Source: Abditibacteriaceae bacterium (lineage in GTDB: Bacteria > Armatimonadota > Abditibacteriia > Abditibacteriales > Abditibacteriaceae). Taken from it: a stretch of 47,683 nucleotides of DNA. Every line of letters begins with the position of its first letter. The first letter of the stretch is position 1. Shown piece by piece: positions 1 through 47,683 of this stretch. A program made the translations under genes and the position numbers. The notes beneath the pieces were generated by a model that saw nothing but the letters and a program-made list of their open reading frames with translations, did no database searches and was not told the DNA's origin. The stretch covers positions 1 through 47,683 of the forward strand of contig JANMKN010000341.1 in assembly GCA_031372065.1 (NCBI GenBank), written 5' to 3'.

Positions 1-21
1 AGAGGGGCCGGGTGTGAGGGT
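1..21. repeat. Partial REP-like element (GAGGGGCCGGG-GTGAGGG type), truncated by the window edge
   Basis: agaggggccgggtgtgagggt resembles the right arm of the widespread CCCTCACCCC..CCCTCTCCC / GGGAGAGGG..GGGGTGAGGG palindromic repeats. The left arm would lie outside the window. Confidence 0.45.
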
Positions 22-66
22 TAATTCGATGCATGCCAAAACTCCGAATTTTGTTTTTCAATTCTC

Positions 67-2775
67 ATGAAATTGCTTCTGATTGACGGTTATTCGCTGT
101 TATTTCGCGCTTATTTTTCGTCGCCGCCGCTGACAACCAAAGACGGCGAGCCAACGGGCGCGCTCTTTGGCTTTTTGAAAATGGTGTTGCGCCTTTTGGA
201 CGAAGCGCAGCCCGATTATGCGCTTGTCGCATTGGACGCCCACGCGCCGACTTTTCGCCACGATGCCGACGCGACTTATAAAGCCAATCGGCCCGAAACG
301 CCGGACGACATGAAAAGCCAATCTGTGCGCGTGCGTCCGGTGCTGGAAGGGCTTGCGATTCCGTTTTACGAACATGCCGGCTTTGAAGCGGATGACATTA
401 TCGGCACTTTGGCGGCGCACGGGCCGCTGCAAGGCTGCGAAGTGACCATTGTCACTGGCGACGGCGATGCTTTGCAACTCGTGACCGACAAAGTGCGCGT
501 GTTGCTGACGCGCAAAGGCGTCAGCGATTTGCAGCAGTATTCGCCCGACGGCGTGCGCGAGCGTTTTGGGTTCGGCCCCGAACTTTTGCCGGATTACAAA
601 GGTTTGCGCGGCGATTCGTCCGACAACATTCCCGGCGTGCCCGGTATTGGCGATAAAACGGCGTCGAGTTTGATTGCGCAATGGGGCGATTTGGAAAAAA
701 TTTACCAGCATCTCGACGAGATTAAACCGCCGCGCATCGGCAATTTGCTGCGCGAGCATGAAGAAATCGCGTTTCACTCGCGCCAAATGGGGCGCATCGT
801 GACAAATCTGCCGCTGGAAATTGATTTTGAAGCGTGTCGCTACCAAGACGCCCGCGCCGATGAGAAAAAACGGGAGCGCGCCTTCGAAACGATTCAAAAG
901 TTGGAATTCAAAAGTCTGATGAATCGCTTTCGCGATGGAGGAATCAGCCAAAGCGAAGCCGTCGAAGACAAAATCGAAGTGCTGTCGTGCGATTGGCAAG
1001 AAGCCAAATCCGCCGATGACGCGCGGCTTTGGCTGCAAGCACAAACGGCGCCCGTGGCAGTTTTATGGGAAAATGGCGCGCTCACTTTTGCCAGCGAAAA
1101 AACCGCGATGACTTTTAGCGGTGCGCCGTCCGCATTAGGCGATTGGTTTGGTGACGCGAAGGCGCTGAAAATCGCGCATGATGCGAAAACGCTGCGTTTA
1201 TTGATGAACGGAATCAGCGTGCGCGGTATCGTGGCGGACACGCTTTTGATGGCCTATTTGCTTGATCCGGCTCATCAAGCGCATCCTTTGCCGAAATTAA
1301 GCGAAAAATATCTGAAAAAATCGCTTCCCGAAGTGCCGGAGGCGCCAAAACCTGACAAAAAAGCCAAAAAAGCGGCTCCGACTTCGCTTTTTGAAGAAGA
1401 ATTTGCCGAAGCCGCCCAAGAAAACGAAGCCGCGCTGCTCGTTTTGGAGCGCCACAAAGTCAGCGGCGCGCACGCCTGCGCGATGGCGCATTTGGCGCCG
1501 GTATTGCGCGAAGCACTCCAAGAAATCGGCGAAGAATCCATTTTCGACCAGTTGGAATTGCCAATCGTCAACGTTTTGGTGGCGATGGAACGTCATGGAA
1601 TGCTGTTGGATGTGCCGCATTTGGAAAAGGTGGGCGAGCAACTCAAAGCCGACACCGAACGCTTGCAAAGCGAAATTTGGCAACTCGCAGGCGAAGAATT
1701 CAACGTCGGTTCGACCAAGCAATTGCAAGTGGTGCTTTACGAAAAATTGGGCCTCGCCAAAGGGCGCTCCATCAAAACCGGCTATTCAACCGACGTTCAC
1801 ACGTTGGAAAAATTCGCCGAAGAACACGAAATCGCCCGCAAAATCCTCGAATATCGCAGCACTACGAAGTTGCAAGCGACTTATGTAGAAGGTTTGCTCA
1901 ACGGGCGCGACAAAAAAACCAATCGCGTTCACACCAGCTTGAACCAAACCGGCACGATTACGGGACGAATCAGTTCGTCCAATCCGGGTTTGCAAAATGT
2001 GCCGATTCGCACCGCGCAGGGTCGTTTGATTCGTCAAGCGTTCATCGCGCCGCCGGGCCACGTTTTGATGAAAGCCGATTATTCGCAGATCGAATTGCGT
2101 ATTTTGGCGCATATTACCAAAGATAAACCGCTGATTGAAGCCTTTCAAAGCGGTCAGGATGTGCATTCGCGCACCGCGTCGGAGCTTTTCAATGTGCCGG
2201 TTGAAGAAGTGGACAACGAAATGCGTCGCAAGGCCAAAATGACCAATTATGCCATTGCTTACGGCGTTTCGGGCTTTGGTTTAGCCAAACAATTAGGCGG
2301 CGGTTCGCCGGGCGAAGCGCAAAAATTCATCAATCATTATTTTGAAACGCTGCCGGGCATCAAAAAATACATTGACGACACGCTCGAAACGGCGCGCAAG
2401 CAAGGTTACGTCGAAACGCTGCTCGGACGGCGCCGCCCTTTGCCGGAAATTAACAGTCCGCGCGGCCCTGAACGCGCCGGAGCCGAACGCACGGCGATTA
2501 ATCATCCGATTCAAGGCACCAGCGCCGACATTATGAAATTCGCGATGTTAGCCGTCTTCGCCGAAATGCGCGAACGCCAAATGAAATCGCGCATGATTAT
2601 GCAAGTGCATGACGAACTGGTTTTTGAAGTGCCGGAAGACGAAATCGAAGCGATGGCGGCCTTAGCCGGTTCGCTAATGAGCGAAGTGCCGACCAAACGC
2701 CTCGAACTCAGCGTGCCTTTGGAAACCGATGTCGGCGCCGGGCCAAACTGGGACGCCACCGAAAAAATCAAATAA
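67..2775 (+). CDS. polA: DNA polymerase I
   Basis: 5'-3' exonuclease motifs (LLIDGYSLLFRAYF, EADDIIGTL, GDSSDNIPGVPGIGDKTA). Polymerase motifs TGRISSSNPGLQN, ADYSQIELRILAH, RRKAKMTNYAIAYG, QVHDELVFE. The 3'-5' exonuclease region looks degenerate. Confidence 0.98.
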   Translation: MKLLLIDGYSLLFRAYFSSPPLTTKDGEPTGALFGFLKMVLRLLDEAQPDYALVALDAHAPTFRHDADATYKANRPETPDDMKSQSVRVRPVLEGLAIPFYEHAGFEADDIIGTLAAHGPLQGCEVTIVTGDGDALQLVTDKVRVLLTRKGVSDLQQYSPDGVRERFGFGPELLPDYKGLRGDSSDNIPGVPGIGDKTASSLIAQWGDLEKIYQHLDEIKPPRIGNLLREHEEIAFHSRQMGRIVTNLPLEIDFEACRYQDARADEKKRERAFETIQKLEFKSLMNRFRDGGISQSEAVEDKIEVLSCDWQEAKSADDARLWLQAQTAPVAVLWENGALTFASEKTAMTFSGAPSALGDWFGDAKALKIAHDAKTLRLLMNGISVRGIVADTLLMAYLLDPAHQAHPLPKLSEKYLKKSLPEVPEAPKPDKKAKKAAPTSLFEEEFAEAAQENEAALLVLERHKVSGAHACAMAHLAPVLREALQEIGEESIFDQLELPIVNVLVAMERHGMLLDVPHLEKVGEQLKADTERLQSEIWQLAGEEFNVGSTKQLQVVLYEKLGLAKGRSIKTGYSTDVHTLEKFAEEHEIARKILEYRSTTKLQATYVEGLLNGRDKKTNRVHTSLNQTGTITGRISSSNPGLQNVPIRTAQGRLIRQAFIAPPGHVLMKADYSQIELRILAHITKDKPLIEAFQSGQDVHSRTASELFNVPVEEVDNEMRRKAKMTNYAIAYGVSGFGLAKQLGGGSPGEAQKFINHYFETLPGIKKYIDDTLETARKQGYVETLLGRRRPLPEINSPRGPERAGAERTAINHPIQGTSADIMKFAMLAVFAEMRERQMKSRMIMQVHDELVFEVPEDEIEAMAALAGSLMSEVPTKRLELSVPLETDVGAGPNWDATEKIK

Positions 2776-2838
2776 ACGCTGGCCATAGCCACAAAAAGGC
2801 GCAAAAAACCAATAAATTGCGTGGTAGAAGCGGAAATT

Positions 2839-2985
2839 GACTGGCCGGTGCCGCCAAATGACTTAGCGGCGCCGCCAGACGATTCGGCGGCTCCCCTGAG
2901 TGATTTGGCGGTTCCCCTGAGTGATTCGGGGGCTCCCCTAAGTGATTCGGGGGAGCCCCTGAACTACTCAGGGGCGTGCGTAGAC
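2839..2985. repeat. Degenerate 21-bp tandem repeat, about 7 units
   Basis: Units: gactggccggtgccgccaaat / gacttagcggcgccgccagac / gattcggcggctcccctgagt / gatttggcggttcccctgagt / gattcgggggctcccctaagt / gattcgggggagcccctgaac / tactcaggggcgtgcgtagac. Confidence 0.9.
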
Positions 2986-3068
2986 CGTTGGGCGGAACTG
3001 AAAATTACTGGAATACCACCGAAAAATCAAATAAATTCAAGAGAGCGAAAATTTACATTGTAAATTTG

Positions 3069-3097
3069 TTGCCGTGCTGGACATGGACTGCTATAAT
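3069..3097 (+). promoter_or_regulatory. Sigma70-type promoter upstream of rpsA
   Basis: TTGCCG (3069-3074), 17 bp, TATAAT (3092-3097), with an extended -10 TG at 3089-3090. Confidence 0.7.
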
Positions 3098-3435
3098 GAA
3101 CACGGTTTTTCGCCTGTCTTCGGATTATTCTATTGGTTATAACCACGCAGGGCATCATCCATCACAGCCCCGGCTCTTTGCCATCCGCCCTTGTTCCTTG
3201 CGATTGCTCTTAATCATTTAACCGTGTAACAATTTTCGCGCTTTTGCGGAACGTTGCCGGTGCCTGCCTGTCCGAAAACAGCCGAAACCAATGGCTGCAA
3301 GCCGTTCAATTTGTGACATCGCTTTGTGGCGTGGGTTATCAAACTAACCGCAAGGCTAAATTTAGTTAAGGATTTTGTGAGAGGCATTTCGTCTAACCGA
3401 TGGTTTTTCGAAAAGGCCTCTTCAGGAGCTTTCCC

Positions 3436-5280
3436 GTGGAAAACTCTCAAACCAACGAAAACGTGAACGACAACGTGAACAACGACACCAACCTCTCCGG
3501 CGCCGCCTCTGCGGATGCCACCCCTTCCGACGCGACTACGTCCGCTGATGTGGAAGTTTCTACTGCTGAAACAGCGCCCGCTGAAACAGCGTCTGCTGAA
3601 ACAGCGCCCGCTGAAGCTGCGCCTTCTGAAGCTGCGCCTGCTGAAGCTGTGCCTGCTTCTGAAGCAGCGCCTGCTGAAGCTGCCGCTGAAGCTGCGCCTG
3701 CTGCTCCGGCAGCCCCAGTAGAAACACGTCCCTCGCGCCAGCCTTCTATGGCCGAGGTCATGGAATCTGACACTTACATGACTGGTGTCGAAACTTTGCG
3801 CCCGAATACGCTGCTGAAAGGCATCGTGGTGCGCATTGATGAAAACACCGATGAAGTTATGGTGGACATTGGCTCCAAAAGCGAAGGCCTTATTCCCAAA
3901 GAACACGCCGGACGCGATGACATTAGTGTTGGCGACGAAATCGAAGTCGTCGTTATGCGCTCGGAGAATGACGAAGGTCATCCGGTGCTGTCAAAAGCGC
4001 GGGCCGATTATAAGCGTTTGTGGCGCGAACTCGCTCAGGCCAAAGTGGATAATGTCACGCTTGAAGGCACCGTTACCGAACAAGTCAAAGGCGGCTTGAT
4101 CGTGGATTTGGGTGTGCGCGCTTTCATTCCCGCGCGTTATGTGGATATCCGCAATAAGGCTGAAATTGGTCGTCTTGTGGGCGGCTCAATTCCGGTCAAG
4201 ATTTTGGAAATTGACGAAAAACGCAGCAAAGTTATCGCTTCGCATGAGGCTGCGGCCAGAGAAGAGCGTAAAGCGAAAGAAGCTGTGGCTTGGGCGAATA
4301 TCGAAAAAGATAAAGTGATGGAAGGCGTAGTCTCGCGCATTACCGACTTTGGCGCCTTTGTTGACCTCGGCGGCGTAGACGGCCTGTTGCACATCCGCGA
4401 AATGTCGTGGGGACGCCTCGATAATCCCAATCAAGTGGTCAAAAAAGGCCAAAAACTCGAAGTTTTGGTGCTGGATATTGACGAAAGCACCAAGCCGCGC
4501 CGTATTGCTCTGGGCCTCAAGCAGTTGCAGCCCGATCCTTGGAAGAAAGCGGCGCGCACCTATCGTCAAGGCCAGATTGTCACCGGCAAAGTGACGCGTT
4601 TGGTTTCTTCGTGCGCATTTGTGGAATTGGAAGAAGGCATCGAAGCTATTATTCCCATTTCGGAAATGAGCGAACAGCGCATCAAAGCCCCCAGCGAAGT
4701 GCTTCAAGAAGGACAGGAAATCGAAGCGCGCATCAAGCAAGTTGAGCCGGGCAAGCGCCGCATTTCACTCAGCCTTAAAGCCGCTGTGCAAGAAAAAGAG
4801 CGCCGCGAAACGCGCAGCACTATCCGCGAAATCAACGATCGTGGCGGCGACGACGAAGTGCGTTTGGGCGATGTTTTTGGTCAAGCGTTGCGCGCTGCCA
4901 AAGAGCGCGGCAAAGAACGTGAGCGCACTACCGCGACCACACGCGCAGAGGCTCGCGAACGCGCTTTGCAAATCGCCGAGGAAGAAGAAGGCGATTGGGA
5001 AGAAACTGCTGACGAAGCCGTTGTTGATGATGTGGCTACCGATGATGTGACTGAAACAACGGACGAAACCACGGAAACTGTCAGTGAGGAAACGCCTGCT
5101 GCGGAAACGGTTGAGGCATCCGAAGACTCTGACAAGGACATCAACAGCGATTCGCTGCCCGGAACTTTGCAAGAAGACACCGAAAGCGATAATCTGCCCG
5201 ATGCCAGCGATGCTGGCACCCCGGTGGCAGATAATATTGCTGGCGATGAGGCAAATTCCGGTCAGAGTTCGCCTGTGTAA
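3436..5280 (+). CDS. rpsA: 30S ribosomal protein S1 (four S1 domains) with long acidic low-complexity N- and C-terminal extensions
   Basis: S1 repeats VMVDIGSKSEGLIP, KGGLIVDLGVRAFIP, DFGAFVDLGGVDGLLHI and AFVELEEGIEAII. Start placed at GTG 3436 after AGGAG (3424-3428); the ORF track starts at 3400. Confidence 0.93.
   Translation: MENSQTNENVNDNVNNDTNLSGAASADATPSDATTSADVEVSTAETAPAETASAETAPAEAAPSEAAPAEAVPASEAAPAEAAAEAAPAAPAAPVETRPSRQPSMAEVMESDTYMTGVETLRPNTLLKGIVVRIDENTDEVMVDIGSKSEGLIPKEHAGRDDISVGDEIEVVVMRSENDEGHPVLSKARADYKRLWRELAQAKVDNVTLEGTVTEQVKGGLIVDLGVRAFIPARYVDIRNKAEIGRLVGGSIPVKILEIDEKRSKVIASHEAAAREERKAKEAVAWANIEKDKVMEGVVSRITDFGAFVDLGGVDGLLHIREMSWGRLDNPNQVVKKGQKLEVLVLDIDESTKPRRIALGLKQLQPDPWKKAARTYRQGQIVTGKVTRLVSSCAFVELEEGIEAIIPISEMSEQRIKAPSEVLQEGQEIEARIKQVEPGKRRISLSLKAAVQEKERRETRSTIREINDRGGDDEVRLGDVFGQALRAAKERGKERERTTATTRAEARERALQIAEEEEGDWEETADEAVVDDVATDDVTETTDETTETVSEETPAAETVEASEDSDKDINSDSLPGTLQEDTESDNLPDASDAGTPVADNIAGDEANSGQSSPV
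3565..3705 (+). repeat. Coding 15-bp tandem repeat (AETAP/AEAAP) in the S1 N-terminus
   Basis: gctgaaacagcgccc / gctgaaacagcgtct / gctgaaacagcgccc / gctgaagctgcgcct ... Confidence 0.85.
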
Positions 5281-5299
5281 CGTGGGCTAATCTCATTTT

Positions 5300-5340
5300 A
5301 TGGCGCGGCACAAGATACAAACTTGTGCCGCGCCATTTTG
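5300..5340 (+). terminator. Intrinsic terminator after rpsA
   Basis: 15-bp stem atggcgcggcacaag / cttgtgccgcgccat followed by a T-rich tract. Confidence 0.85.
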
Positions 5341-5577
5341 TAATTTTGTAAGCGTTTCAACTATCTAAAAATCTGTATTTGTGTTAAAAATGTAGTGTGT
5401 TCCCTTCGTCATAGGAACATTTACGCCAGCGCATAGCTCTAAATGGAAGTTTTGCGTCAATTATTGCATAGCGCGGCACAAGTTTGGCAATTTGTTTGTC
5501 TTACTGTAGCAAACAGTTTTGGCTTGCCGTAATCTGATGTAACCCGTAGACGCCTGTTTCGGGAGAAATTCACAATT

Positions 5578-8500
5578 ATGTTTTCGTTTTCATTGGATCA
5601 CAAAGATCAACAACAAACTGATCTGACTCAACGCGTCAGGACAGGGCACAAATCGGCTTGGCGCGCGGCTTCTGCGCGCTCAAATCCGCGTTCGGCCTTT
5701 GTTGAGCCTCGTTTCGCCGTCAAACTCGTGCTGATGCTGTTGATGATGGCAGCGCTGAGCGGTTCCAGTTGGTGGGCATTGGCACAACGCGACAATGCAG
5801 GTGGACGCGCGCCTTTGTCATTGCGTGATTTGCCCAACTTGATGGTGCAATATGGCCGTCAGCGGCAATTGCAAGCCACCTCTGGTGTCAAATCCAACAG
5901 CACGACGCAGGCTAAAGCTACTGTCACGGCTTCGGGGGCAACGAAAGCGCCTGGCATAACCAAAGCGGTTACGACCAAAAACTTTTCGTTAACCGAAGTT
6001 GACCTGACTTCCGGCAACATTAGCGATGAACGTGAGCCTTCTGTGCGTCCCTCCGGCGATTTTATCGCTTTTGCCTCTAATGGCGTGGATTTGGTCAATA
6101 ATACGACTTTGGCAGCGGGTGCTGACGGAAAAATAGACGCCAACAACAAGGGCACTCAATATCACATTTGGATTATGCGTCGCGACGGCACTGGTCAACG
6201 TCAGGTCACAGGTTTTAGTATTGATACCAGTCGTGACCAGCGTCATCCTTCATGGTCACCCGATGGCAACCGTCTGGTTTATGTAGATGGCAGCGGCACT
6301 GCCGCCCAACTTTTCTTTACAAGCCCGTTTACAGTTGATCCTCTTACCGGTAAGCCACCACTTCAACAGGTTACATTTTTTCTTGGTCAAAAGCGTGATC
6401 CGGCATGGGGGCCGGCGGGCACCATTGCTTTTGCTACAAATGTTGTGGCTTCGCAAAATGGCACTGTAACGCCGACTCCCAATGACAACTACGACATTTT
6501 CTCAATTGACTCCGCTGGCAATTTGGTCACTCTGCGTCGCTTGACTGGTGGCCCTAATGATGTCGTGGGTGACAGCACAGACGATTGGAAACCATCATTT
6601 TCGCTTTTGAATGTGGGCGTGTTGTTCTTTTCGTCCAACCGTGATCGCACTGGGCCTTTGGCAGCCGGGCGCCGCATTTGGTCTATGGGCGCTGTGGACG
6701 GTCAATTCAAAAGGCAGATTACCGATCCTACCAGTCAGGTTGGCGGCGCGGCCAGTGATATAGATGATTCTCCCACGTCATCATTGGCGCAGAACTTCAC
6801 TGTGGCTGGTCAAGCTGTGCAGTTTACCGAAAGATTAGCATTTGAAAGCAATCGCTTAATTGATGTCACCGACACCACGCGCGATAACAACATCTGGTCG
6901 TTGCCTATCAGTAGCGCCGCGCTGGCACCTCCTCCAACACCTCCCGCAGCGGCACTGACGGTAGCCAGCTTTAATAGTGATCAGGTGCGCGACTATGACA
7001 GCACAACGGGCACGTTTCGCCGTGATTTTACGGGCGGATTGCTGAATAGTCCCGAAGACGTGCTTTATGGCCCTGACATTACGGGTGATGGTTTTCAGGA
7101 TTTATATGTTGCCAACCGTAATCGCAACATATTTGGCACCATCGAGGTATTTAATGGTGTTACTGGTGTGTTTGCCCAAACATTAGTGACAGGCACAGGG
7201 CCAACGGGCAATGGCTTGGACCAGCCAACGGGTATGGCGATTGGGCCGAACGGTGGGTTGTTTGTCGCCAGCAGCGGTAATACGACAGTGTATCGCGTCA
7301 CTGTGCCGGGCGGATTTTTGTTTCCCTTCACAACAGGTGGCGCTATTACCGGGGGCATTGAGGGTATTACCTTTGGCCCCGATGCCAATGGGGACGGTTT
7401 TAGCGATCTTTATGTCGCTGCGACTTTCGACAATCAAATCGCAGTGTTCAGCGGTCTTAGCGGCGCCTTTTTGTATAACTTTGTGGATAACACTTCTGGG
7501 GGCAACCTCACTTTCCCGACGGGCATCGCTTTTGGCCCGGATCGCAACGGCGATAGTGTCGCGGACCTTTATGTTGCCACTGGAGGCATTAATGATGCCA
7601 TCAAAATTTACGCTGGCCCGACGGCTGCTACAGCAGGAACGCCTACGACATTTCTTTCAGATTTAGTCACTAATTTGGCTGATCCCACTTTGAATGGGCC
7701 AGAGCGTTTGACTTTTGGCACCGATGTAACTGGCGATGGAATTCCCGAAGTCTATGTTTCGGTTTTTGGTTTTGGCTTTGGGAGTTTGCGAGTCAATCGC
7801 TATGATGGCGCTACTGGTGCCGCTTTGCCCGCCGCAGGGCAACTTGGTTCCGCGTTTATTCTTGACCCCTTGTTGAGTGGCGCCAGTGGTTTAGCATTTA
7901 ACCCGATTGCTGATGGTAGTTATTCGCCGCCTTCGGCCAACGCAGCACCTATCGAAGATGCCACCAATCCGGCTGTATTGGAGACAAATCTTTTATCCTC
8001 GCCCACAGGCGTGACCAATGCCGTTTTTACGGGTGCGACCGAAGATAAATCCGCAGACCGCGAACCGAGCTTTGCCCGTTCCAATGCTACCTCAGCGACA
8101 GTGGCGCAAGTTGTATTTGCCTCACAACGACGCACGGCGGCGGCTCCCTCCAATGACCCGGCGAATCCAGCACCACCGGTAGTGAATCCCGGCGGCGGTA
8201 ATGAATTTACGGTTTCGATTCCTCCGCGTCCGACAAATGCCACTCACGATATTTGGACCACAACAGTGCAAGATTTCACACCACCAGTTTTAATCCCGGT
8301 GGCTGTGGGTGGTCAATTATATCCAGCCTTAGCACCAGGCGTGCAAGCACCCTTTACGGCTCCGCGAACCGCTGAAGAAGGTCTATCCCCCGGCAGTAAA
8401 GTCACCATCGCTTTTGTGTTGCAAGACTTGGAAAGCGGCTTGGCCTCGGCTTCTGTTGTGTTTAAGGACGCAGATCGCCCTACATATTCTACAAGTCTTG

Positions 8501-11400
8501 ATGATGTGGATTATCCTAGTCCTGGGCCAGCTTATCCTGTTGAAACGGCGATAGAAGGTCAACCTCAAACGGTAACTTCTATCAACAGCGTAAACGGTCA
8601 AGCGTTGAGTCTCCGTGTTTTCGATGATGGTCCCATTAGTGCTGGAGGAAATGAACGGCAACAAAATGCCATCGCTGGCGATGGCACTTACTACACGGAA
8701 GGTAGTTTCTCCACTACCGACAATAGTGGCGCACCGTTGACAGGTGATTACTACATTGATCTTTCTGTTGCAGACAATGCTGGTAACACCTTCCTCTACG
8801 ACAATGCCTATGGTTTTTCGACTAAGGCTTTTGCCAAGAACAATAAAGTATTGTTCGTTTCGGACTATACCGTAGGCCAAAGATTTCCCACTTTACTGTC
8901 AGGCTTTGCGCCGCGTAGTTCCATACCAGCAAGACCTGTGGAGAGCTATTTCTTGACAAATCCCGGCGGCACCAGCGCTTTGCAGCCACCGCCCCAAGAC
9001 TTGACAGTTCCAATCCGCCCCATCCCTGACACAACAACGCTTGGTTCACTGAATGCCGATCCCGTGACTGGAGAAAGCGATTTCGTTGATACTTGGCGGA
9101 TACTTTGTCACGGGCCAGTCACGCGTGAGGTGTTGAGTCTTTACAGCCCGCAAATCACTGAGCAATTGCAGCCCAATGTTGATCCCAATAATGATGGCAT
9201 TCCTGGCCCGTATAAGAACACAGATGGCACACCAATTACACGTCAGGCAGCGGTCGCCTCAACTTGTGTTGTTTGGGGTGCCCCTTATACAGGTGATGTA
9301 TTTGCGGTGCCCGGCACGCTTTACGATGGCGCTACCCAACGTGACCTCACAGGGTTTTTAGAAACTGGCGGACGCTTGTTTGTGACTGGGCAGGATGTCG
9401 CTTTTGCGCTGTCCAATAACGGCACAGTAACTAACACCTTTTTAAGCCAAGAACTGAAAACCGCTTACAGGGCTGAAAATTTTGGTGATACAATCAACGG
9501 CAGTAATGACCAGTTGATTGTAAATGGCAATGCTGTGGGCGAAGGACCAGATGGACAACCAATCGAACCTCCCACATTGCTAAACATTCCAGTGGGGCCG
9601 CTTGGTGCCTCCTATGGCGATGCGGCATTTAATCAAGCTGGCATGGATATATTGAACCCGATTGGTGCTGGGACGGGTGAAGTTGTCACGACCCTTTACA
9701 ACTACGCTGGCGGTGGAGTAGCGGGGCAGCGTATTGAAAAAACGCGCGCCAGTGGCCTTGAGTCAAGGTTAGTATTCTTTGGCTTCGGTTATGAGGCAGT
9801 GCATAGAAGTTATCGTTTAGCGAATCAACCTGCGCCTAACTTCAACCGCTGCCGGAACTTCCGGGCTAAGATTTTCTATAACATGACCCGCATTTACTTC
9901 TACACCGGAGGTATTAGCGGGCGAGTTATCAGCGCGGCGACCAACCAGCCAATCCCGAATTTCATCATTGAAATTCCGGGGCCAAATGGACAGCTTTATG
10001 TGGCCGAAACCGACGAAAACGGCGAATACGAAATTTTGGGTATTCCTTTCGGTGGCTATACAGTTCGTCCCTTGCAATACACCGATGTCAACGGAGTCAT
10101 CCGCTCAGGCAATGGCTCTTATTTCCCCGGCCCGGCTCAAGGCGCTTTTGTCCAAGGTGGCTCCATTACTCGGAGTATTGACTTCCGCATCCAACCGGCA
10201 CCTCCAGGGAGCGTCAGCGGGCGGGCGATTAACGATAAAGGCACGGTTAATGTAGCCGATGATGCGACTCCTGCTATAACACCTGCTGTGGGCGTTCCGG
10301 TGCTGATTCGCTCGATTCGCGAATTGCCACCGTCGGCGAGTTTCCCGCAAGGTGGCATCTTTGCCGCGATTACGGTGACCGATGGTGCGGGTAAATTCAC
10401 GATTCGTAATGTGCCCTCGAACGAGGCTTATGAGTTGGTCTTCAATCCGCGTCCGGGCTTTACCAACGCGGTTGATCCAACCAAGCGCGGCGATATACCA
10501 CCGAACAGTGGCGTGGTGTATCCGAATCCTGACCCCACAGCGCCGCCGCAGCCGAACTTGCAGTATGGAAGGCGTATTATTCCGGTTGATCCAAATTACG
10601 GATTGGACTTCGCTCATCCATCTATCCGACAGGTGGCTGACCCCACTGGAACATTGCGACAAGGCTTCTTGGTGGATATTGGCGAAGACTTGAATCTGGG
10701 TGACATTCCGATTCCGCCCGGCACAGGTCCCGGCACAGGCACAGGGGGCGGCACGCCAACCACAACGGATGAATTCCAAATTGGCAGCGTTTACATGATA
10801 TCCATTCCGTATATGGATAGTGCAGGGATATTCGCTGTGACCACTCCTGAAAGAGCCTTCACGCTGCCGCCGATTGATACGGTGACAGGTGCGGTGAATT
10901 ACCGCTTGTCGAAGTTCGATGCGACTAAGCAGCAATATGTCGCTTTAACTAACGGCGCACTGTTGCAACGTGGAGAAGGCTACTTCCTGCGTCCGGTGAC
11001 AAAGCCTGTTAGTCTGCGGCGCCCACCTGACAATCCGCCGCGAGTGGCTTTACCTGCGGTGGTGGACACATTCACTGTTACGCTGCGTCGAAGCGCGAGT
11101 TTGCAGCCGACTGATCCCAACAACGGCTTCAACTTAATCGGTTTTCCGTTCAATCCCAGCGTTTACAAGAGTTCGGATTGGACAGTTGCCAGTGTCTTCG
11201 TGCCTGCCACTGGTGCGCGTTATAATTCGCTGACGGCTGCTGCTGCTGCTGGCGTCGTGAGTAGCACGCTATTCACACTCGGCGACGCGACTGGCTCGAA
11301 TTATGTGACTACCACCAAATTGACGCCCTTCAAGGGTTACTTCGCCAAGACTTACATAGATAACGTGCAGGTGACTATGGTTGCCAGCACCCAGCCGTAA
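5578..11400 (+). CDS. Giant secreted or surface multi-domain protein: PD40/TolB-like propeller, calcium-blade (DxxGDG) propeller, Ig-like/carboxypeptidase-regulatory-like domains, C-terminal domain
   Basis: Hydrophobic signal segment (LVLMLLMMAALSGSSWWALA). PD40-like motifs (HPSWSPDGNRLVY, DPAWGP, FFSSNR, AFESNR). Four GPD-x-(T/N)GDG-xx-DLYV repeats. FDDG...AGDGTYY motif. GGISGRV..TDENGEYEI and GSVSGR..TDGAGKFTI domains. C-terminal GEGYFL / GFNLIGFPF / LTPFKGYFA. Confidence 0.75.
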   Translation: MFSFSLDHKDQQQTDLTQRVRTGHKSAWRAASARSNPRSAFVEPRFAVKLVLMLLMMAALSGSSWWALAQRDNAGGRAPLSLRDLPNLMVQYGRQRQLQATSGVKSNSTTQAKATVTASGATKAPGITKAVTTKNFSLTEVDLTSGNISDEREPSVRPSGDFIAFASNGVDLVNNTTLAAGADGKIDANNKGTQYHIWIMRRDGTGQRQVTGFSIDTSRDQRHPSWSPDGNRLVYVDGSGTAAQLFFTSPFTVDPLTGKPPLQQVTFFLGQKRDPAWGPAGTIAFATNVVASQNGTVTPTPNDNYDIFSIDSAGNLVTLRRLTGGPNDVVGDSTDDWKPSFSLLNVGVLFFSSNRDRTGPLAAGRRIWSMGAVDGQFKRQITDPTSQVGGAASDIDDSPTSSLAQNFTVAGQAVQFTERLAFESNRLIDVTDTTRDNNIWSLPISSAALAPPPTPPAAALTVASFNSDQVRDYDSTTGTFRRDFTGGLLNSPEDVLYGPDITGDGFQDLYVANRNRNIFGTIEVFNGVTGVFAQTLVTGTGPTGNGLDQPTGMAIGPNGGLFVASSGNTTVYRVTVPGGFLFPFTTGGAITGGIEGITFGPDANGDGFSDLYVAATFDNQIAVFSGLSGAFLYNFVDNTSGGNLTFPTGIAFGPDRNGDSVADLYVATGGINDAIKIYAGPTAATAGTPTTFLSDLVTNLADPTLNGPERLTFGTDVTGDGIPEVYVSVFGFGFGSLRVNRYDGATGAALPAAGQLGSAFILDPLLSGASGLAFNPIADGSYSPPSANAAPIEDATNPAVLETNLLSSPTGVTNAVFTGATEDKSADREPSFARSNATSATVAQVVFASQRRTAAAPSNDPANPAPPVVNPGGGNEFTVSIPPRPTNATHDIWTTTVQDFTPPVLIPVAVGGQLYPALAPGVQAPFTAPRTAEEGLSPGSKVTIAFVLQDLESGLASASVVFKDADRPTYSTSLDDVDYPSPGPAYPVETAIEGQPQTVTSINSVNGQALSLRVFDDGPISAGGNERQQNAIAGDGTYYTEGSFSTTDNSGAPLTGDYYIDLSVADNAGNTFLYDNAYGFSTKAFAKNNKVLFVSDYTVGQRFPTLLSGFAPRSSIPARPVESYFLTNPGGTSALQPPPQDLTVPIRPIPDTTTLGSLNADPVTGESDFVDTWRILCHGPVTREVLSLYSPQITEQLQPNVDPNNDGIPGPYKNTDGTPITRQAAVASTCVVWGAPYTGDVFAVPGTLYDGATQRDLTGFLETGGRLFVTGQDVAFALSNNGTVTNTFLSQELKTAYRAENFGDTINGSNDQLIVNGNAVGEGPDGQPIEPPTLLNIPVGPLGASYGDAAFNQAGMDILNPIGAGTGEVVTTLYNYAGGGVAGQRIEKTRASGLESRLVFFGFGYEAVHRSYRLANQPAPNFNRCRNFRAKIFYNMTRIYFYTGGISGRVISAATNQPIPNFIIEIPGPNGQLYVAETDENGEYEILGIPFGGYTVRPLQYTDVNGVIRSGNGSYFPGPAQGAFVQGGSITRSIDFRIQPAPPGSVSGRAINDKGTVNVADDATPAITPAVGVPVLIRSIRELPPSASFPQGGIFAAITVTDGAGKFTIRNVPSNEAYELVFNPRPGFTNAVDPTKRGDIPPNSGVVYPNPDPTAPPQPNLQYGRRIIPVDPNYGLDFAHPSIRQVADPTGTLRQGFLVDIGEDLNLGDIPIPPGTGPGTGTGGGTPTTTDEFQIGSVYMISIPYMDSAGIFAVTTPERAFTLPPIDTVTGAVNYRLSKFDATKQQYVALTNGALLQRGEGYFLRPVTKPVSLRRPPDNPPRVALPAVVDTFTVTLRRSASLQPTDPNNGFNLIGFPFNPSVYKSSDWTVASVFVPATGARYNSLTAAAAAGVVSSTLFTLGDATGSNYVTTTKLTPFKGYFAKTYIDNVQVTMVASTQP

Positions 11401-11409
11401 AAAGCGAAG

Positions 11410-11454
11410 AAAACAAAGACCGGCAGCGATTCAATCGCTGCCGGTCTTTGTTTT
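11410..11454. terminator. Perfect palindrome, probable terminator
   Basis: aaaacaaagaccggcagcgatt-c-aatcgctgccggtctttgtttt directly after the stop codon at 11400. Confidence 0.85.
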
Positions 11455-11470
11455 GCCCCTGCACGTTGCT

Positions 11471-12151
11471 ATGCCCGCTAAATCGCAAGAAAAAATTCCT
11501 TTCAACATTGAAGCCGCACTTTCTGCCGTTGAAACAGCCATTGAAATGTTTCCTAAAGCGGCGCTTTTTGAATTGGCCGCTGAAGGCTACAATTCGGTTT
11601 TCGAGCAATTAATCGCGTGCATTATTTCGATTCGCACCTACGACGAAACCATGCTGCCCGCAGCGCGCCGCCTTTTTCAAAAAGCGCGCACGCCGCAGCA
11701 AATGCTGGAACTTTCGATTATGGAAATAGATGCTTTAATCGCCGATTGCACGTTTCATGAGCCGAAAGCCAAAACGATTCAGGACATTGCCAAGCGCGCT
11801 GTCGAAGAATTTGGCGGCGCTTTACCCTGCGATGAAGAAGTCATTTTATCTTTACACGGCGTCGGCCCGAAATGCGCGAATTTAGTGCTGGGCATCGCCT
11901 GCGATATGCCGAAAATCGGCGTTGATATTCATGTGCATCGCGTCACCAATCGGTGGAAACCTTTGAGCGCAAAAACACCGGAGGCAACATTAAAAATTCT
12001 GGAAGAATGGTTGCCTAAAAAACATTGGGTAGATATAAATCGCTTGCTTGTGCCTTTTGGAAAACATATTTGCACAGGCAAACTGCCGAAGTGTTCCACT
12101 TGTCCAATGGAAGCGATGTGCCAGCAAGTGGGAGTCGAAAAACATCGTTAG
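11471..12151 (+). CDS. nth: Endonuclease III (HhH-GPD DNA glycosylase with 4Fe-4S cluster)
   Basis: LHGVGPKCANLVL, VDIHVHRVTNR and C-x6-C-x2-C-x5-C (CTGKLPKCSTCPMEAMC). Start moved to ATG 11471 because the longer ORF runs through the terminator. Confidence 0.92.
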   Translation: MPAKSQEKIPFNIEAALSAVETAIEMFPKAALFELAAEGYNSVFEQLIACIISIRTYDETMLPAARRLFQKARTPQQMLELSIMEIDALIADCTFHEPKAKTIQDIAKRAVEEFGGALPCDEEVILSLHGVGPKCANLVLGIACDMPKIGVDIHVHRVTNRWKPLSAKTPEATLKILEEWLPKKHWVDINRLLVPFGKHICTGKLPKCSTCPMEAMCQQVGVEKHR

Positions 12152-12167
12152 ATTGGAAAGGAAAATT

Positions 12168-12929
12168 ATGGCGCGCCCATTGGAAGAACACGCGGCAGAG
12201 CTACACGAACAAGGTTACACCATCGTCGAAAACGTGTTGGACAAGGCCGAAATCGAGGCTGCGAACGCCGTTTTAGATGCGATTTTCGAGCGCGAAAAAG
12301 AAATCGGGCCAAAGCGCAACTGGCATAACGGCACTTATAAAGTCGCTTATATGCTGCCGCAAAAAGCCTCCCTGTTTTTAGAATTTTGCTTCAACCCGCG
12401 CGTGTTGCCGCTCATGCAAATGCTGCTCGGCGAACGCTGCGTTTTGGGCAGTTTGAACGGTCTTTCGATGACGCCGGGCGGCCAGGGGCAAAGTTTGCAC
12501 CTCGATCAAGATGAAACTGTGCCCGGTGCGGTGCTTTATATCAACGCGCTGCATACTTTGGATGATTTCACGCGCGAAAACGGCTGCACGCGCGTCGTTC
12601 GGGGTAGTCAAAACCGCGTTTTTCCGCGTGGCGCAGAGCGCGAAACTATCGAATCCGAAGCGGTTTATTTGGAAGCCCCGGCGGGTAGCTTAATCGCGTT
12701 TAACGGCGGCTTGTGGCACGCGGGAAGTCAGAATAAAACCGACAAACCGCGCCGCGCCATCCACGCGTTTTATCATCGCGCTTGGCTGCGCCCGCAGTGG
12801 GATTATCCGCGCAGTTTATCGCCCGAAGTGGTCGAAACCATGACCGACGAGCAAAAACGGCTCTTTGGTTTTTATGCGCGCCCGCAGTGGTATGACTGGC
12901 AAAGCGACGAAGTAAAAGCTGCTGTGTAA
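12168..12929 (+). CDS. Phytanoyl-CoA dioxygenase (PhyH)-family Fe(II)/2-oxoglutarate dioxygenase
   Basis: GYTIVENVL, HxD (LHLDQD), LDDFTRENGCTRVVRGS, WHAGSQN...RR. ATG 12168 follows GAAAGGA. Confidence 0.85.
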   Translation: MARPLEEHAAELHEQGYTIVENVLDKAEIEAANAVLDAIFEREKEIGPKRNWHNGTYKVAYMLPQKASLFLEFCFNPRVLPLMQMLLGERCVLGSLNGLSMTPGGQGQSLHLDQDETVPGAVLYINALHTLDDFTRENGCTRVVRGSQNRVFPRGAERETIESEAVYLEAPAGSLIAFNGGLWHAGSQNKTDKPRRAIHAFYHRAWLRPQWDYPRSLSPEVVETMTDEQKRLFGFYARPQWYDWQSDEVKAAV

Positions 12930-13019
12930 GAAGCCGTTTGTCCGCGACTTCTGAGACTGCGAGGGCCGGAAATGCTCCAAAAACACGCTCAATGGGCCAA
13001 AAACAGTGCGTTTTTCGCC

Positions 13020-13249
13020 GGAAACCCATCGGCGTTCGGTAATTGCCGCTTGGTTTTCAGCGATTGTTGATCGGCTTTTGCCGATTGCCGATGGCCTTTC
13101 AGCGATGTTGATCGGCTTTCGGCGATTGCCGATGGCCTTTTGGCGATTGCCGATGGGCTTTCGGCGATTGTTCATCGGCTTTTGGTGAGTGCCGATGGCC
13201 TTTTGGCGGTTGTAAAGCGGCTTTTTATGATTGCCGCTCGGCTTTTGGC
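13020..13249. repeat. Degenerate 21-bp tandem repeat, about 11 units, one of them 20 bp
   Basis: Consensus near gattgccgatggccttttggc. Unit starts at 13020, 13041, 13062, 13083, 13104 (20 nt), 13124, 13145, 13166, 13187, 13208, 13229. Confidence 0.92.
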
Positions 13250-13401
13250 CCGTTTGGGCATCTGTTTGAGGCATTATCGCAAGGTTTTTCGCCTTACCGG
13301 GCTAAGGTTCGGAACTTTGCCAACAGATTCTTCTGATTGTCTGAAATTTTTGTAGCGCGCGTTCGGGTTCAATGATAAACCCCGTATGACTTCACCATTG
13401 C

Positions 13402-14268
13402 ATGAAACCCCATTCGATTATTCTCGACACCGACATCGGCGACGATGTTGATGATGCTTTAGCCCTTGCCATCACGCTCAACTCGCCGGAAATTGAATTG
13501 CTCGGCGTGACAACGGTTTTTCGGGATGCGCCGCGCCGCGCGCTGCTTGCGCAGCAGATTTTGGGTTTGTTTGAGCGCGAGGTTCCCGTGCGCGCCGGTT
13601 GCTCGAAGCCGCTGATTTTATCATGGGACGAACTGCCCGGCGGCGCCACTTTGGGCAAGCAATTCGAGGCGCTGGATGCTTCTTTGCGCTACGAAGAAAA
13701 ACAGCACGCCGTTGATTTCATTATCGAAACGGCGCAAAATTTCAGCGCTGAAAATCCGCTTATCCTTTGCCCGATTGGGCCGCTGACTAATATCGCTTTG
13801 CTGCTCGCCAAAGCGCCCGAAGTTATGCCGCAAATTCGCATCGTTTTGATGGGCGGCTGGTGGAGCGAAGCAAACGCCGAATGGAACATCAAATGCGACC
13901 CCGAAGCGGCGGCTATGGTTTTCCATTCCGGCGCGAATATCACGATGGTGGGCATTGACGTGACGAAAAAATGCGTGCTAACCGAGGAGCAAGTGGAGCA
14001 ATTTCAAGAAGCGGGCACGCCGCGCGCCCGCTTTCTTCATGACCTCATCAAATTGTGGAAACACAAAGTGACGCTGCACGACCCGCTGACGCTTTTGACG
14101 TTGTTCGACGACTGCGTGCAATTTGAAGACAAGCACATCAAAGTGGAATTATGCGGCGAGAAGCGCGGCTGCACCGTAGAAACCGAAGGCGCACCCAACT
14201 GCCGCGTCGCTGTAACTGTGGACGTTGACCGCGCCGTGAATTTATTTATGGAAAGGGCATTGAAGTAG
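13402..14268 (+). CDS. Inosine/uridine-preferring nucleoside hydrolase
   Basis: ILDTDIGDDVDDALAL, GPLTNIA, EWNIKCDPEAA, LHDP. Confidence 0.92.
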   Translation: MKPHSIILDTDIGDDVDDALALAITLNSPEIELLGVTTVFRDAPRRALLAQQILGLFEREVPVRAGCSKPLILSWDELPGGATLGKQFEALDASLRYEEKQHAVDFIIETAQNFSAENPLILCPIGPLTNIALLLAKAPEVMPQIRIVLMGGWWSEANAEWNIKCDPEAAAMVFHSGANITMVGIDVTKKCVLTEEQVEQFQEAGTPRARFLHDLIKLWKHKVTLHDPLTLLTLFDDCVQFEDKHIKVELCGEKRGCTVETEGAPNCRVAVTVDVDRAVNLFMERALK

Positions 14269-14332
14269 TTTTGCGTTATGGGTTTTGAGGTGAATCTCGA
14301 AATCCTGAACTCAAAACTCACAACGCAAAACT
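14267..14332. repeat. Heptamer-built palindromic intergenic element (GTTTTGA/TCAAAAC)
   Basis: agttttgcgttatgggttttgag (14267-14289) pairs with ctcaaaactcacaacgcaaaact (14310-14332) with two deviations. Confidence 0.75.
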
Positions 14333-14333
14333 C

Positions 14334-16313
14334 ATGACTCAAAAGTTAAAATGGGGCCTTCTGGCCTCCGGGCGAATTGCGAATTCGTTTGCCAAAGGCG
14401 TTTTGGCCTCGCAAAGCGGACAATTAGTGGCTGTTGGCAGCCGCTCGCAAGAGAAAGCCGATGAATTCGCCGAAAAATACGAGATTCCCAACCGTCACGG
14501 CAGCTATGAAGCGCTACTTGCCGATCCCGAAGTGGACGCGGTTTACATTTCGACGCCGCATCCCGGACACGCGGAATGGGCCATCAAAGCCGCCGAAGCG
14601 GGCAAACATATTTTGTGCGAAAAGCCAATTACCATGAACGCCAGCCAAACGATGGCGCTTATCGAAGCGGCGCGGCAAAACGATGTGTTCTTGATGGAAG
14701 CGTTTATGTATCGCTGCCATCCGCAAACCGAAAAACTGCGCGAACTGCTGCGCGAAAAAGCCATCGGCGATGTGCGCCTCATTCAAGCGACGTTTTCCTT
14801 CAACGGTGGCCCGAACTACGAAGGGCGACTCTTGCGCAACGACCTTGGCGGCGGCGGCATTTTGGATGTTGGCTGCTACGCCGCTTCGATGGCGCGTTTG
14901 GTGGCTGGTCATGCTTTGGGCCGACTTTTCGCAGACCCGATTTCTGTTTCGGGTGCCGGTCATTTGGGCCGCGAACGCACCGACGAATGGGCCATTGCCG
15001 ACCTGAAATTTGAAAACGACATCGTGGCGCAATTATCAACCGGCGTGCAACTCAATCAAGATAACTCGGTTCGCATTTACGGCAGCGATGGTTGGATTCA
15101 CATTCCTTCGCCGTGGTTTTGCGGCGGCGAAGACGGCGGCAAAATTATCTTGCACAAAGGCAATGAACCGCAGGAATTCACTACCGAAGCTGGCAATTTA
15201 TATGCGTGGGAAGCTGATGCCGTAGCCGCCAACATCGAAAAGCGCGCCGCGCCGCAAATGTCGCCCGAAGACACGCTGGGCAACATGAAAACGCTCGACC
15301 AATGGCGCAAAGCCATTGGCCTCGTTTACGACGAAGAAAAATCCGAAAACTACACGCGCACCGTGACCAATCGTGAACTTTCGCATAAATCCGGCCACAA
15401 AATGAAATATGGCCGCATCGCGCATTTGGAGAAAGATGTCTCGCGTTTGGTTTTCGGCTGCGATAATCAGCCCAATATGGCGCACGCTTCGGTGGTGTGG
15501 GACGACTTTTTTGAAAATGGCGGCAACGCTTTCGATACCGGTCATATTTATGGCGGCGGTTTGATGGAAAAACTGCTCGGCCAGTGGATTAAGAACCATA
15601 ACATCCGCGACCAAGTGGCGGTTATCGTCAAAGGCGCGCACTCGCCGCATTGCAACCCGCAAGACTTGACCAAGCAATTGCACATCAGCCTTGACCGCTT
15701 GCAATTCGACCACGCCGACATTTATTTCATGCACCGCGACAACCCGGATATTCCCGTCGCGGATTTCATCGAAGAACTGAATATGCACGTTAAAGAAGGC
15801 CGCATCAAAGCCTTTGGCGGCTCGAACTGGAGCCTCCATCGTGTGCAGGAGGCCAATGATTACGCCGTCAGCAAAGGTTTGCAAGGCTTTTCCGGCGTGA
15901 GCAATAATTTCAGCCTCGCGCGCATGGTTGATCCGGTGTGGGGCGGCTGCATTCACTCGTCCGATGCCGCTTCGCGCGCATGGTTTGAGCAAACGCAACT
16001 CGCTTTGATGCCGTGGAGCAGCCAAGCGCGTGGTTTTTTCGTGCGCGGCGATAGAAACTTCACAGGCGACGAAGAATTAACGCGCTGCTGGTATGCCGAT
16101 GACAATTTCGCGCGCTTGGAACGCGTGCAGCAAATGTCCAAAGAGCGCGGTTGGTCACCGATTAACATCGCGCTGGCTTACATTCTTAACCAGCCGTTCC
16201 CCACCTTCCCGCTCATCGGCCCGCGCACCATCGGCGAAACGCACAGTTCCTTTGGCGGCCTCGACATCGAACTTTCGCCCGATGAATTAAAGTGGCTGAA
16301 TTTGGAAGATTGA
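14334..16313 (+). CDS. Gfo/Idh/MocA oxidoreductase fused to an aldo/keto reductase domain
   Basis: N-terminal KWGLLASGRIA, HILCEKP, GGGILDVGCY. C-terminal FDTGHIYG, SLDRLQFDHADIYFMHRD, FGGSNW, WSSQARG, PLIGPR. Confidence 0.9.
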   Translation: MTQKLKWGLLASGRIANSFAKGVLASQSGQLVAVGSRSQEKADEFAEKYEIPNRHGSYEALLADPEVDAVYISTPHPGHAEWAIKAAEAGKHILCEKPITMNASQTMALIEAARQNDVFLMEAFMYRCHPQTEKLRELLREKAIGDVRLIQATFSFNGGPNYEGRLLRNDLGGGGILDVGCYAASMARLVAGHALGRLFADPISVSGAGHLGRERTDEWAIADLKFENDIVAQLSTGVQLNQDNSVRIYGSDGWIHIPSPWFCGGEDGGKIILHKGNEPQEFTTEAGNLYAWEADAVAANIEKRAAPQMSPEDTLGNMKTLDQWRKAIGLVYDEEKSENYTRTVTNRELSHKSGHKMKYGRIAHLEKDVSRLVFGCDNQPNMAHASVVWDDFFENGGNAFDTGHIYGGGLMEKLLGQWIKNHNIRDQVAVIVKGAHSPHCNPQDLTKQLHISLDRLQFDHADIYFMHRDNPDIPVADFIEELNMHVKEGRIKAFGGSNWSLHRVQEANDYAVSKGLQGFSGVSNNFSLARMVDPVWGGCIHSSDAASRAWFEQTQLALMPWSSQARGFFVRGDRNFTGDEELTRCWYADDNFARLERVQQMSKERGWSPINIALAYILNQPFPTFPLIGPRTIGETHSSFGGLDIELSPDELKWLNLED

Positions 16314-16330
16314 GACAAGATGCTGGATGT

Positions 16331-16370
16331 AACCAAAAGGCGTGTGATAATTCACACGTTTTTTGGTTTT
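16331..16370. terminator. Hairpin, probable terminator, between the oxidoreductase and the methyltransferase
   Basis: aaccaaaaggcgtgtga-taat-tcacacgttttttggtt followed by T's. Confidence 0.65.
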
Positions 16371-16391
16371 TCTGCGCTAAAATGAAATGTG

Positions 16392-17264
16392 ATGTCTGAA
16401 ACGACTTTAGTAAATGGCTCAAAGCCAAATGTTTTATGGCGTAATTCGCTTTTGGCTGGCGATTGTGCGGCGATTTTGCCAAAGCTGCCGGATGAAAGTG
16501 TGAATCTCATTGTCACTTCGCCGCCTTACGCCGATTCGCGCAAAAGCGCGTATGGTGGCATGCATCCCGATGATTACGTCGAGTGGTTTTTGCCGATAAC
16601 GCATGAACTGCGGCGTGTGTTGACAAAAGATGGCTCCTTCGTTTTGAACATCAAAGAAAAAGTGGTGGACGGGCAGCGTCATACTTACGTTCTCGAACTC
16701 ATCTTGGCAATGAAAAAGCAAGGGTGGCTTTGGACGGAAGAATATATGTGGCACAAGAAAAATTGCGCGCCCGGCAAATGGCCCAATCGCTTTCGGGATT
16801 CGTGGGAGCGTTGCTTGCATTTCACACGGGAAAAAAAGTTCAAGATGAATCAGGAAGCGGTTATGGTGCCAACCGGTGATTGGGCCAAAGCGCGCTTGAA
16901 AAATCTTTCGGAAACCGATCAGCGCCGCGATAATTCCCGCGTGGGCAGTGGCTTCGGAAAAAACGTTTCCAATTGGGTTGGGCGCGACATGGCTTACCCG
17001 ACAAATGTTTTACACCTTGCCACCGAATGCTCCAACAAATCGCATGCAGCGGCTTTTCCGCGCGAAGTGCCAGCATGGTTTATTAAGCTGTTTTCCGACT
17101 CCGGCGATTTGGTTCTTGACCCTTTTGCCGGTTCGGGCACCACGCTTTTAGCCGCGCGCGAATGGGAGCGCGATTACTGCGGCATTGAACTTAAAGAAGA
17201 ATATTTTCAAATCGCGCTTGATAGCCTCAACACCGCGCCGCCTGTGCTTTTTGTGGGTGCATAA
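16392..17264 (+). CDS. Site-specific DNA methyltransferase, beta class (N4-cytosine/N6-adenine family), apparently orphan
   Basis: Catalytic motif IV VTSPPY precedes SAM-binding motif I VLDPFAGSGTT; HAAAFP is also present. SPPY suggests m4C. Start ATG 16392 (GTG 16389 is possible). Confidence 0.93.
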   Translation: MSETTLVNGSKPNVLWRNSLLAGDCAAILPKLPDESVNLIVTSPPYADSRKSAYGGMHPDDYVEWFLPITHELRRVLTKDGSFVLNIKEKVVDGQRHTYVLELILAMKKQGWLWTEEYMWHKKNCAPGKWPNRFRDSWERCLHFTREKKFKMNQEAVMVPTGDWAKARLKNLSETDQRRDNSRVGSGFGKNVSNWVGRDMAYPTNVLHLATECSNKSHAAAFPREVPAWFIKLFSDSGDLVLDPFAGSGTTLLAAREWERDYCGIELKEEYFQIALDSLNTAPPVLFVGA

Positions 17265-17285
17265 GCGAGGTTTTAGGATGTTTTA

Positions 17286-17446
17286 GTGAGAGAAAGACTA
17301 TAGTGGAAGTTAAACAAATTTCAAATGTAAGCCGTAAACTTGCCTATATATGTAAGAGACGAACTATAGTGGAAGTTAAACACATTTCAATTGTAAGCCG
17401 TCAACGCGCTTATATAGTAAGAGACGAACTATAGTGGAAGTTAAAC
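17286..17446 (+). CRISPR. Orphan CRISPR-like mini-array: 3 repeats of 30 nt and 2 related spacers (36 and 35 nt)
   Basis: GTAAGAGACGAACTATAGTGGAAGTTAAAC is identical at 17352-17381 and 17417-17446, with a 4-mismatch copy at 17286-17315. Repeat length, spacer length and the 3' end (..GGAAGTTAAAC) resemble class 1 (type I-B/III-like) repeats ending in ATTGAAAC. The spacers are 29/35 identical, so a plain 65-66-bp tandem duplication is not excluded. Orientation is inferred. Confidence 0.6.
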
Positions 17447-17475
17447 CCTGTAGAATGGCGTTTGAAAAACAGAAT

Positions 17476-17520
17476 AACGGCCCGTTTCACTTTTTGGTGA
17501 AGCGGGCCGTTGTGTTTTTG
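17476..17520. terminator. Intrinsic terminator downstream of the mini-array
   Basis: aacggcccgtttcac-tttttg-gtgaagcgggccgtt followed by gtgttttt. An A-tract upstream makes it potentially bidirectional. Confidence 0.8.
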
Positions 17521-17563
17521 AATTTCGGTGCCTCGCAGCATCGGAATGAAAGGGGAATTATTT

Positions 17564-18133
17564 ATGGGATGGACATCAATGATGGAGGACATGCAGGAAC
17601 GTTTGGACGAAGATCGTTACAATGCAGGGCGGTATAGGTCTGCAGATCAAACTGTGCACAAGGTGCATTCAAAAAAGGTGTCTTCAAATGTGAACCAGCC
17701 TGCAACCTGCAAAGCAGTTGCCGCTGTGAGCCAAGGCCGAAAGGAAGAGGAATCAATGGAAGAAATCCATAAGCTACGACGAGACAACGCTCTCCTTCAG
17801 CGTCGGTTGTTAAAGGCCCAAAATCGCCGGACGCAGGCGCGTTCCGAGGTATCGCGTCTTACTACAGAAAATGCACAGTTGCAGTCTGTCAATGCTGATG
17901 TGCAGCAGCAAATGGTAAGAATTCAGGCATTGTGCGCTCAATTACAACGTGAAAAGGATAAGGCTCTCAAGGAGCGTGATGAAGCTGAACAATCTCTGAT
18001 GGATGAATGGGCGCATCAAGATGGATTGATGATGCAACCAAGGGATAAGGTTGTTACGCGGTCATTTCGTGAATTACGCGGCGGTGCGGGCATAGCGAAT
18101 GGTAGAACGCGTAGGCGCTTAAAGTCACGATAA
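17564..18133 (+). CDS. Hypothetical coiled-coil protein with a basic C-terminal tail
   Basis: ATG 17564 follows GAAAGGGG. Central heptad-like helix (MEEIHKLRRDNALLQRRL...KERDEAEQ). Codon usage is visibly more AT-rich than in flanking genes. No catalytic motif recognised. Confidence 0.7.
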   Translation: MGWTSMMEDMQERLDEDRYNAGRYRSADQTVHKVHSKKVSSNVNQPATCKAVAAVSQGRKEEESMEEIHKLRRDNALLQRRLLKAQNRRTQARSEVSRLTTENAQLQSVNADVQQQMVRIQALCAQLQREKDKALKERDEAEQSLMDEWAHQDGLMMQPRDKVVTRSFRELRGGAGIANGRTRRRLKSR

Positions 18134-18251
18134 AGAACAATTTATTATGGAGAGTGAAAGCCCACCGACTTTCACTCTCCATAATTTGACTTTTTAAAGC
18201 GTGTGACAAGCATTTGTTTAGAGCCTCTTCAAAATTTGCCAAAAATTTTCC

Positions 18252-18280
18252 TTGCACTCTTCTTTTAACCTCACTATAAT
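18252..18280 (+). promoter_or_regulatory. Sigma70-type promoter of rpoBC
   Basis: TTGCAC (18252-18257), 17 bp, TATAAT (18275-18280), with A/T tracts upstream that resemble an UP element. Confidence 0.8.
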
Positions 18281-18428
18281 AAAACCCTTGCCGATGAAAT
18301 TTTATTTTACGGCGATTTTTGATTACTACGTTCCTTTTTGAAGTGAACGCTTTGGATTTTCTTCACGATGACAGTTTTTACAACAAAACCTATCGTCCCT
18401 TAAGTTTGGATTTATCAATCACTTTTTG

Positions 18429-18528
18429 AAGACCGGATTGCCTCAATAAAACGAGAACGCGCGCCGGGCGGGTTGTTTGTGCCGCCGGGTGGTTTTTCGC
18501 GTGTGTGATTGAGGTGTAATCGGGTCTT
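18429..18528 (+). promoter_or_regulatory. Long stem-loop in the rpoB 5' leader
   Basis: aagaccggattgcctcaat (18429-18447) is complementary, with a small bulge, to attgaggtgtaatcgggtctt (18508-18528) and encloses a GC-rich inner stem. A T-rich tract and the AGGAGG RBS follow. Confidence 0.55.
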
Positions 18529-18559
18529 ATTTTCGTTTTTCTGATTTTCAGGAGGAAGC

Positions 18560-22780
<4,221 letters not shown>

Positions 22781-22845
22781 ATTGACGAATTGCGATTGAC
22801 GATTGACGAGTAAAATTCGTCAATCGTCAATCAAAAATCGTCAAT
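22781..22845. repeat. Heptamer-built palindromic element (GATTGAC)n between rpoB and rpoC
   Basis: gattgacgattgacga (22794-22809) and tcgtcaatcgtcaatc (22817-22832), plus outer attgacga / tcgtcaat arms. Confidence 0.85.
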
Positions 22846-22861
22846 TGTGTGAAGGAGATCT

Positions 22862-25800
22862 ATGCCTGATCAAGATATTTTTGGACTAATGCCCTCTGAA
22901 GCGCCTGTGGCGCCTCGCTCGCCGCGTAATGCGCAAAACAACGCGCACACTGGTGTGTTGTCGGCCTCAGCATTCGACCTGCTGCGCATTGGCATCGCCA
23001 GCCCGCAGGACATTCGTTCGTGGAGCCGGGGCGAAGTCAAAAAGCCGGAAACCATCAATTACCGCACGTTCAAACCCGAACGCGACGGTTTGTTTTGCGA
23101 GCGTATTTTCGGGCCGACCAAAGACCTCGAATGCTCGTGCGGCAAATTTAAAAAGTCGAAATTCAAAGGCGTTATCTGCGACCGCTGCGGCGTCGAAGTA
23201 ACGCGCGCCAAAGTGCGCCGCGTGCGTATGGGCCACATTGAACTGGCCGCGCCGGTCGCGCATCTTTGGTATGTCAAAGGCGTGCCAAGTCCGATGGCGC
23301 TTTTGCTGGATATGTCGCCGCGCCATTTAGAGCGCATTCTTTATTTTTCGCACTGGGTTGTCACCAAAGCCGATCAGAATAAAATCTCGAAAAACATCGA
23401 GAAAATTCGTGACGCTGTGAACTCCGAAATGGGCGAAATTGATGATTCGCGCGATGTGGAACGCAAGCGCGGCATCGAAGCCTATGCCGAAACCAAGCAA
23501 CGTCACGACGAAGGCGACGAGACCATCGCTGTCACCGATGTTGAGGCCGCTCGCAAACGTGCTGAGGACGTGTCGGGCGATGCCTTTGCCGAAGAGCGCA
23601 AAAAAGAACTGAATGATGCGATGGGCCTTTTGGCCGAGTTGGAAAAGCGTCGCTTGCTCGAAGATCGTGAATTTCGCGGTTTGCAAAAGTTGATGGAAAC
23701 CATCAACCGCAAACTCGGCAAAGGTTTCGAGACGATGTTCGAGGCCGGAATGGGCGCCGATGCGGTCAAAAAGCTGCTCGAAGACATTGATTTGGAATCC
23801 ATGTCGCGCGAATTGAAAAAATCCGTGCAGGAAACGCCGGTTGGCGCCAAGCGAGGCCGTTTAATCAAGCGCCTCGAAATCGTCGAAGCGTTTCGCAAAT
23901 CGAAGAACCGTCCCGAATGGATGATTCTCGAAGTGATTCCCGTCATGCCGCCCGAACTGCGCCCGATGGTGCAGTTGGATGGCGGACGTTTCGCCACTTC
24001 GGACTTGAACGATTTGTATCGCCGCATCATCAACCGCAACAACCGCTTGAAGCGCATCACGGAAATTCGCGCGCCGGAATCTATCATCAACCACGAAAAG
24101 CGCTTGCTTCAGGAATCGGTTGATGCCTTGATTGACAACACGCGCCGCCAACGTCCGGTGACTGGTTCCAGTGGCCGTCCGCTGAAATCTTTGTCCGATA
24201 TGTTGAAGGGCAAAGAAGGCCGTTTCCGCAAAAACCTGCTCGGCAAGCGCGTGGATTATTCGGGTCGTTCGGTTATCGTTGTCGGCCCGTATTTGCGCCT
24301 TGACCAGTGCGGTTTGCCCAAAGAAATGGCATTGGAACTCTTCAAGCCGTTCGTCATGAAGCGTTTGGTGCAAAAGAATTTCACGCAAAACATCAAAACC
24401 GCGCGCCGCATGGTGGAGCGCCTCAAGCCGGAAGTGTGGGACGCTTTGGAAGAAGTGATTACCGAGCATCCGGTTTTGCTGAACCGCGCCCCAACCTTGC
24501 ATCGTTTGGGCATTCAAGCCTTCGAGCCGATGCTGGTGGACGGCAAAGCGATTCAGATTCACCCTCTGGTCTGCCCGTCGTTTAACGCCGACTTTGACGG
24601 CGACCAGATGGCGGTTCATGTGCCGCTTTTCCCGGCGGCGCAGGCCGAAGCGCGCGTCTTGATGATGAGCACCAATAACCTGTTTTCGCCGCGCGATGGC
24701 GCTCCGGCGATGGCTCCGGCCTACGACATGGTTTTGGGCTGCCATTATCTGACGATTCAAAAGCAAGGCGCCAAGCCAATCTCGCAGTTGACGCCCGAAG
24801 AAAAAGAAGCGCTGCCGCGTTATGCTTCGACGGAAGAGGCGATTTTTGCGCACGACACCAACAACCTTGATCTGCAAAGTTTGATTAATGTGCGTCATTG
24901 GTCGGGCGAGAAAAAGCGCGAAGGCGCCGAACGCGGTGAATTAATCACCACGGTGGGCCGCTTGATTTTCAACGAAATCGTGCCGCAGCAACTGGGCTTT
25001 TGGAATGCGCCGGTGTTGAAGAAAACCATTAGCGGCTTGATTCAACGCTGCTACGAAGAAATCGGCAACGAAGCCACGGTAAAATTCTTGGACGCTGTGA
25101 AGAATCTTGGCTTCCGTTATGGCACCAAGTCGGGCATTTCGATTTCGATGGCCGACTTTCGCGTGCAAACCGACCGCACCGAGATTTTGGAAAAAACCGA
25201 AGCCAAAGTGCGGCGCACCAACGACATTTACAATGATGACCCGCTGGCGATGACGGCTCAGGAACGCGAGCGTCAGGTTCTGCAAGCGTGGATTGGCGCG
25301 GCCAAAGAAGTCGGCGACAGCGTGGTTCGCGCGATGGATTCGTATAACCCGTTTCGCATGATGGCTTTTTCTGGCGCGCGTGGTAGTGAGCGTCAGATTC
25401 AGCAGATTGTCGGTATGCGTGGCCTCATGATGGACCCGTCGGGCCGCTTTATCGAAGACTTGCCGGTGCGCTCCAACTTCCGCGAAGGTTTGGATTTGCA
25501 CGAATACTTTGTGTCCACGCACGGCGCTCGCAAGGGCCTGGCCGACACCGCACTGCGCACGGCGGACGCTGGCTATTTAACGCGCCGTCTGGTGGACGTA
25601 TCGCAGGATGTCATTATTCGCGCCGACGATTGCGGCACAACGGACGGCATTCCGGTTTCGGAAGTATGGGAAGAAGTCGAAACGCACATGGCAAGCGTCG
25701 TGCGCGCTTCGATTGGCCGCCGCTTGTCGGATTTGGTCAAAGACCCGGAAACCGGTGAAGTGCTGTATGAGCAGGGCACTTACATTTATGCCGACGTGGC

Positions 25801-27535
25801 GGAGCGCTTGCGTGAGTTGCCGCCTTCGACGCGTTTGCACATTCGCACGCCGTTGCAGGTGTTGGCGGATCGTTTGGTAGGTCGCATTTCGCTGGAAACA
25901 GTGAAAGACCCACGCACCGGCACGACCCTGATTAAAAAAGGTCAGGCGATTGACCGCTTTGTGGCAGCGAAAATCGAAGAAGCGGGCGTCGAAGAAGTGA
26001 AAATCCGCAGTATTCTGACCTGCAAATTGGGCAAGGGCGTTTGCGCTAAATGCTACGGTCACGATTTGTCCACCAATGAATTGGTGGAAATCGGCGAAGC
26101 CGTGGGCATTATCGCGGCGCAGTCCATCGGCGAGCCGGGCACGCAGCTCACGATGCGCACCTTCCATTTGGGTGGTGTAGCGGGCGGCGCCTCGCTAACC
26201 GGCGTGGCGCAGGTCAAAAAAGCGCGCACACAGGCTTTGATGGAATTGCGCAAAGACATTGATCAGGGCACCTTCGCTTTGCAGGGCAGCGCGACAGAGC
26301 AAAAACGCGAAATTCAGCGTTACCTGAAAGTGTTGGAAGCGACTGTCGGCGGTCTGCTTCGTGTGGTGGAATTGTTCGAGGCGCGCAAGCCCAAGGGCGA
26401 AGCCATTACCACCGATGTGGAAGGCACTGTGGTCGCGATTTTGGGTGGTGGCCGCGCTGAAATCATGCCCGGCTTCGATTTGAAAATTGATCAGCATCAG
26501 GCGCGCACTGGTGTGCGTCGCGTGTTGATTCAAACCACCGAAGAAGTCACGGATCGCGAAAAACTGATTGGTCACTATGCGGCGCATGACATTCCCGGCG
26601 CCAAAGGTGCCAAGGCTTTGGCGACAGCCGGGCAGGAACTGACGGATCGCATTCTTGACCAAATCGAGAAGGGTGGACACAAGCGCGTAACGGTGCGCCG
26701 CGAATTTGCGGTTCCCTATCGTGGCACTCTGGCAGTCAAAGTCGGCGACGAAGTGACGACCGGCAATATGCTGACGCGTGGCCCGCTGTGGCCGCAGGAC
26801 GTGTTGGCATGGCGCGGCATCAAAGGCGTTGCGGAATATCTGGTGGCCGAAGTGCAAAAGGTCTATAAGGCGCAAAGCATTTCGATTCACGACAAGCACA
26901 TCGAAGTAATCGTGCGTCAGATGCTGCGCAAGCGGCGCATCAAAGATACCGGCGATACCGAACTGATGCCGGGCAAATTGGTAGATTCGGGCGTGCTGGA
27001 ATTGCGCAACGAAGAAGCTGTTGGCAAAGGCGAAGCCCCGGCAACAGCCGATTATGTGTTGCTGGGCATCACCGAAGCCGCGCTTGCTACCGAATCGTTC
27101 CTTTCGGCGGCGAGCTTCCAAAAGACAACCAAAGTCTTGACCGAAGCTGCCACGCATGGCCGCGTGGATATGCTCGAAGGCTTGAAGGAAAACGTCATCA
27201 TTGGGCGTTTGATTCCGGCGGGCACCGGCCTTTATCGCAAGGAAAGAGTGGATGTCGTCATTGACGACGCCGCGCTGGAATATGCGAAAAAGCACTTCGA
27301 CGAATTGGGCGGCGGCAACCTGATGGCGCGCGCACCGGGCAAAGGCGAAAAAATGCCGTCGTATGACGACATTTATCCTGTGCCCATCGCGCTGGAAGAC
27401 ACGGGCGAAATGGACGAGGCCGGTTTCTCCATCGAAGAAGGCGAGCCAGAAGAAGGCGATGACGCCGGATTGGATGACTTTCTCAGTGCGGGCGCCGTTG
27501 TTGACCCTGAACTCGCCGATTTCAACGACGAGTAA
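22862..27535 (+). CDS. rpoC: DNA-directed RNA polymerase subunit beta'
   Basis: KPETINYRT, zinc finger [21 protein letters not shown], catalytic [39 protein letters not shown]. Confidence 0.99.
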
Positions 27536-27577
27536 ACCTCACTTTGGTGAGCAAACTCGTTAATTCGTTGTAAAATT

Positions 27578-27615
27578 AAAGCGCCCGCTGCTTTTGGCAG
27601 CGGGCGCTTTGGTTT
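27578..27615 (+). terminator. Intrinsic terminator after rpoC
   Basis: aaagcgcccgctgc-ttttg-gcagcgggcgcttt followed by ggtttgtt. Confidence 0.85.
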
Positions 27616-27635
27616 GTTGGAATCAAATGGTCGTT

Positions 27636-28529
27636 ATGAAACTGTGGGACATTTTAGCCTTCGGCGCTGTTGCTGTGGATGATTTGCTTTATGTGGAGGA
27701 TTATCCCGAAGCGGGCAGCAAAATTCCGGTTTCGCAGCGGCGGCGCGATGGCGGTGGACTTGCAGGCACCGCGATGTGTGTGGCCTCGAAACTGGGCGTG
27801 CGAACCGCGTGGGCGGGCGTGTTAGGCGACGATGAACTCAGTCAGTTCTCGATTTCCGATTTGCGCCGTTACGGGGTAGATTGCACGCAGATTGTGATGC
27901 AGGAAGGCGCCCGCCCACATTATTCGGTGATTATCGTCAATCGCGCGACGGGCGCCCGCACGATTTTGGCGTTGCACGATGGCGTGCAGGATTTTCCAGC
28001 CGTCAACGTCACGGAAGAGTTAATCGGCTCCTGCCGGATGTTGTTTGTAGATCATCACGGCATCGAAACGGCTGTCAAAGCGGCAAGCCTCGCCAAGCGT
28101 CTGCAAATTCCTGTGGTGGCCGATATTGAACGTTTGACCGATGGCCTCGAAGTCTTGCTGCCTTTGATTGATCACCTTATTGTTGGCTTTGATTGCGCAC
28201 GCGAACTGACGGGCGAAACCGAGCCACAAAACATGGCGCGACAGTTGGGCGAAAACCGCGTTTGCGGCGCGGTCACGCATGGCGAAAATGGTTGCTGGTT
28301 TACGGCGCACGACGCGATTCTCCACCAAGCGGCTTTTAGAGTGCCGGTGGTTGATACCACGGGCTGCGGCGATGTTTTTCATGGCGCTTATGCGGCGTCT
28401 TTGGTGCGCGGCGAAAGCATCGCCGATGCCATACGCACCGCTGCGGCCTGCGCCGCGCTCAAAGCCAAACAACCCGGCGGGCGCAGTGGCATTCCGGGTC
28501 GCGAAACGGTCAGAAAATTCTTGATGTAA
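27636..28529 (+). CDS. PfkB/ribokinase-family carbohydrate kinase
   Basis: GGGLAGTA, GVLGDD, VTHGENG, VVDTTGCGDVFHGA. Start is ATG 27636 or 27627; the TTG at 27594 lies inside the terminator. Confidence 0.92.
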   Translation: MKLWDILAFGAVAVDDLLYVEDYPEAGSKIPVSQRRRDGGGLAGTAMCVASKLGVRTAWAGVLGDDELSQFSISDLRRYGVDCTQIVMQEGARPHYSVIIVNRATGARTILALHDGVQDFPAVNVTEELIGSCRMLFVDHHGIETAVKAASLAKRLQIPVVADIERLTDGLEVLLPLIDHLIVGFDCARELTGETEPQNMARQLGENRVCGAVTHGENGCWFTAHDAILHQAAFRVPVVDTTGCGDVFHGAYAASLVRGESIADAIRTAAACAALKAKQPGGRSGIPGRETVRKFLM

Positions 28530-28530
28530 T

Positions 28531-31500
28531 TTGTGGTGTAGATTGAGGAGTGCAGGTTTGAATTTGTTTGGTTGGACAGATGTTTTTCAGAATTTTTTGC
28601 GGCGGCGCGGAACATCGCGCGTAGCGTCGGCGATAGCGATTTTGGCTCTGGCTGGTGTAGCTTGGGCCGCGCCGCAAGTGGCACAAAAAGTGGCGTCCAA
28701 AGCAGGGCAACGCGTGGTGCAAAAACCCGCGACTGCCACTAAACCTGTTGTGAACTGGCAAAAACTGCCCACTCGCGGCAAATTGCCAGCGCGTGGCGGC
28801 AGCGCCGGCGATCTCGTTCCCGTTCCGTTGCCGCCACCTCCGCCCACACCGACGCCAATTCCCGTTCCGACACCGACGCCCACGCCGATGCCATTGGAAA
28901 TGTTTCCCTTTGCGCCGCCGCCGTTTGATGCCTCGCCAAATGCCGTGGATGTGTCGTGGCTGAACGAAACGCCAGCGGGAAAAAGTGGCTTCATCCGCGC
29001 GCAAGGCGAACATTTCGTGGACGCCCAAAACCGCACTGTGCGCTTCTGGGGCGTGAATGTATCGTATGAAGGCGCCTTTCCTGATAAGGACAAGGCACCC
29101 CTTATCGCCGCGCGCTTGGCGAAACTTGGCTTCAACGCGGTGCGCTTGCATCAATACGAAACCAGTGTTGTGCCGGGCAGTTTGTGGAAAGGCGCGGGCA
29201 TCGGTTCCTCGCGCATCGCGCAACCTCGCGAAGTTGACCCAGAGCAGTTAGATCGCCTTGATTTCTTCATCGCCGCACTTATCAAGCACGGCTTGTATAT
29301 CAATTTGAACCTGCACGTCGGGCGCGAGGCTGTTGAAAGTGATGGCCTTGTCCAAGTGCGCGATTTGCCGGAAAAAGATAAGGGCGTCAGCTACTACGAT
29401 AAGAATTTAATTGCTTTGCAAAACGAATTTTCGAAGATGATGTTGACGCACGAAAATTCGTATCTCGGCCACGCGCTCAAAGATGAGCCGGGCCTTGCGA
29501 TGGTCGAACTCACCAACGAAAATTCGCTGCTGGGCCTATGGCTCGCCGATAAATTCGATAGCATTCCGCCCGATTTTCAAGCACCTTTGCGCGAGCGCTG
29601 GAACGAATGGCTGAAAAAGCACTATGACGAAGTAAGTTTGCACAGCGCGTGGACGGAATGGGACGAGCCGATGGGCGTTGATAACTTGCTGCATTTGCCG
29701 CCGCCGCCGGAAATTCTCAATCCCGATTCGCCCGATGGTCAACTGTCCATTGGCTTAAACGATTTAAAATCGTGGCAGATGACCACGGTTTCACCGGCCA
29801 TCGGCACGCTGGAAGCGGATGCGCTCAGTGGCGCCACGGTGGACAGCTTGATTAAACCGGGCCTCACCGTGACGATGCGCACGCCGGGCAACATTCGCGC
29901 TTTGGGCGGCGTGTCGTGGGCTTTTCGTTTGACGCGCGATAATGTGCCGCTCGTGGAAAATCAGGCTTACACTTTGAGTTTTTATGCCCGCGCCGCGCAG
30001 CCGAACGCCAACAAAGCGCGCAAAGCGGCTCTGACAATCAACGGCGGGTTTTATACGACCTTCGACATCGGCACCGACTGGAAAAAATACTCATTCGCGT
30101 TTCGCTTGCGCAGTTTGCAGGATGGCCCGCGCCAAATCACTATGAGTTTGGGCAACGAAACGGGTTTTGCGCAGTTCAGCGAGATGGAATTGCGCACCGG
30201 AGGCCGCAAAACGGCGCCCGACGAATGGACTTTGATTTCCGGCGTGCCGGTGCCCGATTGGAGCGATACGCAAGTCGTGCGCGTGCGGCGCGATTTCGCC
30301 GAGTTTTTGGGCGAAGTCGAAGCCGAATACGCCACAAAAATGCGCACTTTTATCAAAGACGATTTGGGCGTGCGCTGCCCTCTGTGGATTTCGCAAGCGC
30401 AATTCGGCGGTTGGGGCGGCTTGTGGCGCGAACAAAGCAGCGATGCCATTGATGTTCATGCTTATTGGAAGCATCCCGAACTGGGCGAAGGCGGCTGGAA
30501 AGGCGGCAACTGGCGCATCGCCAACGAATCTATGGTCACGGCGGGCGCTGAAAATCCACTTTCTAATTTTGGCTTGTGGCGACTCAAAGGCAAGCCGTTT
30601 GTGATGACCGAATGGAACAGCGGCGCGCCCAACGATTTCGGCGCCGAAACGTTGCCGATGGCCGCTGCGATGGCCGCGTGGCAGGATTGGGCGGCGATTT
30701 TCGTCTTTGATTATCACGCGCGCGGCCTTTACGAACGCGAACGTATCGAAGGCGCGTTTTCGATTGATACGCATCCGGCCAAAATCGCCTCGGCTCCGGC
30801 GGCGGCGCTGATGTTTCGCCGCCCGTCGCAAAATACCAAAGGCTTGCCCGGCGACGATTGGCCCGGCGATGTCAGCCCGGCGTGGGACAGCACCACGCTG
30901 ACCATGCCCGCCGACTGGCTCTGGAACGAAGTCGCGGCTGTGGGCGGCGAGCCGTTTGCCACGCCGCTGATTAAAACGTGGCGCGAAGCAGGCGCGGCGC
31001 GCGCCGAAGGTTTGCGTGGCAAAACTTACGTCAAATTTGCCGCGCCCGGCGAAGCGCTTTTTCCAGTTGCCAGCCGCGCTATTCCCGACGATGAAGGCGG
31101 CTGGTCAACCGACACGCGGCAAATTTGGTGGGAAAAAAATCCGGGCTTGTTCAAACTCAACACCCCGCGCACCAAGATGATCGCCGGTTATTTGGGCGGG
31201 CGCGGCACAATAAACGGCGAATTATATATCACCGCGCCGACTTCGCACGATAACTGGCTGTGCGCTATGCTTTCGAGCCTCGACAACGAAGCGATTAGCG
31301 ACTCGAAAAAGCTGCTGCTGACCTTGGCGGGCAAAGCCGAAAATTTAGGCATGGGCAAAGGCGCTGCTTCCGGCAGCAACGGCGTCGTCAATAGCGATTT
31401 CTGGGGCTACGGGCCGGGCCAAATTGAAGGCATCAATGCCACGATTCGCTTGCAAACCGCGCTGACGCAGCCCAAAGTTTGGGCCTTAGACGCCACTGGC

Positions 31501-31599
31501 GCCCGCACTTTGGAAGTGCCAGCCAGCTTCGACAACGGCACCCTGCAATTCATCGCCGGGCCACAATGGAAAACCGCTTGGTATGAAATCGGCGAATAG
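28531..31599 (+). CDS. Secreted clan GH-A (GH5-like) glycoside hydrolase with a Pro/Thr linker and an inserted CBM4/9-like module
   Basis: Signal segment AIAILALAGVAWA, PTPTP linker, VRFWGVN, LAKLGFNAVRLH, ELTNENS (acid/base), YTLSFYARA (CBM-like), DVHAYW, FVMTEWN (nucleophile). Start uncertain. Confidence 0.75.
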   Translation: MWCRLRSAGLNLFGWTDVFQNFLRRRGTSRVASAIAILALAGVAWAAPQVAQKVASKAGQRVVQKPATATKPVVNWQKLPTRGKLPARGGSAGDLVPVPLPPPPPTPTPIPVPTPTPTPMPLEMFPFAPPPFDASPNAVDVSWLNETPAGKSGFIRAQGEHFVDAQNRTVRFWGVNVSYEGAFPDKDKAPLIAARLAKLGFNAVRLHQYETSVVPGSLWKGAGIGSSRIAQPREVDPEQLDRLDFFIAALIKHGLYINLNLHVGREAVESDGLVQVRDLPEKDKGVSYYDKNLIALQNEFSKMMLTHENSYLGHALKDEPGLAMVELTNENSLLGLWLADKFDSIPPDFQAPLRERWNEWLKKHYDEVSLHSAWTEWDEPMGVDNLLHLPPPPEILNPDSPDGQLSIGLNDLKSWQMTTVSPAIGTLEADALSGATVDSLIKPGLTVTMRTPGNIRALGGVSWAFRLTRDNVPLVENQAYTLSFYARAAQPNANKARKAALTINGGFYTTFDIGTDWKKYSFAFRLRSLQDGPRQITMSLGNETGFAQFSEMELRTGGRKTAPDEWTLISGVPVPDWSDTQVVRVRRDFAEFLGEVEAEYATKMRTFIKDDLGVRCPLWISQAQFGGWGGLWREQSSDAIDVHAYWKHPELGEGGWKGGNWRIANESMVTAGAENPLSNFGLWRLKGKPFVMTEWNSGAPNDFGAETLPMAAAMAAWQDWAAIFVFDYHARGLYERERIEGAFSIDTHPAKIASAPAAALMFRRPSQNTKGLPGDDWPGDVSPAWDSTTLTMPADWLWNEVAAVGGEPFATPLIKTWREAGAARAEGLRGKTYVKFAAPGEALFPVASRAIPDDEGGWSTDTRQIWWEKNPGLFKLNTPRTKMIAGYLGGRGTINGELYITAPTSHDNWLCAMLSSLDNEAISDSKKLLLTLAGKAENLGMGKGAASGSNGVVNSDFWGYGPGQIEGINATIRLQTALTQPKVWALDATGARTLEVPASFDNGTLQFIAGPQWKTAWYEIGE

Positions 31600-31600
31600 A

Positions 31601-31660
31601 CCTCCGGTTTTTTAAAAAACGGCCCAATTTTTAAAAATTAGGCCTGATTTTTAAAAAAAC
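31601..31660. repeat. Three phased TTTTTAAAAA palindromes at about 20-bp period
   Basis: cctccggttttttaaaaaac / ggcccaatttttaaaaatta / ggcctgatttttaaaaaaac. Confidence 0.8.
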
Positions 31661-31669
31661 CGCTTACCC

Positions 31670-31774
31670 CAGAGAAAATTAACGTGTCCCTACAAAAGGG
31701 ACGCGCTCCCCTACGAAAGGGACACGTTCCCCCAGAGCAAATTAGCGTTCCCCCAAAGCAAATTAACGCTCCCC
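31670..31774. repeat. Degenerate 21-bp tandem repeat, 5 units
   Basis: cagagaaaattaacgtgtccc / tacaaaagggacgcgctcccc / tacgaaagggacacgttcccc / cagagcaaattagcgttcccc / caaagcaaattaacgctcccc. Confidence 0.88.
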
Positions 31775-31911
31775 CGGCGTAGGGGGCGATGGTTTTGCTG
31801 CGCGGGACGATACAATTGGCACCGCAAAACTGCGGTTAAATTCAGAGTTGGGTTGCCTGCGCGTGGCTTGGCTGGGTGCGATATAATGACGTGAGGCAAA
31901 ACGGAGGTAGA

Positions 31912-32289
31912 ATGGGTGAAGTCAAGATCACGAAAAGTGATGTAAAAGAATTTGTTGAGGCGGCACACGGCGATTTTGAAAAGGTGAAGCAAATGCTGGC
32001 CGATAAGCCGCTTCTGCTCAATATGCCAAATGGAAATGAAACGGCTCTTGGTGCGGCCTGCCAAATGAAGCGCAAAGACATCATTGCGTTTCTCATAGTT
32101 CAAGGTGCGCCAATGGATATTTATGTGGCGTGTGTGCTGGGTCTAACAGACAAAGTGGCAGAGTTTCTGGAGGCTGACCCTTCACTGGTCAACAAGAAGA
32201 ACAAGCAGTCTCACGTTAAGCCGCCCGTCGTATTTGCTTCTGAACAGCCCGAAGTATTGGCGTTACTCAAGAGTAGAGGAGCCAAATAA
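31912..32289 (+). CDS. Small ankyrin-repeat-like protein
   Basis: FVEAAHGDFEKVKQML, NETALGAACQM..DIIAFLIVQGA, EVLALLKSRGA. GGAGG RBS before ATG 31912; TATAAT at 31882-31887. Confidence 0.8.
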   Translation: MGEVKITKSDVKEFVEAAHGDFEKVKQMLADKPLLLNMPNGNETALGAACQMKRKDIIAFLIVQGAPMDIYVACVLGLTDKVAEFLEADPSLVNKKNKQSHVKPPVVFASEQPEVLALLKSRGAK

Positions 32290-32367
32290 GTATCTAACCA
32301 CAGCCCAACAAGAGAATCTCTTGGCAAGGGGTCTGTTTTTAGCACTTTGTTTGGCGACTGATACAGC

Positions 32368-32400
32368 AAAAAAGCGCGCTTCTCCCATGAGAGGCGCGCT
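32368..32400 (-). terminator. Terminator for the GH43 gene
   Basis: agcgcgcttctc-ccat-gagaggcgcgct preceded by an A-tract, which is the U-tail on the minus strand. Confidence 0.7.
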
Positions 32401-32422
32401 GCATTTGGCCGCCGTCGTTGGT

Positions 32423-33439
32423 TTAGCCGACATGGGGAGCCGCCAATAGCGGCCAGCCGTTTTCGAAAGTCAAATTTTCAATCATCAAAGTTGGCCGCCC
32501 TCCATTCAGTCCGTCGTAAAAATGATAGCTGCACCACAAGGCGCCCTCGTGTTCTAAAACGCCGATGTGTCCGGGGCCAATAAAGCGCCCGCGCCGCGCT
32601 AAAAAAGGCGAGCCGCCGCCTTGCATTAAGTCGCGCCCGTCTTTATCGAGATACGGCCCTGTTATCGTTTTGCTGCGCCCGATGCGCACTTCGTAGGTGC
32701 TTTCCAAGCCTTTGCAGCACAAGCCCCAATTGACAAACAAAAAATAATCGCCGCCCTGCTGGTAAATGCACGGCGCTTCGATGGCGGGCGAGCCGGGCGG
32801 CGGCGCGGCGATGGAAAAAAGGTCTTGGTTCAATCGCTGGCCGGTTTGGGCGTTCAATTCAATCAATTTAATGCCGCTCCAAAACGAGCCAAAACTCATC
32901 CATAAACGACCATCTTTGTCGAACGTAAGAGCCGCGTCAATGGCATTGAAATTATCTTCGCCGCGCGACTGAACGATAATTCCTTCGTCGCGCCACGCAA
33001 AGTTTTTTGCGTCGGGGTTCAGCGTTTCATTGGTCACTAAACCAATCGCCGAGGTGTTTTTGCCGAACGATGACACCGAATAAAAAATCGCCCAGCGGCG
33101 TTTTTTGGCGTCGCCGATTTTTATAATATCCGGCGCCCACCACGCGCCATTATTTTCCGGTGCGACTTCGCGCCACCACGCGGGTGGCGTGGCAAAAACC
33201 GGCGGCCCTTGCTGCCATGTTTTCAAGTCGTTTGAAAACTTCGATGGGCCGCCGCGCCCGGTGTGAAACATCCAAAACCGCTCGCCTTCGCGCACAATGG
33301 TCGAAGGATCGTGCGCCCGCGTGTTGCCTTCGAGGGGAGTTGGTTCGGTTGGTTTTCCGTCTTGGGTGGTGCCGGAGCGTGTTAGCATTAGCAGCGGCGC
33401 GCTATACAAGGCCCCTTTTAAAATGGCGCGGCGTTTCAT
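32423..33439 (-). CDS. GH43 arabinan endo-1,5-alpha-L-arabinosidase-like protein with a Tat-type signal
   Basis: MKRRAILKG signal, AHDPS, WAPD, NAIDA, SFGSFWSGI, IEAP, WGLCC, GPGH. Confidence 0.9.
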   Translation of the reverse strand: MKRRAILKGALYSAPLLMLTRSGTTQDGKPTEPTPLEGNTRAHDPSTIVREGERFWMFHTGRGGPSKFSNDLKTWQQGPPVFATPPAWWREVAPENNGAWWAPDIIKIGDAKKRRWAIFYSVSSFGKNTSAIGLVTNETLNPDAKNFAWRDEGIIVQSRGEDNFNAIDAALTFDKDGRLWMSFGSFWSGIKLIELNAQTGQRLNQDLFSIAAPPPGSPAIEAPCIYQQGGDYFLFVNWGLCCKGLESTYEVRIGRSKTITGPYLDKDGRDLMQGGGSPFLARRGRFIGPGHIGVLEHEGALWCSYHFYDGLNGGRPTLMIENLTFENGWPLLAAPHVG

Positions 33440-33620
33440 GGAAATTTTAAGACGGCGCTGCGCGTTATTAGTGGTGAATATGAATGGTGAAAAAGTGCCT
33501 TACGCGGCTATACCATTTCGTGATTCGTTTGCTGTCTTTGTGTTTGCATAGTCACTTCGCGGCGCGAAGGAGGTCAAAGCAAAGCGCCGAAAAATTCACG
33601 TCACTTTTCAGGAGAATTTC

Positions 33621-34472
33621 ATGTTAAAAAAGCAATCTCGTTTTGCCGCACGTTTTGCGTTGTTAGGTTTGGCTTTGGTTAGCTGCGCCGCCAGTGTGCG
33701 CGCTGACATTGCCGTCAAAAACGGCGAAAAAGTCGCCTTTTTGGGCGATTCGATTACGCAGCAAGGCGCGGGCAGCGCCACTGGTTATGTGCGCCTTGTG
33801 ATGAGCGGCTTGGAAGCCAACGGTATCAAAGCCGAAACGATTGCGGCGGGCATCAGCGGCCATAAATCGAACGATATGTTGGCGCGTTTACAACGCGATG
33901 TGCTGGACAAAAAGCCCGATTGGATGACGCTCAGTTGCGGCGTCAATGACGTATGGCATCAAGAGCGCAATCAAGGCATTCTCATTGACGATTACAAGGC
34001 AAATATTCGCGCCATTGTTGATAAAGCGCAGGCGGCAGGCATCAAAGTGGTGCTGCTTACTTCGACCATGATTAGCGAAGATCAAAACGCCGCCAATAAT
34101 CAAAAACTGGTGCCTTACAACGACTTTTTGAAGGCATTGGCCGTCGAAAAAACCCTGCCGATTGCCGATTTGAACGCCATGATGCAAGAGCAAGTGAAGG
34201 TGCCGCACAAAGGCAATTTGCTGACCGGCGATGGCGTCCATATGAACCCGTTGGGCAATCAAATGATGGCTCTTGGCGTCTTGAAAGCCTTTGGTTTAAA
34301 CGAAGCGCAACTGCAAACCGCCCGCGATTCGTGGGCAAAGATTCCGCAAAACATTGGCGCGAATTTAACGCTGGGCCAATGGAACAAACTGAGCGAAATC
34401 GCCAATAAACAAAATCGTAGTGTGGATGAAGTGATTAAAGACGCCATCGAAAAAGCCCTCGCGGCGGGTTAA
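33621..34472 (+). CDS. SGNH/GDSL hydrolase, secreted
   Basis: Signal peptide, FLGDSIT, GISG, GVND, DGVH. AGGAG RBS. Confidence 0.92.
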   Translation: MLKKQSRFAARFALLGLALVSCAASVRADIAVKNGEKVAFLGDSITQQGAGSATGYVRLVMSGLEANGIKAETIAAGISGHKSNDMLARLQRDVLDKKPDWMTLSCGVNDVWHQERNQGILIDDYKANIRAIVDKAQAAGIKVVLLTSTMISEDQNAANNQKLVPYNDFLKALAVEKTLPIADLNAMMQEQVKVPHKGNLLTGDGVHMNPLGNQMMALGVLKAFGLNEAQLQTARDSWAKIPQNIGANLTLGQWNKLSEIANKQNRSVDEVIKDAIEKALAAG

Positions 34473-34480
34473 ACATAAAT

Positions 34481-34505
34481 GCCTGCAAATGAATTCGCAG
34501 GCTAC
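34481..34505 (-). repeat. GTAG-type REP element
   Basis: Minus strand reads GTAG + cctgcgaattcatttgcagg (hairpin). Same family as 43165-43266. Confidence 0.7.
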
Positions 34506-34520
34506 TCGCAGGTCATGAAT

Positions 34521-35825
34521 ATGCACCGATTGTTTTTGCCTTTGCTTCTTTTTGCCTTGCCCGTTATGAGCGATACAACACCCGTCCAAACGCTGCCTTT
34601 GCCGAATCCGCTGGTGATGCAAAATGGCACGCCAGTGAAAAGCGCCAAGATGTGGCGGGCGCAGCGTCGCCCCGAAATTTTGCAGCTTTTTGAAAGCGAA
34701 ATCTATGGCAAAACGCTTCTCGGCAGGCCGCAAAATTTGCGTTTTGTGGTGCGCGAGGAAAAGAAGGACGCACGCGGCGGCAACGCAACGCGCTTGCGCG
34801 TCGGAATTCTTTTTGAAGGCTCAGAAACCGGACGGCAAATGGAACTTTTAGTTTATTTGCCAAACCACGTTAAGGGCAAAGTGCCGCTGTTTTTAGGCCT
34901 CAATTTCGACGGAAATTTCACCACAACAAGCGAAGCCGATATTCCGCTGCCAACGCATTACGTCAACGGACTTTTCAAGAATCGCCCCGCCGACCACAAA
35001 GCACATGAAGACGCGCGCGGTTTGCATTCTTATATGTTTCCGTATGACCTGATTTTAGAGCGCGGCTACGGCTTTGCGACGGCTTGTTATGGCGAAGTGG
35101 AAGCCGACACCAAAGGCCGTTGGCAGGAAGGCCCGCGCGGCATGACAAATCAACCCGGCGAACATGATTGGGGCGCCATCGGCGCGTGGGCGTGGGCACT
35201 AAGCCGCGCGATGGATTATTTAGAAACCAACCCTCGCGTGGACAAAAAACGCGTGGCGATTTTTGGTTTTAGTCGCTTGGGCAAAACCACGATGTGGGCG
35301 GGCGCGCAAGACGAGCGTTTTGCCGCTGTCATCTCGCAAAATTCCGGCAAGGGCGGCGTTTCTCTCAGCAAAAGATTGACCGGCGAACCTGTCAAACATT
35401 TGGCGCAAGATTTAGGCCATTGGTTCGCGCCCTCTTATGCCAAATACGCCGACAACGAAGCAAATTTGCCGGTTGATGGACACCAAATCGCTTCGCTCAT
35501 CGCGCCTCGCCCGCTTTTGATTTTAAGCGGCAGCGAAGACAAATGGAGCGACCCCGAAGGCGAATTTATGGGTGGTTTCTTGGCGAATCCGGTTTATCAT
35601 TTGTTCAAAACCGATGGCCTAATGGCGTTGCAATGGCCCGCGCCGCAAACGCTCATTAACAGCACCATCGGCTATTATTTGCGCCCCGGCCCACACGATG
35701 TCACGCTCGAAGATTGGCAGGCCACACTCGCTTTTGCCGACAAACATTTGCGCGCTCAAAAATCACATGAAAAACAAAAACAAGAAATGCGCTTTCCTGA
35801 TTTCCACAATCATTGGGGCGGCTAA
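34521..35825 (+). CDS. CE15-like glucuronoyl/acetylxylan esterase (alpha/beta hydrolase)
   Basis: W..RRPEIL.LF..EIYG, WGAIGAWAWALSRAMDYL, nucleophile motif GFSRLGK, LIAPRP, D.WSDP.GEF, RPGPH. Start is ATG 34521 or 34515. Confidence 0.87.
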   Translation: MHRLFLPLLLFALPVMSDTTPVQTLPLPNPLVMQNGTPVKSAKMWRAQRRPEILQLFESEIYGKTLLGRPQNLRFVVREEKKDARGGNATRLRVGILFEGSETGRQMELLVYLPNHVKGKVPLFLGLNFDGNFTTTSEADIPLPTHYVNGLFKNRPADHKAHEDARGLHSYMFPYDLILERGYGFATACYGEVEADTKGRWQEGPRGMTNQPGEHDWGAIGAWAWALSRAMDYLETNPRVDKKRVAIFGFSRLGKTTMWAGAQDERFAAVISQNSGKGGVSLSKRLTGEPVKHLAQDLGHWFAPSYAKYADNEANLPVDGHQIASLIAPRPLLILSGSEDKWSDPEGEFMGGFLANPVYHLFKTDGLMALQWPAPQTLINSTIGYYLRPGPHDVTLEDWQATLAFADKHLRAQKSHEKQKQEMRFPDFHNHWGG

Positions 35826-36642
35826 TATTTCCACAAAGGCCGCGACTTTTCCCGATGATATTCGGGTCGAGCAAAACGTCGCCTATTTGCCCGCAGATCG
35901 CAGCGAAAAAGCCGATTTGTATTTCCCCAAAGAAGACGCCATAAAACCGCGCCCGGCGGTGCTGATTATTCATGGCGGCGGCTTTGTGGGTGGGCAGCGC
36001 GATGCGGCGCGCGAAATCAATATCGGCAGCACTTTGGCGCGCAAGGGCTACATTTGCATGAGCATTGATTATTTGCTCTCGAAAGACAACAAAACCATTT
36101 GGCCGCAGAATCTTTACGACTGCAAAAATGCCGTGCGCTGGCTGCGAAAAAACGCCACGAAACTCCATATTGATGCCGCTCACATCGGCGTCATAGGCGG
36201 CAGCGCGGGCGGTCACTTAGCGGCGATGGTGGCCTTGACGGGGCCAGACGACAAACTCGATCCGCCCGAAGATAACGACATTTCGTGTCGCGTGCAATGC
36301 GCCGTTGATATGTATGGCACCAACGATTTATTGCGCTGGCACGATGTCGGAATGCTCGGCAAAAAACGCGACGAAGACTCTGAAATTTACAAGCGCGCTT
36401 CGCCCGTTAATTATGCTTCCCAAGACGACCCGCCGATGCTGCTTTTGCATGGCACAGCGGATACAACCGTCAATCAAGAACACAGCGAATGGCTCCGCGC
36501 GGCGCTGGAAAAAGCGGGCGTTGAACACGAACTCGTTATCATCGAAGGCGCGCCGCACACTTTTACCTTGCAACCCAAACAGCGCGATTTGCGCCCGCTT
36601 GTCGTCGGTTTTTTCGATAAGCATTTGAAATCACAGGAGTAA
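35767..36642 (+). CDS. Alpha/beta hydrolase (HSL-like esterase)
   Basis: IIHGGGF, GGSAGGHLA, LLHGTADTTV, GAPH. ATG 35767 gives a signal-like N-terminus and overlaps the upstream gene by 59 nt. Confidence 0.88.
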   Translation: MKNKNKKCAFLISTIIGAANISTKAATFPDDIRVEQNVAYLPADRSEKADLYFPKEDAIKPRPAVLIIHGGGFVGGQRDAAREINIGSTLARKGYICMSIDYLLSKDNKTIWPQNLYDCKNAVRWLRKNATKLHIDAAHIGVIGGSAGGHLAAMVALTGPDDKLDPPEDNDISCRVQCAVDMYGTNDLLRWHDVGMLGKKRDEDSEIYKRASPVNYASQDDPPMLLLHGTADTTVNQEHSEWLRAALEKAGVEHELVIIEGAPHTFTLQPKQRDLRPLVVGFFDKHLKSQE

Positions 36643-36643
36643 A

Positions 36644-38086
36644 ATGCCAAATTCCAATCGCCGCGCATTTATCGAAGGCATGGGAGCCGGATTGCTAATG
36701 CTAAAGGCTACAACAAGCGAGGCGCAAAACGCAGCAAAGCGCCCCAACATTATCTTGGTGATAACCGATGATCAGGGTTATGGCGACTTGGCGCGGCACG
36801 GTCATCCGATTCTTCAAACACCGCATCTTGACCGCTTGCACGACGAAAGTGTGCGCTTGGATAATTTTCTGGTCAGCCCGACTTGTTCGCCCACGCGCGC
36901 TTCGCTTATGACGGGCCGACACGAATTTAAAAACGGCGTCACGCATACGATTAACGAGCGCGAACGGCTGAGTTTGAATGCCACAACAATCGCGCAGGTT
37001 TTACAAAAAGCGGGCTATCAAACCGGCATTTTCGGCAAGTGGCATTTGGGCGATGAAGACGCTTATCAACCGCAGCGGCGCGGCTTTGAGGAAGTGTTTA
37101 TTCACGGCGCGGGCGGCATCGGTCAAAGCTACGAAGGCAGTTGCGGCGATGCGCCCGGCAATCTTTATTTCGACCCGGCGATCTGGCATAACGACAAGTT
37201 CGTCAAAACGCACGGCTACTGCACCGACATCTTTTTTGATGAAGCGATCAGTTGGATGAGCGGCGCCAAAAACAAAGCGCCGTTTTTCGCTTATATCGCC
37301 ACCAACGCGCCGCACGAGCCGTTGCAAGTGCCGCAATCTTACGAGGCGCTTTACAAAGACAAAGCGCCCGCCGATGTCGCCAAGTTTTTGGGCATGATTA
37401 CCAACATTGACGACAATATCGGCAAACTGCGCGCGGCTCTGCAAAACATGGGCATCGAACGCGACACGCTGCTGATTTTTCTCAACGACAACGGCAGCGC
37501 GACCGGCGCGAAGTTTTACAACGCGGGAATGCGCGCCCAAAAAGGCACGCCGTATTTGGGCGGCATCCGCGCCATGAATTTCTGGCATTGGCCTGGCACC
37601 TTCGCGCCGCGCACGGTGAATGAATTGACCGCTCACCTCGATTTCTTCCCGACTTTGGCCTCTTTAGCGGGCGCGCCTTCACCTGACAATCTCGATGGCT
37701 TCAATCTGCTGCCGCTACTCAAAAATCAAAAAACGGCTTGGCCCGCGCGCATGGTATTTACGCATCTTGGTCGTTGGAAAAAAGGCGAGGCGGCGCAATC
37801 GAAATACGAAAAATGCGCCGTGCGTTGGGACAAGTGGCACATGGTGCGCCAAAGCGAAGCCAAAGGCTGGGAACTTTACGATGTGTCTCAAGACATCGGC
37901 GAGAAAAACGACTTAGTGTCAAAAGAACACGAAGTCATGAAAAAATTGGATGCCGCTTACGATAAATGGTGGCAAGAAGTTTTGCCGCTAATGGTCAACG
38001 AAAACGCCGTCGGGCCAAAAGTGAACCCGTTCAAAGAGCGCTTCTGGAAACAATTCGGCGCCGGCAAAACCGCAGCGGATATTTAG
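36644..38086 (+). CDS. Arylsulfatase (formylglycine-dependent) with a Tat-type signal
   Basis: RRAFIEG, RPNIILVITDDQGYGD, CSPTRASLMTGR, FGKWHLG, ELYD..DIGE. Confidence 0.94.
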   Translation: MPNSNRRAFIEGMGAGLLMLKATTSEAQNAAKRPNIILVITDDQGYGDLARHGHPILQTPHLDRLHDESVRLDNFLVSPTCSPTRASLMTGRHEFKNGVTHTINERERLSLNATTIAQVLQKAGYQTGIFGKWHLGDEDAYQPQRRGFEEVFIHGAGGIGQSYEGSCGDAPGNLYFDPAIWHNDKFVKTHGYCTDIFFDEAISWMSGAKNKAPFFAYIATNAPHEPLQVPQSYEALYKDKAPADVAKFLGMITNIDDNIGKLRAALQNMGIERDTLLIFLNDNGSATGAKFYNAGMRAQKGTPYLGGIRAMNFWHWPGTFAPRTVNELTAHLDFFPTLASLAGAPSPDNLDGFNLLPLLKNQKTAWPARMVFTHLGRWKKGEAAQSKYEKCAVRWDKWHMVRQSEAKGWELYDVSQDIGEKNDLVSKEHEVMKKLDAAYDKWWQEVLPLMVNENAVGPKVNPFKERFWKQFGAGKTAADI

Positions 38087-38089
38087 GAA

Positions 38090-38117
38090 TTGAACCACGG
38101 ATGAATCCGTGGTTCAA
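38090..38117. repeat. Short perfect palindrome (AACCACGGAT type)
   Basis: ttgaaccacggat-ga-atccgtggttcaa. Confidence 0.65.
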
Positions 38118-38129
38118 ATAAAGAAAATT

Positions 38130-39149
38130 ATGCCGAAAGAAATTACAACAATTGCCGGGACGGGACAGGCGGGTTACACAGGCGATGGCGGCGCGGCTGT
38201 CAAAGCGCAAATGAACAACACCTTTGGCCTGACGCATGGGCCGGATGGTGCGCTTTATGTGTGCGATACCTACAACCATGTGGTGCGCCGCATCGCGTCC
38301 GATGGAATTATTTCCACTGTCGCGGGCAATGGCACGCGCGGCTATTCCGGCGATGGCGGCGCAGCTACGAAAGCGCAACTCAATGAGCCTTACGAAGTGC
38401 GTTTCGATAAAAACCGCAATTTGTTCTTTGTCGAGCGCTTAAACCACATCGTGCGACGTGTGGATATGCAAACCGGGCTTATTTCGACTGTCGCGGGCAA
38501 TGGCAAAGCGGGTTTTAGTGGTGACGAACATTTGGCTGTCGAGGCGCAAATGAACCAGCCGCACAGCTTGCAATTCGGGCCGGACGGCACGCTTTATATC
38601 GCCGATGTTTTGAATCATCGCGTGCGCGCTATCTATTTGCAAACCGGCGTGATGACAACCTTAGCTGGCACAGGCGAAAAAGCGCCAACGCCCGATGGCG
38701 CCGCCTTCAAGAACGCGCCCCTGAGCGGCCCGCGCGCCCTTGATTTCGACGCGGCGGGCAATTTGTGGCTGGCTCTGCGCGAAGGCAATGCCATTTACAA
38801 ATTCGACATGATTGCGGGCAGCATTCATCACATCGCGGGAACGGGCAAAAGCGGTTTTTCAGGCAACGGCGGCACGGCCAAACAAGCGGCGCTATCGGGG
38901 CCAAAAGGCATTTCTATCGCGCCCGATGGCAACATTTATTTCGCCGATACCGAAAGCCACAGCATTCGCCTGATTGACGTGAAAAAGAACACTGTAGAAT
39001 TGGTGGCCGGCACCGGCAAAAAAGGCAACGGGCCAGATGGCGACCCGCTTCAATGCCAATTAGCGCGGCCTCATGGCGTGTGGGTCAACGTGGACGGCCA
39101 AATTTACATCGGCGACAGCGAAAACCATTGTGTGCGCGTGGTGAAATGA
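38130..39149 (+). CDS. NHL-repeat beta-propeller protein
   Basis: Repeated ITTIAGTG..GYxGDGGxA..A.LNxP and LYIAD..NH.VR motifs. Confidence 0.92.
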   Translation: MPKEITTIAGTGQAGYTGDGGAAVKAQMNNTFGLTHGPDGALYVCDTYNHVVRRIASDGIISTVAGNGTRGYSGDGGAATKAQLNEPYEVRFDKNRNLFFVERLNHIVRRVDMQTGLISTVAGNGKAGFSGDEHLAVEAQMNQPHSLQFGPDGTLYIADVLNHRVRAIYLQTGVMTTLAGTGEKAPTPDGAAFKNAPLSGPRALDFDAAGNLWLALREGNAIYKFDMIAGSIHHIAGTGKSGFSGNGGTAKQAALSGPKGISIAPDGNIYFADTESHSIRLIDVKKNTVELVAGTGKKGNGPDGDPLQCQLARPHGVWVNVDGQIYIGDSENHCVRVVK

Positions 39150-39168
39150 AATTAGCTGTGCAAAAAGC

Positions 39169-39207
39169 AAAACGCCGCTGTGAAAGTGAATTTCACAGCG
39201 GCGTTTT
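39169..39207. terminator. Bidirectional terminator between convergent genes
   Basis: aaaacgccgctgtgaaa-gtgaa-tttcacagcggcgtttt. Confidence 0.85.
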
Positions 39208-39221
39208 AGTTTGCGTTTGGC

Positions 39222-40739
39222 TTACAGCTTTGGCAGTTCCCAACCTTGGCGATAAATGTTGCGTTGCCGATAGGCCTTGGCGACGGTATCAAGAATGTCG
39301 CGCTTTTCCGCGTCGCACTTGATTTTGTAACCGGGTTCACCGATTTTCTCAGTTATGGCACCCAGCAGCATCACTTCGGTCAGCGGACCAGCGTAGGTGG
39401 CGAAGTTGGAACCGGGATGATTCCACGGCTTTTCGCCTGTTGCTGCCACCAGCCAATCGTTGTAGTGACCGTTGGAGCCGCCGGGCACGCGCTCAATCGT
39501 CTTTTCGGGCCGCGTGATTTCCTTGTTTAACGCTTCGGGCATCATGCGTGGACCGCCATCGGCATAGTCGCCGGTCACGATGAACTTGCCTTTGGTGCCC
39601 ACGAAATACGAGGCGCTGTCTGGCAAGGTCGGCGGCTTGTCGCCGTTTTTGCGTGTCGGGTCGTTGAGGAATTCTTCGGGCAAGGGCGGTTTCATGCCGC
39701 CGCTATACCAATGGGCCACGAAGCCGGGGCGGTTGCCTTTGGCAGGGAAAGTCCATTTGAAATGTGCTTGACGCGCGAAACTTTCGGCTCCACGATCTTT
39801 GATTTCCAAAAGTTCAACCTGCGAGGGATAATCGGGGTTCATCGCCCAGAAAACGCAATCCCAAGTGTGGCAGCCCATGTCGCCGACAGCGCCGCAGCCA
39901 TAATCGAACCAGCCGCGCCACTTGAAGCCGTGCATATTACCGATTTCGGGGTTTCCGTCTTTGTCCACATTGTTCATGTTGGCGAAATCGTGATAAGGCC
40001 TGTAATCTGCCGGGCCAATCCAACTGTCCCAATCAAGATTGGCAGGCGGTGCTTTCGGCTGCAAGTTGACAAGATTACCTTGAGGCCAAACCGGACGGTT
40101 TGTCCAAGTGTGAATTTCGGTAATATCGCCGATGACGCCGGCGCGCACCCATTCGACAACAAGGCGATTGCCTTCGTTGGAGTGACCTTGGTTACCCATT
40201 TGTGTCGCCACTTTTTTGGCGGCAGTAAATTCGGCCATGGCGCGCGCTTCTTCGATGCTCCACGTCAAAGGCTTTTCGCAGTAAACGTGCTTGCCCGCTT
40301 TGATGGCGTGTAGCGCGGGCAAAGCGTGCGAATGGTCGGGCACAGCCACCACCACAGCGTCAATTTGATTGAGATGGTTGTCGAACATCTTGCGCCAATC
40401 GGTGTAGGCTTTGGCGTTGGGCGCCACTTTTTGCGCATTGCCCCATGCCCCTTTATCTACGTCTGCATAAGCTACAATATTGTGCTTTTGCAAATCGCCC
40501 GAACCAACGTGCGCTCCGGCGCGGCCTCCGGTGCCAACAAAGGCGATATTCAGCTTTTTGTTAGCTCCCTGAGCGCGCAGAATAAGCGGCATTCCCATAA
40601 CGCCTGCCGTAATGGCAGCAGCGCCGGTGGCAAATTGACGGCGCGTGATAAGACGATTTTCTTGCTGATTTTCTTTGACAGACACCTGAGGCGGTTCTGC
40701 TTTTGGTTCTGTGTCGTGTGTTTCTTCGTTCAAACTCAT
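39222..40739 (-). CDS. Tat-exported Gfo/Idh/MocA oxidoreductase
   Basis: ITRRQFATG signal, LNIAFVGTGG, VAVPDHSH, HVYCEKP, QMGNQ, WRGWFDYGCGAVGDMGCH. ATG 40739 follows GGAGGA. Confidence 0.92.
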   Translation of the reverse strand: MSLNEETHDTEPKAEPPQVSVKENQQENRLITRRQFATGAAAITAGVMGMPLILRAQGANKKLNIAFVGTGGRAGAHVGSGDLQKHNIVAYADVDKGAWGNAQKVAPNAKAYTDWRKMFDNHLNQIDAVVVAVPDHSHALPALHAIKAGKHVYCEKPLTWSIEEARAMAEFTAAKKVATQMGNQGHSNEGNRLVVEWVRAGVIGDITEIHTWTNRPVWPQGNLVNLQPKAPPANLDWDSWIGPADYRPYHDFANMNNVDKDGNPEIGNMHGFKWRGWFDYGCGAVGDMGCHTWDCVFWAMNPDYPSQVELLEIKDRGAESFARQAHFKWTFPAKGNRPGFVAHWYSGGMKPPLPEEFLNDPTRKNGDKPPTLPDSASYFVGTKGKFIVTGDYADGGPRMMPEALNKEITRPEKTIERVPGGSNGHYNDWLVAATGEKPWNHPGSNFATYAGPLTEVMLLGAITEKIGEPGYKIKCDAEKRDILDTVAKAYRQRNIYRQGWELPKL

Positions 40740-40916
40740 TGATTCCTCCAGAATTGGGTGCGCCCTTTGACAATGGAAAACGAAGGTGAGTTTTACATTG
40801 CTGTGCTTTTGTGGCAAAGGAATTTCAGTTTTTGGCTGTGTTTTTCACTCTTTGTGACCCAAAGGGAGAAATCGGCAGCAAAAATTCCGTTTTTCGTGTT
40901 TTTTTTCGTTTTCCCC

Positions 40917-40945
40917 TTGCAAGAATAGTGTGTAACGGGTAAATT
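40917..40945 (+). promoter_or_regulatory. Sigma70-type promoter for the tRNA pair
   Basis: TTGCAA (40917-40922), 17 bp, TAAATT (40940-40945), with T-tracts upstream. Confidence 0.65.
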
Positions 40946-40991
40946 ATTCCTTCGCGTGTCGTGCTTTTGGGTTCCCCATAGACGCGTTCAC

Positions 40992-41065
40992 GGGCTCATA
41001 GCTCAGTTGGTTAGAGCGCCACACTGATAATGTGGAGGTCCCTAGTTCGAGTCTAGGTGGGCCCA
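40992..41065 (+). tRNA. tRNA-Ile (GAU)
   Basis: Cloverleaf: GGGCTCA/TGGGCCC acceptor, GCTC/GAGC D-stem, CCACA-CTGATAA-TGTGG anticodon arm, CCTAG-TTCGAGT-CTAGG T-arm. CCA is not encoded. Confidence 0.97.
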
Positions 41066-41106
41066 TTTGACAAAGCCGGAGAAATCCGGTAAAGTCTAAA
41101 TTCCAT

Positions 41107-41180
41107 CGCGGGGTGGAGCAGCCCGGTAGCTCGCAAGGCTCATAACCTTGAGGTCGCAGGTTCGAATCCTGTCCCCGCAA
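41107..41180 (+). tRNA. Initiator tRNA-fMet (CAU)
   Basis: CGCGGGG/CCCCGCA acceptor with a C1:A72 mismatch, CAAGG-CTCATAA-CCTTG anticodon arm, GCAGG-TTCGAAT-CCTGT T-arm. CCA is not encoded. Confidence 0.96.
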
Positions 41181-41186
41181 TTTCAA

Positions 41187-41230
41187 AAGGCCCTTTTCCT
41201 TGCAACACAAGGAAAAGGGCCTTATATTTT
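41187..41230 (+). terminator. Terminator after the tRNAs
   Basis: 16-bp perfect stem aaggcccttttccttg / caaggaaaagggcctt followed by atatttt. Confidence 0.85.
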
Positions 41231-41333
41231 GCCGTCTCCCTTTGTCTTTCTTTGCTTCACAGACGTTTTTTGCGCGCTTTGCCCTTTTTATTCGACACTG
41301 AAGCGCGTTTTCATTTCTACAAAGAAAGTTGCT

Positions 41334-43232
41334 ATGCGATTTTCGATTTCCATTCCGTTGCGCCATCGCGCGCCGCTTTTGATTTTATTCGCGCTCGCGC
41401 TATTTTATTGGAGCCGCGTTTTGTTGACCGGACAGGTGCTTTTGCCCGGTGCCTTTTTGCGCGGTTTTGCTCCCTTTGGCGATGACCCAAGCGCGCCGTG
41501 GACAATTTTGCAATGGGATGCGCTCGGCCAATATTATCCGTGGCGCACTTTTGCCGCGCGCCAATTGCAAAGCGGAATTTTGCCTTTATGGAATCCGCAT
41601 CAATTTTGCGGCACGCCGTTTCTTGCCAACGGGCAAAGCGCGGTTTTTTATCCGCTCAATTTTGTGTTTTGGATTTTCGATCCGGCCTTTGCTTTTGGCG
41701 TTTCGGCCTTTTTGCACACGCTTTTGGCGGCGTTCGGCACTTATTTTTTGGCGCAAATCTATAAATTATCGCGCGCCGCCTCGCTTTTAAGCGCCATCGC
41801 TTTTGGGTTCTGCGGCTACTTGGCTGCGTGGATTTTGTTGCCGACTTTGGCGAATACAGCGGCGTGGCTGCCTGTTCTGTTGGCAGTGGTCAGTGGTCAG
41901 TGGTCAGAAGAACAAGCACAAAAAAAACTACTCACTGCCCACTGGCCCCTGTCCACTGGCCTCGCGTGCGCTCTGCTGGCTGGACATCCGCAAATCTTTT
42001 TCTTTTTGCTGCTGGCGCTGGCCTTGCAGGCGCTTTTTGCGCCGCAAAAAGGGCGCGCGATGGGGCAATTGATTTTGAGCAGCGCACTGGCGGGTTTGCT
42101 GGGCGCGATTCAACTCTTGCCGATGATCGAACTCGCAAAAGGCGGGCATCGCGCCGGAGTCTTGCCAAATGTGGATGGCTGGAACGGCATTGTCGAGCAC
42201 GCTTTATATTGGCCGGAATTGATTTCGTTGGCGTTGCCGGATAATTTTCTGCATGGGGGCACGCTGAACGAAAATTTCGGTTATGTTGGCGTTGGCGTTT
42301 GCCTTTTGGCCCTGTGCGCCTTGATTTTCAATAAGCAAATCCGAGACAAGTCTCCGTTTCTTTTCGCCGTCGCTTTAACGCTGCTTGGCTTGCTTTACGC
42401 GCTTGCCACGCCGCTGCCGCAGGTGCTTTATTGGACGGTGCCGGGTCTATCGCAAACGGCGGGTGTCGGACGCGCTTTGTTTATCAGTTCGCTCGGTTTG
42501 GCATTGCTGGCCGGTTTCGGTTTGGATGCGCTGCGCCGCAAAATTTCATCGCCGGTTGTGCCTATCGTCGCGCTTTTCACCGTCACTGCCGAACTGTTCG
42601 CCTTTAGTTGGAGTTTTCAGCCGACAGCGCCGCGCGAGGCGATTTATCCGGCCACAAAAGTGACGCGGTTTTTGCAGGCGAATTTAAAAACGGATGAGCG
42701 AATCTGGTTCATCACGCCGCGCGGTGCTTGGATGCCTGCCGAAAACTTGCAGCAAAATCAGATGAACCATCCGCCCGGCGTTTTGCCGCCCAACGGCGCG
42801 ATGGTTTATGGGCTTAACGACATTAACGGCTACGATTCTTTAGCGCCGCGCGCTTATCGGGAATGGCTGCAAAAATTTGGCGTCACGGTTTCGCCCGTTT
42901 ACAACGGCAACATGATTTTGCTGAACGATTTGCCCGCGCCGGCTTTGGATGCCTTAAATGTGCGCTACATCGTTTCCTTGCGCCCGCGCGATGAACGCGG
43001 CGAAACGCTGGTTTTCAACGAAGAAAATTGCTTTGTGTATGAGCGAAAAATCGCTGATGTGCCGCGTGTGGCGCCTTTTTATCCCGGCTGGCAAAACGGA
43101 AAATATCAGCCCGAAACCTTTCGCCTTGGCGCCTTTTTAACGCTGTGCGCGTTGGGGGTTTTATGCCTGCGAATGAATTCGCGGCCACAAAAACTGTCGG
43201 CCTACGCCGACAAAACCGTCAGCGAAGGCTGA
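41334..43232 (+). CDS. YfhO-like polytopic membrane protein (putative GT-C glycosyltransferase)
   Basis: D...QYYPW, LPLWNPHQFCGTPFLANGQSAVFYP, LLAGHPQ, AIQLLP..EL, INGYDS, LNVRY, FYPGW; many hydrophobic segments. Start moved to ATG 41334 because the longer ORF overlaps the tRNA. Confidence 0.8.
   Translation: MRFSISIPLRHRAPLLILFALALFYWSRVLLTGQVLLPGAFLRGFAPFGDDPSAPWTILQWDALGQYYPWRTFAARQLQSGILPLWNPHQFCGTPFLANGQSAVFYPLNFVFWIFDPAFAFGVSAFLHTLLAAFGTYFLAQIYKLSRAASLLSAIAFGFCGYLAAWILLPTLANTAAWLPVLLAVVSGQWSEEQAQKKLLTAHWPLSTGLACALLAGHPQIFFFLLLALALQALFAPQKGRAMGQLILSSALAGLLGAIQLLPMIELAKGGHRAGVLPNVDGWNGIVEHALYWPELISLALPDNFLHGGTLNENFGYVGVGVCLLALCALIFNKQIRDKSPFLFAVALTLLGLLYALATPLPQVLYWTVPGLSQTAGVGRALFISSLGLALLAGFGLDALRRKISSPVVPIVALFTVTAELFAFSWSFQPTAPREAIYPATKVTRFLQANLKTDERIWFITPRGAWMPAENLQQNQMNHPPGVLPPNGAMVYGLNDINGYDSLAPRAYREWLQKFGVTVSPVYNGNMILLNDLPAPALDALNVRYIVSLRPRDERGETLVFNEENCFVYERKIADVPRVAPFYPGWQNGKYQPETFRLGAFLTLCALGVLCLRMNSRPQKLSAYADKTVSEG
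41884..41958. repeat. Heptamer palindromic element (CAGTGGT)3 ... (CCACTG)n, in-frame within the CDS
   Basis: cagtggtcagtggtcagtggtcag ... ctactcactgcccactggcccctgtccactg, translated as VVSGQWS...LLTAHWPLST. Confidence 0.8.
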
Positions 43233-43266
43233 CGATTCTTATGGCTGCGAATTCATTCGCCGCTAC
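43165..43266. repeat. Composite REP-like element: two GCGAATGAATTCGC hairpins flanking two small hairpins
   Basis: gcctgcgaatgaattcgcggccac ... tgtcggcctacgccgaca ... cgtcagcgaaggctgacg ... ggctgcgaattcattcgccgctac, with GTAG/GTGG feet on the minus strand. Confidence 0.75.
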
Positions 43267-44321
43267 TTGTAAATTTCGCTCAACGCCGCCGCCATTTTTT
43301 CGTCGCGTAGCGCTTTGGCGCTGAAGTGAACGTGGCCGTTGGCTTTGCGTTCGCGGGCGATTTTGATTTGATTGACGATTTCATCTGGCGACCACGGCGT
43401 TTTGTCGAAAATGCGGCTGGTGTAAAGGCCGGGCCAAATGGGGATGGCCGGGTTTTGCTCTTGCCACCATGCCAATAATTTCGGGTAGCTTTGGCCCGCT
43501 GAATCAATTTTCCAATACAATTGTGGCGTAAAATAATCAACCCAGCCTTTTTGCAGCCACAGGCGCGCATCGGCGTAAAGTTCGGCGAATTGATCGAGGC
43601 CGACGATGCTCGGCGGGTTGCCCGGACGCCAAATGCCAAAAGGCGAAATGCCAAACTTGGCCGCCGGACGCGTGTCTTTGACTGTTTTCCACAACGCTTC
43701 GACAAAACGGTTCACGTTATCGCGCCGCCAATCGTCGCGCGCGAGTGGGCCTTGGTAAAGCGCCCAACTATCGTTGTCTGGAAAGGGCTGGCCCGCGACT
43801 TTATAAGGATAAAAATAATCGTCAATATGCAAGCCGTCCACTTCGTAATGCTGCAAAATTTCGCGCGCCACACTCAGCGTGTAATCATGCGTCAATTGAT
43901 GGCCGGGATCGAGCCATTGAAACGGGCCGTAATCTTTGACGATGTAAGGATGAATCAGGCTAATGTGGTTGGGCGCGGCGGGCGACAAACGCTTGGCAAA
44001 CCGCGCGCGAAACGGGTTCATCCAAACGTGCAAGTGCAAGCCGCGCGCGTGCGCTTCTTCAACGGCAAATTGCAGTGGGTCGTAGCCTGGATGAATGCCT
44101 TGCGTGCCAGTGATAAATTCCGACCACGGCTCAAAAGCCGAATCAAAAAACGCATCGCAACAAGGCCGCGCCTGAAAAACAACAGCGTTGATGCCAATGG
44201 CCGCGAATAAATCGAAATCGCTGCGCAAAGCCGCTTGCTGCTCCGCAACGGGCAAGCCGGGTTTAGTGGGCCAATCAATGTTATCAACGGTTGCGAGCCA
44301 GACAGCGCGAAATTCAGTCAT
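43263..44321 (-). CDS. Glycosyl hydrolase-like 10 (GHL10, YddW/DigH-like) protein
   Basis: EFRAVWLATVDNIDWP, YDPLQFAVEEAHARG, WMNPFR, DGLHIDDYFYPY, WRRDNVN, FGISPFGIWR, PQLYW. Confidence 0.9.
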   Translation of the reverse strand: MTEFRAVWLATVDNIDWPTKPGLPVAEQQAALRSDFDLFAAIGINAVVFQARPCCDAFFDSAFEPWSEFITGTQGIHPGYDPLQFAVEEAHARGLHLHVWMNPFRARFAKRLSPAAPNHISLIHPYIVKDYGPFQWLDPGHQLTHDYTLSVAREILQHYEVDGLHIDDYFYPYKVAGQPFPDNDSWALYQGPLARDDWRRDNVNRFVEALWKTVKDTRPAAKFGISPFGIWRPGNPPSIVGLDQFAELYADARLWLQKGWVDYFTPQLYWKIDSAGQSYPKLLAWWQEQNPAIPIWPGLYTSRIFDKTPWSPDEIVNQIKIARERKANGHVHFSAKALRDEKMAAALSEIYK

Positions 44322-44474
44322 GCATAGAATTTAACCACAGAGAACACAGAGGGCACAGAGGAGGATAAAAGAATGATATTATAGGTGACGCTTTAAAATT
44401 CCACTCTTTTTCTTTTCGCCGTTTCCCCTTTTCTCCTTTTCCTCTGTGTTCTCTATGGTTAAATTCTATGCATG
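44319..44474. repeat. 34-bp inverted repeat (AACCACAGAG family) spanning a whole divergent intergenic region, including both start codons
   Basis: 44319-44352 catgcatagaatttaaccacagagaacacagagg versus the reverse complement of 44441-44474, catgcatagaatttaaccatagagaacacagagg: 33/34 identical. Confidence 0.92.
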
Positions 44475-45485
44475 GCAAAAAAATATCGGTTGGGCGTGGC
44501 CTCTATGGTTCACGATCACGTTTGGGGCGAATTGCGGCATTGGGCAGCGCGCGAGGATGTAGAAATCGTCGCAGCCGGCGACATCAACGCCGATTTGCGC
44601 GAAAAGATTCAGCGTGAATACAACGTGCCGAAACTTTACGATTCGTGGCAGGAAATGCTGGCCAGCGAAGAACTCGACATTGTGCAGGCCGCCAGCGAAA
44701 ACAACGTCTGCGCCGACATCGTGGAAGCGTGCGCCGCCAAAAAGATTCACGTCATCAGCGAAAAGCCGATGGCCGCGACGCTGGAACAAGCCGAACGCAT
44801 GGTGAAAGCGGCAAGCGAAGCCGGAATCGTGTTGCTCATCAACTGGCCGACGGCGTGGAACGCGGCGATTCAGGAAATGGAAGCGCAAATTTTAGGCGGC
44901 GCCATCGGCAAGCTGTTTTATTTCAAGCAACGCAGCGCGCATAACGGCCCCAAGGAAATCGGTTGCGACCCGCATTTCTGGCAGTGGCTTTACGACGAAG
45001 AAAAAAACGGCGCGGGTGCTCTGATGGATTATTGCTGCTACTCGGCCAACATGAACGCGCGTTTTCAAGGTTTGCCGCAGCAAGTGACGGGTTTTCGCGG
45101 CGTCTTCGTTAAGGATTATCCGGTTCCCGACGACAACGCCATGATTCTGATGAAATATGCCAACGGTTTTGGCGTCGCCGAAGCCTGCTGGACGCAAACC
45201 GTCGGCTATGCGGCGCCAAACCCCATCGCCTATGGCACCGGCGGCAGTCTCGCGATTTCGGGCGACAAAGTGATTTTGCAAAAGCCCGGCAAAACCGAAG
45301 AAATCGCACCGCGCGAAATGCAATCGCCCCAGCGCAACGGGCCGGAATATCTGATTCATTGCATCGAAAATAATACGCAGCCCGAAGGCTTCTGCTCGAT
45401 GCAAGTCAGCCGCGACGCGCAGGAAATCTTAGAAGCCGGCAAACGCGCCGCCGACACAGGCCAAACGATGAACTTGCCGCTTTGA
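44472..45485 (+). CDS. Gfo/Idh/MocA family oxidoreductase
   Basis: YDSWQEML..EELD, HVISEKPMA, GAIG, NGAGALMDYCCY, DDNAMILMKY. Confidence 0.9.
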   Translation: MAKKYRLGVASMVHDHVWGELRHWAAREDVEIVAAGDINADLREKIQREYNVPKLYDSWQEMLASEELDIVQAASENNVCADIVEACAAKKIHVISEKPMAATLEQAERMVKAASEAGIVLLINWPTAWNAAIQEMEAQILGGAIGKLFYFKQRSAHNGPKEIGCDPHFWQWLYDEEKNGAGALMDYCCYSANMNARFQGLPQQVTGFRGVFVKDYPVPDDNAMILMKYANGFGVAEACWTQTVGYAAPNPIAYGTGGSLAISGDKVILQKPGKTEEIAPREMQSPQRNGPEYLIHCIENNTQPEGFCSMQVSRDAQEILEAGKRAADTGQTMNLPL

Positions 45486-45563
45486 TTTTTAACCACAGAG
45501 AACACAAAGGGCACGGAGAAAATGAAAAAACTCCGTGCCCTTTGTGTTCTCTGTGGTTAAAAA
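45486..45563. repeat. Perfect 33-bp inverted repeat (AACCACAGAG family), likely a bidirectional terminator
   Basis: tttttaaccacagagaacacaaagggcacggag (45486-45518) and ctccgtgccctttgtgttctctgtggttaaaaa (45531-45563), between convergent stop codons. Confidence 0.9.
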
Positions 45564-45564
45564 A

Positions 45565-46851
45565 TTACTTTTTCCAACTTTCCGGCAAATCTTTCTTCGT
45601 ATCGGCCAAGATTTCCAACAGGGCGCGGCGCGTTTCGGGCGAGAGGTTTTTGAAATCTTCGCTGGTGTTCTTGCCGGTTAAAACATCGAAAAGGCGCTGA
45701 TAAATTAACTCTTTGAGTTTTGGCTGCAAGGCGTCGAAGGCATCAGAATAAATCAAAAAACTGCACGGATATTTGAAAAGACGCGTTTGCAAATCGAAGT
45801 CGCGTAGCGAACGGCCTTGCGTGTCTTTCGGACCGCGCGCCGCAAATTCTTCGGCGAATTTCGAGGTGCCTTTTATCGGCGCTGTTAATGGCGCTTCTTC
45901 GCTGAAAAGCAGGTATTTTACAAACGAATCTACGATGCTTTCCATGTATTTCACTTCGCCGTAACGCATGGCGCGCACGCTGGCTTCATAGTGCATTCGT
46001 GCCAGAAAATTGTGCATATGCGCTTGATGATCAAGCACCATTTGCGCTACGATGTCGCTGTGCGGCGTCGGGTAGGGCGCCGTATTGAAATAGGTTTTTA
46101 AATCCGTTACGTTGCCGCCCAAATGCGGGTCTTTTTCATGGCGCGCGAACGATTTTGCGCCAAAAAGATTGCCCCTGTGCGCCATTTCGCCGTGCGTTCC
46201 CGTCACATACCAACCTCCGAAGCGCTCATCCAAAGGCATTCGATGCGTCACCATTTCGGGCACGCGACTGAAATCGGGAAAACCGGCGCCATCGGTGACA
46301 AACGAGCGCACTAAATGACCCGGCACACCCATGCTGCGCGCCGAAGCGTGACATTCAAGACATTGCGTCGAACGCGTCAAAGCGATGCCCATTTCTTTTT
46401 GCTCCAGCGTGTAAAAGACCGCGCCCAATTGCGGGTCGGCGACAGAAATTTCAAGCAGCGGCGCGCCGGGAATAAAACCAACATAAACATCGTCGTTAAA
46501 ATAAACCGCGCGCGGCGTTTGCGGCGAAATAAATTCGCGTTGCAACGAGGTTTTGGAAAAGACCAGCAACTGCGACGATGTTGAAATGTTCAACTGCTTG
46601 AGCAAGGACAGCAAATAACCATGCTGTGGCTCGTATTGTAGCTTGGTTTCGCCCTTTTCGAGGCGCGTTCGCAACGCCGCCACGACATCTTTTGGCGTGC
46701 TGGCGCTGTATTTCAGCGGCGCGTCATCGAAGGGCACCAAATACGAAGCGCCCTGAAAATCGGCGCGCAATTTTGTGGCGGCGAAAAAGAACAGAGACAC
46801 GCCACAAAAAGCGGTCAGAGCGCGCAAAAAAGAAACAGGAAAACGACGCAT
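45565..46851 (-). CDS. Secreted hypothetical protein with a single CxxCH (putative c-type heme) motif
   Basis: Signal-like N-terminus from MRRFPV, SQLLVFSKTSLQ, PRAVYFNDDVYVG, CLECH, RFGGWYVTG, GRSLRDFDL.TRLFKYPCS. Start moved to 46851 to avoid overlap with the GNAT gene. Confidence 0.72.
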   Translation of the reverse strand: MRRFPVSFLRALTAFCGVSLFFFAATKLRADFQGASYLVPFDDAPLKYSASTPKDVVAALRTRLEKGETKLQYEPQHGYLLSLLKQLNISTSSQLLVFSKTSLQREFISPQTPRAVYFNDDVYVGFIPGAPLLEISVADPQLGAVFYTLEQKEMGIALTRSTQCLECHASARSMGVPGHLVRSFVTDGAGFPDFSRVPEMVTHRMPLDERFGGWYVTGTHGEMAHRGNLFGAKSFARHEKDPHLGGNVTDLKTYFNTAPYPTPHSDIVAQMVLDHQAHMHNFLARMHYEASVRAMRYGEVKYMESIVDSFVKYLLFSEEAPLTAPIKGTSKFAEEFAARGPKDTQGRSLRDFDLQTRLFKYPCSFLIYSDAFDALQPKLKELIYQRLFDVLTGKNTSEDFKNLSPETRRALLEILADTKKDLPESWKK

Positions 46852-46915
46852 GGGATAATGAGAATCTACTGCAATGGCGTATGAAGTAAGAGTCCGTTCC
46901 GACTGAAAAGTTATT

Positions 46916-47404
46916 ATGGAAATTAAAATCCGACGGGTGCAAAAGGCCGATAGCGAAGTGGTTTGCCACATTTTGCAAGAGGCGGCGCAATGGCTCATTG
47001 AGCGCGGCGAAGCGATGTGGGCCGAGGACGAAATCAGCCCACACAGCATTGAAGCCGATGTTTTGGCGGGCGCTTATTTTCTGGCCGAATGTGAAGGAAT
47101 AGCGGCGGGCGTGCTGCGTTTTCAATGGGAAGACGCGCTTTTTTGGCCGGATAAACCGCTTGGCGAAGCGGCTTATGTGCATCGTTTCGCGGTTTGCCGC
47201 GCATTTGCAGGGCGCGGCGTTTCGACGGCTTTGTTAGAGCGCGCCGTGCAAGAAACGCGCTTGGCAAATCGCCGCTTTTTGCGGCTTGATTGCGAAGCAT
47301 CGCGCCCGAAATTGCGTGCTTTTTACGAAAACTTCGGTTTTCGCCATCACAGCGACAAGCAAGTCGGGCCGTATTTCGTGGCGCGTTATGAATTGGAAGT
47401 TTGA
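46916..47404 (+). CDS. GNAT-family N-acetyltransferase
   Basis: YVHRFAV..AFAGRGVSTALL (acetyl-CoA motif A), LRLDC, LRAFYENFGF. Confidence 0.92.
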   Translation: MEIKIRRVQKADSEVVCHILQEAAQWLIERGEAMWAEDEISPHSIEADVLAGAYFLAECEGIAAGVLRFQWEDALFWPDKPLGEAAYVHRFAVCRAFAGRGVSTALLERAVQETRLANRRFLRLDCEASRPKLRAFYENFGFRHHSDKQVGPYFVARYELEV

Positions 47405-47523
47405 AAGTTTCGCGCCTTCTTTTCGGCGACTAAATCCCACAGCAGGGCGAAGTGCAGATTCATAAGCGGGCGAGACGGCCACGCTCCACACCGGCAATTG
47501 ACTTGACAAGCGAACGGGCGAGC

Positions 47524-47683
47524 TACTACTGCCTCAAACGGCAGGATTTGATAGAGTGGGGTAAAGCCTCCTGAGTTTGATTCTGGCGTCTTGGTTTGTG
47601 AAGTGCCAGTTGATTTTGGCGGTGTTGGCATTTCGATTGTCCTGCCAGAGTTGGACGGCGTGTTGGACTTGTGGGCGAGTGAG
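47524..47683 (-). mobile_element. Right end of an IS630-family insertion sequence, truncated by the window edge
   Basis: The transposase C-terminus ends a few nt from a TA dinucleotide (47524-47525), the target type of IS630 elements. The exact boundary is uncertain by a few nt. Confidence 0.75.
47534..47683 (-). CDS. IS630-family transposase, C-terminal 49 aa (not in the ORF track)
   Basis: Own translation from 47683: LTRPQVQHAVQLWQDNRNANTAKINWHFTNQDARIKLRRLYPTLSNPAV*. W..RN..I.W.FT..AR.KL.RLYP is the characteristic C-terminus of an IS630 subgroup. Confidence 0.88.
   Translation of the reverse strand, partial: LTRPQVQHAVQLWQDNRNANTAKINWHFTNQDARIKLRRLYPTLSNPAV

Follow-up and report, generated by a model that had tools for sequence, protein, structure and literature searches.

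Several kinds of small CRISPR-like unit resemble the locus analysed here. The regulatory mini-array of a Moraxella osloensis prophage (Shmakov et al., 10.1101/2023.03.03.530964) belongs to type I-F1 and occurs together with its cognate cas locus; a PAM-flanked target has been predicted for it. Cracr arrays (Liu et al., 10.1101/2024.10.29.618823) are defined by their location on a phage or plasmid together with a seed match to CreR/CreA spacers or to cas promoters; they carry several spacers, which in some of them resemble one another, and are directed at variants of a single CRISPR subtype; they can be followed by a terminator, and those listed there are of types I-C, I-E and I-F. The CreR/CreA mini-CRISPRs (10.1101/2023.03.10.532045), known for type I-B, have one spacer and lie in a cas locus with a nearby target, and the repeats of CreR are diverged, the first being best kept where the 5′ handle comes from. 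Racrs, or RNA anti-CRISPRs (PMC10651486), occur as lone repeat units carried by viruses and plasmids, and orphan CRISPR arrays (PMC7145637) have no adjacent cas genes.

The locus considered here lies in a stretch of 47,683 nucleotides (the window) from an Abditibacteriaceae bacterium, and is a real, CRISPR-derived mini-array without cas genes. Like the M. osloensis mini-array, as described in that report, it consists of three repeats and a pair of spacers that are largely identical, away from cas genes; unlike it, the unit is I-B-like and chromosomal, and our searches found neither a cognate cas locus nor a target. With the Cracr arrays, in the features described for them, it shares a multi-spacer crRNA-like layout, similar spacers (two variants of a guide) and a terminator after the array, but it is chromosomal and no seed match was found. 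It may work in a Cracr-like manner, yet its location places it outside that definition, and we file it only as a cas-less CRISPR mini-array. The first repeat (R1), as in the published account of CreR, is kept in the 5′-handle part, its four changes all falling within the first 11 nt (p = 0.012), though the junction described below explains this too; the two spacers, the full-length identical second and third repeats (R2 and R3) and the lack of a cas locus set it apart from CreR/CreA. It resembles the Racrs, so far as these are described, in being a cas-less repeat mimic that could bind Cas6, and differs from them as a three-repeat array on a chromosome. Orphan arrays of the published kind and the cas-less I-B arrays of relatives likewise lack cas genes alongside, in a lineage where I-B systems are patchy, but their repeats are canonical, their spacers unrelated and, in one same-genus genome (G002), a leader is present. 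The locus falls outside the adaptive arrays, with a gene stub in place of a leader, spacers that are 83% identical and no cognate cas genes found. Its layout is of a known kind, found in guide RNAs with which phages dampen CRISPR.

The features of the locus and its neighbours are collected in Table 1. An earlier note on this DNA had described three 30-nt repeats, of which R2 and R3 are identical and R1 carries four changes all in its 5′ part, two near-identical spacers, a hairpin beyond the last repeat, and no cas genes in the window; coordinates and alignments agree with this description throughout. R1 differs from R2 and R3 at repeat positions 3, 9, 10 and 11. The two spacers differ by six substitutions (positions 2, 10, 21, 25, 26 and 29) and one indel, spacer 1 having one additional base at its 3′ end. 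The arms of the hairpin occupy 17476-17490 and 17497-17511, with a terminator-like site called at 17474-17513, and a scan of 24 large ORFs of the window gave no match to a cas family. Beyond the outer edges of R1 and R3 the similarity breaks off sharply (24-27 mismatches per 35). Contigs of three runs from one freshwater-sediment study, one run being a possible source of the assembly, are identical over the mini-array region, with 0 other letters, which rules out an assembly slip. Chance does not account for the locus either. When the whole genome was scanned for exact duplications of 24-34 nt that stand alone around a 26-42-nt spacer, 12 rows resulted, comprising five from the resident I-E array, one from the mini-array locus and six others, and the spacer pair identity of 83% compares with at most 43% between adjacent spacers of three real arrays (60 pairs).

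Table 1. Features of the mini-array and its immediate surroundings (positions within the window).
Feature	Position	Strand	Remarks
Type II N4/N6 DNA methyltransferase, orphan	16389..17264	+	PF01555; PADLOC MTase_II
Promoter-like hexamer pair, weak	17251..17279	+	by eye; 7/12 consensus, 17-nt spacing
Dead 5′ stub of partner restriction endonuclease gene	17253..17285	+	relatives' profile; possibly up to 9 nt into R1
Repeat 1 (R1)	17286..17315	+	last 19 nt as in R2/R3; 4 changes within first 11 nt
Spacer 1	17316..17351	+	36 nt
Repeat 2 (R2)	17352..17381	+	30 nt, type I-B-like, unstructured (z = 0.36)
Spacer 2	17382..17416	+	35 nt, 29/35 identical to spacer 1
Repeat 3 (R3)	17417..17446	+	identical to R2
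Intrinsic terminator-like hairpin with T-rich tail	17474..17520	+	arms and terminator scan
Orphan 189-aa ORF	17564..18133	+	one long predicted helix (model helix 47-156)

By its sequence the array is of the type I-B-like CRISPR class. R2 is identical at 24/30 positions to the repeat of G062, a genome of the same phylum with an I-B locus, at 22/30 to the repeat of a phage array beside a cas6 gene, and at 18-20/30 to repeats from the family to which the host belongs, the same-genus repeat reaching 18/30; the earlier assignment to the class 1 repeats thus held. Among 400 genomes of the phylum, G062 alone matches the 22-nt repeat core within three mismatches, and its locus contains cas6, a DevR-type cas7, cas5, cas3 and cas1. 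Both spacer lengths fall inside the range of 63 real spacers, the class geometry being a 30-nt repeat with 33-39-nt spacers. In related leader-bearing arrays the leader lies on the side that makes the plus strand the RNA. The alternative that R1 is a trailer repeat and the minus strand is transcribed, which the earlier note had allowed, is therefore unlikely.

Several other identities for the repeats and spacers were tried and rejected. Promoter-like sites on the minus strand, one per unit, proved to be one duplicated site, and both spacers contain, on their reverse strand, a hexamer resembling a –35 element (5/6 and 4/6; controls 0 and 5 of 63), which was picked out post hoc and is only a hint. 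When a spacer was read as the repeat in inverted form, in the manner of a tracr or attC, 12/19 positions agreed (p = 0.09-0.10). An attC identity fitted by eye was too short for the attC size range, though the genome encodes an integron integrase. Five TnpB/Cas12f-like loci offered no repeat match better than 12 mismatches. In G062, a lone I-B-like repeat (L152:15829-15858, contig C1) was seen ~7 kb upstream of cas6, just ahead of a DNA-repair methyltransferase gene on the opposite strand.

The pattern of divergence bears on the past of the array. Between the first and second units, changes are spread evenly over repeat and spacer (4/30 versus 6/35, Fisher p = 0.74), and only the identity of R2 and R3 breaks this even pattern (0/30 versus 6/35 in the spacers, p = 0.027). 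Under neutral decay at the spacer rate, the probability of R2 and R3 remaining identical, together with the last 19 nt unchanged in all three repeats, is 0.0008-0.004. Such fixed repeats beside diverging spacers suggest past function, the history being either that the repeats were selected while the guides diverged, or that the spacers were captured separately from homologous sites. The spacer differences lack a codon pattern in any frame (at most 2/6 differing codons synonymous), which fits a non-coding target or drift and runs mildly counter to two coding protospacers. Spacer 2 folds as a hairpin (z = –2.9), and spacer 1 forms the same hairpin weakly (z = –1.0).

No homologous cassette was found in genome, virus or metagenome searches. 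The exact repeat core was not found in IMG/VR or in GTDB genomes, as expected if the repeat is a diverged pseudo-repeat, and there was no copy of the array in IMG/VR, PLSDB or INPHARED. A search of genomes and metagenomes for two copies of the core yielded 3 viral, 6 genome and 16 metagenome loci, none of them an array with this repeat: L018/L044, L034 and L040 are CRISPR arrays whose repeats differ from this one, the remaining loci being unrelated repeats. Two IMG/VR matches to a repeat-plus-seed pattern were not arrays, and two marginal matches from a BLAST search of the array against 400 genomes were unrelated. Rfam held nothing at gathering level for the array; a match to Pxr was terminator-driven and far below threshold.

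Some of the retrieved loci have features of their own. L018 (53-4900) is a 61.8-kb viral contig with cas6, three more cas-like ORFs and a long array showing drift in its later repeats, and the same array occurs on a 65-kb metagenome contig (L044). In the Bacillota locus L034 (5500-6700), an array with an I-B-like repeat directly follows a gene ending in a zinc-finger motif typical of Cas12f/TnpB, with a possible anti-repeat between the two. A palindromic intergenic Bacteroides element, not CRISPR, shares a 12-nt word with the repeat at L030, L031, L033, metagenome loci L036-L038 and others.

The search for targets, which the earlier note had proposed with every sixth position free, covered the genome, plasmids, phages and 400 genomes and returned only chance-level matches. 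In the organism's own genome the best full-length match had 9 mismatches in 35, in shifted register, and was taken as chance. Seed scans, run with every sixth base free and with mock (shuffled) spacers as control, gave no run beyond 13 positions there. In the 454 kb of 52 cas-linked loci, the longest runs had 13 and 14 positions, lengths reached by 3/60 and 1/60 shuffled spacers. The 14-run match, in the distant genome G069, lies 51 nt inside the cas6 coding sequence with 12 paired bases and does not extend; it is without the CC flank of the G017 unit described below, is equalled by 1/60 mocks, and was not accepted. PAM-flanked seed matches at cas or toxin promoters did not exceed the mock level in the own genome, in the 52 + 4 loci or in the 400 genomes, a sample in which the cognate locus may not be represented. 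The exact seed had 5 matches in the 400 phylum genomes versus 1 for the control, none seen as a cas promoter, and the family seed pattern (1 mismatch) had 38 non-self matches, of which 33 were inspected and none extended. The 21-nt spacer core had 0 matches in IMG/VR; a 17-mer had 27, all with at least 11 mismatches over the spacer, and the 6 inspected were in open frames. Spacer searches of PLSDB and INPHARED gave 1 and 4 matches, respectively (E = 6). Such a scan did find a CreR-like two-repeat unit in the family member G017 (L096; C86, ~5400-5560, minus strand), within a cas6-bearing locus. The spacer of this unit matches a site located 33 nt upstream of the unit's first repeat; position 6 is mismatched and the flank is CCA. 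Guide-target pairing is thus visible where present and, given this unit with its adjacent target, CreR-like circuits exist in the lineage.

Because no matching CRISPR proteins or target were found, the mini-array is most likely a stranded leftover. The specific account that we favour, tentatively and a little short of even, is an imported two-guide crRNA-like cassette with a regulatory or anti-CRISPR role, now partnerless. Its type I-B-like repeats would encode two variants of one guide, and the unit would have taken shape elsewhere, presumably on a mobile element or in another host, serving there in regulation or counter-defence in the manner of a crRNA. Cas6 would cut each repeat 8 nt from its 3′ end to give two ~65-nt RNAs with an 8-nt 5′ handle; these would load an I-B Cascade and, by partial pairing, repress two variants of one putatively non-coding target, or alternatively may soak up Cas proteins. 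The cassette would later have joined the chromosome at about codon 12 of the restriction endonuclease gene. In this organism it is probably dormant, since it has no leader and the assembly no cognate Cas proteins.

The match of the repeat to real I-B repeats, the 30/35-36 geometry, the unchanged repeats beside spacers that differ at 7 places, the retention of the 5′-handle part in R1, the spacer changes without a codon pattern, the failure to find the repeat core elsewhere and the CreR-like unit of a family member argue for the imported cassette. Against it stand the missing target, homolog and phage or plasmid context in our searches, the even divergence of units 1 and 2 (p = 0.74), the possibility that the R1 polarity is a junction effect, and the stand-alone I-B arrays and two-repeat units of relatives, which make a plain relic a live alternative. 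For the regulatory guide-RNA module proposed in the earlier note, the two-guide layout, with its published precedent, and the repeat constraint stood, whereas a Cascade acting in trans in this genome and a target did not. If the imported cassette is the true account, two-guide regulatory mini-arrays would extend to an I-B-like repeat, and one of them would be seen to have taken the place of a restriction gene on a chromosome; this is a small addition, as no partner, target or homolog was found.

The first alternative to weigh is that the locus is the tail of an ordinary adaptive I-B array, in which a single deletion, running from the start of the restriction gene into a repeat, took away the endonuclease together with the cas genes, leader and most of the spacers; the two that remain would represent the same site in two related invaders or an old duplication. 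The junction adds a new element: the mini-array sits on the dead 5′ stub of a restriction gene, the partner of the upstream methylase. An EcoO109I-like endonuclease (PF14511) comes next after the methylase in all 7 relative loci retrieved, but its gene was not found in this genome and no remains of it lie downstream of the array. The stub has lost its start codon and contains two in-frame stops, one of which now terminates the methylase. With a profile of six relatives' 5′ ends, 17262-17294 ranks 7th among the 95,302 positions of the window, just where the stub would be expected, and the summed local alignment has p = 0.004 against 3000 shuffles. Homology to the endonuclease is clear to 17285 and ambiguous over the first 9 nt of R1, so that the changes in R1 may be junction rather than decay; its polarity may equally reflect a degenerate first repeat. 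As the array follows directly on the stub, it has no leader of its own. Transcription would come only by read-through from the methylase or from the weak promoter-like pair, which lies inside the stub below the promoter-scan threshold, would start an RNA near base 1 of R1, and may be chance.

The array tail gains from this abutment on the stub, with its partial similarity across the junction, and from the spacers themselves, which are in register at the 5′ side and of unequal length at the 3′ side, as two captures at one PAM might be. Relatives add to it. The same-genus genome G002 (79% complete) carries a leader-bearing 13-repeat I-B-type array (L217, C28:29080-29910) between DDE transposase and recombinase genes, with no cas family in the six neighbours scanned and no Cas6 PF01881 match in the genome, and in G017 two more units of two repeats stand apart from the main array; stand-alone I-B arrays are thus not unusual in the lineage. 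The last repeats of the real arrays in G002 and G017 are intact. However, no real array with this repeat was found, the same-genus repeat matches at only 18/30, adjacent spacers in real arrays (60 pairs) never approach the identity seen here, the spacer differences are not biased to synonymous sites, and no protospacer was found. We regard the array tail as possible but unlikely. The two stand-alone units of G017 lie near 13387 of L218 (C35) and at L219 (C61:67220), the C61 unit ending right before a small ORF.

The second alternative, that the cassette is active through an I-B Cascade missing from the assembly, on an unbinned contig or a co-resident mobile element, is distinctly doubtful. The assembly (6.14 Mb in 410 contigs) is 93.9% complete, the repeats are intact and a terminator follows the array, all of which would suit it. 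Yet the sole cas system found in the genome is of type I-E, with an unrelated repeat (29-nt repeats, 32-nt spacers); two Cas6 families, DevR, Cas7 and RAMP gave 0 matches; and Cas1 and Cas5 searches and tblastn with relatives' I-B proteins matched at the I-E locus only. The search of the genome that the earlier note had suggested, for the repeat and a type I-B or III cas locus, accordingly found no such cas genes in the 93.9%-complete genome and no further copy of the repeat at 8 mismatches or fewer. Its proposal of action in trans on a Cascade elsewhere in the genome is not borne out, the I-E system being the only one found and no target having been found. Among relatives, family repeats match at 18-20/30, the family I-B repeat is present in 7/26 genomes and Cas6 PF01881 in 14/26 family genomes, and in 0/3 same-genus genomes. 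At the resident I-E locus, a WYL-WCX gene lies directly upstream of cas3 (L013:2750-3787; G000:C183).

A third possibility is that an old CRISPR repeat-spacer unit was simply duplicated in tandem, in steps of 65-66 bp, which gave a structure that was never functional as a pair. The even divergence of units 1 and 2 and the richness of the genome in short tandem repeats would agree, but the third copy comprises one 30-nt repeat and nothing more, its edges being sharp, and unchanged repeats are improbable at the spacer rate, making this origin very unlikely. Of similarly low probability is a role in the present host, which, lacking an I-B system, would have taken the cassette into the slot of a lost restriction enzyme and would keep it as an RNA anti-CRISPR that is cut by, and jams or redirects, I-B Cascades arriving on mobile elements; phage-borne arrays with cas6 and a 22/30-matching repeat do exist. 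The locus would carry far greater weight should hosts retain RNAs of this sort as a means of disarming CRISPR systems that enter them.

The surroundings downstream raise a further alternative. The array is followed by the orphan helical ORF, a second terminator and rpoB, and the context of the window is chromosomal (polA, ribosomal protein S1, rpoBC), the array lying beside the methylase, the ORF and rpoB and not in a cas locus; no phage or plasmid context was seen among the ORFs scanned round it. Same-genus genomes differ after the upstream oxidoreductase (3/3) and before rpoB (2/2 retrieved), so the spot is a variable one. The order of repeats, terminator and ORF is that used as a search rule for type III toxin-antitoxin systems in PMC12283969, and here about 2.5 RNA repeats and a terminator would precede a protein held in check by the RNA; the small hairpin that the spacers can form would also be in keeping. 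However, type III toxins are endoribonucleases, whereas this ORF is one long helix without a Pfam family or fold match, and is not a ToxN/TenpN/CptN-type ribonuclease by those searches. It has one homolog (57%), weak PHROG and PADLOC matches, and Atlas matches without names. With a CRISPR-like repeat as well, a toxin-antitoxin unit is a shade less probable again. A neo-array, made by off-target spacer integration at a repeat-like site, is scarcely credible: the repeat is unique and aberrant, as it would require, but the genome-wide scan showed no population of similar scars, the resident Cas1-Cas2 is of type I-E with its 29-nt repeats and 32-nt spacers, the flanks are not one gene continued across the array, and two similar spacers would be left unexplained.

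Elsewhere in the same genome, the integron integrase (L150; G000:C351:1800-3900) scores above the curated cut-off and is preceded by long duplicated palindromic units with an attC-type look. Many contigs carry tandem arrays, dozens in all, with periods of 20-21 nt or 42 nt. At G000:C122:5568-5660, an exact 30-nt duplication flanks a 33-nt insert, possibly one off-target spacer insertion.
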